DNA of 64,000 nt from an uncultured Acidobacteriota bacterium (GTDB taxonomy: Bacteria > Acidobacteriota > Terriglobia > Acidiferrales > UBA7541): NCBI GenBank assembly GCA_963779005.1, contig CAVZWO010000006.1, positions 362,125 to 426,124 of the forward strand, given 5' to 3'. Within the stretch, counting starts at the first letter, position 1. Every line of letters starts with the position of its first letter. A model generated the notes under the pieces. It had not been told where the DNA came from, searched no databases, and worked only from the letters and a program-made list of their open reading frames with translations. Shown here one piece after another: positions 1 through 64,000 of the stretch. The translations under genes and the position numbers were made by a program.

Positions 1-26
1 TTTTGCATTAGCCGCGGCCCGTTTCT

Positions 27-584
27 CTACTTACGGGCATCTTTTGCCAGCAGGTGTTCTCGCTCGGCTTTGTAGCTGGCCAGCGCGCGCTCTATGACGT
101 TCAACGCGGCATAGGCCGGCCGGATTTCCTCGACTTCCACTTTTTTGCCTTCGAGCAACTTGTAATCCTGAAAAAAACGCCGAAGCACCAGCAACCGGTG
201 CGGCGGAAGATCGCGCGCTTCGAGGTAGCTGCTGAATTCCGGATCGCCGGTGGCGACGGCAATGATTTTGTCGTCGCTGGCGCCGGAATCGATCATCGAC
301 ATAAGGCCGATGGCGCGCGCCTTGATCAGGGCAAGGGGCTGCACAGGCTCCTGGCAGAGAACCAGCACGTCTAGCGGATCGTTGTCCTCGGCATAGGTCT
401 GCGGGATGAAGCCATAATTCGCAGGATAGAACACAGCGGAGTGAATGATGCGATCAACCTTCAGCAGCCCGCTGGGCTTGTCCAGTTCGTACTTCACGTT
501 GGAACCGAGCGGGATTTCGATCACTGCTTGAAAATCGCGGGGAAGTTCGTCTCCCGGAGAGACATCATGCCAGGCGTGGAGCAT
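27..584 (-). CDS. ppa: Soluble inorganic pyrophosphatase (family I)
   Basis: EIPxGSxxKYE, DR...YPANYGFIPQT and D-x-DPLDVLV motifs; C-terminal FFxDYKxLEGK. Confidence 0.95.
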   Translation of the reverse strand: MLHAWHDVSPGDELPRDFQAVIEIPLGSNVKYELDKPSGLLKVDRIIHSAVFYPANYGFIPQTYAEDNDPLDVLVLCQEPVQPLALIKARAIGLMSMIDSGASDDKIIAVATGDPEFSSYLEARDLPPHRLLVLRRFFQDYKLLEGKKVEVEEIRPAYAALNVIERALASYKAEREHLLAKDARK

Positions 585-718
585 CTGCGCACATCCTTCA
601 CTAGGGGTCTCAAAGATGGCTACGATCTATTATCGCCGGAAAGTGCCCTCGGGCCAAAAGAGTAAAGGCGCGCGCTCGCTGGGGCATGCCGGAGTTGCAG
701 CACAAGCGCGGTGCGGCG

Positions 719-1294
719 CTAGGCTCGTGCCTTCTCAATCATTTCGTCCCAGATGCCTTTGGATTTCAGGATGAGTTCGACGGCTTCGCGGATGGCGCCC
801 CGTCCGCCGACGGCCTTGGTGACATAATGCGCCGCCAGTTTCACTTCGAGGGTAGCATCGCCGACCGCGATGCCGAGGCCGACGCGGCGGAGGATTGGCA
901 AATCAGGAAGGTCGTCGCCGACATACGCGACGGCGGATTCGGGCACGCCGGTTTTTTTGAGGATGTCTTCGAGCGCGGGAATTTTCGTCGGCTGCTTCTG
1001 GTAGATGAACTCCATTTTCATTTCGTTGGCGCGGCGCACGAGCGCTGGACTTTCGCGGCCAGTGATAACGCCGGTGCGAATGCCAGCTGTGTGCGCGAGC
1101 GTGAGTCCTTGGCCGTCGTGCGCGTCGAACGATTTGATTTCGAGGGCGGTGCCGTCTGGTTGCGAAAGCAGGATGACGGAGCCATCGGTCATGGTGCCGT
1201 CCACGTCCATAAGCAGGACCTGAATTTGTTTGGCGCGCTTTTTGAGGCTTGCGGGGATTTTGGTCATGCCTTTTGCCACGGTTTGCTCCTGCAA
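719..1294 (-). CDS. kdsC: Kdo-8-phosphate phosphatase (HAD family)
   Basis: DVDGTMTDG HAD motif I, F-DAHDG-G, GVITGR, YVGDDLPD; follows kdsA-kdsD. Confidence 0.93.
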   Translation of the reverse strand: MQEQTVAKGMTKIPASLKKRAKQIQVLLMDVDGTMTDGSVILLSQPDGTALEIKSFDAHDGQGLTLAHTAGIRTGVITGRESPALVRRANEMKMEFIYQKQPTKIPALEDILKKTGVPESAVAYVGDDLPDLPILRRVGLGIAVGDATLEVKLAAHYVTKAVGGRGAIREAVELILKSKGIWDEMIEKARA

Positions 1295-1310
1295 AAAGTT
1301 GGAGAAAATC

Positions 1311-1334
1311 GCGGACCTAAAGGTCCGCCACTAC
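1311..1334 (-). repeat. GTAG-type REP-like palindrome
   Basis: Minus strand GTAGTG-GCGGACCT-TT-AGGTCCGC (8-bp perfect stem) in the kdsD-kdsC gap. Confidence 0.6.
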
Positions 1335-1363
1335 AGCGAAAGAAGCCACTCCGAGAAACATTT

Positions 1364-2323
1364 CTAAATCAGCTCCAGAGTCCAGAGGTCGTGGAGGTGA
1401 ACGACGCCCAAGACTTTTTTTGATTCGTCGACGACGACGACGCTCGTGATTTTTCGTTTTTCCATTTGATTGAGGGCTTCGCTGGCCAGGACGTGCGGCC
1501 CAATCGTTTGGGGGTTGCGCGTCATGGCGGCGCCTGCGGACATCTCCAGCGTGACGCCGCGGTGCTTTTCCATCAGGCGGCGTAGGTCGCCATCCGTAAG
1601 GATGCCGGCGAGGCGGCCATCGGGTTCGAGGACTGTCGTCATGCCGAGGCCCTTGCGGCTCATTTCGTGTATGACTTCGGGCATGGGAGTGTCCAACGCG
1701 ACGCGCGGGAGAGCGTCGCCGGAGTGCATGGTGTGCTCGACGCGCAGCAGTTTTGTTCCCAGACGGCCGGCGGGATGGAGATCGGCGAAATCCTGGGGCT
1801 GGAATCCGCGGCGTTCGAGCAACGAAACGGCCAGCGCATCGCCGACGGCCATCGCTACGGTGGTGCTCGCGGTGGGGGCGAGATTTAGCGAGCAGGCTTC
1901 TTCGCGCACGCTGACGTCGAGAGCTACGTCGCTGGCTTTCGCGAGAGTGGAGGAGACTTTTCCGGTTAACGTGACGAGCGGGGCTTCCAGCCGTTTCAGT
2001 GCTTCGAGAAGCTGGATGATCTCGTCGGTTTCGCCGCCATAGGAGACGGCGAGGACGGAATCGCCGCGAGCCAGCATGCCTAGATCGCCGTGTAAGGCGT
2101 CGGCGGGATGGAGGAAAAAGGACGGGGTGCCGGTACTGGAAAAGGTGGCGGAGATTTTGCGGCCGACGAGGCCGGATTTGCCCATGCCGGTAACGACGAC
2201 GCGGCCTTTGCAGTCGAAGAGGATGTCGACGGCTTTCTCGAAGCTGGCGTCGAGGCGGGCGAAGACGTCCTGGATGGCTTGGGCTTCGATTTTGAGGACG
2301 CGGCGGGCGGTGCTAAGGCTCAA
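1364..2323 (-). CDS. kdsD: Arabinose-5-phosphate isomerase KdsD/KpsF/GutQ (SIS + 2 CBS)
   Basis: GRVVVTGMGKSG, STGTPSFFLHPADALHGDLG, APTASTT, HPAGRLG, CBS pair; TTG start. Confidence 0.95.
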   Translation of the reverse strand: MSLSTARRVLKIEAQAIQDVFARLDASFEKAVDILFDCKGRVVVTGMGKSGLVGRKISATFSSTGTPSFFLHPADALHGDLGMLARGDSVLAVSYGGETDEIIQLLEALKRLEAPLVTLTGKVSSTLAKASDVALDVSVREEACSLNLAPTASTTVAMAVGDALAVSLLERRGFQPQDFADLHPAGRLGTKLLRVEHTMHSGDALPRVALDTPMPEVIHEMSRKGLGMTTVLEPDGRLAGILTDGDLRRLMEKHRGVTLEMSAGAAMTRNPQTIGPHVLASEALNQMEKRKITSVVVVDESKKVLGVVHLHDLWTLELI

Positions 2324-2630
2324 CGAGCACCCCCCACGTTTCTTGTAAGCGTTGCGTATAAAGGACTTAAGCTCGCTGTAGGGGTGGGCGCAATGGAGAA
2401 GAGGGGCGCAGCAAGCTGCGCCCCTACAAGGGAGGTCGAGGAGCGGCGGGCGGTATCAAGGCTCATGGGCACGTGCCTAGGGAGGGGCGGGCGGTGCTAG
2501 GGCTCAACACACACCCCCCACGTTTTTCGTAAGCGTTGCGTATAAAGGACTTAAGCTCGCTGTGGGGGTGGGCGCAATGGAGAAGACGGGTGCAGCAAGC
2601 TGCGCCCCTACAAAGGAGGTCGAGGAGCGG
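2302..2630. repeat. Two ~145-bp direct repeats (2302-2446 and 2486-2630), each with a REP-like palindrome and a copy of the first codons of kdsD
   Basis: Shared block ggcgggcggtgcta..ggctcaa..ccccccacgttt..gtaagcgttgcgtataaaggacttaagctcgctgt..ggggtgggcgcaatggagaaga..gcagcaagctgcgcccctacaa..ggaggtcgaggagcgg. Confidence 0.9.
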
Positions 2631-2631
2631 G

Positions 2632-3471
2632 TCATTGGACGCTCCAGCGGCGGACGACGGTGGAGAGTTCTTTGAGGCGTTTGAGGAGGGCGGGGAGTTG
2701 GGAAAGAGGGAGGGCGTTGGGGCCGTCGGAGAGGGCTTCGGCGGGGTTGTCGTGGGTTTCGAGGAAGATACCGTCGACGCCTGCGGCTACACCAGCGCGG
2801 GCGAGAGGCTCGATGAACTCTGGTTGGCCGCCACTGGCGTGGCCTTGGCCGCCGGGAAGCTGGACAGAATGGGTAACGTCGAAGACGACAGGATACCCTA
2901 GCTTTTGCAGGATAGGGAACGAGCGCATGTCGACGACGAGATTTTGGTAGCCGAAAGAGGAGCCGCGTTCGGTGAGGATGACGTCTTTGTTGCCGGTGCT
3001 GGCGATTTTTTCGACGACGTTGGCCATGTCCCAGGGCGAGACGAATTGGGGTTTTTTGACGTTGATGATGCGGCCGGTTTTGGCGGCGGCGAGGAGGAGA
3101 TCGGTTTGGCGCGCGAGGAAGGCGGGGATCTGGAGGATGTCGCAGACTTCGGCCGCGGGTTGCGCTTGGGAGGATTCGTGGATGTCGGTGAGGATGGGGA
3201 GAATCAGGTCGGATTTTATCTTGGCTAGGATGCGCAGACCCTCCTGCAGGCCGGGGCCGCGGAAGGCTTTAACGGAGGAGCGGTTGGCTTTGTCGTAGGA
3301 AGCTTTGAATATGTAGGGGACTCCGGCGTCGGCGGCAATTTTCGATACTTTTTCCGCCATTTTTCGCGCGTGCGCTTCGCTTTCGATGACACAGGGGCCA
3401 GCGATGAGAAAGAGTGGGTTGCCGATGCCCAAGCGCAGCGTGCCGAGAGAAATGTCATGAGCAGGGATCAT
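2632..3471 (-). CDS. kdsA: Kdo-8-phosphate synthase
   Basis: IAGPCVIES, FKASYDKANRSS, LQIPAFLARQTDL, ERGSSFGY, FDVTHSVQLPG; start trimmed to ATG 3471 (ORF track runs to 3597). Confidence 0.96.
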   Translation of the reverse strand: MIPAHDISLGTLRLGIGNPLFLIAGPCVIESEAHARKMAEKVSKIAADAGVPYIFKASYDKANRSSVKAFRGPGLQEGLRILAKIKSDLILPILTDIHESSQAQPAAEVCDILQIPAFLARQTDLLLAAAKTGRIINVKKPQFVSPWDMANVVEKIASTGNKDVILTERGSSFGYQNLVVDMRSFPILQKLGYPVVFDVTHSVQLPGGQGHASGGQPEFIEPLARAGVAAGVDGIFLETHDNPAEALSDGPNALPLSQLPALLKRLKELSTVVRRWSVQ

Positions 3472-3654
3472 CGAAGCTACCGAAGATAGCATACACGCGG
3501 GTTTGATTTGGAGAATTGCTCGTCCGTTGAATTGTTTCAGTTTCCGGTCGGACGATTCATCAGGAGTTAGCTCGCAGGGACTTCCGAGGAGGGGCATCTG
3601 ACCAGCGGTCTGGAACTTTGGAGCACGATCTCAGCGAAAGTACCGGCGCGCAAC

Positions 3655-4491
3655 CTAATGAAAATGAAAGACAACACCGGCGGAATAGCCGACAGAGTCG
3701 ACCCTCTGCGGGGGCAAAGCGCTCGACCCCACGAAAGCTTTGCTGTAATCGAGGGACACGCGGAAACTCACCCTGCGTAAAATGCGGATCTGGAGCCCTC
3801 CGCCGTAGGTCATCGCGAATCCTGTATCGTCGTCGCCCTTCGAGAGGCTGAGGGCTGGGCCTGCGGTACTGAATGTGGCTGTGGTGTGAGCCACGCCGAA
3901 CAGCGCGTGAGCAAATGGAGTGAAGCGGGTATGGTTGCGCCATTTGAACTCCGGCCCGGCGAGGAAGTTGAACAATCTTGGGTTGAGGTCCGCGTTTTGT
4001 GTCACGGGAGAGCACGGCGGCTGGGAGCAGGGCGGAGTGAGCTTGACCGGGCCCTGGTCATCGCTAAAATGCGCGGAGAAGTCGCCCATAATGCCGAAGT
4101 AGCGGTTCAGATTGCGAACGACCGCAGCTTCAAAGCCTTTGCCGCCTTCGTCGAAGTCGGTATCAGAGGCGTTGAAAGATGGGCCAAAATGAAAGTTATG
4201 GTCGTTGGTTTCAATGGATGAGTATCCGCCAAATACCTCAATTTTCGGGAATTGGACGTTGCCCGGGGTTTGCGCCTTCGACAAAGGGGCGCAAACAAAT
4301 ATGAGCAATAGGCACGCAGCCAGTGGGAGCCTTTTGGTGCTCTCGCTCAAGATAGCCGCCTTTCGCACGACGTCATGGGGATATCCTCTAGACAACTCTG
4401 GCTTCGGGAATTGGTTCTGGCTTACGTGTTGCGCTGTCAACAGCGCGGTAGATAGAAGCGCCAGCGGTGCGGAGTGGCCAAATCGTTGCAT
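3655..4491 (-). CDS. Outer-membrane beta-barrel protein (OmpA-like transmembrane, acidobacterial type)
   Basis: Signal peptide; amphipathic strands EVFGGYS, FLAGPEF, PFAHALFG, YGGGLQI; aromatic C-terminus VVFHFH. Start uncertain (ATG 4491 with AAGGAG, or GTG 4368). Confidence 0.75.
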   Translation of the reverse strand: MQRFGHSAPLALLSTALLTAQHVSQNQFPKPELSRGYPHDVVRKAAILSESTKRLPLAACLLLIFVCAPLSKAQTPGNVQFPKIEVFGGYSSIETNDHNFHFGPSFNASDTDFDEGGKGFEAAVVRNLNRYFGIMGDFSAHFSDDQGPVKLTPPCSQPPCSPVTQNADLNPRLFNFLAGPEFKWRNHTRFTPFAHALFGVAHTTATFSTAGPALSLSKGDDDTGFAMTYGGGLQIRILRRVSFRVSLDYSKAFVGSSALPPQRVDSVGYSAGVVFHFH

Positions 4492-4607
4492 TCCGAGTTC
4501 TCCTTGCACCACAATAAGTAACCGACCGTCTGCCGCGAATATAGGCGGCGGACAGGTGCATGTCTTGACGGAAGGCTTCTCTTTTCTGGCGATTTCCTGA
4601 CGGTTTT

Positions 4608-6557
4608 ATGACGACTGAGACATCCAAGGTCTTTTCCTTTGACGACGTGAAGGTTGAGCCTCGCACGGGCGAGGTGCACAAGGCCGGCGCCGCGGTTGCA
4701 CTTGAACCCAAGGCGTTCAAGCTCCTGGTTTTCCTCATCGAAAACAGGGACCGGCTCGTCGAAAAGGAAGAGATCCTCGACGTGCTTTGGAAAGACATCA
4801 ACGTCACCGAGAACGCTCTGGCAAGTGCCATCGCCAAGTTGCGCCGGACGCTGGGCGATGACTCCAAAACCGCAAAGTACATTCAGACCGTGCATACGCG
4901 CGGCTATCGGTTCGTCGCAAACATAGAGGTAAAGAACGGATCTGCTGGAGACTGCCAGAGAGAAACGGACTGCGTCGAGGGTGGAGGGCAGGAAGGCGCA
5001 CCCACATTATCTTCAACCACGGGGGTTGCCACGCTCGTCTCTACGCAAAGCGTGGCGCAAGGCTCGCCAGCCGCGGGAAGATCGTTGTCTTCCAGGAGGG
5101 CGGTCCTTGCGGGGGTCGTCTGCGTTTTGTTGCTGGGAGGAGCCTTTTATTGGAAGCCTTTTGCGGGGCGCAAGCCGCCAGCGTCTGCCGGACGAGTGAC
5201 TTCCATCGCCGTCTTGCCGTTTCAATCGGCTGGTTCCAGCGGAGATGACCAAATTCTCGGTCTTGAAATCGCAGACGCGCTGACTTCAAAACTGAGCAGC
5301 AGCACACATCTTTCCGTTCGTCCGACGTCGACGGTCCTGCATTACTCCGATTTGCACAATGACCCCGCGGCTGCGGGCCGGGCGCTGAACGTGGACTACA
5401 TTTTGGAAGGAAATATCCAGAGCTCTGCAGGTCTAGTCACGGTCCAGTTGATCCGGGTGCGCGACGCGGCTTCCTTGCAGACTGTTTCCTTCAACGAGAA
5501 GTTCACCAACATTTTCCAGGTGGAAGATTCTCTCTCCGTTCAAGTTTTGCGCGCTTTGACGGTGACTCTGGATCACGAAGAACAGCAGAGATTCCGCAGG
5601 CGCTTTACGCAGAATGCCGCCGCCTACGAAGCCTTCTTGAATGCCCATTACTTCATGAATCTGGGGACCGAGGATGGCACCAATAAGGGTATCGTTTCTT
5701 TTCAGAGAGCCATCGCCATCGATCCCAACTACGCGATGGCGTACGCAGGCCTGGGCGATTGTTACCTGCGGCTCTTCCGCTTCGGAACGGCCCCGGCCGA
5801 GTTCGTTCCGAAGAGCAGGGCGGCGGAAACAAAAGCGATCGAGTTGGACAACACCGTTGCCTACGCGCATTCCCTTCGCGGCTACATCGCCTTTCAATAT
5901 GATTGGGACTTTCCCAGAGCCGGACGCGAATACAAAATCGCACGAGAATTCGATCCTGCTCTCGTACATCAATGGTATGGGTTCTATTTGTTAGCATTGA
6001 ATCACGTCGCGGAAGCCGACATCGAATTCAAGAAGTTTAATGATTTTCTTCCCTCGCTAGTTTCCTCCAGCGCCTTTTACGGTCAGTACTTTTATTTCCG
6101 TCGCCAGAATGACCTGGCACTGGACCAACTTAGCAAGACTCTGGCCATGCAGCCTGACTACCCGCCCGCGCATGAGTTTCTTGGCATGGTTTACGAGCAA
6201 GAGGGGCGAACGAACGAGGCCATGACTGAGATACAAAAAGCTATCGATTTGTCCGGCGGGGAATATGGCCTCGGCTCGCTCGGCCACGTCTATGCCAGTG
6301 TGGGGCGGCGTAACGACGCACGAAACATGCTGCAATCGATGGCCGAGCAATCCTCGAGGACTTACATTTCCCCCTACCAGTTGGCGATTGTCCATGCCGG
6401 CTTAGGCGAGAACGAAAAAGCCATCGACGAACTCGAAAAAGCGTTCGCCGAACGCTCTCTTTCGGCTCCCGTCCTCCGCTTCGATCCGCGCTTGGACAAT
6501 CTGCGCGCGGAGCCACGCTTCCAGGATTTTGCCCGCCGCATCGGGCTTTCTTTCTGA
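4608..6557 (+). CDS. CadC-like one-component regulator: OmpR-type wHTH + TM + TolB-like domain + TPR repeats
   Basis: LEPKAFKLL..L.EN..RLVEKEEIL..LW, LRRTLGD...YIQTVHTRGYRF; one TM; SIAVLPF; TPR motifs AIAIDPNYAMAYAGLGDCY. Confidence 0.88.
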   Translation: MTTETSKVFSFDDVKVEPRTGEVHKAGAAVALEPKAFKLLVFLIENRDRLVEKEEILDVLWKDINVTENALASAIAKLRRTLGDDSKTAKYIQTVHTRGYRFVANIEVKNGSAGDCQRETDCVEGGGQEGAPTLSSTTGVATLVSTQSVAQGSPAAGRSLSSRRAVLAGVVCVLLLGGAFYWKPFAGRKPPASAGRVTSIAVLPFQSAGSSGDDQILGLEIADALTSKLSSSTHLSVRPTSTVLHYSDLHNDPAAAGRALNVDYILEGNIQSSAGLVTVQLIRVRDAASLQTVSFNEKFTNIFQVEDSLSVQVLRALTVTLDHEEQQRFRRRFTQNAAAYEAFLNAHYFMNLGTEDGTNKGIVSFQRAIAIDPNYAMAYAGLGDCYLRLFRFGTAPAEFVPKSRAAETKAIELDNTVAYAHSLRGYIAFQYDWDFPRAGREYKIAREFDPALVHQWYGFYLLALNHVAEADIEFKKFNDFLPSLVSSSAFYGQYFYFRRQNDLALDQLSKTLAMQPDYPPAHEFLGMVYEQEGRTNEAMTEIQKAIDLSGGEYGLGSLGHVYASVGRRNDARNMLQSMAEQSSRTYISPYQLAIVHAGLGENEKAIDELEKAFAERSLSAPVLRFDPRLDNLRAEPRFQDFARRIGLSF

Positions 6558-7233
6558 AGCTGGCTTTGCACGCTCCCACCAACAGGATATGTTCGAGCCG
6601 GGAATCAGCCTTCCCGCGGTGGTGTGGGGCAGCGCGAGGAGCACGCGCCGGCGGATCCCGCTAGAGCAAGCCGAGGTGGTCGGCATACGTGGAGTGCAGC
6701 GAGCTCACCAGAACGTCGAAGTCTGGCAGCTCGCGTAGATTCTTGAGGTGAGGGGGTTCTTCAGAAAATACCGCCAGCAGGCGAAGCCACTAGAGACACT
6801 TCTTTCGAACCACTCAAACGCAGTTTGAGGCCGCTCCAACATCGCAAGTATACAAGCAATTCGATAGTAGCTCTGGTGCGCATGATGTGTAATTCACTGA
6901 GTAAGAATGGAACATGGATGATCGTCGAATTGTTTGCCCACTACGAACTAAAAGAGAATCTGAACCGGCCGGCGCGGGTGCTACTCTTTTTCGAATCTGC
7001 TATGCATGCCTTGTTCGCGTTCGCAGGAAGTGACGATGCGCCTGGGTGCACAGTCGGGCGAAAAACGGATTCGCGAAGTGGTCACCGCAGCGGGTTTCAG
7101 CCGTTTCCGGAGAGCGGCGGAGACACCGTTTGACGTTGTTTACGGAGCGCGTCCGTGAGCCTCTTGGGTTCCACGTGCCTGGTAAACCTTGCGCGCTCGA
7201 TGGCGGTTTCTTGGTGAGGCGAGGTTTGGATTG

Positions 7234-8630
7234 CTACTCACCCGAGGAGATATGCAGCCCGACAGATCGGCCCGTCAGGTACATGCGAATGACGGATCTA
7301 TTTCTGGAATCGCGGGCGGACCAGACGGTTATTGGAGCGCCCGAAAGATCGTCGACCTCGCTTTTCTGTTGGGCGGACCAACTGGTAGGGATCAACATCC
7401 GCAGGAGCCCGGCGAGATCATGAAATTCGTTTTCGGCGGCCGACTCTGAATCTTGCGGCCAATAGCAGACGTACTGCTTTTTTGGCCTGGCAGGTGGGCG
7501 CGGCGCGAGGGATTTCGTATTCTTTGTGGATACCGGAGCGAAAGTGGCGCCCGGGAAGAATGCGTTGCTTGCTGAGGATCTTGTGCGCGCGGGAGACTCC
7601 GCATGAATCGAGCAGCTCTCCGCGCCGGAAAGTATAACGGGAGCCTCGAAGGACGCGGTTTTGGAGGGCAGAGAACTTCCGTTGCTCGTCGCCAATTGGC
7701 GGAACGAGCTCGCGCGGTTTTCCAAAATTTTCTTCAGGCCCTGGCATAAATCGTCGCAGCCGCCGTATCGCCCGGATGAGCGAACTGAGGAGTGATCCAC
7801 AGCGGGCTCAGCGTGCGAATTCTCTGTTGCGGTCGCCGGAGGAGTGGCAAGGGCAGGAGGTGCGGCGGACACTGCGGCGGGATTGGCGGGCGCGGAAGTT
7901 GCCAGGGCAGAAGTTGCGGCCGCTGATGTTGCTGGCGCTGGCTGGGATGCCGGCGACGGAATCGATGCGGAACGTGGTTGCGGCGCTGGAGGCTTCGCGG
8001 ACACCGACAGCTCTAAGGATTTCGAAGGCGGCGCCGGATTCCGCGCAAGATTCACTGACGAGTTTAGCCAGAAAGAAATTCTAGCTGTGCCATCGGGATG
8101 TCGAACCGTTTGGAGATGCAAGGGACACTGGCCGAGGTAAGGTCCCTCCGCGATGTAAAGCTCCTCGACGTGGTAGGGGCCGTAGCTGGTTGTTTCCAGG
8201 TGAGGTGGGTCGCAGCCCTGCGGGCCTGCGTCCACATAATGATCGGCGCCGGGCGACTCTTTGAATTGCCACAAATACTGAAGCTCATGGAGGTCGGCCA
8301 TGGTTTTGGCGTACCACTCCTCGGCTTCCTGAGCTGGAAGTTCAGCGGAGCACATGTAAACGGGTACTTCGCTTGCCAGCCAGAAATCCGTGTGGCAGGG
8401 TACGTGGATTTCGCCGACCGAAAGGTCTGGGTTCGGTAGTGTGAGTTTGCGATCGCCAGGCTTGAGAGGAGTGACGCCGCGAAACTCGCGAAAATCGGTT
8501 TCCGCAGCATACAGAATATATTGGAGACTCCAACAGGCCCGGTCCTGCTGGTTTCTACACTGCGCGGATGCCGGGACAGCGAAAAGACTCGCGCAAAAAA
8601 AAGAAAGAAGCCACAACACTTTTCCGTTCA
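7234..8630 (-). CDS. Secreted hypothetical protein: two similar Cys-containing domains joined by a Pro/Ala/Thr linker
   Basis: Signal MNGKVLWLLSFFCASLFAVPASA-Q; low-complexity linker; start trimmed to ATG 8630. Confidence 0.65.
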
Positions 8631-8912
8631 TGATGTGCCTGCCCCCGAACTGAGACACACTTGTGCTGTAGGCAAGGACAGAGCAGGGAGTGCCCAAGCG
8701 GCAGCAAGCGCGTACTTCACCGACTTCAGCTACGTACGAACTAACCTGCTGTTGGTAAACAAACAGATGGCTTGGCGGGTGCGAGGGTTGCCCGTGTCAT
8801 CGAATCGGATTCCCCCACGTACGCGTTCCCATCCGCGTTGATTTATCCAACCCAGTCTGCAACAACCCAGGGTGGCGAAAATTGTTGCGCGGTTTTTTCA
8901 TGAAGCGAAGAA

Positions 8913-8935
8913 GGCACGATGAATCGCGCCCCTAC
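8913..8935 (-). repeat. GTAG-type REP-like palindrome downstream of pyrG
   Basis: Minus strand GTAGG-GGCGCGAT-TC-ATCGTGCC, just past the pyrG stop. Confidence 0.65.
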
Positions 8936-8946
8936 CAGGATAAAAA

Positions 8947-10656
<1,710 letters not shown>

Positions 10657-11039
10657 TTATCAGCCCTCCACAGGAGTGACGTACGCATAATTATCATCGG
10701 AATGCGAGCGGGTGTCAAATCGAAGAATTTATACGAGGAATTCATGAAATTGGTTGAGAAGGAAAGAAATCTGGAGCGTAGAGGGGAATTTGTTGCCGCG
10801 GAATCAGCAAGTCCGCGAAACTTTTGCGGGCGGGGCGGGTTTGACTTCGCGGGGGTAGTGCGCGCGACATCGCGGGAAAAGCGGGTGTTGTCGAATTGAA
10901 CAAAATGCGCAGGCGCGGAAACCGTTTGCAGTGTTGTAGCCATCCAAGCAGTGGTACATCTGCGTAGAGCCGCAAGTGACAAGCGGCGACGCTATCCTGA
11001 GGGGCTATTGGGGAGTCGCTCGAACGTGGGGAAGGGGTA

Positions 11040-11489
11040 ATGAAACTGAAAATACGAATGGACTTAGGTTGTGCGGTAGCCGCAGGTTTTCTTCTTATTT
11101 CGTCCTTTGCAGGCGCGCAGCAGCTGAACTGGACGGTTCCACAAAAAAACAGCACGTATGACTTGACCCGGGAGACCGTATTGCGGGGCAAGGTGATTTC
11201 CTACGCACCGGAATCGAATGTGCCACCCATCGGAGCGCACGTAAGCGTTCAGACTCTCTTTGGCTTGGTGGACGTGCATGTCGGCAGCGCGCAGCTTCTT
11301 CAGCAGAACCGGTTCACGCTGGCCCCTGGAGATTCCATCCGGATCACGGGAGAGATGGTGTCCTACGGGCAAGGCAGCATGTTCGCAGCACGTATTATTG
11401 AAAACGGGACGCGTTCCGTTACGGTGCGGAATACCAAAGGCCAAGTGCTCCAAATGCCCGCCGTGCACATGCCGAGAGGTGCGCGATGA
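11040..11489 (+). CDS. Secreted OB-fold-like protein (MamS/MamX-type soluble domain)
   Basis: Signal peptide; V-HVG...L-PGDSIRITGE...FAARII pattern resembles the HLGP..L..GD.V.V.G OB-fold family (from memory). Confidence 0.55.
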   Translation: MKLKIRMDLGCAVAAGFLLISSFAGAQQLNWTVPQKNSTYDLTRETVLRGKVISYAPESNVPPIGAHVSVQTLFGLVDVHVGSAQLLQQNRFTLAPGDSIRITGEMVSYGQGSMFAARIIENGTRSVTVRNTKGQVLQMPAVHMPRGAR

Positions 11490-13078
11490 AGCGCCTGCTT
11501 TTTGTTTTGACGCTTTTCGCAGGTGCTTGGACTTCGGCCTGCAGCGGAGGCTCCAGTTCGGTTAGTCCCCCGCCGCCTCAGGGAGGGTTTACGAACGCCA
11601 GCCTTAGTGGGACCTACGTTTTCTCGATGACGGGCACAACGGCCGATAACACGTTTGGCACGAGCAGTTTCTCGCGTGTGGGAGTTTTCTCCGCGGACGG
11701 CAAGGGTGATATTGCGACCACGGGCGGGGTAGAGGACGTGCATAAATTTGGCGCGGACAATATATTTGGGATCACCGGCGGGAGCTACACGATCAATGCG
11801 GATGGCAGGGGTACTCTGAGCCTCATAGCCTCCGGTGGGGCCACTGTTCAGTACAGTATTAGTCTGGTTTCGACAAGCGGTGGATTTATCGTGGACATGA
11901 TCAATGGCGACGAGGAGACCGCGAGCGGCAGCTTTAGTCTGCAAAGCGCCACAAGCATTGCCGCCGGCACGTATACCTTCGATTTTGCCGGAATTGCTCC
12001 CGACGGAACCGGTAACCCCACATCGGCGATTGGCGACCTGGTTGCGGGGACAGCGGGCAGCGGCAGCTTTGGCGTGGGCAGTTTCTGGGACGTCAATGAA
12101 GCTGGCAATCTGATCACGAAGGGCTCTATATCCGGAGGAAGCTATGCACCGGACAATGCGAACCTTGAGACAGGACGAGGCACTGCCGTCATCAACGGAG
12201 CCAACTTCGTCTACTACGTCATTGACAGCCAGCACGTGCAATTTATGGCGACAGATGAAGACGCGGCGGCTCCTGGAACGCTGCTTGGCGAAGCCATCGC
12301 GCAGCAGGCAGGCACTCCGACACAAACCAGTTCGTTCAACGGCAACAGCTTCGTTTTCGCCATGGGCGGCGCCGGGATTCAGAGTGGGGCGCCACTCGCG
12401 CGTGCGGGGCGCCTTACCGCAACCGGTGGAGCTCTATCCGCAATCCTGCTCGACAACAATAACGCAGGGACGGAAATCGCCGTGCCTACGACTGGCGTTC
12501 TGAGTGGAGGGACGGTGACTCTGGACGGCGATGGTTCGGGCCGGGGCACGTTCACTTTTACAGACACGGTCAGTCACACGGGAACGTACACATTCGTTTT
12601 CTATCTTAGTTCCGCGACGCAGGGCGTGATCCAGGACGTCAGCACGGTGTTGATTAACAACGTCGCTACGCCAGTGGATGTCGCAGACGGGACTCTCCTT
12701 GCACAAACAGGCGCCCCGTTTGCTTCCGCAGGGCTCGCAACTTCGTACGCATTTAATTGGAGCGGTGTCAGCACCGGGGAAGAAGACTTCGTTGGTGCCT
12801 TCACGACCGCCGGCACAAACCCGAATGGCTTGGTGGATTACAACGAGTTCGGAAATGGAAAGCAGTTCCTCGACACTCCCTTTAACGGCACCATCACGGT
12901 TGGTGGGGATGGAACCGGGAGCACCGGTCAGCACAGCACTTTTGCCGCTGCGCTCACAGGTAGTCCGGCAGTCACAATAAATTATTTCGCCTATATCGCC
13001 AACCCAAGCACGATTCTCGTCATGGGCACGGGCTCGAATCGCGTGATCGTTGGCGTGCTCAACGCACAAACACAATAG
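11486..13078 (+). CDS. Lipoprotein with four tandem ~120-aa beta-rich repeats
   Basis: Lipobox WTSA-C; repeats begin GTYVFSMTG / GTYTFDFAG / NSFVFAMGG / TSYAFNWSG, and the first three contain GRGT; ATGA overlap with the upstream gene. Confidence 0.8.
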   Translation: MKRLLFVLTLFAGAWTSACSGGSSSVSPPPPQGGFTNASLSGTYVFSMTGTTADNTFGTSSFSRVGVFSADGKGDIATTGGVEDVHKFGADNIFGITGGSYTINADGRGTLSLIASGGATVQYSISLVSTSGGFIVDMINGDEETASGSFSLQSATSIAAGTYTFDFAGIAPDGTGNPTSAIGDLVAGTAGSGSFGVGSFWDVNEAGNLITKGSISGGSYAPDNANLETGRGTAVINGANFVYYVIDSQHVQFMATDEDAAAPGTLLGEAIAQQAGTPTQTSSFNGNSFVFAMGGAGIQSGAPLARAGRLTATGGALSAILLDNNNAGTEIAVPTTGVLSGGTVTLDGDGSGRGTFTFTDTVSHTGTYTFVFYLSSATQGVIQDVSTVLINNVATPVDVADGTLLAQTGAPFASAGLATSYAFNWSGVSTGEEDFVGAFTTAGTNPNGLVDYNEFGNGKQFLDTPFNGTITVGGDGTGSTGQHSTFAAALTGSPAVTINYFAYIANPSTILVMGTGSNRVIVGVLNAQTQ

Positions 13079-13100
13079 CGCCGACGGATCATCCAGGACG

Positions 13101-13130
13101 CCGCCCGGCTGATGTTGGCTGGGCGGTTTT
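13101..13130 (+). terminator. Probable intrinsic terminator
   Basis: CCGCCCGGC-tgatgttg-GCTGGGCGG-TTTT between convergent genes. Confidence 0.6.
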
Positions 13131-13875
13131 ATTTTTGGAGGAGTTTTTCGACGCGGGCGACGTCGTCGGGGACGTCGACGCTGACGGCGTCGTGCTCGAC
13201 TTCGGCCACACGAATCTTCCAGCCGTTTTCGAGCCATCGGAGCTGCTCGAGCTGTTCGATGCGTTCGAGTTCGCCCTGGGGCAGGGTGGGATATTCGAGG
13301 AGCGCGTCGCGCTGGAAGACGTAGAGGCCGAGGTGTTTCAGGTGGCGGACCTGGATTTTGCTGCCGGTGTCGCGCACCCAGGGAATGGGCGCGCGTGAGA
13401 AATAGAGGCCGTTGTTGTCGAAATCGAGGACGGTTTTCACGACGTTGGGATCCATGATGTCGGCGGGCGTCTTGATGGGCGTGGCGACCGTAGCGATAGA
13501 AGCGACAGGCTCTTCGAGCAGGGCACTGACGGCCGTGTCGACCGCCACGGGATCGAGGAGCGGCTCGTCTCCCTGGACGTTTACAAAAACGTCGCCTTTT
13601 TCGTGGGCGGCGACTTCCGCAACGCGCTCGGTTCCGGTGCGGTGATCCGAGCGCGTCATGCGGGCCTCGCCGCCGAATCCTTCCACTGCCTTCATGATGC
13701 GTTCATCGTCGGTAGCGACAATCACGCGAGAGGCGAGCGCGGCCAACCTGGCGCGCTCGTAGACGCGCTGAATCATCGGCTTGCCCGCCAGCGAAACGAG
13801 CGGTTTTCCGGGAAGCCGCGTGGCGCCAAAGCGCGCAGGAATGACGATGACGACTTCTGGTTTGGTGGAACTCAT
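13129..13875 (-). CDS. kdsB: CMP-Kdo synthetase
   Basis: IPARFGATRLPGKPL, HRTGTERVAE, VNVQGDEP, HLGLYVF, LEQLRWLENG; start trimmed to ATG 13875. Confidence 0.96.
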   Translation of the reverse strand: MSSTKPEVVIVIPARFGATRLPGKPLVSLAGKPMIQRVYERARLAALASRVIVATDDERIMKAVEGFGGEARMTRSDHRTGTERVAEVAAHEKGDVFVNVQGDEPLLDPVAVDTAVSALLEEPVASIATVATPIKTPADIMDPNVVKTVLDFDNNGLYFSRAPIPWVRDTGSKIQVRHLKHLGLYVFQRDALLEYPTLPQGELERIEQLEQLRWLENGWKIRVAEVEHDAVSVDVPDDVARVEKLLQK

Positions 13876-14152
13876 GGCACTTATTCTCGCATGGCGTTGC
13901 GTCTCGCACATTCGGGAATATTGGGGGACTGCCTGCGGTCGTTCTTGTATGGTGCCAGGAAGTGGGGAGTGTGCAATCTCGCACAGCGACGGATTTCGCT
14001 ATGACGCAGGATGGCCATGTTTGCTCGCGGGGTATCGGGTACCAAGTGCGAGCTAGTACTGGATTTGCCTTGTCTTCGCTTGCGCGAGTGGTAGAATCTC
14101 GATTAGTCCGAGCCGCGCGGCCGTTCTGGGTGACTGGAACGATGGGGGTGCC

Positions 14153-15205
14153 GTGAAACGCGATAGATCTGGTTTTCGCGTTTTTGTTTTTTGTCTGCTG
14201 GTGCTGTTACTCGCTTGCCTCGTTACGTCTCGCGCGGCCATTCTCGCAGCGCAACAATCACAAGCACAGTCGCCATCCACCGGCGATGACTCCAAGCAAA
14301 ACGAAAAGAAACTTCAAGACGACGTAAAGAAAGACACGCCCAGCCAAAAGCTGAAGCCTGGCCACACGTTGAAGATGGATGTGGACCTCGCGCTGGTCAA
14401 CGTCACCGTCACGGATCCCTACAATCGATTGGTGACCGGGCTGGAGATGGAGAATTTTCGCGTTTTCGAGGACAACGTCGAGCAGGAAGTGGTGACCTTC
14501 TCCGCGGAAGATGTGCCGATCTCGATTGGCGTGATCTTTGATTTCAGCGGCAGCATGGCCAACAAGGTGGGCAAAGCGCGCGAAGCAGCGATGCAATTCT
14601 TCAAGACAGCCAACCCCTCGGATGAATTTTTTCTGGTGAGTTTCAATGAACGAGCGGAGCTGACCAGCGCGTTCACCAACAGCGTGGAGGATTTGCAAAG
14701 CAGCCTGATGCTGACATCGGCGAAGGGGCGCACCGCGCTGCTCGACGCGATCTACCTCGGACTAAGCCAGATGAGAGGTGCACACAACGGCAAACGCGCC
14801 TTGCTCATCCTATCTGATGGAGGCGATAATCATAGTCGCTACAACGAAAGCGATATCAAGCGCCTGGTGAAGGAAGCGGACACCCAGCTCTATGCCGTCG
14901 GCATCTTTGACGCGCTTGGATATCGCAACCGGACGCCGGAAGAACTGAACGGTCCGTCTTTGCTGTCAGAAATAACAGAGATGACCGGGGGGCGCGTATT
15001 TTCCGTCGAGAAACTTGAGGACCTTCCGGATATCGCTTCAAAAATAGGCATGGAGCTGCGAAATCAATATGTCCTGGGATACCGGCCGAGCAACAAGGCG
15101 CACGATGCACGCTGGCGCAAAATCAAGATCAAGCTGCGCGCTCCGAGAGGATTGCCGCCCCTCAATGTATTTGCAAAGACAGGCTACTACGCGCCCAGCC
15201 ACTGA
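14153..15205 (+). CDS. VWA-domain protein (acidobacterial VWFA-related family)
   Basis: GLEMENFRVFEDNVEQ, DFSGSM MIDAS, TALLDAI, LSDGGDNHS, ELRNQYVLGY, KTGYYAP. Confidence 0.9.
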   Translation: MKRDRSGFRVFVFCLLVLLLACLVTSRAAILAAQQSQAQSPSTGDDSKQNEKKLQDDVKKDTPSQKLKPGHTLKMDVDLALVNVTVTDPYNRLVTGLEMENFRVFEDNVEQEVVTFSAEDVPISIGVIFDFSGSMANKVGKAREAAMQFFKTANPSDEFFLVSFNERAELTSAFTNSVEDLQSSLMLTSAKGRTALLDAIYLGLSQMRGAHNGKRALLILSDGGDNHSRYNESDIKRLVKEADTQLYAVGIFDALGYRNRTPEELNGPSLLSEITEMTGGRVFSVEKLEDLPDIASKIGMELRNQYVLGYRPSNKAHDARWRKIKIKLRAPRGLPPLNVFAKTGYYAPSH

Positions 15206-15212
15206 GATTGGG

Positions 15213-16217
15213 TTGCGGGTGCTTCGCGCCCTCCAGCATGTCGTTTTCATTCTGTGCGCGCTTGCTGTGCTTGCCTCGCCCTGCTTTGCACAGATTCCCA
15301 TACCCGCGCCGCAGCCGCCTCCTCCCGGTCAAGATGTAAATGCTGGAAAGCAGGGTTCGACGATCAGGATCGATGTCGGCCTCGTCGTGCTGCACACCAG
15401 CGTTCTCGACGACCGCGGCAAGTTCGTGGACGGCTTGAAACCTGAAAATTTCCGAATCTTTGAAGACAAAGTCGAGCAAAAGCTCTCGACATTCAAGCGC
15501 GAGGATGTTCCTGTCAGCATGGGCCTGGTGATCGACAACAGCGGCAGCATGCGCGACAAGCGGCCACGCGTGAATGAAGCGGCGCTTACGCTGGTCGAGT
15601 CCAGCAATCCGCAGGACGAGGCGTTCGTCGTCAACTTCAATGACGATTTTTATCTGGACCTGGACAAGGATTTTACCAACAGCATTCCCGAGCTGAAGGA
15701 AGCGCTCGAGCGCATCGATTCCCGTGGCAGCACAGCGCTCTTCGACGCCATTATCGGCTCGCTCGACCACCTCAAGAAAGCCGCCAAGGACAAGCGCGTG
15801 CTGCTCGTGGTGACCGACGGCGAAGACAATTCCAGCCATAATTCGCTCGAAAAAACGATCCGCGAAATCCAGAAGACGGACACGGTGATTTATACGATTG
15901 GTTTGCTCGGCGACGAGAAAAGAAAAGAGAAGAACAGCGCCATGAAGGCTTTGCGGCACATCGCCGAAGCATCGGGCGGCCTGGCGTTCTTCCCGGAAAG
16001 TGTCGACGACGTGCACGCCATCTGCGAACAGGTGGCGCACGATATCCGCAACCAGTACACGCTGGCATATTACCCGTCGAATACCAGAAAAGACGGCACC
16101 TTCCGAGCCGTCACCGTGCAGGTGATTCCGCCGCGCGGCCGTGGCAAGCTGGTCGCCCGCACGCGCAACGGCTACTACGCGCCCAACGCTCCCGCTTCCA
16201 ACTCCGCGGGGAACTAG
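15213..16217 (+). CDS. Second VWA-domain protein (tandem paralogue)
   Basis: DNSGSM MIDAS, TALFDAI, TDGEDNSS, DIRNQYTLAY, RTRNGYYA; start approximate (ORF track from 15069 overlaps the upstream gene). Confidence 0.9.
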   Translation: MRVLRALQHVVFILCALAVLASPCFAQIPIPAPQPPPPGQDVNAGKQGSTIRIDVGLVVLHTSVLDDRGKFVDGLKPENFRIFEDKVEQKLSTFKREDVPVSMGLVIDNSGSMRDKRPRVNEAALTLVESSNPQDEAFVVNFNDDFYLDLDKDFTNSIPELKEALERIDSRGSTALFDAIIGSLDHLKKAAKDKRVLLVVTDGEDNSSHNSLEKTIREIQKTDTVIYTIGLLGDEKRKEKNSAMKALRHIAEASGGLAFFPESVDDVHAICEQVAHDIRNQYTLAYYPSNTRKDGTFRAVTVQVIPPRGRGKLVARTRNGYYAPNAPASNSAGN

Positions 16218-16312
16218 CTCGTTTCCAGGCTTGTGGTTAGATGACTCTCTCTCGTGAGCGCGGAGCGTTCCCCTGCCAGTACCAATGAAGGAATTGACTC
16301 GCGCCGAACCGG

Positions 16313-16864
16313 GTGTTATATAGTGACGCTATTGTGTTGCGAATCTCCCTCCTTCGCCGGGCCCTGCCGTTCACGCTGCTTCTAACGGCGATGTGCGCTT
16401 TGGCAAGCACCGGCGCGAAGGAACCCGCTCCTCGATTCAACGCCAGGACGACCGAAGGCGAAAAATTCAGCAACGAATCGATCAAGGGGAAAATTGTCTT
16501 GCTGGAGTTCTGGACCACGTGGTGCAAATTCTGCTTCGATGAAGCTCCGATTGTCGACAAGATCGGTCACGAACTCTCCGACAAGGGATTAGTGGTGCTG
16601 GCGATCAACGTTGGAGAATCCAAGAAGACCGTCAAAAAGTACCTCGATGTGCACCCGCGAAACTGCAAGATCGTTCTAATGGAAGATACAAATCTGGCTG
16701 CGATGTACCAGGCCACGGTGTATCCCATCTATGTGGTCATCGATCGCGAGGGCAACATCGCCGCAACACAGCGCGGGGCAGGGGGAGAGCCAGCCCTTCG
16801 CAGACTCCTCGCCAAAGGGGGTCTGGACTCGCCGGATTCCTCTGACGATTCCGATGCGGACTGA
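16313..16864 (+). CDS. TlpA/ResA-like thioredoxin-fold redoxin
   Basis: GKIVLLEFWTTWCKFC (CxxC), VLAINVGE, YVIDREG; N-terminal signal/anchor. Confidence 0.88.
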   Translation: MLYSDAIVLRISLLRRALPFTLLLTAMCALASTGAKEPAPRFNARTTEGEKFSNESIKGKIVLLEFWTTWCKFCFDEAPIVDKIGHELSDKGLVVLAINVGESKKTVKKYLDVHPRNCKIVLMEDTNLAAMYQATVYPIYVVIDREGNIAATQRGAGGEPALRRLLAKGGLDSPDSSDDSDAD

Positions 16865-16892
16865 TCCGCCCTCTCCCCCTTCGTCAGACGGA

Positions 16893-17219
16893 TTAGGCTT
16901 CCAACGCTTGCTGCACCCTCTCAGGATCTCGAGCAATCACTTTCAGATAGGCTTGTGCGGGCCGGTCTGGGTAGGCGCGCCCTTGCTCCCAATCGCGCAA
17001 CGTTCCGAGCGGAATATGGTAACGGGCGGCAAATTCTTCCTGCGTAATTCCTAAAGCGCGGCGAATGATTTTTGCTTGCGGCGTCCGCTTCATGTGCCTT
17101 AAATCGATGCTGCTCAAAGGCAATGCGTCGGGATCGGCGAGTGCGGCGCGTTCGATTGCGCTGGCCGTCATTGGTCGAAGTCCCTTACGAGGTTTCCTGG
17201 AGGTAGATTTCTTGTTCAT
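16893..17219 (-). CDS. Xre/HTH_3 antitoxin-like transcriptional regulator (no adjacent toxin)
   Basis: IRRALGITQEEFAARYHIPLGTLRDWEQGR..PD.PA.AYL.VI..DPE. Confidence 0.85.
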   Translation of the reverse strand: MNKKSTSRKPRKGLRPMTASAIERAALADPDALPLSSIDLRHMKRTPQAKIIRRALGITQEEFAARYHIPLGTLRDWEQGRAYPDRPAQAYLKVIARDPERVQQALEA

Positions 17220-17260
17220 CTTGCGTCGCTCTCCGGTCTGAGATCAGAACACAGCTCGCT

Positions 17261-18463
17261 CTACTTCACAGCCAGGACGAGCAGAGTAGCGTCATCCCGA
17301 AAATGCGCGCCGCAGAAGTCGGTTACCTGCGCGAGCAACTGCTGATTCATCTTCGCCGCGGAATTTGACGCATTGGCTTTGGCGAAGGCAGCGACCCGTT
17401 CCACTCCGAATTCTTCGTCTTGTGAGTCCTCCGCCTCGGTGATCCCATCGGTGAAGAGAAGCAGCCTGTCGCCGGAACGGAGTTCGATGCTCGATTCCTG
17501 ATACTTCCAGGCAGGGAAAACGCCCAGAACCGCGCCGCCCTGGTCCAGCGTCCGCACTTCGCCGGAGGAAATAAGAATCGGATAGGGATGGCCGGCATTG
17601 CAGTAACGAAAGGTGCGTGCAGGGCCGTCCAGAACGCCGAAGAAGAAAGTCACGAATTTGTCGGCCGCGATGGTTTCGCAGAGCATGCCGTTGACGATGC
17701 TGCACACGCGCGCGGGGCTATCCATGTCGCGAACCGTGGCGCGCAGGCTGGCCTGCACGTTAGCCATGAGCAGAGCGGCCGGAACGCCCTTGCCGGAAAC
17801 GTCGGCGATACAGATGGCCAGCCGGTTTTCCGGCAATTTCAGCACATCGAAATAATCGCCGCCGACGGCGCGCGCGGGCTGCCAGGCGCTGGCCACCTCG
17901 AATCCCGGCAACTGGGGAATCACCTTGGGTAGGAGCGACTCCTGAATCTCTCGCGCGCGTTCTAATTCCTCGTCTTGAATCTCTAACCGGGCGGCACCGG
18001 CCTGAACCTGGCGTTGCAGTTCGAAGTTGCGGCGCTCCAGGCGTGCCTTGCTCCGCTTGTAGAGAAAATTCATACCGCCGTAGACCACGGTGATCAGAAA
18101 GGGCATCTTCCAACCGGTGAGCATCAGGTGCCTGAGCGATTGCGGAGAGGGCGGGGCCAACCACCAGACAATTACAGTGGACAGCCCGTAGACAGGAAAT
18201 GTCACGACGATCAACACGGCCGTGAAGATGACCAAGTCATAGGGAGCTTGCTTTTCGTAAAGAAACTGCAGCCACTGCACCGGCGGCGACAGAAAATTGC
18301 CGATGCACAGCGAGTATACAAGGACAGTGAACAGATTTATGGGCTGGCCGATAGCCCAGAAAATGGCACCCACGGCAAAGGCAAGGCACAAGTAAATGCC
18401 TTGGTTGCGGAAAAAGGTCGTCAGCCATTTGGAATCGACGCTAATCGTCGGCTTGCCTGTCAT
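17261..18463 (-). CDS. Membrane-anchored PP2C/SpoIIE-type phosphatase
   Basis: N-terminal TM segments; VGGDYFD, IADVSGKG..AALLMA, NAGHP, LFTDGITEA, DDATL. Confidence 0.92.
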   Translation of the reverse strand: MTGKPTISVDSKWLTTFFRNQGIYLCLAFAVGAIFWAIGQPINLFTVLVYSLCIGNFLSPPVQWLQFLYEKQAPYDLVIFTAVLIVVTFPVYGLSTVIVWWLAPPSPQSLRHLMLTGWKMPFLITVVYGGMNFLYKRSKARLERRNFELQRQVQAGAARLEIQDEELERAREIQESLLPKVIPQLPGFEVASAWQPARAVGGDYFDVLKLPENRLAICIADVSGKGVPAALLMANVQASLRATVRDMDSPARVCSIVNGMLCETIAADKFVTFFFGVLDGPARTFRYCNAGHPYPILISSGEVRTLDQGGAVLGVFPAWKYQESSIELRSGDRLLLFTDGITEAEDSQDEEFGVERVAAFAKANASNSAAKMNQQLLAQVTDFCGAHFRDDATLLVLAVK

Positions 18464-18483
18464 AGGGGCGGCATGATTCTAAC

Positions 18484-19881
18484 TCATGGAGCCTTGAGGT
18501 AGCGGCTGGCGAAGGTCAGGAAAGTGGGCCAGTTCGGGGCGGGCGTGTGGCCGCCGCTATGTTGCCTATAAGCGAGGTCTCCATTGATGAGTGGAGTTTC
18601 GATCGGCGGAAATTCCGCGGTGCCTAAATCCTTTTTTCCAAGCAGGCGGTAAACCGGACCGGCGGCGACTGTAGCCAGAAACATACCACGCGCATCCACC
18701 CATCCGTCGCCTTGCGTCGCGCCTGCACCAATAAACACAGGCCTCGGCGCAGCGAGAGCGATCAATTCATGCGAATCCACGGGCAAATCGTTGGGCGTCA
18801 GCGGCCCGGCATACTTCAAGAAATTTCCGGCCATCCAGTGATACTCGCCGGTTCCGGCGACATTGCCGATCTGCTCGCCGAAATTCCGGCGGTAGAGAGC
18901 GGCTCCGCCCGCTCCCGAGGAACTTATGTAGCCGATGGCGAAGCGCGGATCGTAGGCCATCGTGACCAGCGCCGCTTTGCCATAACGTGAGTGTCCCTCG
19001 ATCCCGACCTGGCGCACGTCCACGGCTTTATCGCTCTCGAAATAGTCCATCGCACGGCTCGCGCCCCAGGCCCAAGCGCGCAACGCGCCCCAATCGTCCA
19101 ACTTGCGCGGCTGTCCTTTGTTCACTAGCCCGATGATTCCCTCCGTCAGGCCATCGCCCTTGTCGGCTTGCACGCTGGTTGGAATGTAAACTGCATAGCC
19201 CCAACCCTTCGCCAGGACTTGCTGTTGCCATGTCGGCCCTTTGTTCGCCGCAGCGGTCATCTCTGGAAACCGCTTGGCGATCATGGCCATCACTTCCGGA
19301 CTGAAGCTCAACTCCATCATCACGGGAACGGGTCCAGGTGCGGAGGCGGGAGTCGTTAAGGTAAGTTGGATGTCCACGTTGACCGCCGGATACGCCGAAT
19401 TGTCTACGTGCCCGACAAGCTGTTTGGTTACGACGCTCACATCGCCAATTTTTTCCTGAACGGTCTTGGTGACTTCCCAAGTGACCTTGGGCGTTGCATT
19501 GGGTGCCCGGCCGTAAATTTCGCGGTCAAACTCTTCGACAATCTCGGGCCGCCGTAACTCCCACCATTCTTTGGCGGTCGTCACCTTCTTTCCGTTCTTC
19601 AATGTCAGTGGATCGGGCAGCTTGGGATCGGGCTTCGCTTTCTCCTCGTCATAGTTGGCGGCATTGGGAGACTTCGGGTCGCCATCCGCGCCTCGGCGCA
19701 GGGAAGTGATGCGCAGGAGATCCATCAACCGCTGGTGATCTTGCTCGGCGGTCAGATGAATAGGAGTAGGCGTTGCATTAGACAACTGCTGCGGTGAACC
19801 GACGCTGTAGAGAGCGGCCAGAGGAAGAACTGCCAACACCATAGCGCCGCCAAACCAGCGAATCGACACAGGCTTAGCCAC
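18484..19881 (-). CDS. Glucuronoyl esterase, CE15 family
   Basis: GHSRYGKA nucleophile motif, WGALRAWAWGASRAMDY, SSGAGG, LPVDSHELIALAAPRP; signal peptide; GTG 19881 with GAGGA. Confidence 0.88.
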   Translation of the reverse strand: MAKPVSIRWFGGAMVLAVLPLAALYSVGSPQQLSNATPTPIHLTAEQDHQRLMDLLRITSLRRGADGDPKSPNAANYDEEKAKPDPKLPDPLTLKNGKKVTTAKEWWELRRPEIVEEFDREIYGRAPNATPKVTWEVTKTVQEKIGDVSVVTKQLVGHVDNSAYPAVNVDIQLTLTTPASAPGPVPVMMELSFSPEVMAMIAKRFPEMTAAANKGPTWQQQVLAKGWGYAVYIPTSVQADKGDGLTEGIIGLVNKGQPRKLDDWGALRAWAWGASRAMDYFESDKAVDVRQVGIEGHSRYGKAALVTMAYDPRFAIGYISSSGAGGAALYRRNFGEQIGNVAGTGEYHWMAGNFLKYAGPLTPNDLPVDSHELIALAAPRPVFIGAGATQGDGWVDARGMFLATVAAGPVYRLLGKKDLGTAEFPPIETPLINGDLAYRQHSGGHTPAPNWPTFLTFASRYLKAP

Positions 19882-19978
19882 GATTGCTTCCTCGCACTCG
19901 CCAGGGTTTTGCAAAGCGCAACGATGTTAACGCAGGGAATGCTCGATTAGAAGCGATTGTGCTGGCGGTACGGCGAAC

Positions 19979-20254
19979 TCAAGCGGTTGCTGCCCGTGCT
20001 TTTTGCCGAACTCCCGAGCCGCCCCGGAAATTCCATAGCTTGTGATTCACGTTGACGCAAGCCACTTCATCCGGCGAAAACGGAATTTCCTTGAAGCCGC
20101 GAACTTCGATGACATGACCCTCGCTGGTCACGACCTGATCGAACTTTCGACCGTCCCGCAGCTCGACCGAAACCACCTGGTAACCTATGCCTGTCTCTCC
20201 GGCGCGCTTCAGGGGGTCGACCAGACTGCTGGGAATTGGAACTAAGCGTTTCAT
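19979..20254 (-). CDS. Small hypothetical protein (91 aa)
   Basis: ATG 20254 preceded by AAGGAG; globular composition with ETGIGYQ / VELRDGRKF. Confidence 0.65.
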   Translation of the reverse strand: MKRLVPIPSSLVDPLKRAGETGIGYQVVSVELRDGRKFDQVVTSEGHVIEVRGFKEIPFSPDEVACVNVNHKLWNFRGGSGVRQKARAATA

Positions 20255-20673
20255 GATACTCCTTAGGGTTGGGAGGACTGCGGACAACCCCATAGTACCG
20301 CTTGGGAACGGTGGTGTCTACCCCGGATTGGCGAACAAAAAGCGACAATGCACAGGAAATCCAGAGATCTGAAGCAGTTGGTTCCTTTTCCGCTTCCCTA
20401 AGGGACAACCCGGGTACCGCCAGGCTCCGCCTCCCAAAGGTGTCGAAGCCTCCTCAAGCCCTTGCTTGGCTGGGGCCAAGCCTCGCGGAACGGCTCCCCA
20501 AGCAAATTTCTCTTTTTGTAAGCGACTTTCTAGAGTCCTTTGGGTTAGGGTCGGACAACCGTGGGTGGTGTCCGAGTGTGTCCAGTGGGGAGCTTTCGGG
20601 CGTTTCTCCGGTGAAAACGGCTAGCTCGCCTGGCCGTGGATAAAGACAGATCGCGACAACCTGGAGGTCAATC

Positions 20674-21597
20674 ATGAAACGACTCATCGGCGGTTTGGTG
20701 GGTGCGATGGCGCTACTGGTGTCGGCACGGGGAATCCGCGCTCAGGATCAACTCGTGCCGGCCGGTACGCTGCTGCAATGTACCTTGAACGAGCCGAACT
20801 TTTCTTCGGCCACAGCCGCAATTGGCGATCCGGTGCTGTGCCACTTAAAAACCATGCAGGAGTTCGGCAAGCCGCTCTTTCCGAGAGGCAGCATGCTCGG
20901 CGGACATCTCGAAGCCGACAAGGAACCGGGACATTTCGTCGGGAAAGGCTACATGAGGATCACGTTTGACCGCATCATCCTGCCGAGCGGCGATCTGCCC
21001 GTCCCGGCTAAGGTGATCATGGCGCGCGGCTACAAGGTGGACAAGGATGGGGACATCGATGGCAGGGGTCACGCGAAACGGGATGTAGTGGAGTGGATGT
21101 TTCCCCCGCTGTGGCCCTGGAAGGTAGTCAGTCTGCCGTTCCGTGGTCCACGGCCGACATTGAAGGGCGAAGAGCCGCTGCAGCTTCGCCTGATGGACGA
21201 CATTGTCCTGCCGCAAGCCCTGCTCCATCCCGACCGCCCGCCGTACGCCTCCGGACGCCAAAGCTCCTACAACGTGACGCCGCAGAGGAACGCGATGCAG
21301 CCGGCCGTGCAGCAATCGGTGAGCGTTGCGGCGGCAAACCCTGCGCCGCTGCAAATCCTGGTGCCGCAGCCTGGCGAGACGAAAACGTTTGAACGCATCA
21401 CCATTCTGGCCCTCAAGTCCAGCGAAACCTACGAGGTCACCCGGTATCAAAGAGACGGCGACCTGTTGATGTTCCAGGACGCGCAAGGCCGCAAAGGAGG
21501 CGTGGACGTCAGTGAAGTCGACTGGCGCAAAACCTCTGAAATGACGACGGCGGCGCGGTCTGCCGACAAACTGCAGCTTTCGCGCCAGACGAATTGA
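20674..21597 (+). CDS. Secreted protein with a TrbI/VirB10-like beta domain
   Basis: GGAGG RBS, signal peptide; VPAGTLLQCTL..SS.TA.IGDPV, GSMLGGHL, GYMRITFDRII pattern. Confidence 0.65.
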   Translation: MKRLIGGLVGAMALLVSARGIRAQDQLVPAGTLLQCTLNEPNFSSATAAIGDPVLCHLKTMQEFGKPLFPRGSMLGGHLEADKEPGHFVGKGYMRITFDRIILPSGDLPVPAKVIMARGYKVDKDGDIDGRGHAKRDVVEWMFPPLWPWKVVSLPFRGPRPTLKGEEPLQLRLMDDIVLPQALLHPDRPPYASGRQSSYNVTPQRNAMQPAVQQSVSVAAANPAPLQILVPQPGETKTFERITILALKSSETYEVTRYQRDGDLLMFQDAQGRKGGVDVSEVDWRKTSEMTTAARSADKLQLSRQTN

Positions 21598-21849
21598 TCG
21601 GCAACTCGCAGGAAGCTTAGTCCTCTTTGGCCCCCACTGGCGCAGCCGGCGCCAGCCAATGCAGGTGTGTGGAAGCAGGATCGAACTTCGAGGAGCGTGG
21701 CCAGCCTCCGCCGCGCTCACCGAATTGTGCGTGCATCTGACCGCAAACCCACAGCGGGTGCCCCAGGTGCCGCCGGTCGCACCGGGGCTCTTTTCCGAGT
21801 TCAGTCCTTTCACTTCACGCCCACTCACTCCTCGACTGGATGGTGACAA

Positions 21850-22242
21850 TTACAAGAATTGATGTGGAGGAAGAATCTCAATGCCCTGGAAGGGATTTAG
21901 CGCGAGAAGGTCTTCGTCGCCAGTGACAATGTGGGTCGCGCGCCCGCTCGCGGCAAGTTCGAGGAATTTATCGTCCTTCGGATCGCGGCAAGCCGCAATT
22001 CGTACATCCACCTCAACCCATTCCGCCTCGCGCGTCAGAGCCGCCAAAAAGCTTCGAACATCTTCCTCATCTATGTATCGAAGGAATTTTTTGCGGCCGA
22101 GGACTTCATAAAGTTCGGCGAGCGTCGCAAAAGAGAGCAGGACTCTTCCTTTTTGGAGCGCCAGTTCGAGGGCATGACGAGGCTTCGAATCGGGCAAAAG
22201 CAACGCACTGACCAAAACGTTTGTGTCGAAGACGCAACGCAA
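21850..22242 (-). CDS. PIN-domain toxin (PIN_3 type)
   Basis: VFDTNVLVSAL, CRDPKDDKFLELA, IVTGDEDLL; starts immediately after the antitoxin stop. Confidence 0.92.
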   Translation of the reverse strand: MRCVFDTNVLVSALLLPDSKPRHALELALQKGRVLLSFATLAELYEVLGRKKFLRYIDEEDVRSFLAALTREAEWVEVDVRIAACRDPKDDKFLELAASGRATHIVTGDEDLLALNPFQGIEILPPHQFL

Positions 22243-22473
22243 CTACACGCCCTTGAGAAGAGAATCCAAAATCTCCGGTGTAAGCCCGCGGTCCTTGGCT
22301 TTGCGGCCGGCCTCATCCAGCACTTTTTGCAGCGAGGGATATTCCCCGGCAGCCAACTCTCGAAGCCAAAGGCTAAGCAGTGCCTGAATCTTCCGCTTCT
22401 GCTCTGGCCCGGCAGAGTCGTAAGCCCTCGCCGTTTGCGGGTCCAGCGGAATGGTGATGGAAGGATTCGCCAT
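22243..22473 (-). CDS. Putative antitoxin for the PIN toxin
   Basis: 76 aa directly upstream of the toxin; C-terminal A..RGLTPEILDSLL typical of such antitoxins. Confidence 0.75.
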   Translation of the reverse strand: MANPSITIPLDPQTARAYDSAGPEQKRKIQALLSLWLRELAAGEYPSLQKVLDEAGRKAKDRGLTPEILDSLLKGV

Positions 22474-22633
22474 TGTCTTACTCTTCCCCAATTCTACGGC
22501 AAAAACTCACCAGTCTCCACTCCTTACTCGCGGGCAGAGTGCTGCCCGTCCCATTCTCCTTGTCGGTAAGCCGCTGGAGAATTGGCCGCAAAAAACGAGG
22601 CCGACCGACTGGCCAAGGCTTTCGCTCCGTCAG

Positions 22634-23602
22634 CTATTGCGGCTTCGGAAGCTGCAACATCATCGCGTTGCTTTGTCCGGTCTCGACCGTCGGTAACTGG
22701 CCGTTCCATTTATCGATCAGTGCGCGGCTGTTTTCGATGCGGCGCAATTCCAGAAGCTGCGGCGTCAGCGAATTCTGCCGGATGCGGTTGGCATCGGCCT
22801 CGCCTTGCGCGCGCGTTACCAGAGACTTGGCGTCGCCCTCGGCTTCGGCGATTTTCTTGGCGGCTTCCGCTTGCGTCGTTTGCAGTTCGTTTCTGGCTTG
22901 CTCCGCCTTTTGAATGGCCTGCGCTTTCGCCGTAATTGCCGCCGCGATTACACTCGGCACTCGCGGCGCTCCGATAAACCCGAACTGCTGCACGACCACG
23001 CCCACAGGCGACATCTTCTGCTCGATCTGCGTCTGCACCTTCCGCAGAAACTCAGCCTTCTTCTCGCCATAAATATCTTCCACCACATACGTGGACGCCA
23101 CCTCGTTCAGCGAGTTCCTCACCACATCGCGCAAAATCCCGTGGGTAAACATATCCATGTCCGACACGCGGTACTTCACGTAGAAGTCCGGTACTTTCGT
23201 GGCTTCAATCGCGTACGAAAGCGAGACATCCACGAAAATTTCCATGCCTTCCTTCGAGTTGAAGCCCATCTCTTCGTTGACGGGATGCCCTTCGTTCACG
23301 TCTTTCGTCCATTTCACTGTCTGCACGTACGTGGGGAACTCAATGATCTCCGTGCTCAACGGGGAATAGACCACCCACCCCGTGCGCACCGGTATCTCGG
23401 ACGCGCCGCGCTGATTGCCCGCAAGGTTGATCTGTACCCCCACGTGTCCCGGCTCGATGCGCGTGACGCGAATCAGAAACAGTCCCAGCAGCAGCACCAC
23501 AAGCAGCGCTCCAATGGCAATGACACCTAGCTTCAAAAACGGAGCCGCCCGCTTCATCTCAAACTCGGCGTCGTCCCGCCCGCCTTTTCTAAACATGTCC
23601 AT
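22634..23602 (-). CDS. SPFH/band-7 (prohibitin-like) membrane protein
   Basis: One TM, IEPGHVGV, SKEG..I.VDVSLSY, coiled-coil AQAEA..KIAEAEG.A, LTPQLL; GGAGG RBS. Confidence 0.9.
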   Translation of the reverse strand: MDMFRKGGRDDAEFEMKRAAPFLKLGVIAIGALLVVLLLGLFLIRVTRIEPGHVGVQINLAGNQRGASEIPVRTGWVVYSPLSTEIIEFPTYVQTVKWTKDVNEGHPVNEEMGFNSKEGMEIFVDVSLSYAIEATKVPDFYVKYRVSDMDMFTHGILRDVVRNSLNEVASTYVVEDIYGEKKAEFLRKVQTQIEQKMSPVGVVVQQFGFIGAPRVPSVIAAAITAKAQAIQKAEQARNELQTTQAEAAKKIAEAEGDAKSLVTRAQGEADANRIRQNSLTPQLLELRRIENSRALIDKWNGQLPTVETGQSNAMMLQLPKPQ

Positions 23603-23848
23603 ACTCGTATTTCCTCCGCAAGAATCAGCATTTGATCAGTGGCGCCAGCATGTCACCAACCACGTTAGGAAGTCATGATGCTCTAACTCGCAGATAATAA
23701 GTAGGTTTTTAGCGCAATCCCGTTTCGATTGATAAAAGAAAACAATCGTTTGTGCTACTTGCTAGGTAATCTTGCGGCTTTTCCGAACTTACAAGATCGC
23801 TCGCACGTGTTGATTCCCAGTCCCCGGCGCAATCTTCGAGACCGCATC

Positions 23849-23873
23849 GGGGCGCAGCATGCTGCGCCCCTAC
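23849..23873. repeat. GTAG-type REP-like palindrome downstream of deoB
   Basis: GGGGCGCAGCATGCTGCGCCCC-TAC (22-bp perfect palindrome). Confidence 0.8.
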
Positions 23874-23902
23874 AAGCAAGGTGTGTGCAATGCGGGGACC
23901 AA

Positions 23903-25102
23903 TCAACGTGCAGACGAGGCTGCCGATTGGCTAATTTCGCGAAGGAAACTCTTGCCGTGCGGAATCGTGCCGCCAAAATTCTCCGCAATGGTTTGTCCCA
24001 TATCCGCCAAGGTGGAGCGCACGCCAAGATTTACACCGGCACCGCTCGCCGCGGAATAGGCCAGAATCGGGACATATTCGCGCGAATGGTCGGTCGTGGC
24101 CCAGCGGGGATCGGGATCGCAGCCGTGGTCGGCGGTAATCATCAGCAAGTCCGAAGCACTCAAGAGTTTCAGGAAGGGGCCCAGCATGCGGTCAAATTCT
24201 TCAAGAGACTCCGCAAATCCTTCGACATCTTTTCGGTGGCCGTAGAGCATATCGAAATCGACGAGATTGCAGAAAATCAAACCGTTTTTTCTTTCCTGCA
24301 AAGCTCCGGCCAGCTTGGCCATGCCATCGGCGTTCCCGGTTGTTGTGACGTACTTCTCGACGCCGCGCCCGTTGTAAATGTCATGAATTTTGCCGATTCC
24401 AAAGACCGGCACGCCGCGCTCCGCGAGCATATCCAGCAACATGGGTTTGGGCGGATCGACGGCGTAGTCATGCCGCCGTGTCGTGCGGGCGAAATGTCCG
24501 CTCGCGCCCGCAAACGGCCGGGCGATCACGCGGCCCACGCGATTCGGTCCATCGAGCAATTTCCGCGCAATCTCGCACGTGCGGTAAAGCTCGGCGATCG
24601 GAATCACATCTTCATGCGCGGCTATCTGAAACACGCTGTCGCCCGAGGTGTAGACAATGGGCTTGCCCGTGCGCACATGCTCTTCGCCAAGTTCCTTGAT
24701 GATCTCCGTGCCCGAGGCAGGTTTGTTTCCGAGGGTTCCGCGTCCGATCTGTTTTTCAAATTCAGCGATAAGTTCTCTTGGAAAACCGTGTGGATAGGTT
24801 GGGAAGGCCTGCTCCAACCAAACGCCTGCCATCTCCCAATGTCCCGTAGTCGTATCTTTTCCAGGTGAATGCGTGATGCCTTTGCCATAAGCGCCTGTCG
24901 GCGCGGCCGCAGGGGCGAGATGCGCAAGCGGGGCAATATTCGCAAGCCCCAGCTGAACTAAATTCGGCAACCGCAGCGGCCGCGACTCCGCGATATGGCC
25001 CAGAGTCGTTCGCCCAACGTCGCCATAATCCGCGGCATCCGGCAACTCGCCGATGCCCACGCTATCCAGGACAATCCAGATCACTCGTTGGAATTTCGAC
25101 AT
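23903..25102 (-). CDS. deoB: Phosphopentomutase
   Basis: [74 protein letters not shown]. Confidence 0.97.
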
Positions 25103-25266
25103 CGCCGATCCCCGTTCTCGCCTTCCGTGACGGATTATTGCGAATTGCCATACGCTCTACCCTTCGGCGCACTCTAGCACAATCGCGCGGTCGTTCCGCG
25201 CCTTGCCGTTGACCATCTCCGGTGGTCTCAGTATCCTCCCGAAAGAACGGCGTTCTTGTGAACCCC

Positions 25267-25292
25267 TGAACTTTTTTGCGTAACGCTGCGTA
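25267..25292 (+). promoter_or_regulatory. Putative ECF-sigma promoter
   Basis: TGAAC-N17-CGTA about 22 nt before the start of an envelope-stress-type gene; resembles ECF -35 AAC / -10 CGT consensus. Confidence 0.45.
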
Positions 25293-25314
25293 TTAAAGAG
25301 TGAAGAGGTGTGCG

Positions 25315-26268
25315 ATGGCTCAAAATGTCCCTCCCCGGAGCGTTTCGCTCGTTTTTCCGATTTTGCTCATCGCGATTGGCGGGATCATTCTGTACAGCAA
25401 CTGGCAGCCTGCCTTCGATCCCTGGCCCATCTTCTGGACGTACTGGCCGCTCATCCTCATCTTTATCGGGGCGGGGAAAATTTATGACAGCTGGCAGCGC
25501 CGGAAGAATCCTGACGCGGCAACGGGAGGTTCGTCGATCGGAAGCTCCATCGGAGCCATACTCTTTGTGCTTGTACTTCTGGCTCTTCTCGTTAGCGGAA
25601 GAAGGTTCAATCGCTGGCGCGGAGGCACGGTCTACGCCATGCAGCACCAGTCGCGCACCGTGGATCGCGGCGACGTAAAAAACGTGCGGGCTACGCTTGA
25701 AATGGGAGCAGGAGATATAAACCTAAGCGGCGGTGCGAGTCATCTTCTCGAAGCGGATTTTGACTATCGCTCTTCCTCGGGCACACCCAAGGTGGATTAT
25801 TCCATCTCGGGAACCACCGGCGATCTGCGCATCTCGCAGGACGACAACGACAGCCATATCCGCACAAGCTCCGACAATCACTGGACGCTGCACCTGGCCA
25901 ATGACATTCCGCTCGAAATCAAAATCGACATGGGCGCCGGGCGGGGCAACTTGCGCCTGCGTGATATAGACGTGAGTCGCCTCAATCTGGACATGGGCGC
26001 GGGACAGGTGGATGTCGATCTCACAGGCGATCGCAAATCCGACCTGACCGCGGATATTGAAGGCGGCGTGGGTGAAGCAAACATCCGGCTGCCGAAGAAC
26101 GTCGGCGTCATCGTGCACGCGAGCGGCGGCCTCGGCACGATCGACGCCGGCGGGTTGAAGCACGACGGCGACGAGTACACCAACGAAATGTATGGCAAAT
26201 CTCCGGTGACGATCCACCTCAAGGTGGAAGGCGGCGTTGGCCGCATTGTTCTCAGCGAAGAGCAGTAG
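25315..26268 (+). CDS. LiaF-like cell-envelope stress protein (LiaI/LiaF TM region + toast-rack domain)
   Basis: P.LLIAIG...YWPLILIFIG TM motifs; repeated MGAG.. / GGVG.. beta-solenoid motifs. Confidence 0.8.
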   Translation: MAQNVPPRSVSLVFPILLIAIGGIILYSNWQPAFDPWPIFWTYWPLILIFIGAGKIYDSWQRRKNPDAATGGSSIGSSIGAILFVLVLLALLVSGRRFNRWRGGTVYAMQHQSRTVDRGDVKNVRATLEMGAGDINLSGGASHLLEADFDYRSSSGTPKVDYSISGTTGDLRISQDDNDSHIRTSSDNHWTLHLANDIPLEIKIDMGAGRGNLRLRDIDVSRLNLDMGAGQVDVDLTGDRKSDLTADIEGGVGEANIRLPKNVGVIVHASGGLGTIDAGGLKHDGDEYTNEMYGKSPVTIHLKVEGGVGRIVLSEEQ

Positions 26269-26424
26269 CTCCGCGGAAGACCGTTCCTTGGAAAACCGTT
26301 CCGTAGAACACGCGCGAGCCCGCGCCAGAGTGGGACGAACGAAGCGCGTTTGCTCCCGTTATGCCGCGGCCGTATAATTAAAAGTTTAGGCAGCGCTCTC
26401 GATTCGCGCTGTCTGAGCTTCCCC

Positions 26425-29397
26425 TTGGCTACCAAAGAACTCACACCCGCGCTCAGCGAACAAGAGGCCATACGCGTCCGCGGAGCCCGCGTTCATAATC
26501 TGCGCAACATCACGGTCGAAATTCCACACAACGCCATCACAGTGGTTACTGGAGTCAGCGGTTCGGGAAAGTCATCGCTAGCGTTTGACACGGTGTACGC
26601 CGAAGGGCAACGGCGTTATGTCGAGTCGCTCTCCTCGTACGCACGCCAGTTTCTCGAGCGCATGGAAAAGCCGAATGTCGACGAGATTTCCGGGATTGCC
26701 CCGGCTGTGGCCATCCGCCAGAAAAACTCCACGCGCAATCCGCGTTCGACGGTGGCTACTTCGACGGAGATTTACGACTATTTGCGTTTGTTGTTTGCGC
26801 GTTGCGGGCAGACGTTTTGCATCAAGTGCGGGGCGGAAGTGCGGCGGGACAGTCCCGATGAAATCGCGACGCGAGTTCTTTCGCTGGCCGCCGGGCGCCG
26901 ATTTTACATGCTGTATCCGCTGCGCATCGCTGCGCCGCAAGGCGCGACCGGCCCGGCGCGCCGCGTTCCCAAGAAAAAAACGCCCGCGCCGCCGGGGGAA
27001 TTGCTGAAGCAAGCGCTGGGCGACATGCAGAAGCGCGGCTTCAACCGCTTGTATCAGAACGGCCGCGTCCACGAATTTTCCTCGCCGGAGACTCTTCTGG
27101 ATGTGGATTTTTCGAAGCCCGTGTACGTATTGGTGGACCGCCTTTCGGTCAGTCCCGAATCGCGTTCGCGCCTGACGGACTCCATCGAAATCTGTTATCG
27201 CGAAGGCGGCGGGGAAGCGATCCTGGAATTTATCGCTGAATCAGCGGGGAATCACGCGGAGCGTCTGACGTTCAACGAGCGCTTTGAATGCAAGAACGAC
27301 GGAACGCTGTATCAAGAGCCGGAGCCGCGGCTTTTTTCGTTCAACAATCCCTACGGCGCATGCCCGCGCTGCCAGGGCTTCGGAAACACGATTGATTTCG
27401 ACCTGAATCTGGTCGTTCCCGATGGCGGCAAGACGCTCGATGAGGGCGCGATCGAGCCGTGGACCAAGCCGCGTTATCGCGCGCTTTTGCAGGACGTGAA
27501 AAAATGGGCGCGTGGCCGGGGGATTCCACTCAACGTGCCGTGGCGACAGCTCACAGTGGAGCAGCGCCGCCTGGTGCTGGAAGGCGATCCCGAGAACGAG
27601 TTTGAAGGTGTAAAGGGATTTTTCAACTGGCTGGAGCGGAAAAAATACAAACTTCACGTACGTGTTTTTTTGAGCCGCTACCGCGGTTATGCCACGTGCC
27701 CCGACTGCGGAGGCACTCGCCTGCGCGCAGAGGCCCGCGCGGTGCGCGTGGCGGGACGCGCGATTACCGAGCTCTGCAAACTGACGGTGAAAGAGGCGCG
27801 CGTTTTCTTTTCAACGCTCGTGCTTTCCGAAGCGCAAACGAAAGTCGCCGAGAAAATCCTGGAAGAGATTCGCACGCGGCTGCAATTTCTAGACGAAGTG
27901 GGGCTGGACTACCTCACGCTGGATCGGCTCACTTCCACACTCTCTGGCGGAGAATCGCAGCGCATTCAGCTTGCCACTTCGCTAGGCTCGCATTTGGTGG
28001 GCGCGCTGTACGTTCTCGATGAACCATCCATCGGCCTGCACCCGCGCGACACGCAACGCCTGATCGACATTCTCAAATCGCTTCGAGACCTCGGGAACAC
28101 GGTTCTCGTGGTCGAGCACGATCCCGACACCATTCGGGCCGCCGATCGCGTCATCGATCTCGGGCCAGGCGCGGGCGAACTTGGCGGCAAACTTCTTTTT
28201 GCCGGGACTTACGAAGGAATGCTTGCCGATCCCAAATCTTTGACGGGCCGCTACCTCAGCGGAGAACTCGCCATCCCTGTGCCGAACAATCGACACAAGC
28301 CCACCGGCAAATTTCTCCGGCTGTATGGCGCGACGCTTCACAATTTGCAGAATGTCGACCTGATGATTCCGTTCGGCACTCTGACAGTGGTTACCGGCGT
28401 CAGCGGCTCGGGGAAATCCACGCTCATTCACGATGTTCTTTATCGCGCGCTCGCCGCAAAACGCACGGGTGGCAGCGTCAAAGAATTTTGTGACCGGTTG
28501 GAAGGGGACGCGGATATTCGCGAAGTAGTGATCGTGGACCAGTCGCCCATCGGGCGCACGCCGCGGTCGAATCCGGCAACGTATCTGAAGGCGTTCGACG
28601 CGATTCGTGAAGTGTTTGCGGCTACGCCGGACGCCAAGCGGCGCGGGTTCACGGCTGGGCATTTTTCGTTCAATGTTCCGGGCGGCCGCTGCGAAACTTG
28701 CCAGGGCGACGGCACCGTCACCGTCGAGATGCAATTCCTCGCGGACGTCGAGCTGGTGTGCGAAGAGTGCCGAGGCACGCGATTCAAGACCAGCGTGCTT
28801 GAGGTTCGCTATCGTGGCAAGAATGTGCACGAAGTTCTCGAACTGACGGCGCGCGAGGCTCTCGCGTTTTTCACCGGCGTTCCCAAAGTTGTCTCCAAGC
28901 TGCGCATTTTGAATGAAATTGGGCTTGGCTATTTGCGCCTCGGGCAGTCCGCCACCACGCTTTCCGGCGGTGAGGCGCAGCGGCTGAAGCTCGCGGCGCA
29001 CCTGGCGCGCACCGAAAACCAGGGCATTCTCTATATCCTCGATGAGCCTACGACCGGACTGCATTTCGACGACATCGCGAAACTTCTCTCGGCGTTCCGC
29101 AAGCTCCTCGAGTCAGGAGCGTCGCTGCTCGTCATCGAGCACAATCTCGACGTCATCAAATCGGCCGACTGGCTGATTGACCTTGGCCCCGAAGGCGGCG
29201 ATCAAGGCGGTAAAATTATCGCCACCGGCACTCCCGAACAAGTGGCGCGCAATCAGCACTCGCACACGGGCCGCTTCCTGGCCCGCGTGCTCAGCGCGAA
29301 CGGGCAGGCAAAGCGCTCCGTGAATGGAGCATCCAAGTCCGTAGCGCCTTCGGGTGCAATCGCGAATGGCGCAGGAAATCCTCCGCCCGAACAATGA
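26425..29397 (+). CDS. uvrA: Excinuclease ABC subunit A
   Basis: Two Walker A (GVSGSGKSS, GVSGSGKST), two LSGGE signatures, zinc fingers, RSNPATY; start approximate (TTG 26425, ORF track 26350). Confidence 0.97.
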   Translation: MATKELTPALSEQEAIRVRGARVHNLRNITVEIPHNAITVVTGVSGSGKSSLAFDTVYAEGQRRYVESLSSYARQFLERMEKPNVDEISGIAPAVAIRQKNSTRNPRSTVATSTEIYDYLRLLFARCGQTFCIKCGAEVRRDSPDEIATRVLSLAAGRRFYMLYPLRIAAPQGATGPARRVPKKKTPAPPGELLKQALGDMQKRGFNRLYQNGRVHEFSSPETLLDVDFSKPVYVLVDRLSVSPESRSRLTDSIEICYREGGGEAILEFIAESAGNHAERLTFNERFECKNDGTLYQEPEPRLFSFNNPYGACPRCQGFGNTIDFDLNLVVPDGGKTLDEGAIEPWTKPRYRALLQDVKKWARGRGIPLNVPWRQLTVEQRRLVLEGDPENEFEGVKGFFNWLERKKYKLHVRVFLSRYRGYATCPDCGGTRLRAEARAVRVAGRAITELCKLTVKEARVFFSTLVLSEAQTKVAEKILEEIRTRLQFLDEVGLDYLTLDRLTSTLSGGESQRIQLATSLGSHLVGALYVLDEPSIGLHPRDTQRLIDILKSLRDLGNTVLVVEHDPDTIRAADRVIDLGPGAGELGGKLLFAGTYEGMLADPKSLTGRYLSGELAIPVPNNRHKPTGKFLRLYGATLHNLQNVDLMIPFGTLTVVTGVSGSGKSTLIHDVLYRALAAKRTGGSVKEFCDRLEGDADIREVVIVDQSPIGRTPRSNPATYLKAFDAIREVFAATPDAKRRGFTAGHFSFNVPGGRCETCQGDGTVTVEMQFLADVELVCEECRGTRFKTSVLEVRYRGKNVHEVLELTAREALAFFTGVPKVVSKLRILNEIGLGYLRLGQSATTLSGGEAQRLKLAAHLARTENQGILYILDEPTTGLHFDDIAKLLSAFRKLLESGASLLVIEHNLDVIKSADWLIDLGPEGGDQGGKIIATGTPEQVARNQHSHTGRFLARVLSANGQAKRSVNGASKSVAPSGAIANGAGNPPPEQ

Positions 29398-29404
29398 AGC
29401 TCGC

Positions 29405-30757
29405 ATGAAGCTCGCAACATTTTCCAGTTGGCCCGCGGTCCTAATTCTCTTTGTAGTGGCGCAGCTTGCTGCGCCTCTTGCAGCCACGGCCTACCCTTGC
29501 GATGCGCAGTCCCCAACCCAAAAATCCAGCCAACCACAATCTTCGCGCACGCAAAAACTGTCCAATCCGCTGAACGATCTGCTCGACGAAGCGCAACGCG
29601 ATATCGACAACAGCCAATTCGAAGCTGCCGTGGTTCCGCTGCAGAAATTCATCGCGGAAAAACCTGAGATTGCCTGGGCTCACTTCCAACTTGCCTACGC
29701 GTACACCGCGCTGAAACGTCCAGATGAAGCGCGAGCCGAATATGAAAGGGCAACGGCGCTGGACCCCAAAATGTCGGAGGCTTACTTGAATCTGGGAATT
29801 CTGCTGACGGAGAAAGATCCCGCCGCCGCGGTTGCGCCGTTACGTCGAGCCGTCGATCTGCTTCCCGCGCAAAGCCGGCCTCGCTTTCTCCTGGGACTCG
29901 CGCAAGAGCGTTCCGGCGACGTGCCCGGCGCGGTTGTTTCCTACGAAGCCTCGCTTCGGCTCGATCCGCGCGACACCGAAACGGTCATCCACCTTGGCAA
30001 TCTCTACGTAGGTCTGAAGCGGTATGCGGACGCTGAATCGAAGTTCCGCGCAGCTCTGGAGAGCGAGCCAAAATCCCCGCCAGCGCTCCTTGGGCTGGCC
30101 GAAACCCTTGACGCACAAAAAAAGCCCGAAGCCGCGGATGCTTATCGTGACTACTTGTCGGCCAATCCGGACAATTCCGCGGCGCGCGCGCGTTTGATTC
30201 ATTGGCTGCTCGATCAGAAACAGTATGACGGGGCGCTCGCCGAACTCGACCGCGCCGAAGCGGGAAAAGCTCCGACGCTAGATTCGCTGCGTTCGCGAGC
30301 CGATATCCAGATCGCGCAGAAAAAATGGGACGATTCCATCGTCACGCTTCGCAAAGCCATCGCGATGTCTCCCAACGACGCGCAGCTTCACGGCGGCCTC
30401 GGACGCGTATACATGCAGAAGCGGGATTTTCCCGACGCCGAAAAAGAGATCAAGGCCGCCCTGCAACTGGATCGCAACAATCTCGCGTACTGGAAGGATC
30501 TGAGCTCGACGTACTATCTCGGCGGAAATTTTCCGGCCACCATCTCCACGCTCGACCTGATTGCGAAGGCGGAAACCCCTGGACCTGGCGAGTGGTTTAT
30601 CCGCGCTCTCTGCTACGATAAACTGAACCAGCCCAAGCCTGCGCTCGAAGCTTACGAGAAGTTTCTCGAGCTCGACCAGGACAAGAATCCCGACCAGGTC
30701 TGGCAAGCGCAGCAGCGCAGCAAAGTCTTGCGCCGCATGCTGGATCAGAAAAGGTAG
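29405..30757 (+). CDS. Exported TPR-repeat protein
   Basis: Signal-like N-terminus; many TPR units (AHFQLAYAY..L, AYLNLGILL, LHGGLGRVY). Confidence 0.88.
   Translation: MKLATFSSWPAVLILFVVAQLAAPLAATAYPCDAQSPTQKSSQPQSSRTQKLSNPLNDLLDEAQRDIDNSQFEAAVVPLQKFIAEKPEIAWAHFQLAYAYTALKRPDEARAEYERATALDPKMSEAYLNLGILLTEKDPAAAVAPLRRAVDLLPAQSRPRFLLGLAQERSGDVPGAVVSYEASLRLDPRDTETVIHLGNLYVGLKRYADAESKFRAALESEPKSPPALLGLAETLDAQKKPEAADAYRDYLSANPDNSAARARLIHWLLDQKQYDGALAELDRAEAGKAPTLDSLRSRADIQIAQKKWDDSIVTLRKAIAMSPNDAQLHGGLGRVYMQKRDFPDAEKEIKAALQLDRNNLAYWKDLSSTYYLGGNFPATISTLDLIAKAETPGPGEWFIRALCYDKLNQPKPALEAYEKFLELDQDKNPDQVWQAQQRSKVLRRMLDQKR
29453..29475 (+). repeat. REP-like palindrome inside the TPR gene signal-peptide region
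   Basis: GTAGTGGCGCAGCTTGCTGCGCC; near-identical core to the intergenic copies at 2403-2427 and 59320-59351. Confidence 0.6.
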
Positions 30758-30761
30758 CCCC

Positions 30762-31304
30762 ATGAGGCCGCGCGTGGCGCAACGCGTCGCATTGCCAATC
30801 CTGATGAGCGGTTTATGCGTATGGGGTAGCGCTGCGGCCGCGGACAAGCTCAGCGAGCTTCAAGCGCGCTTCGACAGTGAAACGAACGGGGTGCATAAGG
30901 CAAAAATGCTGCAGAAGCTTGGCGACGCCGAATTCGAGGAGGCCAGCCGCGCCGGTAAAGCGGATGACTACAACACCGTGGGCCTGCTGATGGAAAAATA
31001 CAGAGACAATGTACGCGCCGCGGCGCAGGTCCTGGAGAAGGAAAATCCCGATGGCGAGCGCCATCCCGGCGGCTACAAGCAGCTGGAAATGCATGTGCAG
31101 AAGGGTTTGCGCGAAGTGGACGAAATCCTGGTCGTTGCTCCGACGGAATACAAGCCGCCGCTGCAACTTGTACGGAATGACCTCATAAGTCTGGACGACG
31201 AGCTGCTGCGATTTCTCTTTCCGCGGCGCCATGAGAAGAAGCCGCCGGCTCCCGCTCCCGCGGCTCCGCCAGCGACTCCTCCCGACCAGGAAGTGCATTC
31301 ATGA
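30762..31304 (+). CDS. Secreted helical hypothetical protein
   Basis: Signal peptide ..AAAA-DK; co-directional in the uvrA-TPR cluster; overlaps the next gene by ATGA. Confidence 0.75.
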   Translation: MRPRVAQRVALPILMSGLCVWGSAAAADKLSELQARFDSETNGVHKAKMLQKLGDAEFEEASRAGKADDYNTVGLLMEKYRDNVRAAAQVLEKENPDGERHPGGYKQLEMHVQKGLREVDEILVVAPTEYKPPLQLVRNDLISLDDELLRFLFPRRHEKKPPAPAPAAPPATPPDQEVHS

Positions 31305-31825
31305 AACGCCATATTTACGCAGGGTTGCTGGGTCTTATGATTTCTTTTGCAGCTTCGCCGTTGCCCGCCGAGGGACAGACCCAGCAGAAAGACTATCTCT
31401 CCGGCGTCGAAGCCGACAAAATTCGCGAAGCCGAGACGCCCAACGAGCGCATCACGCTGTTCCTCACGTTCGCCGATGACCGGCTGAAGAAACTGCAGTA
31501 CGAGTTGGAACATCCTTCGCAGACCAACCACATGGAGATGATCAATTCGCTTTTGAACGCCTACGTCGGGTGCGTGGACGATGCCGCGGACCTCATTCAG
31601 CTTGGCATCGAGAAGCAACAGAACATTCGCAAGGGCATCGACTTGATGGCGTCCCGCACGAAAGACTTCCTGGCGATTCTGCAGAAAATGCCCACCGATG
31701 CGCCCGACTCCGATCTCTACAAAGACAATCTCGACGACGCTATGGAAGGCACGCGCGACGCCTCGCGAGAAGCGGAAGCCGCCAAGAAAAATGTCGCCCC
31801 GCCGCCGGTGCGGCGAAAGAAATGA
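31301..31825 (+). CDS. Secreted helical hypothetical protein
   Basis: Signal peptide; DYLS..EADKIREA..PNERI; ATGA overlaps at both ends. Confidence 0.78.
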   Translation: MKRHIYAGLLGLMISFAASPLPAEGQTQQKDYLSGVEADKIREAETPNERITLFLTFADDRLKKLQYELEHPSQTNHMEMINSLLNAYVGCVDDAADLIQLGIEKQQNIRKGIDLMASRTKDFLAILQKMPTDAPDSDLYKDNLDDAMEGTRDASREAEAAKKNVAPPPVRRKK

Positions 31826-32736
31826 ACGCCGCGCGCGAAATAACTCCCGCGAAGCAAGTCGCCCCGCCGCGGCAACTCCACTTCTGGATGGATCACGCCA
31901 CCTCTGTAGGGGAGGGGCTTGCCCCTCCCTCTTCGTCCGCGCCGCCATCCCCCGATATTCCCACGCCCCGCCGCGCGCCACGTGGCCGTGCGAAGAAAAC
32001 TGCCACGAAAAAGAAGCGCAAGCCCCCGCGCCGCGCGAGTTCTGGAGTTCCTGGTGGCGCAGCTCTTTTTCAGCGCGTATTCACCCGCCTCGGCTGCGAC
32101 GGCCGCCCCCCGCGCTTCCGCGTCGAGTTCTATCCCTATGCCAGCCTCGTGTTGACGATTCGGCGCCGCGAAGACGTTGTCCACGTGCGCTTCTCGGATC
32201 TGCTACAGCGCGCTCCGCTCCCGGTTTTGGAAGGCGCCGCCGCGCTCCTTCTCTCGCGCGTCTATCGGCGTAAAGCCCCGCGCGCGTTAGTCGATCCCTA
32301 CTTGCACTACGCACGCTCCAATCGAACGCGCAGCCGTATCAGCCGCATGCGCCGCGGCCGTGTTCGCCTCGCGTCCACAGGGCCGCGCGGCCGCCATTTC
32401 GACTTGGAAAAAATGTTTGGTGAGCTAAACGGAAAATACTTTGCCGGAAATTTGCAGCGCCCGCACATAGGCTGGAGCACGCGAAGCTGGCGCCGCCAAT
32501 TCGGCTGCTACGATCCCGGCCCCAATCAAATCCTGCTGAATCGCCGCATGGATCATCCCCGCGTTCCGCGCGTCGCCGTCGAGTACGTCCTCTACCACGA
32601 AATGCTCCACGTCAAACATCCCACCCGCCGCTCCGGCTGCAGCCTCGTCTCCCATTCCCCCGAATTTCGCGCCGAAGAAAAACTCTTCACCGACTTCGCC
32701 CGCGCCCGCCGCATCCTCGATCACCTCGCCCGCTAG
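31822..32736 (+). CDS. SprT/YgjP-like zinc metalloprotease
   Basis: YHEMLH (HExxH) then HSPEF; FGELNGKYF, FGCYD; basic low-complexity N-terminus; start ATG 31822. Confidence 0.82.
   Translation: MNAAREITPAKQVAPPRQLHFWMDHATSVGEGLAPPSSSAPPSPDIPTPRRAPRGRAKKTATKKKRKPPRRASSGVPGGAALFQRVFTRLGCDGRPPRFRVEFYPYASLVLTIRRREDVVHVRFSDLLQRAPLPVLEGAAALLLSRVYRRKAPRALVDPYLHYARSNRTRSRISRMRRGRVRLASTGPRGRHFDLEKMFGELNGKYFAGNLQRPHIGWSTRSWRRQFGCYDPGPNQILLNRRMDHPRVPRVAVEYVLYHEMLHVKHPTRRSGCSLVSHSPEFRAEEKLFTDFARARRILDHLAR
31906..31929 (+). repeat. REP-like palindrome inside the SprT-like gene
   Basis: GTAG-GGGAGGGGC-TT-GCCCCTCCC, read in frame as VGEGLAPP. Confidence 0.65.
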
Positions 32737-32755
32737 AACTGCGCCTTGGCAGAAT

Positions 32756-33262
32756 TTATTCGTAAATGCCGAACGTGACGTACACCTCTTTTGGCGCGCG
32801 ATTTAGCCAGACAACGACGGCACGCCGCTCGATCGGCACATTTCGACGGCTTAGGGCAGCGCCCCCAACCCAGAGGTCTCCGTTATTGCTCATTGTGATT
32901 TCAAATCGGTCCGTATTCCATGTAGCGCTGATGGCACGAACCAGAAATGGCATGCCGTCGGACTTCTTGCTGGGCAAGAACATGGCGAGCTGCTTCTCCG
33001 TCAAGCGAGCACAAGCCGTTGCTCGGAGCAAGGATTCGGCGTGCAGTTGCTGAGCGCTCGGCACGGGCTCCCAGCGTGTGCGGTCTAACGGCTGGGGCCA
33101 AACGCTCCAATCCACTTTCGGCGGCAAGTTTCTGATCCAATCGTTTGCAGACCGCCCGTTCGCTGCGTTGACGTCCTTTACTGTGGGATGACCACAACCT
33201 GCGTAAACAAGAAGACCAAGGGTACAAACCCATATGGAAGGTGGTCTGAGGCGCGCGCTCAT
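32756..33262 (-). CDS. Hypothetical lipoprotein
   Basis: Hydrophobic leader ending YAG-C; 168-aa ORF. Confidence 0.55.
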   Translation of the reverse strand: MSARLRPPSIWVCTLGLLVYAGCGHPTVKDVNAANGRSANDWIRNLPPKVDWSVWPQPLDRTRWEPVPSAQQLHAESLLRATACARLTEKQLAMFLPSKKSDGMPFLVRAISATWNTDRFEITMSNNGDLWVGGAALSRRNVPIERRAVVVWLNRAPKEVYVTFGIYE

Positions 33263-33278
33263 GAGATGGGCTCTCAGC

Positions 33279-33764
33279 TCAACGACTTTTTTCTTTTTCC
33301 ACGTCTTTATAAAGCTTGTCGATTTTTTTCTGGATTTTGTCTTTGTCTTCCGCCGTCGGATACAGATCCAAATAACGCTTGTAGGATTTGATGGCCTGCT
33401 TCTTCATGCCTTTTTTTTCTTGCGCCTCGGCTAAGTAGCGGAAGGGAACAGCGTACCCGGGCTTGGCGAGAGTGGCATCCTGAAAGCGGTCGATGGCGGC
33501 ATCTACGTCGCCTTTGTGCATGTAATACATGCCGACCTGCATGTCTTTTTCCGCGCGCAACGGATCCCATGTCGGCTGGTCCGGAGCACTTTGCGTAGCG
33601 TTGTCGGCATTCGTCTTGGGCGTCTTCGGTTTCTCCGGGGGAGCCGCAGGCTTATCCGGTGGAGGCGGCGGGTCCTGCGCGAGAGTCCGCATCGGCGCGA
33701 GCATCAGCAGAGCAAATAGACTCGCGTAGAATGCGCGGCGCAGAACTGAACTCTTTCGTTTCAT
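33279..33764 (-). CDS. Small exported TPR protein
   Basis: Signal, Pro-rich linker, VGMYYMHKGDVDAAIDRF / YLAEAQEKKG..QAIKSY TPRs; start approximate. Confidence 0.8.
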   Translation of the reverse strand: MKRKSSVLRRAFYASLFALLMLAPMRTLAQDPPPPPDKPAAPPEKPKTPKTNADNATQSAPDQPTWDPLRAEKDMQVGMYYMHKGDVDAAIDRFQDATLAKPGYAVPFRYLAEAQEKKGMKKQAIKSYKRYLDLYPTAEDKDKIQKKIDKLYKDVEKEKSR

Positions 33765-33818
33765 ACCACCCATTGGATGCTGCGGTCTCCCGAGCATGTT
33801 GCCAACTCCCACGTTCCC

Positions 33819-33846
33819 CCAGTCACCAGTCACCAGTCACCAGTCA
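33819..33846. repeat. Heptamer tandem repeat (CCAGTCA)4
   Basis: Counted directly in the divergent gap between the TPR gene and uvrC. Confidence 0.9.
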
Positions 33847-33901
33847 CAATTCTAGTATGATGGAACTTCGCGGTTAAGCCTAAATTCCGCGCTGCATTCC
33901 C

Positions 33902-35776
33902 ATGGAACCCCGAGAAATAGCGGATCTGTTGCCGGAGAGCCCGGGCGTCTACTTGTTCAAAGACGCCGGCGGCAATGTCCTTTACGTTGGCAAAGCGGCT
34001 TCGCTGCGCAGCCGCGTCCGTTCGTATTTTCTCGAATCGAGTTGGGTAAACGCCAAGACTGGCTCGCTCGCGCGCGAAATTGCCGACCTCGAAACCATCC
34101 TCGTCGGCAACGAACGCGAAGCGCTCGCGCTCGAGCACAATCTCATCAAGCTCTATCGCCCGAAGTTCAACGTCATGCTTCGGGACGACAAAACCTATCC
34201 GTACATCAAGTTCACCGCGGCGGAAAAATATCCGCGCGTTTATTTCACGCGCCGAATAAAGAAAGATGGCTCGCTTTATTTCGGGCCATATTTTCCCGCC
34301 GGTCTGGCACGGCGCATTCTTCATTTTGTGCACAAGCGATTTCTCGTTCCGAGTTGCACGGTCGATCTCACGCGCAGCCATCCGCGCCCGTGTTTGCAGT
34401 ATTACATCAAGCGTTGCCTCGGCCCGTGCGTCACTGGCCTCACCACCGATGACCGCTACGCGGAAGCCGCTCGCGATGTCCGCCTGTTTCTCGAAGGCCG
34501 TCGCCACGACCTGATCAAGAGCCTCGAAGCGCGCATGATGGCCGCCGCCGAGAAGGAGCAATTCGAACAGGCCGCTGCCTATCGCGACCTGCTTCGCACA
34601 CTCGAAGATATCGAAGAGCGGCAGCGCATTGCAGCGGCGCAAGGAGATGACACCGACGTGCTCGCTTATTACGCGGAACCGCCGCTCGTCGCCGCGAATC
34701 TGTTTCACTTGCGCGGAGGCCGTGTCGTCGACCGGCGCGAATTTTATTGGGAAGACCTGGACGAATTCGATGCGCAGGAATTTGTTCCTTCGCTGCTCAA
34801 GCAGCTCTATTTGGAAGCGGAGTATCTGCCCAAAGCGATTCACGTGCCCATCGATTTCGAGGATCGCGAACTGCTCGAAGAAACGCTTGCCGAGCGCGCT
34901 GGGCATAAGGTTGAAATTTTCACGCCGCAGCGTGGCAACAAGCGCTCTTTCCTCGATTTAGTAGAAAGCAACGCCAAGCACTCGTTCGAACAGCGCTTCC
35001 GCGTGATGAAACCCAGTTCAAAAGCCATCGGCGAGGCTCTGCAGAACGCTCTGAATCTTCCCGAGGAGCCACGCCGCATCGAAAGCTTCGACATTTCCCA
35101 CATCCAAGGAACGGACACGGTGGCTTCGATGGTCGTTTGGGAAAATGGCCACATGAAAAAATCGGACTATCGCAAATTTATTATTCGTGGAGACGAGGGG
35201 CGCGGCGGTGGAGCGGGCAACGGAGTTTCCTACTCGAAGAACGACGACTTCGCAAGCATGCGCGAAACGGTGACTCGCCGCTATCGGCGCCTGCAGGAGG
35301 AAAAGAAACCGCTGCCCAGCTTGATTCTGATCGACGGAGGTATCGGCCAGCTTCACGCCGCCGCGCAGGCACTGGATTCGCTGCAAATCATCAATCAGCC
35401 GCTGGCGAGCATAGCCAAGAAAGAAGAAATTCTGTACGTCTTTGGGCAAGAAGATGAGCCCATCGTTCTGGAACACCACTCGCCGGTGCTACATCTAATC
35501 CAGCAAATCCGCGACGAAACTCACCGGTTCGCGGTCACGTTTCACCGCGAGCGACGCGCGAAACGCCAGACAAAATCCGCTCTGGATGGGATCCCGGGCA
35601 TCGGGCCGCGCACGGTGCAAAAACTTTTGCGCGAATTCGGCAGCGTTTCGAATGTGCGCCGGGCCGGCTTAGAAAGATTGAGCGAAGTCATTCCGCGGAA
35701 AACTGCGGAAAAACTGTTCCAACAGCTAGAAGGATCGACTTTGAAGGGCGAATCCGTCGATAACCGGACTGAGTAA
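33902..35776 (+). CDS. uvrC: Excinuclease ABC subunit C
   Basis: LPESPGVYLF..LYVGKA..LR.RVRSYF (GIY-YIG), RIESFDISH, LILIDGGIGQ, IRDETHRFA, HhH GIGP. Confidence 0.97.
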   Translation: MEPREIADLLPESPGVYLFKDAGGNVLYVGKAASLRSRVRSYFLESSWVNAKTGSLAREIADLETILVGNEREALALEHNLIKLYRPKFNVMLRDDKTYPYIKFTAAEKYPRVYFTRRIKKDGSLYFGPYFPAGLARRILHFVHKRFLVPSCTVDLTRSHPRPCLQYYIKRCLGPCVTGLTTDDRYAEAARDVRLFLEGRRHDLIKSLEARMMAAAEKEQFEQAAAYRDLLRTLEDIEERQRIAAAQGDDTDVLAYYAEPPLVAANLFHLRGGRVVDRREFYWEDLDEFDAQEFVPSLLKQLYLEAEYLPKAIHVPIDFEDRELLEETLAERAGHKVEIFTPQRGNKRSFLDLVESNAKHSFEQRFRVMKPSSKAIGEALQNALNLPEEPRRIESFDISHIQGTDTVASMVVWENGHMKKSDYRKFIIRGDEGRGGGAGNGVSYSKNDDFASMRETVTRRYRRLQEEKKPLPSLILIDGGIGQLHAAAQALDSLQIINQPLASIAKKEEILYVFGQEDEPIVLEHHSPVLHLIQQIRDETHRFAVTFHRERRAKRQTKSALDGIPGIGPRTVQKLLREFGSVSNVRRAGLERLSEVIPRKTAEKLFQQLEGSTLKGESVDNRTE

Positions 35777-35841
35777 TCTATGCCGGTTAGTCCATATTGC
35801 GGACTCTGTGCCGCTATGTTACGGTTTTTGTGGAGGTTCTC

Positions 35842-36132
35842 ATGGCGGACAATGTTGGTTCCAAGGTCACCTATTTCCTCGTGGGGCTCGGCGTGGGCGC
35901 GCTAGTGGGTATTTTGTTTGCCCCGAAATCCGGAGAAGATACGCGCGCGTATCTAGCTAATAAGGCCGATGAAGGCAAGGACTACGCGCAGCGCAAGGCA
36001 AAAGAACTTCGCGAACGCGCGGATGATTTGATCGAGCGCAGCAAAGACGCGGCGACACGCGGCAAAGATTCGATCTCCGCGGCGGTCGAAGGTGCGCGTG
36101 AGGCTTATCGTCGCGAAGCTTCCAAGTCTTAA
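35842..36132 (+). CDS. YtxH-domain protein
   Basis: FLVGLGVGALVGILFAPKSGEDTR..L; GGAGG RBS. Confidence 0.9.
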   Translation: MADNVGSKVTYFLVGLGVGALVGILFAPKSGEDTRAYLANKADEGKDYAQRKAKELRERADDLIERSKDAATRGKDSISAAVEGAREAYRREASKS

Positions 36133-36221
36133 GCTGAAAAGTCTTGCTGTTGAACAGATTGGAAGCGGGGGAAGTCGGCACGGCATGATTCCGTCCTCCT
36201 GAGAGGACGCGTGGGGCGAGC

Positions 36222-36731
36222 ATGCAAACCTGGCTGATGATTTTCAGCATCGTGGCATCGCTGGCGCTGGTGGTTCAAGGCGCCATGCTGATTGCGCTGT
36301 TTTTCGAAGTGCGACAGACCAATAAAAAAGTCAACGGGCTCGTCACCGATTTGCATACGCGCCTGGGACCGATTTTGACGCGGGCGCAGATTCTGCTCGA
36401 CGACACGCAACCGAAAATTTCCAACATGGTGGCCGATGCGGCGCACATCGTTTATTTGACGCGGGGGCAGGCGCAGAAGATGGACCGCGTGCTAACCGAT
36501 GCAACGGACCGATTGCGCGGGCAACTGAATCACGCAGACCGGATTTTGACGGGCGCGTTGGAAGCCGTGGAAGACGCGGGGTCGCAATTCCGCAGCACGG
36601 TTTGGCGGCCGATGCAGAAAGCGTCGGCGCTTCTGCAGGGAATCAAAGTTGGACTGGATTTGTTGCGGTCGCGCCGTGCTTCGCGGAATCCGGATGGGCC
36701 GCTGGAGCAAGAGGAAGAACTTTTTATTTGA
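36222..36731 (+). CDS. Membrane-anchored coiled-coil hypothetical (DUF948-like)
   Basis: One N-terminal TM then a helical region; adjacent to ytxH, a common pairing. Confidence 0.7.
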   Translation: MQTWLMIFSIVASLALVVQGAMLIALFFEVRQTNKKVNGLVTDLHTRLGPILTRAQILLDDTQPKISNMVADAAHIVYLTRGQAQKMDRVLTDATDRLRGQLNHADRILTGALEAVEDAGSQFRSTVWRPMQKASALLQGIKVGLDLLRSRRASRNPDGPLEQEEELFI

Positions 36732-36770
36732 AGAGCTTACACCTAAAAGCCGACAGCCCACAGCTAACCG

Positions 36771-36861
36771 TTCAAAGTCGAAAGTTCAAAGTTCAAAGTT
36801 CAAAGTTCAAAGTTCAAAGTTCAAAGTTCAAAGTTCAAAGTTCAAAGTTCAAAGTTCAAAG
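36771..36861. repeat. Heptamer microsatellite (TTCAAAG)n: 11 perfect units (36785-36861) preceded by TTCAAAG-TCGAAAG
   Basis: Counted directly; lies between convergent genes. Confidence 0.97.
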
Positions 36862-36997
36862 TCGCTCTTCTCTTGGTGGCGGTTTTCTCGCGGAATTTCG
36901 CAAGCTCCTATTTGCAGTTTTTCTTCTTTGTCTATCTCTTCGTTACTTCTTTACCTCGTTTCGTCTTCTCGTCTGCTTCCACTTTCCGACGTTCGTC

Positions 36998-38149
36998 CTA
37001 TCTAATCCAGGCGCCGCCGAGGACGCGGACGCCTTCGTAGAACACGGCGCCCTGGCCGGGCGTGATGGCGCGTTGCGGTGTGTCGAACGTGATGCGGGCG
37101 CGCGAATCGGCGAGAGCTTCAACCAACGCGGGGGCGGGTTCGTGTTTGTGGCGGATTTTTACTTGTGCGCGGATCGGTGAGGCGGGCCTTTCGATCGATA
37201 CCCAATTTACGTCTTCGACTTCAAACGTGGTGGTGCGCAGGGCGTCGTCATCGCCGACAACGACACGATTTTTTTCTGGATCAATCGAGAGAACGTAGAG
37301 TGGTTTCCCCGCAGAAAAGCCGAGACCTTTGCGCTGGCCGATGGTGAAATTGTGAACGCCGTTGTGGTGGCCGACGAGCGCGCCCTCTTCCGTGACAATT
37401 TCTCCTTCACTTTGCGACAGGGAAATGCCTGCATCTTTGGAATAGGCCTGGATGAACTGAACGTAATTGCCCGTGGGAACGAAACAGAGTTCCATGCTTT
37501 CGGGCTTTTCCGCGACCGGTAGATTGGTGCGGCGCGCGACGGTACGCACTTCTTCCTTGGTCAATTCGCCGAGCGGAAATTCGCTGCGCGAAAGCTGTTC
37601 TTGCGAAAGGCCCCAGAGAAAATAGGATTGGTCTTTGCTTTCATCGCGCGCGCGCAAAAGTTCCCAACGCTGCGTTTGCTCGTTCCTGCGAATGCGGGCG
37701 TAATGGCCCGTGGCCAAACGCTCCGCGCCGATTTGGCGCGCCATGCGAAGGAGCGGCTCGAACTTTACGTCGGTGTTGCAGTTGGTGCAGGCAATGGGCG
37801 TGCGGCCGGCGAGATATTGATCGACAAAGGGGCGCACGACGCGCTGCTCGAACTGCTCCTCAAAATTCACGACGTAGTGCGGAAAATTCAGGTGCTGGGC
37901 TACGCGTTTGGCGTCGTAAACATCGTCGAGCGAGCAGCAGCGATGCTGCTTGGGGCCGTCGCCTTGGAGCTCGGGGAGGCGGCGCTGGTTCCAGAGTTGC
38001 ATGGTGAGGCCGACGATGGGGTGGCCCTGTGCCTGGAGAACGGCGGCGACGGTGGAGGAGTCGACGCCGCCGGACATGGCGATGGCGATCAGGCCTCGCT
38101 GGGTTTCTTCTCGCGTTGGCAGCGTGTCGAATTCGGCGGCAGCGTTCAT
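36998..38149 (-). CDS. mnmA: tRNA-specific 2-thiouridylase
   Basis: AMSGGVDSST, TPIAC..CN..VKF, ATGHYARI, KDQSYFL, KPESMELCF, TIGQRKGL, TPGQGAVFY. Confidence 0.97.
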   Translation of the reverse strand: MNAAAEFDTLPTREETQRGLIAIAMSGGVDSSTVAAVLQAQGHPIVGLTMQLWNQRRLPELQGDGPKQHRCCSLDDVYDAKRVAQHLNFPHYVVNFEEQFEQRVVRPFVDQYLAGRTPIACTNCNTDVKFEPLLRMARQIGAERLATGHYARIRRNEQTQRWELLRARDESKDQSYFLWGLSQEQLSRSEFPLGELTKEEVRTVARRTNLPVAEKPESMELCFVPTGNYVQFIQAYSKDAGISLSQSEGEIVTEEGALVGHHNGVHNFTIGQRKGLGFSAGKPLYVLSIDPEKNRVVVGDDDALRTTTFEVEDVNWVSIERPASPIRAQVKIRHKHEPAPALVEALADSRARITFDTPQRAITPGQGAVFYEGVRVLGGAWIR

Positions 38150-38195
38150 AGTAGTGACTATCTCAGTTTAGCGGATTCTGGCGCTGGAAGAAAAA

Positions 38196-38247
38196 GATCA
38201 GAGTCTACACAGAGTTCTCTGAGGACACAGAGAGCACGGAGAAGAGG
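38196..38247. repeat. Degenerate CACAGAG/CACGGAG periodic repeat
   Basis: agagtctacacagagttctctgaggacacagagagcacggagaagagg; similar motif at 45338-45372. Confidence 0.4.
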
Positions 38248-38254
38248 CGGGGCG

Positions 38255-39472
38255 TTAGACATGGGAGGCGGCCTCTTTGCGATAGGTTGGAGAGAGGGCG
38301 CGGAGTTGGGCGACGGCGGCGGGGATGACTTCGAGGGCGAAATCGATTTTGGATTCGGTGGTGTGGCGGCCGAGGCTGAAGCGCAGGCTGGATTTGGCTT
38401 CTTCCTGGGTGAGGCCGATGGCGGTGAGGACGTGCGAAGGCTCGACGGCTCCAGAGGAGCAGGCGGCGCCGACGGAGCAAGATAGACCTTTGAGGTCCAG
38501 CGCGATGACGAGGGCTTCGCCTTCGATGCCGGCAAACAGGAGATTCGTGGTGTTGGGTGTGCGTGGCGCTGTGCCGCCATTGACGCGGATTTGCGGGACG
38601 CGCTGGAGCAAGCCGTGTTCGAGTTTGCCGCGCAAGTGCGAGACTCTTTGCGCGTCAGTTGCCAGTGAGGCGCGCGCGATTTCCGCGGCCTTGCCGAGAC
38701 CTACGATTCCGGCGACGTTTTCCGTGCCGGGGCGGAAGCCGCGTTGGTGATGGCCACCGTAGAGAAGCTGTCGCAGGCGAGTGCCGCTGCGGACGTAGAG
38801 AGCGCCGACGCCTTTAGGAGCGTAGAGTTTGTGGCCGGAGAGCGAAAGAAGATCGACGTTTAGGGCGTTCACGTCGATGGGGATTTTTCCGGCGGATTGG
38901 ACGGCGTCCGTGTGGAAATATATTTTGTGTTCTTTGGCGATGCGTCCGATTTCTTCTAGCGGCTGGATGGTGCCTAGCTCGTTGTTGGCGTGCATTACGG
39001 TGACGAGAGCGGTTTCGGGTCGAATGGCCTGGCGGACGGCCCCGAGATTTACTAGGCCTTCGCGATCGACTGGAAGATAGGTGACGTCTGCGCCTTGCTT
39101 TTCCAAGGCTTGGCAGGCGTTAAGGACGGCTTCGTGTTCGACGGTGCTCGTGATGAGGTGAGGTGCGCGGTTTGATAAATCAGAGGGGGCGACGGGCAGG
39201 AATGCCTGTCCCACCCTGGCTACGACGACGCCAAAGATGGCGTGGTTGTCGGACTCGGTGCCGCCGCTGGTGAAAACGATTTCCTGGGGACGTGCGCCGA
39301 TGAAGGCGGCGACTTGTTCGCGTGCGGTTTCGACGGCGGCGCGAGCGCGCTGGCCGGGTGTGTGGATGGAGGAAGCGTTGGCGAAATCGGCGGAGAAATA
39401 GGGGAGCATCGCGTCGAGGACTTGAGCGTCGACGGGCGTCGTGGCGTTGTAATCGAGGTAGACGCGGTTCAT
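38255..39472 (-). CDS. iscS: Cysteine desulfurase IscS/NifS type
   Basis: YLDYNATTP, FTSGGTESDN, HTDAVQ, SGHKLYAPKGVG, RPGTEN, GAACSSG (catalytic Cys); upstream of mnmA. Confidence 0.95.
   Translation of the reverse strand: MNRVYLDYNATTPVDAQVLDAMLPYFSADFANASSIHTPGQRARAAVETAREQVAAFIGARPQEIVFTSGGTESDNHAIFGVVVARVGQAFLPVAPSDLSNRAPHLITSTVEHEAVLNACQALEKQGADVTYLPVDREGLVNLGAVRQAIRPETALVTVMHANNELGTIQPLEEIGRIAKEHKIYFHTDAVQSAGKIPIDVNALNVDLLSLSGHKLYAPKGVGALYVRSGTRLRQLLYGGHHQRGFRPGTENVAGIVGLGKAAEIARASLATDAQRVSHLRGKLEHGLLQRVPQIRVNGGTAPRTPNTTNLLFAGIEGEALVIALDLKGLSCSVGAACSSGAVEPSHVLTAIGLTQEEAKSSLRFSLGRHTTESKIDFALEVIPAAVAQLRALSPTYRKEAASHV
39191..39214 (-). repeat. GTGG-type palindrome inside iscS
   Basis: Minus strand GTGG-GACAGGCA-TTCC-TGCCCGTC, read as VGQAFLPV in an elongated loop. 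Confidence 0.6.
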
Positions 39473-39751
39473 AGGACAGTTCTCAGGATACTACGACGGC
39501 GGTAAGCCGAGAGGCGTAAGAATCGCGGAAATCCCCCTCGTTTGCATCCACTCGTCTTCGACAGTCGCACCGCCAGTGGGACTGGTGTCTTCCTTCTGTC
39601 CCAGAGACCAGTAGTGCGGTATATCGCGACAAGCTATTGTGTGTTCAGCCGCGAGATTCGGGCCTCCCTCTTCCAGGTTTCTGCATCGGAGCATACGCGG
39701 GCGGAGCGCAGTTTTCTCGGCACGATCTGGAGCCGAAAATAAGGGGCATAA

Positions 39752-40285
39752 ATGAGCCTTACTCTTCGAACCAAGAAAAACATTGTGAGTGCGGCGATGA
39801 CGGTTGTGTTGCTACTAGCGGGACGCAGTTCTGCGCGCGCCACGGAGCAACCGCGGGCCCCGAGCGTTAGCCGGCCTGGCGGGACAACGACGGTTGGAAG
39901 GATCGAGATTCCGGCGGTTGGTCTCGCCACACGGGTGCTCGAAGGTTCCGATGCAAGTACGCTTCAGCTGGCCGTTGGACATATCCCGGGCACCGCTCTC
40001 CCTGGTCCCTCCGGCAACGTCGGCCTTGCGGGCCATCGGGATACTTTTTTTCGTTCCTTGCGAAAGATCAAAGCAGGAGACGAAATTCGGCTTACCACCT
40101 CGGCGGGCACGTTCAAATATCGAGTGGTTTCCCTGCGTGTGGTTCTTCCTGATGCCATCGAGGTTCTGAATGCTACGAGGTCGCCGACATTGACGCTGGT
40201 AACCTGCTACCCGTTTGATTTTGCCGGCACGGCGCCACAGCGGTTGATCGTTCATGCCGAGATGGTCCGCAATACGCTGAACTGA
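39752..40285 (+). CDS. Sortase, class D-like
   Basis: GRIEIPAVGL, GNVGLAGHRDTFF, LTLVTCYPF, PQRLIV (His/Cys/Arg triad). Confidence 0.92.
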   Translation: MSLTLRTKKNIVSAAMTVVLLLAGRSSARATEQPRAPSVSRPGGTTTVGRIEIPAVGLATRVLEGSDASTLQLAVGHIPGTALPGPSGNVGLAGHRDTFFRSLRKIKAGDEIRLTTSAGTFKYRVVSLRVVLPDAIEVLNATRSPTLTLVTCYPFDFAGTAPQRLIVHAEMVRNTLN

Positions 40286-40400
40286 ACCAGATAGCGAAGG
40301 CGAAGAGTTGGAAAAATGCGGCGCCGGCGAGGCGCTCGATGGCGCGCGCGTTGCAACGTCCGGCAATCTGAAGGAGCAACGTAACAAGCTAAGAGCGAAG

Positions 40401-40431
40401 CGGCCCTCGGCGCGATGATTGCCGAGGGCCG
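40401..40431. terminator. 11-bp GC-rich hairpin between convergent genes
   Basis: CGGCCCTCGGC-gcgatgatt-GCCGAGGGCCG; no clear U-tract. Confidence 0.45.
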
Positions 40432-40449
40432 GAACTGCTTATAGCGGCA

Positions 40450-41267
40450 CTAGCGTGTGGGGGAAGTGGTTTTCGCAGCCGGAGAATTGGTCGCGGGCTT
40501 TGGCGAAGGAGCAGGAGCGCGTTTTTTTAATTCGTCGATGCGCTTCTCGTATAAATCGGTGAGGCAGTCGATCCAACCCTTATAGGGAGCACATTGTTTG
40601 TCGCGGTTTATAAGCCACGCGCGCTGCTCGGCTATGGGGACATCGCGATCTGCCGGGGAGAGCTTGGCAAGCAGGGCTGTGTAAGCTGCGCCTAGTTGCA
40701 CATCCAAGGTGGCCAGTTCTTCGACATGGCATATAGCGTTTTCCACTTCGCTTAAGGATTTCTTGCAGTCATAGCTCGTGGGAAAGATGCCGGTCTTGTG
40801 GATAGAATCCACGGCGAATTCCTTGCCGTTCCATTTGTAGCGGATGATGAGGGAATTTTGGCGCGGGAGGGATCGTCCTCGAAATTGGCGACGAGCAAGC
40901 CGTTTTCGACGACGAGATCGTAATTGCGGTTGCCAAACATGTTGTCGTAGGTTTTGGGGTCGACTTCGGCGATTTTCATTTCTTTCAACTCGCCGTCGGA
41001 GTTTCGTGCGAGCACGGAATGGATGTCGGGTCCGCCAGTGCCGCTCATGCAGGTTCCGGCGATCACGATAGCCTGCTGGGTGCCGTCTCCTTTGAAGTCG
41101 TAGTAGTCCACCTTCCAGAAATGCGGCGGTTGATCAGCGGGGCATTCTTCCATTCGATTGGTCCACTTCGCGATTTCATCCTTTTCGATTGGCTTTGATT
41201 TTTGCGCGTGAGCGCAGGGAATGACGAAGAGGAGAAGCAACGCGGCGAACGAACGAGCGAGTTTCAT
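40450..41267 (-). pseudogene. Secreted protein with a C-terminal LprI (DUF1311)-like domain, split by a 1-nt frameshift near 40855-40875
   Basis: ORF 41267-40752 (signal peptide) continues in the -1 frame as NSLIIRYKW..PTSYDCKKS..VENAIC..EL..LD..L..AY..QRAWL..RD..C. Confidence 0.7.
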
Positions 41268-41369
41268 GGCGCTTGCTCAATACCTTTCTGTACCTCCATT
41301 GCAGCACACTCGGAGCGCGTCAGCGCCCAGAGGCGATGCGTGGTGTCCAAAAAGTAGTGGCGCCCTGCG

Positions 41370-43841
41370 CTACTCGGCGCGGAGCGCTTCGACGGGATCG
41401 ACGGTGGCGGCGCGGCGTGAGGGCAGATAGCTGGCCACGAACGCGGTGGCGACCAGGCCGAGCGTGACGGCGATGTAGGTGAGGGGGTCCATGGCGCTGA
41501 CGTGAAAGAGCAACGAGGACATAAGGCGCACGGCGAACAGGGCGATGAGCAGACCAAAGGCGGCGCCGACGCTGGCGAGAATGAGGCCGTGTCGAACGAA
41601 CATGTTGGTTACGGTTTTTGTTTGTGCGCCGAGGGCCATGCGGATGCCGATTTCGCGGACGCGCTGCGAGACAGAATAGGCGACGACGCCATAGATGCCG
41701 ACAACGCCGAGAAGCAAAGCCATGGCACCGGCAACGGCCAGCATGATCAGGGTAAAAGAAGTGCGCGCCATGGATTCCCGGTAGAAAGACTGCATGGTAT
41801 CGACGCGGGACAGGGGGAGATTGGGGTTGATGGACCAAACAGCTTCGCGCAGTTCCTTCAAAAACGCTTGCGAGCCGGCGCGTGGGCTGCGTACTCCAAA
41901 CCGGGTATAACTTTCGACGCGGTGAGCCTGACCCTCGAAGCGCTCGAGTAAAGGCGGCCAATAGCACATCGAGGGCGGAGCCTTGGTAACGCCGTCGCCG
42001 TAGACATCGGTGACCACGCCGATGATTTCGCGCCAGTCATCGGTGCTGGCAACGCGAATGCGCTTGCCGAGAGCGTTGGCAGGAGACTGCCAGTAGTCGC
42101 GGGCAAAATTTTCCGAAATGAGAACGACGGGACGTTTCTGATAGACGTCGTCCCAGTTGATATCCCGGCCGGCCAGCAGCGGCGTGCCAACGGTGGAGAA
42201 GAAGCCAGGAGTGATGAAGGCAAAACGGCGAAGAGGAGGAAACTGGCCATCGGCAAGAGGGTGGTCTTCGGCATAGACGACATCGTTGTTGGAGCTGCCG
42301 TCCATGGGGAAAAGAGTGGAAGTGGCGACGGAGGAAACGCCGGGAATGGCCGCGATTTTCTCGCGCATGGCCTGGAAGCTGCGGATGACGGCTTCATCGG
42401 ACTTAATCTGATTCTCGGGAATGTTGATGCTGAAGGATTGCACGGTGGCAGGATCGGTGAAGCCAGGATTGACGCGGGTAATGGCGCGGAAGGTGCGGAT
42501 CATCAGGCCGGAGCAGATAAGGAGAACGAGAGCGAGCGCGACTTGCACGACGACGAGGACGCTGCGAACGCGATGCTGTTCGCGGCTTTGGCTGTTGCCG
42601 CGGCCGCCCTGGCGGATGCCGGTGTTCAGATGGACGCCCGCGTATTTGAAGACGGGGATGGCGCCAAAAAGGAGGCTGGCGAGGAGAGCGAGGACCAGGG
42701 TGAAGAGGAGCACAGGACCGTCGATGCCGATTTCGTTGAGGCGGGGAAGACCGGCGGGAGAAAGAGCGATGAGAATGCGGAGCGCGGCATAGGCGAGACC
42801 GAGTCCGATGGCGCTACCGAGTAAGCCTAGAATGACACTCTCGAAGAGGAGTTCTCCAGCGATGCGATAAGGGCCAGCGCCGAGGGCGGAGCGGACAGCA
42901 AGCTCCTGGCGGCGGCCTTCGACGCGGACGAGGAGGAGATTGGCGACGTTGGCGCAAGCAATGAGCAGAACCATGCCAATGGAGCCCATGAGGACCCAGA
43001 GCATGCTGCCGACGTCACCAACAACCTGGTTTTTGAGGGGATGAAGATTTGGGCCGATGTGGGCATCGTCAAAAAGTTTGGCGCTAAAGCCTGGCGGGGC
43101 GGGGAAGGAACGCACGACAAGAGGAAGCATGCGGGCGATGTCGGCGTTGGCTTGCTGAAGGGTGACGCCGGGCTTGAGGCGGGCGAGGCCTTGCTGGCTG
43201 AAATTGCCTAGGGTGGTTTTGCCGCGGTCCCACTTGAAGGGGAGAATGACGGCGGGATCCTGAAAATCGAGGAAGTGGAATTTGGCGGGCATGACGCCGA
43301 TGATTTGGTACGAAGCGCCGTCCAGCAGGATGTTCTGACCGAGGACGGAGGGCGCTCCGGCGAATTGTTTCTTCCAGAAGCCGTAGGTGATGATGACGGT
43401 ATCGGGCGCGCCTGGAGAGTCGTCCTGACGGGTGAAGGTGCGGCCGAGCAGCGGGGGAATGCCAAGGAGAGGAAGGGTGCCGTCGGTGACGTTGAGAGAG
43501 TCGATGCGTTCCGGCTGGGCGACGCCAGTCAGGGCGACGCGGCCGCCGCTATAAACGCCAACGTCCTGGAAGCTTTGGTTCTGCTCGCGGTATATGAAGT
43601 AGTTGGAGGGGGACATGTTGAGATCGTCGATGCCGATACCGGGAGCGGTGTGCCAGACGGCAACGAGTTCATTGGGTTTGGGGTAGGGGAGAGGCTTGAG
43701 GAGTACGCCTTCGAGGACGCTGAAGACAACGGTGTTGCCGCCGACGCCGGCGGCGAGAGTGATGAGCGTGATCGCGGTGAAGAGGGGCGCTTTGAGGAGG
43801 CGGCGTAAGACTTGTTTCATTTCGACCAGCAATGTTCGCAT
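41370..43841 (-). CDS. ADOP-family duplicated ABC permease (MacB/FtsX-like)
   Basis: Two MacB_PCD-FtsX halves; LLIACANVANLLL.R...RRQELAVRSALGAG, VSQRVREIGIRMALGA, RRAATVDPVEALRAE; start ATG 43841. Confidence 0.95.
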   Translation of the reverse strand: MRTLLVEMKQVLRRLLKAPLFTAITLITLAAGVGGNTVVFSVLEGVLLKPLPYPKPNELVAVWHTAPGIGIDDLNMSPSNYFIYREQNQSFQDVGVYSGGRVALTGVAQPERIDSLNVTDGTLPLLGIPPLLGRTFTRQDDSPGAPDTVIITYGFWKKQFAGAPSVLGQNILLDGASYQIIGVMPAKFHFLDFQDPAVILPFKWDRGKTTLGNFSQQGLARLKPGVTLQQANADIARMLPLVVRSFPAPPGFSAKLFDDAHIGPNLHPLKNQVVGDVGSMLWVLMGSIGMVLLIACANVANLLLVRVEGRRQELAVRSALGAGPYRIAGELLFESVILGLLGSAIGLGLAYAALRILIALSPAGLPRLNEIGIDGPVLLFTLVLALLASLLFGAIPVFKYAGVHLNTGIRQGGRGNSQSREQHRVRSVLVVVQVALALVLLICSGLMIRTFRAITRVNPGFTDPATVQSFSINIPENQIKSDEAVIRSFQAMREKIAAIPGVSSVATSTLFPMDGSSNNDVVYAEDHPLADGQFPPLRRFAFITPGFFSTVGTPLLAGRDINWDDVYQKRPVVLISENFARDYWQSPANALGKRIRVASTDDWREIIGVVTDVYGDGVTKAPPSMCYWPPLLERFEGQAHRVESYTRFGVRSPRAGSQAFLKELREAVWSINPNLPLSRVDTMQSFYRESMARTSFTLIMLAVAGAMALLLGVVGIYGVVAYSVSQRVREIGIRMALGAQTKTVTNMFVRHGLILASVGAAFGLLIALFAVRLMSSLLFHVSAMDPLTYIAVTLGLVATAFVASYLPSRRAATVDPVEALRAE

Positions 43842-44059
43842 GGACGCAACCCCCAGGACGCGAAACTTGAAAGATTTGACTGCTGCTGCAAGCCGCACTT
43901 CTATGTACGAAGACGCTTATGGAATGTTCCCATTAACCGCGGCGCGCAGAAACTAATTGCATCCAAATGCGTAATTGATGAGTGGTGCAAGGTAAAGCTG
44001 GCGGTTCGGGAGTGTTCAGAAGCTGCGGTGGGGTGTAGACTCGCGGAAGTGATGGGAAA

Positions 44060-45298
44060 ATGCCGCTTGTGGTGGCGGAAGGGGAGTTGAAGGCCGTGGG
44101 ACAGTCGATTCCCTTTGGACAACATATAGCAAGACCGCCGGTGGCGGTGCGGGTGGGTGCGGGAGTTGGCGCGCGTGTCGAGTCCGTGCCGTGGACGATC
44201 TGGTGCATGGTGGCGGGAGTTGTCAGCGGGATGATCGGCGGGCCGTGGGATATTTCGTGGCACATGTCGATCGGGCGAGACACGTTTTGGACTCCGGCGC
44301 ACATCATGATTCAGATGACCGGGGTGCTGGTGGGAATCGCGTGCGGATACATGATTTTGGCGGCGACGTTTGGGCATGACGCGGCGAGGCAGGAAGCGTC
44401 GGTGAAGATTTGGGGATTTCGCGGGCCTCTCGGCGCGTTCATTGCAGTGTGGGGATGCATTGCGATGCTGACGTCGGCGCCGTTCGATAATTGGTGGCAC
44501 AACGCGTATGGGCTGGACGTGAAAATTGTGAGCCCGCCGCACACTTTGCTTTCGCTCGGTTCGCTTTCCATCAAGATTGGGTTGATGGCGTTGATGGCCG
44601 GGTTGATGAACCGCGCTTCGGATGGCGTGCGCCGAACGCTGGGAGCACTTTTGCTTTTTATTGGCGCGGGGTGCGTGGCGCAGATGGGATTGATTCTGAC
44701 TGGCAGCACGTGGCCGACGGAGATGCACACCGCGGCGTGCTACTTGGCGGTGGCGATTGCGGCTCCAGCGGTGCTGATCGCGCCGGCGTGGGGTTCCCGG
44801 TGGCGATGGGGTTGCACGGTTGTTGCGGGGATCTATACGGCAGTGCTGCTGGCGTTCGAATGGATACTGCCGTTGTTTCCGGCGGAGCCAAAGCTGGGGC
44901 CGGTCTATCAGCACGTCACGCATTTAGTGCCACTGCGATTTCCGCTGCTCCTGATTGTGCCTGCGTTCGTCCTGGATCTTTTGTGGCGCAAGACGGGTGC
45001 ATGGGGAAGATGGAAGCTGGCGGCAGTGACGGGGCCGGCGCTTGTGCTGAGCTTCTTGGCGGTGCAGTGGCCATTTGCGAATTTTCTGATGTCGCCAGGG
45101 TCACGCAATTGGTTTTTCGGGACGGCGTACTTCGCGTATTTTGATCCGGCGAATATTCTTTATGATCCGTACAAGTTCCGAAATTTGGAAAGGCCGGGGC
45201 GGTTCTGGGCGTTGATGATGATGGCGCTCGTTTTCAGCGTGATTACAGCGCGGCTGGGATTCGCATGGGGAGATTGGATGCGGCGGCTGAGGCGGTGA
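44060..45298 (+). CDS. Polytopic membrane protein with PmoC/AmoC-like metal motifs and a PmoA/AmoA-like C-terminal half
   Basis: WDISWHMSIGRDTFWTPAH and FDNWWHNAYGLDVKIVSPPH; later WRWGCTVV..LLAFEWI, FPLLLIVPAFVLD, VTGPALVLSFLAVQWP; about 9-10 hydrophobic segments by eye. ORF is solid; family call is inference. Confidence 0.7.
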   Translation: MPLVVAEGELKAVGQSIPFGQHIARPPVAVRVGAGVGARVESVPWTIWCMVAGVVSGMIGGPWDISWHMSIGRDTFWTPAHIMIQMTGVLVGIACGYMILAATFGHDAARQEASVKIWGFRGPLGAFIAVWGCIAMLTSAPFDNWWHNAYGLDVKIVSPPHTLLSLGSLSIKIGLMALMAGLMNRASDGVRRTLGALLLFIGAGCVAQMGLILTGSTWPTEMHTAACYLAVAIAAPAVLIAPAWGSRWRWGCTVVAGIYTAVLLAFEWILPLFPAEPKLGPVYQHVTHLVPLRFPLLLIVPAFVLDLLWRKTGAWGRWKLAAVTGPALVLSFLAVQWPFANFLMSPGSRNWFFGTAYFAYFDPANILYDPYKFRNLERPGRFWALMMMALVFSVITARLGFAWGDWMRRLRR

Positions 45299-45337
45299 GC
45301 CGGGACAAGAGAAAAGAAAGAGAAGAAAGAAAAAAAT

Positions 45338-45372
45338 AACGCAGAGGCACGGAGTCAGCAGAGATTCGCAGA
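45338..45372. repeat. Degenerate GCAGAG periodic repeat in the gap between the two putative copper genes
   Basis: aacgcagaggcacggagtcagcagagattcgcagag, preceded by a purine-rich tract. Confidence 0.4.
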
Positions 45373-45417
45373 GCCGAAATCGGAAGAGAAGATACAGGGA
45401 TAGGGCTGAGGAGATAC

Positions 45418-46911
45418 ATGCGGCGACGGACGATCTGGATTTTTATACTGGTGTTGGTGGCGGCGATTTCGGTGAGCGCGCACGTGGGAAGCGCGGACGT
45501 GTTTTTTGAGGGAGATGCTGGGCCGTATCACCTTTACGTGACGGTACGCGTGCCTCAAGTGATTCCGGGGATCGCGGAAATTCAAGTGCGCAGCGCTTCG
45601 AATGATGTGGAGAAGGTCGAAATTGTTCCGATGCGGCTGAGCGGGGCGGGTTCGAACTTTCCTCCGACTCCGGACGTCGCGGAAAGATCGAAGCAAGATC
45701 CGCAATTCTTTACCGGAAGTTTGTGGCTGATGGAATCTGGAGCGCTGAAGGTGCGTGTTTCCGTGGAGGGCAGTAAAGGCAAGGGAGAACTTGCGGTGCC
45801 CGTACCGGCGTATGCACAGAGAACTCTTCCTATGGAGCGATCCCTCAGCGGCCTGCTGGGATTTTTGATGGTGTTTCTGGCGGTGGGTCTGGTGTTCATC
45901 GCAGGAGCGGCGTCGCGGGAAGGAAATCTGGAGCCGGGAGAGATGCCGTCGCCCGCGAGAGCAAGACGCGCCAGACTCGTGATGGTGATTACAGCGGTGA
46001 TCGTCCTGGGAATTATCTATCTGGGGAAAGCGTGGTGGGGCGCGGAAGCTTCGAACTACAAGCGAGGCGTCAATTTTTTCAAACCGCCGGAAGCGGAGAC
46101 GCAGCTCGTTAACGGAAATCGGCTGGTGATCCGAGCCAAGGGACAGGATCCGGAGTGGTCGAGAGAAGTAAAGATGGAAGACGTAATTCCGGATCACAGC
46201 CATCTGATGCACTTGTTTTTGATGAGCACGCCAGGGATGGAACGTATGTGGCATTTGCATCCGGAGCGAGGAGAGAGCGGATCGTTTGTGGACGAGCTGC
46301 CGAATATGCCGGCAGGGCACTACGAAGTGTTCGCGGACATCGTGGACAAGGCGGGTTTTCCCTGGACGCTGGTAGGGCAAGTGGATTTGCCGCAGATAAA
46401 TGGGAAGGCGCTTGCGGGGGATGACTCGACTTGGACGGGAACGGCGTTGGCAGCGCAGGCCGGCGATGCGACCGTCGCGCAACTTGCGGACGGTGGGCGG
46501 ATCGTTTGGGAAAAGGGAAGCGCGCCGTTGGTCGCGAATGCGGCGATGGTGTTCAAGTTCAGAGTTGAGGATAAGGACGGGAACCCCGCGAAAGATATGG
46601 AGCCGTACATGGGAATGGCCGGGCACGCGGAGTTCGTTAGCTCTGATATGAGCGTGTTTGCGCACATCCATCCGGCGGGCTCGGCTTCGATGGCCGCGCT
46701 GGATCTGGCGAACGGTACCCCTGCAGCGGGAGCTGTCGCCGCGGAAGGAAGCATGCCCAGCGGGATGGCCATGGCGATGCCGACGGGTGCGCTTGAGCCG
46801 GAAGTCACCTTTCCTTACGGTTTTCCCAAGGCCGGAGAGTACAGAATTTTCGTTCAAATCAAACGCGGTGGGCAAGTGGAAACCGGCGTCTTCGACGCTC
46901 ACGTACAGTGA
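45418..46911 (+). CDS. Putative copper-binding membrane protein: signal, N-terminal His, beta domain, 2 TM, two His-rich YtkA/Ig-like domains
   Basis: VSA-HVGS cleavage; TM LSGLLGFLMVFLAVGLVFIAG and LVMVITAVIVLGIIYLG; DHSHLMH..HLHP and GMAGH..HIHP; Met-rich loop; GAGGAG RBS. Confidence 0.72.
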   Translation: MRRRTIWIFILVLVAAISVSAHVGSADVFFEGDAGPYHLYVTVRVPQVIPGIAEIQVRSASNDVEKVEIVPMRLSGAGSNFPPTPDVAERSKQDPQFFTGSLWLMESGALKVRVSVEGSKGKGELAVPVPAYAQRTLPMERSLSGLLGFLMVFLAVGLVFIAGAASREGNLEPGEMPSPARARRARLVMVITAVIVLGIIYLGKAWWGAEASNYKRGVNFFKPPEAETQLVNGNRLVIRAKGQDPEWSREVKMEDVIPDHSHLMHLFLMSTPGMERMWHLHPERGESGSFVDELPNMPAGHYEVFADIVDKAGFPWTLVGQVDLPQINGKALAGDDSTWTGTALAAQAGDATVAQLADGGRIVWEKGSAPLVANAAMVFKFRVEDKDGNPAKDMEPYMGMAGHAEFVSSDMSVFAHIHPAGSASMAALDLANGTPAAGAVAAEGSMPSGMAMAMPTGALEPEVTFPYGFPKAGEYRIFVQIKRGGQVETGVFDAHVQ

Positions 46912-47021
46912 CAAAGGTCCGAGATCGGCTGCGTTTCCTCGCCAGCGCGTGACCGTGCTAGAGTCTTCCCTTCGAGCTGCCTACCGCAGTTGAAAGCAAA
47001 AGCAGAGACCTGGAGGCGGAA

Positions 47022-48494
47022 TTGGCGTATCGGGATTTGCGGGAGTTTGTCCAGAAGCTGGAGAAGGAAGGGGAGCTGAAGCGGATTCGCGCAGAAGTGG
47101 ACCCGATTCTGGAAATTACGGAAGTGACACAGCGGGTTGCGCGAGACAAGAACCGCTTGCCGGACAGCGTCGGTCCGGCTCTGCTCTTTGAGAAGCCGAA
47201 GGGTTCGCGTGTGCCGCTTTTGGTGAACACATTTGGCAGCGTGCGGCGCATGGCGCTGGCGTTTGAAGTGGGCGAATTGGACGAAGTGGCGGCGCGGATT
47301 CAGGGATTTTTGAAGATGGAGACGCCGCAGGGGCTCTTCGACAAAATCAAGATGTTGCCAAAGCTGGCGGAGTTGGGCTCATTTTTCCCCAAGACCGTGA
47401 AGTCAGGGCCGTGCAAGGAAGTGATGCACCACGGCACAGATGTGAACCTCTTTGATTTTCCGATTCTGAAATGCTGGCCGCAGGATGGCGGGCGCTTTAT
47501 CACGTTTCCGCTGGTATTCACGAAAAATCCGGAGACGGGCAAGCGCAATGTTGGGATGTACCGGATGCAAGTCTACGACGAACGAACGACCGGGATGCAC
47601 TGGCAGACACAAAAACACGGCGCGGAACACTTCCGGCGCGCGAGGGCTAAAAATCCGGAAGGGCGCATCTCTGTAAGCGTAGCGATTGGTGCGGATCCTG
47701 CCACGGCGCTTTCGGGAATGCTCCCGATTCCTCCGGATTTGGACGAAATGATGTTCGCAGGGTTCTTGCGCCGCGAACCCGTCGAGATGGTGCCGTGCGA
47801 GACAAATGATCTCGAAGTTCCCGCGAACGCAGAAGTCGTTCTGGAAGGCTATGTGAATTTGAACGAAATGCGTACGGAAGGGCCGTTCGGCGATCACACG
47901 GGATTCTATTCGCTGGAAGGGGAGTATCCCGTTTTTCATGTGGAGTGTGTGACGCACAAGAAGGACCCCATCTACCTCACCACAGTGGTGGGGCCGCCGC
48001 CGCAGGAAGACTATTACATGGGCTACGCGGTCGAGCGCGTGTTTCTGCCGGTGATGAAGATGCAGTATCCGGAAATTGTGGATGTGGCGATGCCGGCCGA
48101 GGGAATTTTCCACAACCTGATGATTGTGGCGATTCGCAAGTCCTACCCGGGACACGCGCGCAAAATCATGAACGCGATTTGGTCGCTGGGCCAGGCGATG
48201 TTCACAAAAGTTATTGTCGTGGTGGACCACGACGTGAACGTACGCAACTATAGCGAAGTGGTCTGGAAGGCTCTGTGCGCCCTCGACCCCGAGCGCGACG
48301 TGCAATTCTCTTTAGGGCCCGTGGACACGCTGGATCACGCGCAAAGAATGCAGGACTACGGTTCGAAAATGGGAATCGACGCGACGCGCAAGTGGGAGAC
48401 GGAAGGATTCACGCGCCCGTGGCCGGATGAAATCCTGATGGATGAGGCAACACGCGCGCGCATCGCCGCCATCTGGAAAACATTGCAACTGTGA
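47022..48494 (+). CDS. ubiD: UbiD-family (prFMN) decarboxylase, probably quinone biosynthesis
   Basis: YRDLREF...LE..GEL, NVGMYRMQ, MHWQ..KHG, EGPFGDHTGFY, VGPPPQED, SKMGIDAT; TTG start with GGAGG. Confidence 0.92.
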   Translation: MAYRDLREFVQKLEKEGELKRIRAEVDPILEITEVTQRVARDKNRLPDSVGPALLFEKPKGSRVPLLVNTFGSVRRMALAFEVGELDEVAARIQGFLKMETPQGLFDKIKMLPKLAELGSFFPKTVKSGPCKEVMHHGTDVNLFDFPILKCWPQDGGRFITFPLVFTKNPETGKRNVGMYRMQVYDERTTGMHWQTQKHGAEHFRRARAKNPEGRISVSVAIGADPATALSGMLPIPPDLDEMMFAGFLRREPVEMVPCETNDLEVPANAEVVLEGYVNLNEMRTEGPFGDHTGFYSLEGEYPVFHVECVTHKKDPIYLTTVVGPPPQEDYYMGYAVERVFLPVMKMQYPEIVDVAMPAEGIFHNLMIVAIRKSYPGHARKIMNAIWSLGQAMFTKVIVVVDHDVNVRNYSEVVWKALCALDPERDVQFSLGPVDTLDHAQRMQDYGSKMGIDATRKWETEGFTRPWPDEILMDEATRARIAAIWKTLQL

Positions 48495-48619
48495 CGTGGC
48501 ACGGAGAGAGCGAGCCATTGATTGCCCCCAAAGCGTAACCGTCCCTAAGGACAGGCGTCGAGGGCGGAAAAACGCAATATATAGTGGTTCGCAGTAATGC
48601 GTTCTACAACTCCTAGTAC

Positions 48620-48665
48620 AAACTACCCTCAATACCCCAGAACTGCCTAAGAATAGGGGTAGTTT
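48620..48665. promoter_or_regulatory. Inverted repeat in the AT-rich region upstream of the HTH-pil operon
   Basis: AAACTACCC (48620-48628) and GGGTAGTTT (48657-48665), with an extra ATACCCC between them. Confidence 0.4.
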
Positions 48666-48820
48666 TAAGGCAACTCCGGAAGAGAATCCCTTGACGCTCT
48701 GAGGTTTGGAATGTCATAAAGCATGCACGGGCCGCACCTCCAGTAATCCGCAGCGCAGCAGGGGTGCCCTTGGCAGTGGTGGGTTTGGCGTGCGTTTGCG
48801 GCGCCGGGGTGACGTTCCTC

Positions 48821-49018
48821 GTGAATGAATCGCGTGAAGTGATGAATGTGAGACAGGCGTCGCAGTATCTGGGTATCTCCCCGGATACCCTGTACCGTTA
48901 CATCACGGAAGGCGAAATTCCAGCATTCAAACTTGGTAATCGTTGGAAACTGCGTAAGACGATTCTGGACCGCTGGATGGAACGCAAGATGAGCCAGGCG
49001 CACGCGAGGCGCCGATAG
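48821..49018 (+). CDS. HTH_17 (excisionase-like) DNA-binding protein
   Basis: EVMNVRQASQYLGIS.DTLYRY..EGEIPAFKLGNRWK. Confidence 0.88.
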   Translation: MNESREVMNVRQASQYLGISPDTLYRYITEGEIPAFKLGNRWKLRKTILDRWMERKMSQAHARRR

Positions 49019-49060
49019 CTTGCCGGGCGTATTGGCGAAAGAGACCGAGGTATTCAGGGT

Positions 49061-50098
49061 ATGGGCAAAAACAAGCAACTGGTAGGGCTGGACATCGGCT
49101 CTAGCTCGATCAAAGCGGTCGAGCTGAAGTCAACGAAGGCCGGCTATGAGCTGGTGAGCTTTGGCATGGAATCGCTGGCGCAGGACACGGTGGTGGATGG
49201 CGCGATCATGGACGCGCCCCAAGTGGCCAACGCGATCAGCAAGATTTTCGACGCGCAACGGATAAAGACAAAGAATGTGGCAACTTCGGTTTCGGGACAC
49301 TCGGTGATCGTGAAGCGAGTGCCGCTGCCTCTGATGACAGAAGAAGAGTTGTATGACCGCATTCCTTCGGAGGCCAGCCAGCACATTCCCTTCGACATCG
49401 CGGACGTGAACCTCAGCTACCAATTGCTGGAATCGATGGACGCGCAGATGGACGTCCTCTTGGTTGCCGTGAAGAAAGACAAAATTCTCAATCACACCAA
49501 CGTGCTTGCGCAGGCAGGCAAGACGCCAGTGGTCGTGGACATTGACGCTTTCGGCTTGCAGAACTGCTTCGAAGTGAACTATGAACCAGATGCCGGGCAG
49601 ACGGTGGCGCTGCTCAACATTGGCGCCAGCGTCATGAACATTAATATCGTCAGGGGCGGCGTGCCGCTGTTTACGCGCGACGTCAGCGTCGGCGGCAACC
49701 AGTATACGGACGCCCTTCAGAAGGAATTGGATCTAAGCTTTGAGGATGCGGAGCGCCTGAAAAAAGGCGACACCCTCCCCAGCGTGACCGACGAGCAAAA
49801 GCAACAGATTCTGCGCAGCGTCTCGGACATTCTAACGCTGGAAATTCAAAAGACCTTTGACTTCTTCCGCGCCACGGCGAGCGGCGAGAACATCCAGCGT
49901 ATCGTCGTAGCGGGCGGAACGGCGCGCGTTCCCGGACTTGTGGATTTGCTCCGCGAAGAATTTGCGATGCCCGTCGAGGAACTCAATCCATTCCGCAAGG
50001 TGCTCGTCAATCCCAGCCGGCACAGCGATGACCAGATTCGCGAGATGTCGCCGCGGCTGGCCATTGCCGTGGGTCTGGCACTGAGGAGCTTTGACTAA
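49061..50098 (+). CDS. pilM: Type IV pilus assembly ATPase-like protein PilM
   Basis: VGLDIGSSSIKAVEL, VIVKRVPLP, LLNIGAS, VAGGTA, AIAVGLALR. Confidence 0.95.
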   Translation: MGKNKQLVGLDIGSSSIKAVELKSTKAGYELVSFGMESLAQDTVVDGAIMDAPQVANAISKIFDAQRIKTKNVATSVSGHSVIVKRVPLPLMTEEELYDRIPSEASQHIPFDIADVNLSYQLLESMDAQMDVLLVAVKKDKILNHTNVLAQAGKTPVVVDIDAFGLQNCFEVNYEPDAGQTVALLNIGASVMNINIVRGGVPLFTRDVSVGGNQYTDALQKELDLSFEDAERLKKGDTLPSVTDEQKQQILRSVSDILTLEIQKTFDFFRATASGENIQRIVVAGGTARVPGLVDLLREEFAMPVEELNPFRKVLVNPSRHSDDQIREMSPRLAIAVGLALRSFD

Positions 50099-50100
50099 CC

Positions 50101-50754
50101 ATGATTCGCATAAACCTTCTCGGACAAATTAGGCCCAAAGCGTCGCGGCGGCCCGTTGACACCGGTGCGGCGCTGCCGATCCTCTTTATTGGCGCGGGCT
50201 TTGTACTCGGCATCCTGGTCCTTGGCTTCCTCTACTATTCGTGGCAACAGCAGCTCAATACGGAAAACAACAAGATCAAGACGCTGCAGGCGCAGAAGAC
50301 CGATCTCGAGAACATCAAGCAGCAAGTCGAGGCATTCGATAAACAAAAACAGGTTCTCCAGCAACGGGTCTCGACGATCGAGCAGTTGCAGCGGGATCGC
50401 ACGGGCGGGCAGGATTTGCTCGACATGGTGGCGAATACGGTTTCCCGCACGGAGAATCTGTGGCTGACGACAATGACGCGAAAGGGAACCACCCTTTCGA
50501 TTGAGGGCTCTTCGGCTTCCGTGAATGCGGTGGCCAATTTCATCACCGCACTGAAGCGCTCGGGTTATTTCCAGAAGGTGGAAATCAAGGAAACCAAGCA
50601 GGACGACAAGAATACGTCGGTGCAGACGTATAACTTTCAGTTAACCGCGGAAATCACTCCGCCGCAACCGGTGGCAGCACCTCCGGCGCAGCCAAAGCCG
50701 GCCAACACGCCGGCGAAAGCCGCGCCAGCCGCGACTCCGGCCAAGAAAGGATAA
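50101..50754 (+). CDS. pilN: Type IV pilus assembly protein PilN
   Basis: MIRINLL, one TM, coiled coil, LWLT..LSIEG; operon position. Confidence 0.9.
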   Translation: MIRINLLGQIRPKASRRPVDTGAALPILFIGAGFVLGILVLGFLYYSWQQQLNTENNKIKTLQAQKTDLENIKQQVEAFDKQKQVLQQRVSTIEQLQRDRTGGQDLLDMVANTVSRTENLWLTTMTRKGTTLSIEGSSASVNAVANFITALKRSGYFQKVEIKETKQDDKNTSVQTYNFQLTAEITPPQPVAAPPAQPKPANTPAKAAPAATPAKKG

Positions 50755-50763
50755 CGGACGACC

Positions 50764-51414
50764 ATGGCCAATCCGTTTCGAGACATGTCGGTGTTCATGC
50801 AAGGCCTGGTGGCCGTAGCCATCGCGGTCGTCGTGCTTCTCCTCGGCGTTTACATTCCGCTCTCACCCGTAGCGCAGGAACGGGATTCCGTGGACAAAGC
50901 CGTGCAACAGCGCTCGACTTTGAGTACCGAAGTGCAGCAATTGCAGGTTTACAGGCAGCGGTATGGCGAACTGAAGCAGCAGATGGACGCGCTGTCGAAG
51001 CAACTCGATACGCTCAAGACCATTGTTCCCGAGGAAAAAGAGACGGATGAATTCATCCGCTTGATCCAGGGAGCGGCGGGCGCGTCAAACGTTTCGATTC
51101 GCCGGTTGACGGCGCTGGCCATCGTGCCGCGAGATTTTCATTATGAAATGCCGTTCGAGGTGCAGGCGGACGGGCCGTATTTCAATCTGATGGATTTCTT
51201 TGGGCGGTTGGGCCGGCTTTCGCGAATCATCAACGTAGGCGATCTGGATTTCGCGGATCCGGATAAGTCCAAGGGCACCAAGTACCCTATACGTCCGGGA
51301 ACAACAGTCTCGGCGATTTTTACGGCAACTACTTTCTTTACCAAGCCAGCTGACGTGGCAGCGGCTCCGGGAGCACCGGGGGCGAAGTCCGCAGTCAAGC
51401 CGGTGGGGAAATAA
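50764..51414 (+). CDS. pilO: Type IV pilus assembly protein PilO
   Basis: TM + coiled coil, VPEEKE.DEF, FHYEMP..V...G.YFNL..FF..LGRLSRIINV. Confidence 0.9.
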   Translation: MANPFRDMSVFMQGLVAVAIAVVVLLLGVYIPLSPVAQERDSVDKAVQQRSTLSTEVQQLQVYRQRYGELKQQMDALSKQLDTLKTIVPEEKETDEFIRLIQGAAGASNVSIRRLTALAIVPRDFHYEMPFEVQADGPYFNLMDFFGRLGRLSRIINVGDLDFADPDKSKGTKYPIRPGTTVSAIFTATTFFTKPADVAAAPGAPGAKSAVKPVGK

Positions 51415-51438
51415 CCCTTGAGCGGGAATGAGCGATCT

Positions 51439-51978
51439 ATGCGTTCAGCACTAACTCTCGTACTAGGGATTTTGCTCGCGGCAGCCGCACCTGGGCTGCG
51501 TGCGCAAGCGAATCCGGCGGCGCCGGCGGCGAAAAAGCCAGCGGCAAAACCCGCAAGGAATAGAGCGGCGAGGGCTCCCAAGCCCGCCAAGCCTGTCGAG
51601 ACCGCGGTCAATCCAGACGCGCCGAGGGAAGGCGAAGAAAAGGGCGCGCGTCGCGATCCGTTCGAGTCTCTGGTGGCACGCCAGCAGGCGCAAAGAAGCA
51701 TCTCCGAGAAGTTGCCCCCGGGTAAGGCCGGCCTTCAAGTCAGCACTCTGCGTCTGGATGGCATTGTGAAAGCCCCGAACGGGATGATTGCCGTCGTGAC
51801 CAACCCCCAGGCGCGTACCTATTTCCTCCGGGAAGGCGACCAGTTGTACGACGGACGCGTGGAAAAGATTGCGATGGATGGCGTTTCGTTCCATGAAATC
51901 GGGAAAGATGCATTTGGCAAACCCGTGGAACGCCAAGTAAACAAGAGAATTTACTCCAGTGCAGGAGAACAGCAATGA
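51439..51978 (+). CDS. pilP: PilP-like pilus assembly protein
   Basis: RRDPFESL, LRLDGIV, YFLREGDQLYDGRVEKI; between pilO and pilQ. Confidence 0.75.
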   Translation: MRSALTLVLGILLAAAAPGLRAQANPAAPAAKKPAAKPARNRAARAPKPAKPVETAVNPDAPREGEEKGARRDPFESLVARQQAQRSISEKLPPGKAGLQVSTLRLDGIVKAPNGMIAVVTNPQARTYFLREGDQLYDGRVEKIAMDGVSFHEIGKDAFGKPVERQVNKRIYSSAGEQQ

Positions 51979-54020
51979 AGACGAATTGGCCCGCCTTTCG
52001 GTGCGGCTTCCTGATCCTTGCGAGCGCAGCGCTGGGCGCAAGCCCGATGCTCGCTCAGACGCAGGAGCCCGCCGGCGCGACCGCGACCTCCGCGGTGATC
52101 TCAAGCGTGGCGATAACGCAAGCGCCGCAACGCGCCAGTGTGCGTGTGGAAGGCGAAGGGCGTCTCGATGCCCGTGTCTCGCGCATGCAGAATCCAGAGC
52201 GATTGGTGCTCGATTTCTCGGGCGCACGCCTGGCGGTGGATAAGACTCTTATCCCCGGCGTCTCGGAGCCTGTTCGCGACGTTCGCCTCGGACAGTATCG
52301 TCCGAACGTTGCCCGCGTTGTCGTGGACCTGAGCGGCGTGACTCCTTACCAGATTTCCCATGACGGATCGGCTCTGGTCATCCTGTTTGACGCACAGCCG
52401 GAAGCGCCCAGCGCAACTCCATCGAATCCCCCGACGGTGACTTCGGAGCAGTCCACGAAGACGCGTGCGGGATTCGAGTACAGCGCCGCGGCTCCCCGTG
52501 CAGCTTCGCGGCCTTCCAACTCTTTGCAGATTCCTCCTCCTCGTTTCGCACTGCCCGGCGAACTGACCCAGCCCTCATTCACCCTGGCTTCTTTCAGCGG
52601 GAAGAATGAGCCAGCGCGTCCGGCAACAGCGCAAGACGCGGCGCAGCAAGCGGCGCAAGCGTCGAATGCGGCGGCCAACAAGCTAGCGGCCACCACCGCG
52701 CAAACGCAGGCGCCTTCGGGTCCTGTGGCGCCTGGAAAGTACACAGGCGAGCCAATCTCAGTGAACCTGAAAGACGTCGATCTGCGCGACTTCTTCCGCC
52801 TGATTCACGAAATCAGCGGCCTGAACGTCGTGCTGGACCCGGCGGTAAAGGGGACGCTGACGATCGTTCTCGATGAAGTGCCCTGGGATCAGGCGCTGGA
52901 CATCGTTCTCCAGAACAACGGCCTGGACAAGCAACTGAACGGAAACGTCCTGCGCATCGCCACTCGCAATACGCTCAAGACCGAAGCGGAAACACAGCGC
53001 GACCTGGAAAAGGCCCAGGCGGAAGCCATCGCACCGACTACCACCACCCGCGTGCTCAGTTACGCGAAGGCCTCCACGCTGGCAGCGACGTTGAAGAAGT
53101 TTCTCAGTCCCCGCGGCGACATCATCGCCGATGACCGATCCAATCAGCTCATCATCCGCGATATCCCGGTGGTCTTCCCGGTCATCGACAACCTGATCCG
53201 CCAGTTGGACCGCAAATCTCAGCAGGTAGAGATCGAGGCTCGCGTCATCTCCGCGACCCGCTCCTTCGCCCGTGACATCGGCACCGAACTGGGTTTCTCG
53301 GGTGCAAGCACCACCCTGCACAACCAGAACGAATGGTACGGCTCGCCGCAAGTCGGTGTCAGCCCCGGTCCGATCAACTCGACTCCCGTTCCTCCTCTCG
53401 TCACAACACCGACGAATACCTCGACCGGCGGTCCACAGAGCGGTATCCCACTCGCCACGAGCCTTAGCGCGGGCGTTCCGACGTCTGGCGTAGGCTACTC
53501 CTTCAGGTCGGCTAACTTCGCCCTGGACTTCTTTATCTCGGCCGCGGAATCGAAGGGCGTGGGCAAATTGCTCTCGAAGCCGCGCATCGTGACGCAGAAC
53601 AATGAGAAGGCCGTCATCAAGCAGGGCGTCAAGTTGCCCATTCAGACGACCATCAACAACACCATTTCGGTGCAGTTCATCGACGCCGTGCTGCAACTCG
53701 AAGTTACTCCGCAGATTACGGCCGAAGGCACCATCTTCATGGACGTGCTCGTGGAGAATACGCAGATCGATCAAGGTATTCCCCGCGTGCAAGGCATCCC
53801 GGCGTTGGACACGCAGTCCGCGCAGACCAAAGTGCTGGTTCCGGACGGCGGAACGGTCGTGATTGGCGGCATCATCGTCTCGACCCAGAACACCTCCATC
53901 CAGGAGGTTCCCATTGTCGGCAGCTTGCCGCTGATCGGAAACCTCTTCAAGCGCACGAACGTATCCATCACATCTCAGGAATTGCTGTTCTTCCTGACGC
54001 CACGAATCATACCCGGGTAA
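51975..54020 (+). CDS. pilQ: Type IV pilus secretin PilQ (AMIN + secretin)
   Basis: NPERLVLDF AMIN domain, YTGEPISVNLKDVDLRDFF, VPWDQALD, QVEIEARV, LEVTPQI, GNLFK, ELLFFLTPRI. Confidence 0.95.
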   Translation: MKTNWPAFRCGFLILASAALGASPMLAQTQEPAGATATSAVISSVAITQAPQRASVRVEGEGRLDARVSRMQNPERLVLDFSGARLAVDKTLIPGVSEPVRDVRLGQYRPNVARVVVDLSGVTPYQISHDGSALVILFDAQPEAPSATPSNPPTVTSEQSTKTRAGFEYSAAAPRAASRPSNSLQIPPPRFALPGELTQPSFTLASFSGKNEPARPATAQDAAQQAAQASNAAANKLAATTAQTQAPSGPVAPGKYTGEPISVNLKDVDLRDFFRLIHEISGLNVVLDPAVKGTLTIVLDEVPWDQALDIVLQNNGLDKQLNGNVLRIATRNTLKTEAETQRDLEKAQAEAIAPTTTTRVLSYAKASTLAATLKKFLSPRGDIIADDRSNQLIIRDIPVVFPVIDNLIRQLDRKSQQVEIEARVISATRSFARDIGTELGFSGASTTLHNQNEWYGSPQVGVSPGPINSTPVPPLVTTPTNTSTGGPQSGIPLATSLSAGVPTSGVGYSFRSANFALDFFISAAESKGVGKLLSKPRIVTQNNEKAVIKQGVKLPIQTTINNTISVQFIDAVLQLEVTPQITAEGTIFMDVLVENTQIDQGIPRVQGIPALDTQSAQTKVLVPDGGTVVIGGIIVSTQNTSIQEVPIVGSLPLIGNLFKRTNVSITSQELLFFLTPRIIPG

Positions 54021-54054
54021 TCCGGAAGCAAAGGCATCACAGAAAAAGCGGATT

Positions 54055-54084
54055 CGAGGAGACTTCGGTCTCCTCGTTTCATTT
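54055..54084 (+). terminator. Intrinsic terminator after pilQ
   Basis: CGAGGAGAC-TTCG-GTCTCCTCG-TTTCATTT (9-bp stem, UUCG loop). Confidence 0.8.
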
Positions 54085-55167
54085 ATGAACTCACCCCTGA
54101 AGATTCGTCGAAAAGCACTCAGCCACCTCATCGCGAGCGCCAAGCTCGACGCATTGGTGGTCACGCACCCCGCCAACTGGTATTACCTGACCGGATTCAC
54201 CGGTGAAGCGGGAGTGCTCATCCTGAACCAGGGAGGAGCGGCCCTGATCACAGACGGGCGGTTCACGACGCAAGTCCGCGAGGAGACCGCTTCCGTACGA
54301 TTGATCGAGCAGAAGGGTTCGTTGCTTGAATCCACAGGGCGATTCCTGCGGGAGAAACGCCTCCGGAGAGTGGGATTTGAGCCGACACAAACATCGGTGG
54401 CGCAACTTAGCCTGCTGCGGAAGGCAGCTGGCTCGGGCACAAAATGGGTTCCGGCACCCGGAATGGTAGGAAGTCTTCGAGCTCGCAAAGAGCCCTCTGA
54501 ACTCGCGCGTATGCGTCAGGCGGCCATTCTGGCAGGAGATGTACTGACTTCCGCGATTCCGCTGCTCAAACCCGGCGTGATGGAAAATGAAGTCGCCGCC
54601 GAGATCGAATACCAGATGAGGAAGCGCGGGGCGTCAGGACCAGCGTTTGAAACCATCGTGGCTTTCGGGGAACGCTCGGCCTTGCCGCATGCGCGGCCCA
54701 CCGCCAAGCGATTGAAGAAAAATGAGTTGGTGGTACTAGACCTGGGTGCTATACTCGCGCACTATTGCAGCGACATCACGCGCACCGTCTACGTTGGCAG
54801 AGCTCCGGCACGTGTGAAACAATGGTATCGGGCGGTCTTGGAAGCCCAAATCGCGGCGATTGCGGCCGTGAGAGCCGGGGCCAGTTGCGGGGATGTCGAT
54901 GCCGCGGCGCGGCAGGTTCTGGCCGGTTATAAACTAGACCGGCTTTTCACCCATAGCACGGGGCACGGACTGGGCCTGGAAGTTCACGAGGATCCGCGGG
55001 TGGCACGCGGGCAAACGGCACGGTTGGAACCGGGATTCGTGGTGACGATTGAACCGGGGGTGTACATGGCGGGCGTCGGGGGAATTCGCATAGAAGACGA
55101 TGTCGCCGTACATCCGGGCAGAACGGAAGTACTGACCCGCATACCGCGGGATCTCATCGAGCTTTGA
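54085..55167 (+). CDS. pepP: Xaa-Pro aminopeptidase (M24B)
   Basis: YLTGFTG, TDGRF, SALPH, DLGA...YCSDITRT, HSTGHGLGLEVHE, TIEPGVY, GIRIEDD. Confidence 0.92.
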   Translation: MNSPLKIRRKALSHLIASAKLDALVVTHPANWYYLTGFTGEAGVLILNQGGAALITDGRFTTQVREETASVRLIEQKGSLLESTGRFLREKRLRRVGFEPTQTSVAQLSLLRKAAGSGTKWVPAPGMVGSLRARKEPSELARMRQAAILAGDVLTSAIPLLKPGVMENEVAAEIEYQMRKRGASGPAFETIVAFGERSALPHARPTAKRLKKNELVVLDLGAILAHYCSDITRTVYVGRAPARVKQWYRAVLEAQIAAIAAVRAGASCGDVDAAARQVLAGYKLDRLFTHSTGHGLGLEVHEDPRVARGQTARLEPGFVVTIEPGVYMAGVGGIRIEDDVAVHPGRTEVLTRIPRDLIEL

Positions 55168-55174
55168 CACAGGC

Positions 55175-55714
55175 ATGAAACGAAAACAGCCCTCAAAACC
55201 AGCGGAAAGTTCCTCTATCGCGAGTCCGGAAGTCCAGCAAATCGAGCAACTCCTCCGTTTTATGAGTGAGCACCACCTCGAGGAGTTCGAGTATTCGCGG
55301 GGTGACCTGAAGATTAGGCTGAAAAAGCCGTCGGCGGGAGTGCCGGTTTATGCGCGCTCCCTGGGCGTGCCTGAAATTATAGTCCCGGGGGCGGCGCCAG
55401 AGAGGCCCGCGGCAGGTTCCCAGAGCGTGCCGGGGGCGTCGGCGGAGCCACGAGCAACCGACGATCTCCACCTGGTGAAGTCGCCTATCGTGGGCACGTA
55501 TTACGAGGCTCCCAGCCCAGGCGCGGAAGCGTTTGTGAAGATTGGCGCGCATGTCGAATCCGGGCAAACACTTTGCATCGTGGAAGCCATGAAGCTGATG
55601 AACGAAATTGAATCGGACGAAAGCGGCGAACTGATACGCATTTTTGTCGAGAACGGGCAGCCCGTCGAATATGGCCAGCCGCTCTTCGGCATCCGACCCA
55701 GCCGGAAGAGGTAG
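55175..55714 (+). CDS. accB: Acetyl-CoA carboxylase biotin carboxyl carrier protein
   Basis: VKSPIVGTYY, IVEAMKLMNEI biotinylation motif, VEYGQPLF. Confidence 0.96.
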   Translation: MKRKQPSKPAESSSIASPEVQQIEQLLRFMSEHHLEEFEYSRGDLKIRLKKPSAGVPVYARSLGVPEIIVPGAAPERPAAGSQSVPGASAEPRATDDLHLVKSPIVGTYYEAPSPGAEAFVKIGAHVESGQTLCIVEAMKLMNEIESDESGELIRIFVENGQPVEYGQPLFGIRPSRKR

Positions 55715-55729
55715 CCGGCGCCCGAGGCC

Positions 55730-57079
55730 ATGTTCCAGAAAATCCTAGTAGCCAATCGCGGGGAAATCGCGCTGCGGGTCATCTGTGCCTGCAAAGAACT
55801 GGGCATTTCCACGGTAGCCGTGTACTCCGAAGCGGACCGGAATTCGCTGCACGTGCGGTTTGCGGACGAAGCGGTATGCATCGGGCCGGCGCGGAGCAGC
55901 GAGAGCTATCTGAACATTCCCCAAGTCATCAGCGCGGCGGAAATCACCAACGTCGATGCCATCCACCCGGGATATGGTTTCCTTTCCGAGAACGCCAATT
56001 TCGCCGAGGTGTGCGAAGCGTCTGAGATCACGTTTATTGGCCCCACGCCAGAAGTGATTGAGATGATGGGTGAGAAGGACCGGGCGCGGCGAGAAATGCA
56101 CGCGCTCGGCGTGCCCACCGTGCCGGGAAGCGAAGGAGTTGTGGAAGGGGAAGAGCAACTGGCGAAGGAAGCCAAGCGTATCGGCTTTCCCTTGATTATC
56201 AAGGCTTCCGCGGGCGGCGGGGGCCGCGGCATGCGCGTCGTCCACAAGCAGGAAGAGCTCCTGAACGCCTACGAAACGGCGCGCAGCGAGGCTCAACAAG
56301 CGTTCGGCACACCGGACGTCTACGTCGAGAAGTTTCTCGAGCATCCGCGCCATATCGAATTTCAAGTGCTCGGCGATCAGCACGGCAAAGTGATTCATCT
56401 TGGCGAACGCGAATGCAGCATCCAGCGCCGGCACCAGAAGCTGATTGAAGAATCGCCATCGCCGGTGATGGACGCGAAAAAGCGGAAGGAGCTCGGCGCG
56501 AAGGTCGTGCGGGCGCTCGAGAAAGTGGGCTACACCAACGCCGGGACCGTCGAGTTCCTCATGGATCAAGACGGCTCGATCTACTTTATCGAAATGAACG
56601 CGCGAATTCAGGTGGAACACCCGGTGACCGAGCTGGTGACTGGCGTGGACCTCATCAAAGCCCAGATTCGCATTGCGGCGGGCGAAGGCTTGGACGATGC
56701 CGTCGGCGAGATGAATTTTTCCGGCCACGCCATCGAGTGCCGCATCAATGCCGAAGATCCCGAGACCTTTGTTCCTTCGGCGGGACGCATTTCGACATTC
56801 CAGGCCCCCGGAGGAATAGGTGTTCGTGTCGATTCCGCAGCCTACGCGGATGCCGTAATACCGCCCTACTACGATTCCATGATTGCGAAATTGGTGGTAA
56901 AGGGGCGCGATCGCGCAGAAGCCATTGGCCGCATGAAACGCGCCCTGGAGATGTTCGTCATCGAAGGCATCAAGACTTCCATCCCGCTTCACCGGCGCAT
57001 CCTTGCCGATCCCGATTTCGCCGCCGGCCGGTTCGACACGCACTTCATCGAAAGATTGCTAGGCACAAGCGGAAAATAA
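55730..57079 (+). CDS. accC: Biotin carboxylase
   Basis: [69 protein letters not shown]. Confidence 0.97.
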
Positions 57080-57085
57080 GTGTCT

Positions 57086-57727
57086 ATGCGCCTTGTCCTC
57101 CCCAGGCTGTATGTGATACTAGACGCAGCGTTGATTACTTCTCCCGAACGAGATTGCGCCCTGAGCCTCGCCGAAGCAGGAGTCCGTCTGCTCCAGTACC
57201 GGAACAAGTCCGCACCGGCGCGGCAGTATCTAGATTCCTCTCGCAGACTAGCCGAAGTGCTTTGCCCGCGCGGCGTCTCATTTTTTGTGAACGACCGTCC
57301 CGATGTGGCGTTTCTGGCGGGCGCAAACGGCGTGCACGTCGGCCAGGACGATTTGGATGTGGAACAGGCGCGGCTGGTAATCGGCGGCGACAAGCTTGTA
57401 GGAGTCTCAACGCACAATTTGGAGCAGTTCGAGCGCGCAGCCGAGAGTTCAGCGGATTACATCGCGGTCGGCCCCGTTTTCAGCACATCATCGAAAGCCA
57501 ATCCGGACCCGGTCATCGGGGTGGAGTTCATTCGGGATGTGCGACGACTGACCGACAAACCAATCGTGGCGATTGGGGGAATCACGCTGGAGCGCGCCGC
57601 GTCGGTCATCGAAGCCGGCGCCGACTCCGTTGCCGTCATCAGCGGAATTCTGAGCGCGCCAGACCCCGCGCAGCGCGCCCGCCAATACATCGAGACACTC
57701 GAAACCGCGAAGCAGGCGGCGTTCTGA
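57086..57727 (+). CDS. thiE: Thiamine-phosphate synthase
   Basis: LLQYRNK, VNDRPDVA, GVHVGQDD, GVSTHN, YIAVGPVF.TSSK, VAIGGI. Confidence 0.93.
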   Translation: MRLVLPRLYVILDAALITSPERDCALSLAEAGVRLLQYRNKSAPARQYLDSSRRLAEVLCPRGVSFFVNDRPDVAFLAGANGVHVGQDDLDVEQARLVIGGDKLVGVSTHNLEQFERAAESSADYIAVGPVFSTSSKANPDPVIGVEFIRDVRRLTDKPIVAIGGITLERAASVIEAGADSVAVISGILSAPDPAQRARQYIETLETAKQAAF

Positions 57728-57739
57728 GGCGCCCGGCGA

Positions 57740-59305
57740 ATGGCTGACACGACCCATCCACTTTCGCAAAGCCCCACAAAAAATGAGCCCGGATTTGTCC
57801 GCGCTATCGGTCTCTTCGACGGCACGATGATCGTCGTGGGCTCGATGATCGGCTCGGGCATTTTCATCGTGGCGGCGGACATCTCACGCCAAACGGGATC
57901 GCCGGGGGGCTTGCTGTTGACGTGGGTGCTGACCGGATTGCTGACGGTTTCCGCGGCGCTTTCCTACGGCGAGCTGGCAGCCATGTTTCCGCATGCCGGA
58001 GGTCAATACGTCTATCTGCGCGAAGCGTATTCGCCGCTCTGGGGGTTTCTCTACGGATGGACGCTGTTTCTCGTCATCCAGACGGGCACGATCGCCGCGG
58101 TTGCCGTGGGCTTTGCTCGCTACCTCGGCGTCCTGTTTCCCTCCATTTCGCCAAATACCTGGGTGGTTCCGCCCATCGCGCTTGGTTCCAGACTCGCGAT
58201 AAGCCTCTCGATCCAGCAACTTGTTGGGGTCTTGATGATCGTGCTGATTACGTTTCTCAATACGCAGGGCGTGCGACTTGGGAAGCTGATCCAGAACATT
58301 TTTACGAGCGCAAAAGCGCTGTCGCTCGTCGGATTGATTGTTCTGGGAATTTTTGTCGGGAAGAACGCTGGCGCCATGACGGAGAATTTCACGAAATTCT
58401 GGGCCATTCGCGGCGCGGTGCCGATCGAGCCGGGCGCGAATTTCCTGCGCGGTGTGATACCGACGGTCACGGCCGCCAGCGGCGTCTTGGGTTTGATCGT
58501 GGCTTACGGCGTGGCGCAGGTCGGCTCGCTTTTTTCGGCGGACGCCTGGAACAATATCGGGTTCACCGCCGCCGAAGTGAAAAATCCCAAGCGCGACGTC
58601 GCGCTTTCCATGGCGTTTGGCACGTGCATCGTCATCACCCTCTATTGCCTGGCAAACTTGGCCTATCTGTTTGTGTTACCGCTCGTGCAAATCCAGACAG
58701 CGCCCGACGATCGGGTAGCCACCGCCGCGCTAAGCGCCATTTTTGGCGCTCCGGGCGCGGCGATCATGGCGGTCGCCATCATTATCTCGACGTTCGGATG
58801 CAACAACGGACTGATTCTTGCCGGAGCGCGCGTTTCCTACGCCATGGCCCGGGACGGGCTCTTCTTCAAATCCACCGGCACGTTGAGCAAGAAAGGCGTC
58901 CCGAGAAGCGCGCTGATCTATCAAGGCATCTGGATCACCGTCCTGATTCTGCTACGGACGCGCCGCGTGGATGCCTCGGGCGTGGTCACCTACGGCAACC
59001 TCTATAGCGATCTTTTGAATTACGTCGTCTTTGCCGTGCTGCTCTTTTATGTGCTGACCATCCTTGGAATTTTTGTGCTGCGCCGCAAGCGGCCCGACGC
59101 CGAGCGTCCCTATCGCGCCTTCGGCTACCCGTTTGTTCCGCTGCTCTACATTGCCGCGGCGACGGCCATTATGATCGTCTTGTTGCTTTACCAAACGCAG
59201 ACAGCGGGCGGCGGGCTGATCATCGTGCTGCTGGGGCTCCCGGTGTATTGGTTGTGGTCGAGACGCTCCGGCGCAGCGAAAGAGCCCGTGCCTGCTGGCG
59301 ACTAA
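57740..59305 (+). CDS. APC-family amino acid permease
   Basis: VGSMIGSGIF, YGELAAMFPHAGGQYVYLRE, DAWNN, AEVKNP, RPYRAFGYP. Confidence 0.92.
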   Translation: MADTTHPLSQSPTKNEPGFVRAIGLFDGTMIVVGSMIGSGIFIVAADISRQTGSPGGLLLTWVLTGLLTVSAALSYGELAAMFPHAGGQYVYLREAYSPLWGFLYGWTLFLVIQTGTIAAVAVGFARYLGVLFPSISPNTWVVPPIALGSRLAISLSIQQLVGVLMIVLITFLNTQGVRLGKLIQNIFTSAKALSLVGLIVLGIFVGKNAGAMTENFTKFWAIRGAVPIEPGANFLRGVIPTVTAASGVLGLIVAYGVAQVGSLFSADAWNNIGFTAAEVKNPKRDVALSMAFGTCIVITLYCLANLAYLFVLPLVQIQTAPDDRVATAALSAIFGAPGAAIMAVAIIISTFGCNNGLILAGARVSYAMARDGLFFKSTGTLSKKGVPRSALIYQGIWITVLILLRTRRVDASGVVTYGNLYSDLLNYVVFAVLLFYVLTILGIFVLRRKRPDAERPYRAFGYPFVPLLYIAAATAIMIVLLLYQTQTAGGGLIIVLLGLPVYWLWSRRSGAAKEPVPAGD

Positions 59306-59319
59306 ATTTCGAAATTTTC

Positions 59320-59351
59320 TTGTAGGGGCGCAGCATGCTGCGCCCCTACAA
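59320..59351. repeat. 32-bp perfect GTAG palindrome between the two permeases
   Basis: TTGTAGGGGCGCAGCATGCTGCGCCCCTACAA. Confidence 0.9.
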
Positions 59352-59422
59352 TGTGCACGTCCAATTTGGCAGGAATAAGCGGTAGATGGAATCGGGCGCG
59401 CGGCGCCTAAAGGAGGAGTTGC

Positions 59423-60949
59423 ATGGGCAACCCCTTGTTCGCGACGAAGTCGATGACCACGCTGATGAAGGAAGCGGGGGCCACCGGGGAGCACAGCCTG
59501 AAACGCGCTCTCGGCCCGGTAAATCTGGTTACGCTTGGTATCGGAGCCATCATCGGCGCCGGTATCTTCGTGATGACGGGTTCGGCGGCTTCGCTGTATG
59601 CCGGACCGTCAATCATGCTCTCCTACGTCCTCGCCGGGATTGGCTGCGTTTTCGCTGGATTGTGCTACGCGGAATTCGCCTCGATGATTCCCATTGCTGG
59701 TTCCGCGTATACGTATGGTTACGCCACGCTGGGCGAAATTGTCGCCTGGATCATCGGCTGGGATCTGATTCTGGAATACGCTTTCGGCGCGGCAACCGTC
59801 GCCAGCGGCTGGAGCAGCACGCTCGTCGCGTTCCTGCAGGACTACGGCATCAGCCTGCCCCCGCAAATCTGCGACGTCCCCGGCGCCAAGTGGGTCCTCT
59901 ACGATGGCCGGTGGATGCCGCTAAACACTCTATCCATGAGCATGGATCAAGTGGCGGGGCTCCCGACGGTTACGGCCAAATTTAATTTGATCGCGTTCCT
60001 GGCGATGCTCGCGGTCACGACACTACTGATCATTGGAATCAAGGAGTCTGCAAATTTCAATACGGGAGTGGTTTTCGTAAAGCTGACAGCGGTACTGGTG
60101 TTCATCGCCGTCGCCGGCGCATTCGTGATGAAGCACCCCGAGATCGCGCATGCGAATTGGAAAGTTTTTATCCCGCCCAACACCGGAACGTTTGGGGCCT
60201 TCGGTTGGTCGGGCATCTTAAGAGGCGCAGGAGTCGTCTTCTTCGCTTACATCGGCTTTGACGCCGTTTCCACTGCGGCGCAAGAAGCAAAAAATCCGCA
60301 GAAAGATATGCCCATCGGCATTCTGGGGTCCTTAGTCGTTTGCACCATTTTGTATTTGCTTGTTTCCGGGTTGCTGACGGCCACCGTCCACTACTCACGC
60401 CTGAACATCGGCGCTCCCGTCTCCCTCGCCATTCGCGAGACTGGAGTGAAGTGGGGCAGTTATGTGGTGAACGCAGGCGCGCTGGCAGGATTAAGCACTG
60501 TGATGCTGGTCATGATGCTCGGCCAGTCGCGGGTCTTCTACTCCATGGCGAATGATGGATTGCTCTGGAAGTGGGCCGGCGACATCCACCCGCGATTCCG
60601 TACGCCGTGGAAGTCCACTGCGATTGTTGGAATTTGCGTGGCCTTTGTGGGCGCGCTGGTACCCATCGGCGACCTCGGGCAACTCGTCAGCATCGGCACT
60701 CTGCTCGCGTTCGTGATTGTTTGCGCCGGCGTGTGGATACTGCGAGTGAGGCGTCCGGAGTTGGTAAGACCATTCAAGACGCCTCTGGTCCCCCTGGTGC
60801 CGATACTGGGCATGCTGGTGTCGCTGGGGTTGATGGCGGGGCTCAAAGCCGTGACCTGGATCCGCCTGGTGGTCTGGCTGATCATCGGCTTGGTGATTTA
60901 TTTTACCTACAGCGTGAAACACAGCAAGGTGCGCAACGAAGCGAAATAA
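59423..60949 (+). CDS. APC-family cationic amino acid permease (YfnA/CAT-like)
   Basis: LGIGAIIGAGIF, YAEFASMIPIAGSAYTY, FFAYIGFDAVST.A.EAKNPQ, ISIGTL-like VSIGTLLAF, RPFKTP; AAGGAGG RBS. Confidence 0.94.
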   Translation: MGNPLFATKSMTTLMKEAGATGEHSLKRALGPVNLVTLGIGAIIGAGIFVMTGSAASLYAGPSIMLSYVLAGIGCVFAGLCYAEFASMIPIAGSAYTYGYATLGEIVAWIIGWDLILEYAFGAATVASGWSSTLVAFLQDYGISLPPQICDVPGAKWVLYDGRWMPLNTLSMSMDQVAGLPTVTAKFNLIAFLAMLAVTTLLIIGIKESANFNTGVVFVKLTAVLVFIAVAGAFVMKHPEIAHANWKVFIPPNTGTFGAFGWSGILRGAGVVFFAYIGFDAVSTAAQEAKNPQKDMPIGILGSLVVCTILYLLVSGLLTATVHYSRLNIGAPVSLAIRETGVKWGSYVVNAGALAGLSTVMLVMMLGQSRVFYSMANDGLLWKWAGDIHPRFRTPWKSTAIVGICVAFVGALVPIGDLGQLVSIGTLLAFVIVCAGVWILRVRRPELVRPFKTPLVPLVPILGMLVSLGLMAGLKAVTWIRLVVWLIIGLVIYFTYSVKHSKVRNEAK

Positions 60950-61055
60950 CTTTTCGCTGGCTCGGCGCATAAACACCCGCTCCGATTCTTGCCGCGCCTT
61001 TGCCCTGCGCGCGAGAGACCTCTTCAGGTAAAGTAGTAGTTTGTACCGTCGCCCG

Positions 61056-63044
61056 ATGACTGCTCTGTCTGCGAACCTGCGTAACGCGTGGCGCCGCCTC
61101 TCGCGGATCGACCTCTTTGCGATTCTGCTGATTCTCGGCGGGACAACCGCGGCCATGCTTGACCTCAGCGGCGGCTTGGCCAGTTTCCTCAAATTTCTCG
61201 CCGTTCTCGCCACCGTTTATGTTTTGTTTCGGTTTGTGGGCTGGTGGCGCACGCGACTGCTCTGGAGTCTTCGCAACCGGTTGATCGTCGCGTACTTGTT
61301 TATCGCCGTTGTCCCCATCCTGCTGATCCTGACGCTCGTCGTTCTCGCCGGCCAAATCCTGTATTCGCAGCTCGGTGCGTACATTCTCTACGACGACATC
61401 CATCGCCGCATAGCCATGATGGCGGACATCACGGAGCACATTGCCGCTGCTCACCGCACCCTGCCAAAAGGCGTCTCCGAGGAGGAATCGGAGCACGTCC
61501 TCGCCGCGCAGTCCCACCTGGTTCACGATCAGGATCTTCCGGGCTTGAGTATAGATTTCTCGAATGATCCCAAGCTTTTGCGAAAAGTGGCGGGCGCGGG
61601 GAGGAGTTCGTTTGCAGGTTTTGTGGAAGAGGGCGACACGCCTTACCTGATGAGCCTGAAGGAGATGCCAGAGCCGGCGGGCGTCCGCGTGGTAACGCTG
61701 CGCGTGCCTATTACGCCAGAGTTTCTGGCCACCATTGCGCCGGACCTTGGCGCGATTCAACTGAATCTGACACGGCGCTTCGAGGGCGGCACGCGGCAGG
61801 GAATTCTCTACAATTCCGGCAACGTGCAATACGAAACCACCAGCAGAATTCTGGCGCGAAACAGAACTCTTCACCCGCCGGCGCATTGGATAATCGATCC
61901 GGCGATTACTGGGCTTTCCCGGCTCGACGCGGTTTACGTCGGAACTGGCGGAATGTTTGATCCGCGGCGGCCCGTGCTCGTCAGCTTCAATGCGCGGCCC
62001 TCCCGGTTGAATGGGCGGATTTTTTCGTCTCTCGGCGAGCTCAGCGATTTATACGCCGTTGGTTTCATCGTGGTCTTCGTGCTCTTTTCCTTGATCGAGA
62101 TCGCGGCGCTGATCACGGGAGTCGTGATGACGCGGCGCATCACCAAGGCGGTGAGCGATCTGTATGAGGCGACGCAATATGTGAAAGCCGGCGATTGGAC
62201 GCATCGCGTGCGCATTGAGCGCCGCGACCAGTTGGGCGTGCTGGGGGAATCGTTCAATGACATGACGGGGTCGATCAGCGGCTTGCTCGAGGAATCGAAA
62301 AAACGGCAGCGCCTGGAAAATGAGCTCTCGATCGCCAGCGAAGTGCAGAACCAACTCTTTCCGCAAAAGCTGCCATCGGTCGCGGGAGTCCAGCTCGAAG
62401 CCATCTGCAAAGCCGCGCGAACGGTAAGTGGAGACTACTACGATTTCATCCAGCTCAGCCCCACGCACCTGGCCATTGCGCTGGCCGACATCTCGGGGAA
62501 GGGAATTTCCGCCGCGCTCTTAATGGCCAGCCTGCAGGCGGCGCTGCGCAGCCAGCTTCTCGCGGCAGACAGCGAGAAGATGAGCACCGCGGAGCTGGTT
62601 GCCCGGTTGAACATGCACATGGTGCGAAACACCGCCGATGACCGGTTCGCTACCTTTTTTATTGCCGTCTACGACAGCGCGACACGCACTCTCCGCTACA
62701 CTAATGCCGGACATTTGCCGGGATTTCTGATCTCCAACGGATCCTCGAAACATCTCGACAAGGGCGGCATGGTCCTCGGCGTGGTCGAAGACTACGTCTA
62801 CGAAGAAGGCACGGTGAGCGTGCCGCCGAATGCGTTGCTCGTGGAATACAGCGATGGACTGGTCGAGCCCGAAAATGTCTACGGGGAAGAGTTCGGTATC
62901 CGCCGGCTGCAGGAAGCGGCGCTGCGCATGCAGAGTTCGGCCCCACTGGTGGTCGGGCAGTCGCTGATGATGGCGGCGGAAGAGTGGGCGGGTACGCCGG
63001 AGCAAGCGGACGACATGACGGTGGTGGTGGCGCGGCTTCGCTAG
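61056..63044 (+). CDS. Membrane HAMP + PP2C/SpoIIE phosphatase
   Basis: TMs, HAMP (RDQLGVLGESFNDM), VSGDYYD, LADISGKG..AALLMA, NAGH, YSDGLVE, DDMT. Confidence 0.92.
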   Translation: MTALSANLRNAWRRLSRIDLFAILLILGGTTAAMLDLSGGLASFLKFLAVLATVYVLFRFVGWWRTRLLWSLRNRLIVAYLFIAVVPILLILTLVVLAGQILYSQLGAYILYDDIHRRIAMMADITEHIAAAHRTLPKGVSEEESEHVLAAQSHLVHDQDLPGLSIDFSNDPKLLRKVAGAGRSSFAGFVEEGDTPYLMSLKEMPEPAGVRVVTLRVPITPEFLATIAPDLGAIQLNLTRRFEGGTRQGILYNSGNVQYETTSRILARNRTLHPPAHWIIDPAITGLSRLDAVYVGTGGMFDPRRPVLVSFNARPSRLNGRIFSSLGELSDLYAVGFIVVFVLFSLIEIAALITGVVMTRRITKAVSDLYEATQYVKAGDWTHRVRIERRDQLGVLGESFNDMTGSISGLLEESKKRQRLENELSIASEVQNQLFPQKLPSVAGVQLEAICKAARTVSGDYYDFIQLSPTHLAIALADISGKGISAALLMASLQAALRSQLLAADSEKMSTAELVARLNMHMVRNTADDRFATFFIAVYDSATRTLRYTNAGHLPGFLISNGSSKHLDKGGMVLGVVEDYVYEEGTVSVPPNALLVEYSDGLVEPENVYGEEFGIRRLQEAALRMQSSAPLVVGQSLMMAAEEWAGTPEQADDMTVVVARLR

Positions 63045-63154
63045 GCCTGACATTCGGTGACGCGGGCAGGAAACGCGCGCAGCGGACATCCTAGTCCGGC
63101 TTTTGCGAGTGGGCTATACTGGCAAGCTTTCCATAGAGGCGATCGAGGAGACGA

Positions 63155-63898
63155 ATGCCGCTTGTGAATCGCGTTGCGCTGATTACGGGAGGAAGCCGAG
63201 GCATCGGGCGGGGAATTGCCGTTCGTTTGGCGCAGGAGGGCGCGCGCATAGCGATTTCGTACCGTTCCAACAAGACGGCGGCGCAGCAGGCGCTCCGCCA
63301 ACTGCAGGCCAGCGGCGCGGATTGCGTGGCGGTGGAAACGGATGTCACCGATGCGGCGAAAGCCGAGCAGCTTGTCCAAACGGTCGCCGATCGCTACGGA
63401 CGAATCGACATTCTCGTGAACAACGTCGGCGGGTTTCGCTGGGGCACGCTCGCGGAATCGTCTCTGGAAGATTGGCAAAGCATTTTTTCCTCGAATTTAT
63501 CGAGTGTGCTCTATGTCAGCCGCGCGGTTTTGCCACATATGCGCCGCGGCCGCTGGGGGCGTATCGTGAATTTGGGAGCGGTCGGTTCGGAGCGGGCGTT
63601 TGGCCAAGCGAAGATTTCGGCGTATGCAGCAGCGAAGGCAGCGGTGGTGGCGCTGTCGCGTTCGCTGGCGCTTGAGGAAGCGAAGAACGGGATCACCGTG
63701 AATGTGGTGAATCCATCGAGCATCGATGAAAAGGAGCTGACGCTGAGCGAGGCGCGGCGTATTCGTGATGCGCGGTTTCCGATTGGCCGCCCACCGACCG
63801 TCGAAGATGTGGCCAACGCTGTCGCGTTCTTTGTCTCTGACGAGGCGGAGTACGTGACCGGCCAAGTCGTGAACGTCAGCGGCGGATGGATGCTCTAG
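63155..63898 (+). CDS. SDR oxidoreductase (FabG-like)
   Basis: TGGSRGIG, IDILVNNVG, YAAAK, NGITVNVVNP, VTGQVVNVSGG. Confidence 0.92.
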   Translation: MPLVNRVALITGGSRGIGRGIAVRLAQEGARIAISYRSNKTAAQQALRQLQASGADCVAVETDVTDAAKAEQLVQTVADRYGRIDILVNNVGGFRWGTLAESSLEDWQSIFSSNLSSVLYVSRAVLPHMRRGRWGRIVNLGAVGSERAFGQAKISAYAAAKAAVVALSRSLALEEAKNGITVNVVNPSSIDEKELTLSEARRIRDARFPIGRPPTVEDVANAVAFFVSDEAEYVTGQVVNVSGGWML

Positions 63899-63939
63899 CG
63901 GATGGATGCCGCAAGCGAGCGCCGCGTAAACTTTGTCCT

Positions 63940-64000
63940 ATGAAAGTCCTTACCGCCGCCGAGATGCGCGAGGTCGACCGCCTGACGACCGAACTATTTG
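63940..64000 (+). CDS. nnr: N-terminus (truncated by the window edge) of probable NAD(P)HX epimerase/dehydratase
   Basis: MKVLTAAEMREVDRLT matches the typical YjeF_N start; only 20 codons visible. Confidence 0.6.
   Translation, partial: MKVLTAAEMREVDRLTTELF

Follow-up and report, generated by a model that had tools for sequence, protein, structure and literature searches.

What might a membrane protein be doing in soil bacteria, with two Asp-His-His triads spaced like the CuC and CuD copper sites of PmoC, when members of its family are named hypothetical proteins in every source? The question is raised by a gene in the window, i.e., the whole stretch of 64,000 nucleotides of DNA analyzed here, for which the preliminary description had claimed that both PmoC copper sites are reproduced. 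The gene (hereafter the target) and the parts of its product that bear on this claim are as follows:

44060..45298, + strand: the target gene, an open reading frame whose 412-aa product is placed in the inner membrane, with 10 TM helices, by topology analysis
44177..44383, + strand: repeat 1 (aa 40-108), a hairpin of TM1, periplasmic loop and TM2, homologous to the CuC hairpin of PmoC/AmoC
44249..44302, + strand: motif 1, D64-x3-H68-x12-H81 (DISWHMSIGRDTFWTPAH), counterpart of the CuC ligands D156/H160/H173
44384..44629, + strand: repeat 2 (aa 109-190), comprised of a cytoplasmic loop, TM3, a short periplasmic helix plus loop, and TM4, an internal duplicate of repeat 1
44486..44542, + strand: motif 2, D143-x3-H147-x13-H161 (DNWWHNAYGLDVKIVSPPH), positional counterpart of the CuD ligands N227/H231/H245, with Asp for Asn
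44615..45295, + strand: C-terminal six-TM domain (aa 186-412) with conserved H223, an FPAxPxLGP loop and D306

The true start of the target is probably the GTG at 44096 (V13), as judged from its homologs, which open with MGQSIPFG, and from a GGGGAG stretch ~10 nt upstream of this codon; the length of the protein is 400-412 aa, and with the GTG start every residue number used here would be lower by 12. The translation places D64 at 44249, D143 at 44486 and H161 at 44540-44542, and bears out the triads as originally noted, viz., D64/H68/H81 with spacing +4/+13 and D143/H147/H161 with spacing +4/+14. The PmoC reference, the M. capsulatus sequence (100% identical to PDB 7ev9_C), has the ligands D156/H160/H173 in CuC and N227/H231/H245 in CuD (PMC12576850), in agreement with the numbering that the preliminary description had used. 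A recount against this sequence returns the same 10 of 18 identities in motif 1, in which R73/D74 align with PmoC R165/D166, and the same motif-to-motif distance of 79 aa versus 71 in PmoC. Motif 2, with 5 of 19 identities, retains W, V and P and has Asp in place of Asn, again as first described.

Searches with the target itself return no match in Pfam and NCBIfam (Pfam at E up to 1) and noise only with phmmer against PDB. The profile searches with the family find AmoC as the sole related family. With HMMER, the family profile matches nothing in PDB but AmoC (9leg_C and 9cl6_C, E 1.8e-4 and 2.9e-4), and this match falls precisely on the CuC motif. The Pfam AmoC family is weakly matched by 20 of the 70 family members, with the best of them (E 0.0011) staying under the gathering score, and any other family is matched by at most two members. 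Aligned to PmoC with hhalign, the family yields a probability of 71-74% (E ~3e-5) in a collinear match over four helices in which the two triads coincide residue by residue with those of CuC and CuD, i.e., D64/H68/H81 on D156/H160/H173 and D143/H147/H161 on N227/H231/H245; the profile alignment that had been proposed as a check of the initial reading thus speaks in its favor, if at a probability of only ~73%. When taken separately, repeat 1 aligns with the CuC hairpin of PmoC at a probability of 93% (E 2.5e-7). Hairpin 2 on its own does not reach significance (E 0.36), with the local mode preferring the CuC motif, so that the assignment of motif 2 to CuD rests on collinearity and on an ungapped scan. 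In these scans, evaluated with 2000 column shuffles each, the best offset of motif 1 is at PmoC 126 (score 53 versus 4.5 for the next best; 0/2000 permutations), and that of motif 2 is at PmoC 197 (score 26.5 versus 9.9; 4/2000 permutations, p ~0.002), with control scans of motif 2 on PmoA and PmoB giving at most 6.5. Finally, tblastn of PmoC against the whole window has its top match at exactly 44249-44542 (E 8.7e-4). This match, the permutations and the conservation of the ligands indicate a likeness to PmoC beyond chance.

The likeness also reaches past the ligands. Motif 1 can be written D-x2-W-H-x4-R-D-T-x2-T-P-x-H, sharing W, R-D-T and T-P with PmoC along with ligand spacing identical to that of the CuC triad (Asp-x3-His-x12-His, set in a TM hairpin). 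The second triad keeps both His and the x3, x13 spacing of CuD (Asn-x3-His-x13-His), together with a W, an acidic residue at motif position 11 and a Pro before the final His; its first ligand is Asp in 69 of 70 family members, whereas Asn is invariant at this position in PmoC, a change that, according to the preliminary description, may alter the metal chemistry. Across 70 representatives that are 28-55% identical to the target, the six putative ligands are 93-99% conserved (93-97% in motif 1 and 94-99% in motif 2), which settles in the affirmative the conservation across homologs that the preliminary description had wanted to see. The ligands belong to a set of ~26 positions conserved in at least 90% of the representatives, most of which are accounted for by the ligands themselves and by W63, W67, G72, R73, D74, W145, W146, Y150, G151, D153, and P160. 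One subgroup of the family carries D-E/D-H-D-Q-Q, in which positions 68, 147, and 161 of both triads are replaced jointly, as is expected of linked functional sites.

By the positive-inside rule, the motif loops are the periplasmic TM1-2 and TM3-4 loops, which alternate with K/R-rich loops; the same alternation is seen in PmoC, whose motif loops are bordered by the K/R-rich loops KTRDRNLAALTPREELRRN and AKTRLPFFAKG, which puts the motif loops of both proteins in the periplasm. Both motifs of the target therefore lie on the same, periplasmic face rather than on opposite faces of the membrane, and the profile searches lead to AmoC as the best match, not to a Zn-hydrolase of the CREST type; opposite faces and such a hydrolase match, like a lack of conservation, were outcomes that the preliminary description had named as speaking against it. 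The AF2 model of the target has a pLDDT of 66, dropping below 50 at both motif loops. A Foldseek search of PDB with this model gives nothing below E 0.2, and PmoC/AmoC is absent from the best 50 matches. In our view this outcome is uninformative, given the weakness of the model at the motif loops and the low scores that Foldseek assigns to helical bundles.

The module that the target shares with PmoC/AmoC (PF04896; PDB chain C of 7S4H/7EV9 and of 9CL6/9LEG) is one of four helices formed by two TM hairpins. As judged from the hhalign comparison of repeat 1 with repeat 2 (probability 86%, E 4.7e-6), the two hairpins of the target are an internal duplication. The same type of comparison detects no internal repeat inside PmoC itself; hence, the hairpins remain recognizable as duplicates of each other in the target but not in PmoC. 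On these grounds, TM1-4 of the target is a statistically supported remote homolog of the metal-binding core of PmoC/AmoC. The target is not a true PmoC. It spans the membrane with 10 TM helices, does not reach the Pfam threshold, and is encoded away from any pmoA or pmoB: tblastn finds no PmoA or PmoB match in the window, and none is found beside its relatives in 80 loci. The initial reading therefore holds insofar as motif 1 matches the CuC triad and motif 2, with Asp for Asn, probably that of CuD (by profile register, ungapped scan and AmoC being the sole relative), but it does not carry over to the protein as a whole. In contrast to the six TM helices of PmoC (~250-290 aa), there are six extra TM helices at the C-terminus of the target, and the first ~95 residues of PmoC (two helices) have no counterpart in it, with the alignment running from PmoC residue 86 of 260. 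No relative of the C-terminal six-TM domain was detected. A comparison of this half with PmoA gives a collinear alignment, but the score is not significant (E 0.016-0.03, probability <3%, i.e., 2.8% at E 0.016), and we do not claim such a likeness.

At 90% identity the family falls into at least 8000 clusters, and at 50% identity into 2195; its members occur in at least 596 GTDB species genomes. Its hosts are Acidobacteriota, Binataceae, Myxococcales-like, and other soil MAGs, and not the methanotrophs or nitrifiers in which PmoC/AmoC is at home. A literature search for a description of the family found none. An RNA-seq search returned solely soil-metagenome DNA runs.

The gene that follows the target codes for a protein (hereafter the partner) with the following features:

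45418..46911, + strand: the partner gene, coding for a 497-aa protein with a signal peptide, an Ig-like domain, a TM hairpin and two further beta-sandwich domains
45481..45483, + strand: His22, the predicted first mature residue (..A21 / H22-V-G-S..), with A21 and H22 (near-)invariant in 56 and 40 homologs
45844..46074, + strand: TM hairpin (aa 143-219), with AF2 helices at 143-168 and 179-219
46192..46263, + strand: His cluster of domain 2, D259-H260-x-H262-x-M264-H265 ... H279-L-H281-P282, in invariant columns
46606..46674, + strand: Met/His cluster of domain 3, Y397-M398-G-M400-x-x-H403 ... H416-x-H418-P419, then M425, in invariant columns
46708..46785, + strand: Met-rich linker (..GSMPSGMAMAMPT..), with pLDDT <50 at aa 431-456

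The target and partner form a conserved operon: of 80 loci, 69 have a homolog of the partner directly downstream and in the same orientation, and in about 10 it does not adjoin the target homolog. Sequence searches of Pfam, NCBIfam and PDB with the partner give nothing meaningful, and Foldseek with its AF2 model (pLDDT 72.6) retrieves generic Ig/FN3 tandems. The partner profile gives matches to TctB, which we take to be an effect of the TM hairpin, and a single match to YtkA at E 0.07. Domains 2 and 3 can be aligned in register, if weakly (E 0.007). H22 is the only conserved His in aa 22-130, the HxH motifs being situated in domains 2 and 3. The invariant His/Met clusters are of a type typical of copper sites, and the predicted mature N-terminus is a His. 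We infer that the partner binds copper and either delivers it or relays electrons to the membrane site.

In its layout the partner recalls PmoB/AmoB: it would begin with a His after signal cleavage (as suggested by the invariance of A21/H22), its beta-sandwich domains are split by a two-helix TM hairpin in the order beta-sandwich, two TM helices, beta-sandwich (AF2), and its gene is co-encoded with a PmoC-like subunit. It differs from PmoB/AmoB in having three beta-sandwich domains instead of two, in an N-terminal domain devoid of a conserved HxH of the CuB type that would complete a site with the N-terminal His, with the HxH/MxM clusters occurring in domains 2 and 3, in structural matches limited to generic Ig/FN3 folds, and in lacking sequence likeness (hhalign E of 0.21 over the full length and of 0.09-0.7 domain by domain). 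The partner was accordingly rejected as a PmoB, with the hhalign scores not significant and none of its 56 homologs matching a PmoB/AmoB Pfam family. In place of pmoA and pmoB, the target family has an unrelated 497-aa neighbor in those 69 of 80 loci.

We propose that TM1-4 of the target, built as two tandem duplicated hairpins, each offering an Asp-x3-His at the periplasmic end of a helix and a further His at the start of the next helix, should, as the homologous CuC/CuD pocket suggests, bring the two Asp-His-His triads together as a paired metal centre where the membrane borders the periplasm. In pMMO these two sites are ~5.7 A apart. Copper would be the most likely metal of this centre, and the target would work with the product of the next gene, anchored by its TM hairpin and exposing three periplasmic Ig-like domains. 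Together they would constitute an enzyme of the redox or oxygenase type that depends on copper and has a membrane-soluble or periplasmic substrate; we prefer this mechanism over a transporter. Metal binding and the identity of the metal are suggested by homology, and catalysis is plausible. Taken as a whole, a copper-type two-site centre coupled to the partner in such an enzyme is the best explanation of these observations and, in our estimate, a reasonably probable one.

The foremost alternative is a system for copper acquisition or trafficking comparable to CopC/CopD or YcnI/YcnJ, which likewise pair a periplasmic Ig-like protein, bearing a mature N-terminal His and Met/His sites, with a polytopic membrane protein. 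Here the partner would take up copper, as Cu(II) through the N-terminal His and as Cu(I) through the Met/His clusters, and hand the metal to the Asp-His-His sites for import or for cuproenzymes, with the PmoC-like module serving as a binding/transfer site and not as a catalyst. The invariant mature N-terminal His, the HxH/MxM clusters and the disordered Met-rich linker of the partner are typical of copper chaperones and would suit a trafficking protein equally well, but neither the 70 target members nor the 56 partner homologs match the Pfam CopC, CopD, YcnI or PCuAC families at E up to 10; furthermore, the partner is hairpin-anchored and much larger, and the sole detectable relative of the target is the catalytic subunit of CuMMO. 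While 10 TM helices are within the range of transporters, TM5-10 lack conserved Met, Cys or His other than H223, itself in a periplasmic loop, which counts against an ion path across the membrane. The genomic context can be read in both directions: the two-gene operon is widespread in heterotrophic soil bacteria and most loci have no conserved metabolic neighbors, but copper-homeostasis genes do not recur nearby in the 80 loci either, where recurrence is confined to the partner and to an SDR gene seen in 17 of them. The latter codes for an orthologous SDR oxidoreductase and is tightly linked, following the partner gene with a gap of 5-36 nt, as would be expected of a metabolic or redox operon more than of one for metal transport. 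We therefore regard trafficking as possible but unlikely.

An intramembrane metallohydrolase or another enzyme using Zn, Fe or Mn, with the PmoC likeness being either convergent or homologous with a change of metal, strikes us as improbable. Under it, a dinuclear site rich in carboxylates would be made up of the two triads plus D74 and D153, and the family-wide Asp for Asn in site 2, those two further invariant loop Asp residues, and the D-E/D-H-D-Q-Q subgroup, which resembles a ligand set for harder metals, are all in keeping with this. The ligand set is also not exclusive to copper, the CuC site reportedly having held Zn when PmoC was first crystallized. CREST and other intramembrane His/Asp metallohydrolases also have conserved Asp/His at the ends of TM helices; however, neither these nor other hydrolases appear among the Pfam matches of the 70 members or, up to E 10, among those in PDB, CREST proteins have 7 rather than 10 TM helices, and the motifs follow PmoC in pattern and spacing, in a likeness that exceeds the ligands and is collinear over four helices. 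The Met-containing clusters of the partner point to copper. That the likeness is fortuitous, with the motifs serving a structural role (e.g., as helix caps or as a Trp/His belt that faces the lipid) and no metal site at all, might draw on the negative Foldseek search, the low model confidence at the motif loops and the insignificant hhalign score of hairpin 2, but is very improbable given that PmoC/AmoC is what HMMER, hhalign, tblastn and the permutation tests each pick out, that conservation within the family is highest at the six putative ligands, and that triad positions are replaced jointly in the D-E/D-H-D-Q-Q subgroup.

Returning to the copper-dependent redox enzyme, the target looks like a simpler relative of the active-site module of pMMO/AMO, as a His/Met-rich periplasmic partner is present and PmoA and PmoB are absent beside it. 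In pMMO, PmoA helps build the substrate cavity, and its absence here counts against such an enzyme, as do the lack of sequence likeness between the partner and PmoB and the loci without an adjoining partner. The CuC/CuD pocket has been identified as the pMMO active site (PMC11725843). A more specific and distinctly tentative version of this proposal is that the target and partner represent a two-subunit sister lineage of the copper membrane monooxygenases, common in soil Acidobacteriota and neighboring phyla, in which the symmetric Asp-His-His hairpins would preserve the state ancestral to CuC/CuD of pMMO/AMO, and which might oxidize a substrate whose product is passed in some lineages to the co-operonic SDR dehydrogenase.

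The location of the active-site copper in pMMO/AMO has long been argued over, with the CuC/CuD pocket now the leading candidate, and pMMO is hard to handle, being composed of three subunits, requiring lipid and losing activity on isolation. A widespread and simpler homolog that keeps both triads without PmoA/PmoB would offer a second, independent system for the study of this pocket, and would show how it originated by the duplication of a single Asp-His-His hairpin. The proposal is also the first functional hypothesis for a family that occurs in hundreds of soil bacterial species under the database label hypothetical. If the family is catalytic, it would imply that bacteria among the most abundant in soil perform a copper-dependent oxidation that has gone unrecognized.

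The target ORF encodes a ten-TM membrane protein and lies, together with its partner gene, among the following features (window coordinates):

41370..43898, - strand: ADOP-family duplicated permease, upstream of the target
44060..45298, + strand: target ORF, 412 aa
44177..44629, + strand: hairpins 1 and 2 of the target
44726..44728, + strand: H223, TM5-6 periplasmic loop, 86% conserved
44975..44977, + strand: D306, TM8, an acidic residue 91% conserved
45418..46911, + strand: partner ORF, 497 aa, next ORF after the target
47022..48494, + strand: decarboxylase of the UbiD family, 110 nt downstream of the partner
49061..54020, + strand: pilM-pilN-pilO-secretin cluster (pilMNOQ), downstream

The preliminary description had proposed that both copper sites of PmoC, CuC and CuD, are reproduced at 44249-44542. 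Translation from the ATG at 44060 places D64, H68, and H81 (motif 1, hairpin 1) and D143, H147, and H161 (motif 2, hairpin 2) at the codons it assigned, and likewise agrees with its motif 1 match and its spacings: the motifs, DISWHMSIGRDTFWTPAH and DNWWHNAYGLDVKIVSPPH, share 10/18 and 5/19 positions with PmoC, have ligand spacings of +4/+13 and +4/+14, and are separated by 79 aa versus 71 in PmoC. The ligand sets it quoted (CuC, Asp156/His160/His173; CuD, Asn227/His231/His245) agree with the published ones (PMC12576850). The reference sequence, PmoC of M. capsulatus Bath, matches PDB 7ev9_C at 100% identity, as it does 1yew_C with a +29 offset. Since most homologues begin with MGQSIPFG, equivalent to a GTG at 44096 (codon 13) with GGGGAG ~10 nt upstream, this GTG is probably the true start of a 400-aa protein, with the ATG over-extending it by 12 codons; all target residue numbers would therefore fall by 12.

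The best tblastn match of PmoC in the whole 64-kb window is exactly 44249-44542 (E = 8.7e-4, 27.6% identity, 98 aa). A family profile built from 70 representatives, 28-55% identical to the query, recovers only two chains from all PDB sequences (HMMER, E up to 10), both of them AmoC and aligned on the CuC motif (9leg_C, E = 1.8e-4; 9cl6_C, E = 2.9e-4), and when the members are scanned singly 20 of the 70 match Pfam AmoC, with every other Pfam family matched by at most two. In the profile alignment to PmoC, a check suggested at the outset, hhalign places all six ligand positions in register (probability 71-74%, E ~3e-5, 86-147 columns), along with W67/W130, R73-D74-T75/R136-D137-T138, and P79/P142 (PmoC positions refer to the 260-aa chain). 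When the hairpins are split, hairpin 1 (aa 40-108) matches the PmoC CuC hairpin with a probability of 93% (E = 2.5e-7), and hairpin 2 by itself (aa 109-190) falls short of significance against PmoC (E = 0.36). Ungapped profile-profile scans place motif 1 best at PmoC offset 126, the CuC motif (score 53.3, next best 4.5), and motif 2 at offset 197, the CuD motif, where D143 falls on N198 (= N227; 26.5, next best 9.9); scores in the PmoA and PmoB controls do not exceed 6.5 across 621 offsets, and column-order shuffles attain the observed score in 0/2000 and 4/2000 cases, respectively. Six independent lines of sequence comparison thus agree on a resemblance exceeding chance: by these statistics hairpin 1 is homologous to the PmoC CuC hairpin, motif 2 corresponds in register with CuD, and the homology to PmoC is quite probable. 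The two-site PmoC-type centre is accordingly well supported at the level of sequence statistics; fold similarity was not established by Foldseek, whose search with the AF2 model (pLDDT 66) was negative.

By analogy, the target may work like the PmoC metal module, yet it does not belong to AmoC/PmoC: it falls under the Pfam threshold, has ten TM helices with the N-terminal part missing and an extra C-terminal domain, carries Asp where PmoC has an invariant Asn in CuD, and has no pmoA or pmoB at its locus, with no homologue of PmoA or PmoB within the 64-kb window. We rate it as a new family inside a PmoC/AmoC superfamily, with a new partner. Clustering of this family gives no fewer than 8000 clusters at 90% identity and 2195 at 50% identity (E up to 1e-3), and the genomes of at least 596 GTDB species carry it. 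Its members are always named hypothetical protein in the sources that give a name, and full-text literature searches turned up no account of a family of this kind. Only ~26 positions are at least 90% conserved among 70 full-length representatives, and the proposed ligands, whose conservation the preliminary description had singled out for checking, are among them (D64 96%, H68 93%, H81 97%, D143 99%, H147 94%, H161 96%), as are W63, W67, G72, D74, W145, W146, Y150, G151, L152, D153, and P160. A small subgroup of representatives (P0203, P0268, P0270) carries D-(E/D)-H / D-Q-Q in place of DHH/DHH; because positions 68, 147, and 161 change together in it, the two sites are suggested to be functionally linked, and this lineage may use a different metal or have lost the function. 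Separately, ~15 cluster representatives (e.g., P0144, P0180, P0191, P0196; 277-297 aa) begin exactly at profile position 121, which is Met136 of the query, just ahead of motif 2; either truncated gene calls or a split-gene arrangement without hairpin 1 could explain them.

Ten TM helices are indicated by AF2 secondary structure and hydropathy. K/R-rich segments (the N-terminus, the TM2-3, TM4-5, TM6-7, and TM8-9 loops, and the C-terminal RRLRR) alternate with the motif-bearing TM1-2 and TM3-4 loops, and the protein is therefore predicted to be N-in and C-in, with both triads on the same face, at the periplasmic membrane edge, rather than on opposite faces. The sequence of PmoC, whose site lies on the periplasmic side, shows the same alternation, with K/R-rich loops flanking the hairpins and the motif loops between them. 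Within the family, the two hairpins are recognizable duplicates of each other (hhalign probability 86%, E = 4.7e-6), whereas those of PmoC do not detect each other. This suggests duplication of one Asp-His-His hairpin as the origin of the CuC/CuD pocket; the simplest history would be a single duplicated hairpin that remained near-symmetric in this family and diverged in PmoC with an Asp to Asn change. The alignment begins at PmoC residue 86/260, which leaves the first two helices of PmoC unmatched in the target. For its six C-terminal helices no relative was detected; a match of this half to PmoA was collinear but not significant (hhalign E = 0.016-0.03). Conserved features here are H223, which could be an extra ligand or second-sphere residue of the putative metal centre, an FPAxPxLGP loop, P295, and the acidic residue at 306.

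In 69 of 80 family loci from other species, the gene that immediately follows on the same strand encodes a partner homologue; of the remaining 11, L006 has almost no downstream sequence and the other 10 have unrelated neighbours. Some MAGs hold two family copies on different contigs (loci L022/L033 and L019/L080), and in the latter pair the partner gene directly follows the copy in L019, not that in L080. The partner family is always annotated as hypothetical and has no match in Pfam or among PDB sequences. Its Ala21/His22 junction is invariant, and the mature protein should therefore begin with His. In the AF2 model (pLDDT 72.6), the Ig-like domain spans aa 28-128 and is followed by a TM hairpin at 143-219 and two more beta-sandwich domains; Foldseek with this model returned generic Ig/FN3 tandems only. 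Domain 2 has the invariant clusters D259-H-x-H-x-M-H265 and H279-x-H281-P, domain 3 has Y397-M-G-M-x-x-H403, H416-x-H418-P, and M425, and the two align in register, weakly (E = 0.007); there is also a Met-rich disordered linker. The partner itself may contain several copper sites. We note a contrast between a His-only cluster in domain 2 and a His/Met one in domain 3, which recalls the CuH/CuM pair of peptidylglycine monooxygenase. In its layout, an N-terminal His followed by a beta domain, a pair of TM helices, and additional beta domains, the partner resembles PmoB, but it has neither sequence similarity to PmoB nor an HxH in its first domain.

In 17 of the 69 partner-bearing loci, from Bryobacterales, Solibacter, and Acidiferrales MAGs, an orthologous short-chain dehydrogenase gene (SDR; adh_short, E = 1e-50) lies 5-36 nt downstream of the partner, forming a three-gene operon (L011, L016, L019, L020, L021, L026, L037, L039, L040, L043, L050, L052, L057, L058, L062, L064, L078). 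The UbiD synteny is confined to the closest relatives, and the ADOP-family permease is an acidobacterial hallmark.

The family thus combines six extremely conserved residues with a conserved operon encoding a His/Met-rich periplasmic partner. The preliminary observation holds, and its interpretation is borne out in part. In our proposal the two triads make up a paired metal centre resembling the CuC/CuD pocket, which has its sites 5.7 A apart and is the active site of pMMO according to PMC11725843. That the target binds metal is likely; copper is mildly favoured as that metal, because motifs like those of the partner typify copper sites. The system would be an enzyme rather than a transporter, since its only relative is a catalytic subunit, no conserved ligand path runs through TM5-10 (among the 70 representatives the C-terminal half shows no transmembrane ladder of conserved Met, Cys, or His), and a quarter of partner-bearing operons include a linked SDR; catalysis by the target is put forward tentatively, and an effect of the Asn to Asp exchange at the CuD counterpart as a hypothesis. 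The main rival, a CopC/CopD-like copper-handling pair, would equally accommodate the copper-type motifs of the partner, but these same three observations speak for an enzyme, no copper-homeostasis gene recurs near the 80 loci, and we consider it rather unlikely. A non-copper metalloenzyme, compatible with the triads and at odds with the partner motifs, is improbable, and pure chance resemblance, to which the non-significant search with hairpin 2 might point, is made very improbable by the profile searches, tblastn, and the shuffles. With the paired, copper-type centre as the preferred reading, this abundant, unannotated family should interest bioinorganic chemists and soil microbiologists alike, and would offer a simpler view of the contested pMMO/AMO active-site pocket.

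Follow-up and report, generated by a model that had tools for sequence, protein, structure and literature searches.

The protein encoded at positions 45418-46911 (+ strand) of the window, the 64,000-nucleotide stretch of DNA from an uncultured Acidobacteriota bacterium analysed here, is on balance probably, judging by analogy, the counterpart of PmoB: a copper-binding subunit of a divergent two-gene complex resembling the copper membrane monooxygenases (CuMMO: pMMO, AMO). The likeness of this protein (hereafter the target) to PmoB is architectural and positional. The analogy gains independent support from the product of the gene immediately upstream (the partner), since that protein carries the CuC and CuD motifs of PmoC together with a PmoA/AmoA-like fold. 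The more general proposal of an earlier note on this DNA, that the target is a copper-loading or accessory subunit, is by the same analogy plausible.

Domain architecture of the target

The target gene encodes 497 amino acids, arranged as a signal peptide, a first domain (D1), a transmembrane (TM) hairpin and two further domains (D2 and D3); all coordinates refer to the + strand. The open reading frame, a signal peptide ending in VSA, H22, a beta domain, TM helices and two His-rich units had all been listed in the earlier note, and each was found where that note had placed it. The N-terminus reads MRRRTIWIFILVLVAAISVSA, followed by HVGS, the signal peptide (residues 1-21, 45418-45480) having a hydrophobic core at residues 3-30 and ending in V-S-A. 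The -3/-1 rule and the conservation pattern lead us to infer cleavage between A21 and H22, after which the mature chain would begin at His22 (codon 45481-45483). The AF2 model of the target, with a mean pLDDT of 92.2 and a pTM of 0.88, places beta strands at residues 28-131 of D1, a CopC/CrdA-like beta-sandwich (residues 22-135, 45481-45822) which starts with the conserved His22. The helices of the TM hairpin (45838-46077) are modelled at residues 141-168 and 179-220, on either side of a short Arg-rich cytoplasmic turn, and cover the range of approximately 45844-46038 in which two TM helices had earlier been proposed; W206 and W207 are conserved where the hairpin exits on the periplasmic side.

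D2 (residues 221-330, 46078-46407; AF2 beta domain 225-324) is a beta-sandwich bearing the motif D259-H260-x4-H265 ... H279-x-H281-P282 (46192-46263). Its paralogue D3 (residues 345-497, 46450-46908; AF2 beta domain 337-496) carries Y397-M398-G-M400-x2-H403 ... H416-x-H418-P419 (46606-46674) and a conserved C-terminal motif, FPYxFPxxGxYR. In the model the HxH motifs of both domains fall on beta strands. Within D3 lies a variable loop (residues 427-462, 46696-46803), enriched in Met and His to 11% of residues, as against 6.4% for the whole protein. The Met-rich insert picked out by the earlier note, SMPSGMAMAMP (residues 445-455, 46750-46782), is indeed present in this loop and overlaps the only low-confidence stretch of the model (residues 439-451, pLDDT below 50). 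Among relatives the loop ranges from 12 to 83 residues in length; three or more Met residues are present in 51/139 representatives, and two or more His residues in 56/139.

Conservation of the putative metal ligands and duplication of D2 and D3

Conservation was counted over 150 representatives of 50%-identity clusters, denominators varying by position, and for the target residues it is far above chance. H22, on whose conservation the earlier note had made its reading depend, is retained in 124/130 representatives (95%), and the residue preceding it is Ala or Gly in 127/129. The same note had allowed that the His clusters might vary among homologues; both prove to be at least 97% conserved, down to around 33% identity. 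In D2 this applies to H260 (143/146), H265 (145/147), H279 (145/147) and H281 (146/147), and in D3 to M400 (139/140), H403 (138/140), H416 (136/139) and H418 (137/139). D1 additionally conserves W103 (131/135) and M105 (130/138).

Other candidate ligands fared differently. H38 occurs in just 18/130 representatives, so that its pairing with H22, which the earlier note had entertained, is ruled out as a feature of the family. H262 (59/146, Lys being commoner at this position), H301 (16/148) and H495 are also unconserved, and across the representatives D1 has neither a conserved HxH nor a conserved second His. The earlier remark that the N-terminal domain lacks the HxH which completes CuB in PmoB thus holds for the family.

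The similarity of the two His-rich units, previously noted by eye, reflects homology: the D3 and D2 family profiles were aligned by hhalign with a probability of 90% and an E-value of 1.6e-6, the two units from the window alone giving just E 0.078 in BLASTP. The profile alignment pairs H265, H279 and H281 of D2 with H403, H416 and H418 of D3, and H260 and H262 with M398 and M400.

Relationship of D1 to CopC

Neither as a whole nor domain by domain did the target match any Pfam, NCBIfam or PDB sequence; D2 matched nothing in Pfam or among PDB sequences, and the D2 and D3 profiles found chance matches only in the PDB. The affinities of D1 are revealed by structure comparison. With Foldseek it superimposes on Helicobacter pylori CrdA (PDB code 9ll2, chain A) with a TM-score of 0.65 over 107 columns and a probability of 1.0, and the D1 profile matches the same entry at E 0.0054. 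CrdA is a member of the CopC family (PMC9182242). By fold and profile, then, D1 is CopC/CrdA-like: it shares the Greek-key beta-sandwich of the CopC family (PF04234) and, given the cleavage proposed above, would begin with His after removal of the signal peptide, just as classical CopC does. D1 lacks both the DxH that supplies further Cu(II) ligands in CopC and the Met-rich Cu(I) loop, leaving His1 as the only conserved ligand; it falls under the Pfam threshold, a single one of 63 family members matching the CopC model, at E 0.063; and it is joined in one chain to a TM hairpin and two further domains, the partner of this protein being PmoC/PmoA-like and showing no CopD signal.

Weak matches among family members extend to the YtkA-like and FixH families. 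For YtkA-like (PF13115), the best E-value was 9.7e-4, in 5/63 members and below the gathering threshold, while the family consensus scored 15 bits on D1 against a cutoff of 25.9, a weak match at E 0.041. The YcnJ/YtkA-type proteins of Bacillus, whose architecture we take to be CopC-CopD-YtkA, resemble the target in being copper-linked and in combining a CopC-like N-terminal domain, a YtkA-like beta-sandwich and membrane segments. They differ from it in that the target has no CopD domain, its YtkA matches are weak and lie on D1, and its D2 and D3, with their three-His clusters, belong to no Pfam family.

These resemblances, together with the Met/His-enriched flexible loop of D3, would suit a protein that, like CopC/CopD or YcnJ, is dedicated to copper trafficking alone. 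The target would then be a tethered periplasmic chaperone, binding Cu(II) at the N-terminal His of D1 and Cu(I) at the His/Met domains, and passing copper to or from a partner that is a transporter or channel and not an enzyme. Against this stand the missing DxH and Met loop of D1, and features of the partner described below; we regard a role confined to trafficking as somewhat unlikely.

When the model of the whole target was submitted to Foldseek, generic Ig/FN3 arrays were returned. Such matches would also be expected of an anchored Ig-like periplasmic protein without a copper role, binding Zn, Ni or Fe, or acting as a structural or sensor component for the partner, and clusters of three His, like the Asp/His/His sites of the partner, can bind Zn or Ni. 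A CopC-like fold with His at its N-terminus, the near-invariant M400 and a Met-rich loop are, on the other hand, typical traits of copper proteins, and the partner motif matches the copper sites of pMMO, making a non-copper role very improbable.

Comparison with PmoB

As the earlier note had anticipated, the resemblance to PmoB lies in architecture and not in sequence. Pfam Monooxygenase_B (PF04744) was found neither in the target nor in 63 relatives nor in the family consensus. Comparison by hhalign of the target, whole and as D1, D2 and D3, with PmoB of strain Bath and with a 64-sequence PmoB alignment gave E-values of 0.035-0.42 and non-colinear alignments. Because these profile comparisons are insignificant and non-colinear, membership of the PmoB family was rejected and the target has not been filed there. 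The best 50 of 1805 Foldseek matches to the whole three-domain model include no PmoB chain.

The order of elements in PmoB is signal peptide, N-terminal His, beta domain, two TM helices and beta domain (PMC12576850). The model of the target suggests the same succession, a periplasmic beta domain being followed by two TM helices and then by periplasmic beta domains; in both proteins the predicted cleavage exposes an N-terminal His (the CuB ligand His33 in PmoB, H22 in the target), and in both HxH motifs are found on beta strands. The target gene, moreover, lies directly 3' of a gene for a membrane subunit with PmoC-type ligands, much as the B gene of pmoCAB follows those for the C and A membrane proteins. 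The two differ in the location of the HxH, which in PmoB (His137/His139) belongs to the N-terminal cupredoxin and in the target to D2 and D3 beyond the TM segment, in the number of C-terminal domains, PmoB having one cupredoxin where the target has two paralogous domains, and in D1 being nearer to CopC/CrdA than to PmoB.

Could the target nonetheless be a true, extremely diverged PmoB orthologue within a catalytically active monooxygenase? In that case D1 would descend from the cupredoxin at the PmoB N-terminus, and a CuB-type site would be reconstituted between domains by His22 and an HxH of either D2 or D3. The shared element order, the position of the gene after C/A-like genes and the HxH on beta strands all speak for such descent. 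The lack of any sequence or profile signal, the position of PmoB outside the best 50 fold matches, the closeness of D1 to CopC/CrdA and the two C-terminal domains instead of one speak against it, and we consider it improbable.

The partner and its resemblance to PmoC and PmoA

The partner gene (44060-45298, + strand) encodes a polytopic membrane protein with 10 predicted helices, N-terminus inside. Its listed open reading frame has 412 residues; since relatives have approximately 396-400, with a conserved core from around residue 41, translation probably begins at the GTG at 44096 (residue 13). Homologues make up at least 8000 clusters, and not one bears an informative functional name.

Two motifs stand out in its N-terminal half, and their residues are invariant in the partner homologues compared (A5 and A6). 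The first, CuC-like, is D64-x3-H68-x4-R73-x7-H81 (WDISWHMSIGRDTFWTPAH, 44249-44302), predicted to lie where helices 1 and 2 reach the periplasmic face of the membrane; the second, CuD-like, is D143-x3-H147-x13-H161 (FDNWWHNAYGLDVKIVSPPH, 44486-44542), with the same predicted position on helices 3 and 4. In an hhalign alignment with PmoC, colinear over 133 columns at E 4.7e-5, D64, H68, R73 and H81 fall opposite Asp156, His160, Arg165 and His173, with 58% identity over 19 columns, and D143, H147 and H161 fall opposite Asn227, His231 and His245. These PmoC residues include the ligands assigned to CuC and CuD (PMC12576850). The alignment score of 36.0 may be compared with 13.4 +/- 2.4 (maximum 22.7) for 60 column shuffles, corresponding to z=9.5, and with 9.1 for the reversed alignment. 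The comparison shows, at the level of sequence, that the N-terminal half of the partner is homologous to the PmoC core. Spacing is identical to that of PmoC/AmoC in both sites (D-x3-H-x12-H for CuC, N/D-x3-H-x13-H for CuD) and the equivalent of Arg165 is kept; the partner differs in lacking the N-terminal helices of PmoC and in having Asp at the position of Asn227. A weak Pfam AmoC (PF04896) match falls on the CuC-like stretch, spanning HMM positions 117-148 only and remaining below the gathering threshold (13 bits for the consensus, the cutoff being 26.7; E 0.0011 for one member).

The AF2 model of the partner (pLDDT 83.9) gave as its best five Foldseek matches in the PDB exclusively PmoA/AmoA chains, namely 9cl6_B, 6cxh_B, 9leg_A, 7s4h_B and 3rfr_B, with probabilities of 0.99-1.0 and TM(target) values of 0.44-0.54 over 234-272 columns, at modest E-values of 0.04-0.15. 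PmoC itself was found at rank 35, with a probability of 0.72 over 142 columns, and no other match had a meaningful probability. The partner profile matched no PDB sequence, Pfam AMO (PF02461) did not match, and a Foldseek search of viral structures (BFVD) for viral AmoC/PmoC gave no meaningful match. Whereas PmoC and PmoA are two proteins of around 250 residues, the partner is a single protein of 400. The derivation of its C-terminal six helices from PmoA, making the partner a C-A fusion, is kept purely as a hypothesis, since comparison of the C-terminal half with the PmoA family, at E 0.027 over 217 columns, reached a shuffle z of just 2.1. Alternatively, helices 1-7 may form one PmoA/PmoC-like unit to which three further helices have been added.

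For the trafficking role outlined above these results are unfavourable: the partner keeps both PmoC-type sites and the Arg165 equivalent, has PmoA/AmoA fold matches and shows no CopD (PF05425) signal in Pfam, although a CopD-like fold could have gone unseen, no solved CopD structure being among the library matches.

Gene pairing and distribution

The partner gene directly precedes the target gene in 81/83 loci, which were taken from 594 or more species genomes. The earlier note had named lack of interaction with the upstream protein as a ground against its reading, and this consistent pairing of the genes gives no such ground. Within the window the two are separated by a purine-rich spacer of 119 bp (45299-45417, + strand) with no terminator-like site; relatives show a median spacing of 8 bp, with overlap in 11/75 pairs, which points to co-transcription of the two genes.

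The pair is widespread in soil Acidobacteriota and occurs also in Binatota and relatives. The host lineages Terriglobia, Bryobacterales and Binatota are not, to our knowledge, methane or ammonia oxidisers. In these heterotrophs, which are not methanotrophs, the pair is near-core, and no reductase or other third gene is universally linked to it among the loci compared; both observations would sit well with copper trafficking. No copper-responsive regulator or other copper gene is conserved near the pair, a point in favour of a non-copper role. The sequence itself was found in soil and sediment DNA runs only, and no RNA runs containing it were found.

Downstream of the pair in 18 Bryobacterales loci lies an SDR gene, at a distance of 8-42 bp (194 bp in one, L045). 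The encoded enzyme would be suited to oxidising a product that had been hydroxylated, as expected were the target a diverged PmoB in an active monooxygenase; the linkage is, however, restricted to one clade. We considered whether the pair is functionally tied to the UbiD/menaquinone decarboxylase encoded downstream and rejected this, because synteny is limited to close relatives.

Proposed function and significance

Returning to the reading that we favour, the two proteins would form a membrane complex very distantly related to the CuMMOs, with the target as its membrane-anchored, periplasm-facing subunit. The two-helix hairpin would serve as the anchor, and D1, bearing His22 at the start of its CopC-like fold, would lie in the periplasm with D2 and D3, directly over the two Asp/His/His sites of the partner, the putative counterparts of CuC and CuD. 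D2 and D3 would each contribute a cluster of three His, H265/H279/H281 supplemented by H260 in the one and H403/H416/H418 supplemented by M398/M400 in the other. Like PmoB in pMMO, the target may capture, hold or relay copper, or electrons, to the membrane sites, and it may also stabilise the complex. Copper as the metal, physical contact between the two proteins and whatever catalysis they may perform are what we infer from these comparisons.

More tentatively, the pair may constitute an unrecognised, deeply divergent CuMMO branch oxidising some substrate with copper and O2. It would join a PmoC-type CuC/CuD core to PmoA-like helices in one membrane subunit (perhaps a C-A protein, either ancestral or fused, that is colinear with pmoC-pmoA) and add a PmoB-analogous subunit with CopC-like and duplicated three-His domains. 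We hold this to be possible, if rather doubtful. A survey of the literature on PmoB/PmoC-like proteins, on divergent CuMMOs of Acidobacteria and on fusions yielded no description of either family, and neither is at present represented by a Pfam or NCBIfam model or given an informative name in public databases.

The CuMMOs, with pMMO, AMO and the hydrocarbon monooxygenases among them, govern key steps in the cycling of methane and nitrogen, and debate continues over their active site and over what the copper site of PmoB does. Here the CuC and CuD ligands of PmoC are kept alongside a B-type subunit of quite another kind, and the hosts, soil bacteria numbering in the thousands, are not known as methane or ammonia oxidisers. 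Such a pair would provide an outgroup for CuMMO evolution, bearing among other things on whether the A and C subunits derive from one protein, and a natural test of which metal sites are indispensable. It would also offer a candidate copper-dependent oxidation or copper-handling function in dominant soil phyla.

Anatomy and conservation of the target protein

Translation of the ORF at 45418..46911 (plus strand, 497 residues; the target) gives an N-terminus of MRRRTIWIFILVLVAAISVSA followed by HVGS, and hydropathy marks a signal segment and two strong transmembrane segments at residues 141-168 and 182-209. A confident AlphaFold2 model, for which 63 diverse relatives served as input (mean pLDDT 92.2, pTM 0.88), comprises a first beta domain, D1, with strands at residues 28-131, two helices at 141-168 and 179-220, and two further beta domains, D2 (225-324) and D3 (337-496). 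ORF, hydropathy and model therefore agree with the earlier note as to a signal peptide ending in VSA, a following His22 and a transmembrane hairpin. Predicted cleavage after VSA would make His22 (codon 45481) the N-terminus and, since the turn between the helices is Arg-rich, a cleaved signal peptide would leave D1, D2 and D3 all periplasmic. The sole disordered stretch of the model, residues 439-451, is the Met-rich insert SMPSGMAMAMP.

Duplication of the His-rich units, also proposed previously, is borne out by hhalign comparison of the D2 and D3 family profiles (probability 90%, E 1.6e-6), which pairs H265/H279/H281 with H403/H416/H418 and H260/H262 with M398/M400; judged by these profiles, the two units are paralogous. 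The window sequences of the units alone yield a BLASTP E of 0.078.

Homologues of the target form 4863 clusters at 90% identity and 2862 representatives at 50% identity, 530 of the latter below 1e-30. None contains a Pfam domain, and their source names are either absent or 'hypothetical protein'. They are present in at least 594 species genomes, mainly of Acidobacteriota (Acidiferrales, Terriglobales, Bryobacterales), with Binatota, Thermodesulfobacteriota and 'delta proteobacterium' MAGs as minor hosts. A full-text literature search found the target/partner family nowhere described, and a search for RNA data with the target sequence found none.

Residue counts over the 150 best representatives show that both His22 (124/130) and the His clusters, whose variability would have told against the earlier reading, are conserved. 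Ala or Gly precedes the predicted cleavage site in 127 of 129 sequences. The D2 cluster consists of H260 (143/146), H265 and H279 (each 145/147), H281 (146/147) and P282 (148/148), and that of D3 of M400 (139/140), H403 (138/140), H416 (136/139) and H418 (137/139); in D1, W103 (131/135) and M105 (130/138) stand out. Not conserved are H262 (59/146, Lys being commoner) and H301 (16/148) of D2, while H495 is variable. The suggested pairing of His22 with H38 of D1 is no feature of the family, since H38 occurs in only 18 of 130 sequences. The D3 loop ranges from 12 to 83 residues, and Met and His make up 11% of it as against 6.4% of the whole protein.

Domain likenesses

Searches with the whole target and with each domain against Pfam, NCBIfam and PDB sequences returned no match. 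In Foldseek the whole model draws chiefly generic Ig/FN3 arrays, superposing poorly, the only compact and specific match being the Helicobacter pylori copper resistance determinant CrdA (9ll2_A; TM 0.65 over its full length). The D1 family profile picks up 9ll2 by sequence too (E 0.0054) and, since CrdA belongs to the CopC family (PMC9182242), D1 is a CopC-like sandwich, one in which the N-terminal His is kept and the DxH and Met loop of CopC are missing. Weak YtkA-like matches also fall on D1. Profile searches with D2 and D3 detected no relative beyond the target family.

The partner gene and its relation to PmoC

Directly upstream lies the membrane-protein ORF 44060..45298 (the partner). Because relatives are around 396-400 residues long, its translation probably begins at the GTG at 44096. 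In 81 of 83 loci partner and target stand in this order on one strand, with a median gap of 8 bp and overlap in 11 of 75 pairs. The window's own spacer (45299..45417) is unusually long at 119 bp and strongly purine-rich (GAGAAAAGAAAGAGAAGAAAGAAAAAAA...), contains no terminator-like site, and might have a regulatory or leader role. In L008, the locus of a Candidatus Acidiferrum MAG, no partner homologue lies upstream of the target homologue despite a 5 kb flank, and detection in another relative's locus, L007, was limited to the partner's C-terminal half; these gaps could be genuine losses, or artefacts of assembly or masking.

At least 8000 clusters belong to the partner family; their names say nothing informative about function, and none has a Pfam domain. 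The AF2 model of the partner (pLDDT 83.9) has 10 helices, and the invariant residues of the family are D64, H68, R73, D74, H81, D143, H147, D153, H161 and H223. In particulate methane monooxygenase (pMMO), the CuC site comprises PmoC Asp156/His160/His173 with Arg165 nearby, CuD comprises PmoC Asn227/His231/His245, and CuB comprises PmoB His33 (the N-terminus), His137 and His139 (PMC12576850). The partner motif D64-x3-H68-x4-R73-x7-H81 has exactly the CuC spacing and D143-x3-H147-x13-H161 exactly that of CuD. Under the positive-inside rule the partner is predicted to be N-in, so that the two D/H/H motifs would sit where helices 1-4 end on the periplasmic side.

Family alignments of PmoA, PmoB and PmoC were built from 80 fetched pmoCAB loci. 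The partner N-half (residues 41-186) aligns with PmoC by hhalign in a single colinear stretch of 133 columns (E 4.7e-5, probability 68%) that superposes both ligand triads and the Arg. The observed score of 36.0 compares with 13.4 +/- 2.4 (maximum 22.7) for 60 column shuffles (z=9.5) and 9.1 for the reversed alignment, and an independent, weak match of Pfam AmoC falls on this motif as well (E 0.0011 with one member, 0.065 with the family consensus). Homology of the N-terminal four-helix core to the metal-binding core of PmoC is thus well supported. The C-half against PmoC gives E 0.53.

It is the fold search that suggests a likeness to PmoA. The five best PDB matches of the partner model are all AmoA/PmoA (9cl6_B, 6cxh_B, 9leg_A, 7s4h_B and 3rfr_B; probability 0.99-1.0, 234-272 aligned columns, TM(target) 0.44-0.54), and PmoC (7yzy_C) ranks 35th (probability 0.72, 142 columns). 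Chain identities were checked with PmoA, PmoB and PmoC probes against the PDB, each 100% identical to the M. capsulatus Bath chains. Besides AmoA/PmoA/PmoC, nothing in the PDB matched with meaningful probability, nor did anything in a viral fold library. The C-half aligns with PmoA over 217 columns at E 0.027, but with a non-significant shuffle z of 2.1. The partner may be a fusion of PmoC and PmoA, colinear with pmoC-pmoA, a hypothesis that is attractive but unproven.

Residues 46-60 and 99-111 of M. capsulatus Bath PmoA (GDWDFWSDWKDRRLW and GEWINRYFNFWGW) resemble partner residues 62-77 and 142-152: at corresponding ends of helices, they look like decayed PmoC/partner metal motifs that lack the His. 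These loops hint at a possible ancient paralogy of PmoA and PmoC; for the partner N-half and PmoA, hhalign gives only E 0.2.

Is the target a PmoB?

By sequence the target does not qualify as a member of the PmoB family: Pfam Monooxygenase_B is silent on the target, 63 relatives and the family consensus, and hhalign matches to the PmoB family are non-colinear (E >= 0.035), as expected from the earlier view of the likeness as architectural. A PmoB chain is likewise absent from the best 50 Foldseek matches of the three-domain model. The target does share with PmoB a predicted His-exposing cleavage, a beta domain, two transmembrane helices and one or more further beta domains, and its gene follows that of a membrane protein with PmoC motifs and a PmoA fold. 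Since architecture and context are PmoB-like and the sequence is not, we treat the target as analogous to PmoB in function and position, though it may be a homologue diverged past recognition. Overall the earlier reading is partly supported, and the PmoC homology of the partner lends further weight to the PmoB analogy.

Neighbouring genes

In 18 Bryobacterales-type loci (L032:6461-7279 and 17 other Bryobacterales/Solibacteraceae loci) an SDR (adh_short) gene follows the target homologue on the same strand after 8-42 bp (194 bp in one, L045). Partner, target and SDR may form a three-gene operon confined to those clades; the SDR would fit an oxidative pathway, but is clade-specific. A different, convergent SDR occurs in four other loci (L052, L058, L060, L066).

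Downstream of the pair in the window is a UbiD-family decarboxylase (47022..48494) matching the menaquinone-biosynthesis (futalosine pathway) equivalog TIGR03701 (E 2e-186), syntenic in close relatives only. The stretch 48764..54020 then carries a small HTH_17/MerR-like ORF (48764..49018) and a type IV pilus assembly cluster, pilM-pilN-pilO-pilP-secretin (pilQ). Upstream, 39752..43898 holds a sortase-domain protein (39752..40285) and, on the minus strand, an LprI-like protein (40450..40812), a secreted protein of unassigned family (40752..41267) and an 842-residue MacB/FtsX-type ABC permease (41370..43898), divergent to the pair.

Proposed mechanism

With the anatomy, conservation and gene pairing of the target and the homology of its partner to PmoC established, we infer the following scheme. 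Cleavage would expose His22, whose amine and imidazole could bind Cu(II) in the manner known from CopC, PmoB and LPMOs. D2 and D3 would each offer a site on adjacent strands, His3(+His) in the former and His3(+Met2) in the latter, the flexible Met/His loop of D3 being of a kind typical of Cu(I) capture. These periplasmic sites would lie above the CuC- and CuD-like sites of the partner, and might load or pass on copper or electrons, or contribute to forming the active complex. The complex itself could be an oxidase or monooxygenase, or a copper handler only; our best description of the pair is a putative divergent variant of the copper membrane monooxygenase kind.
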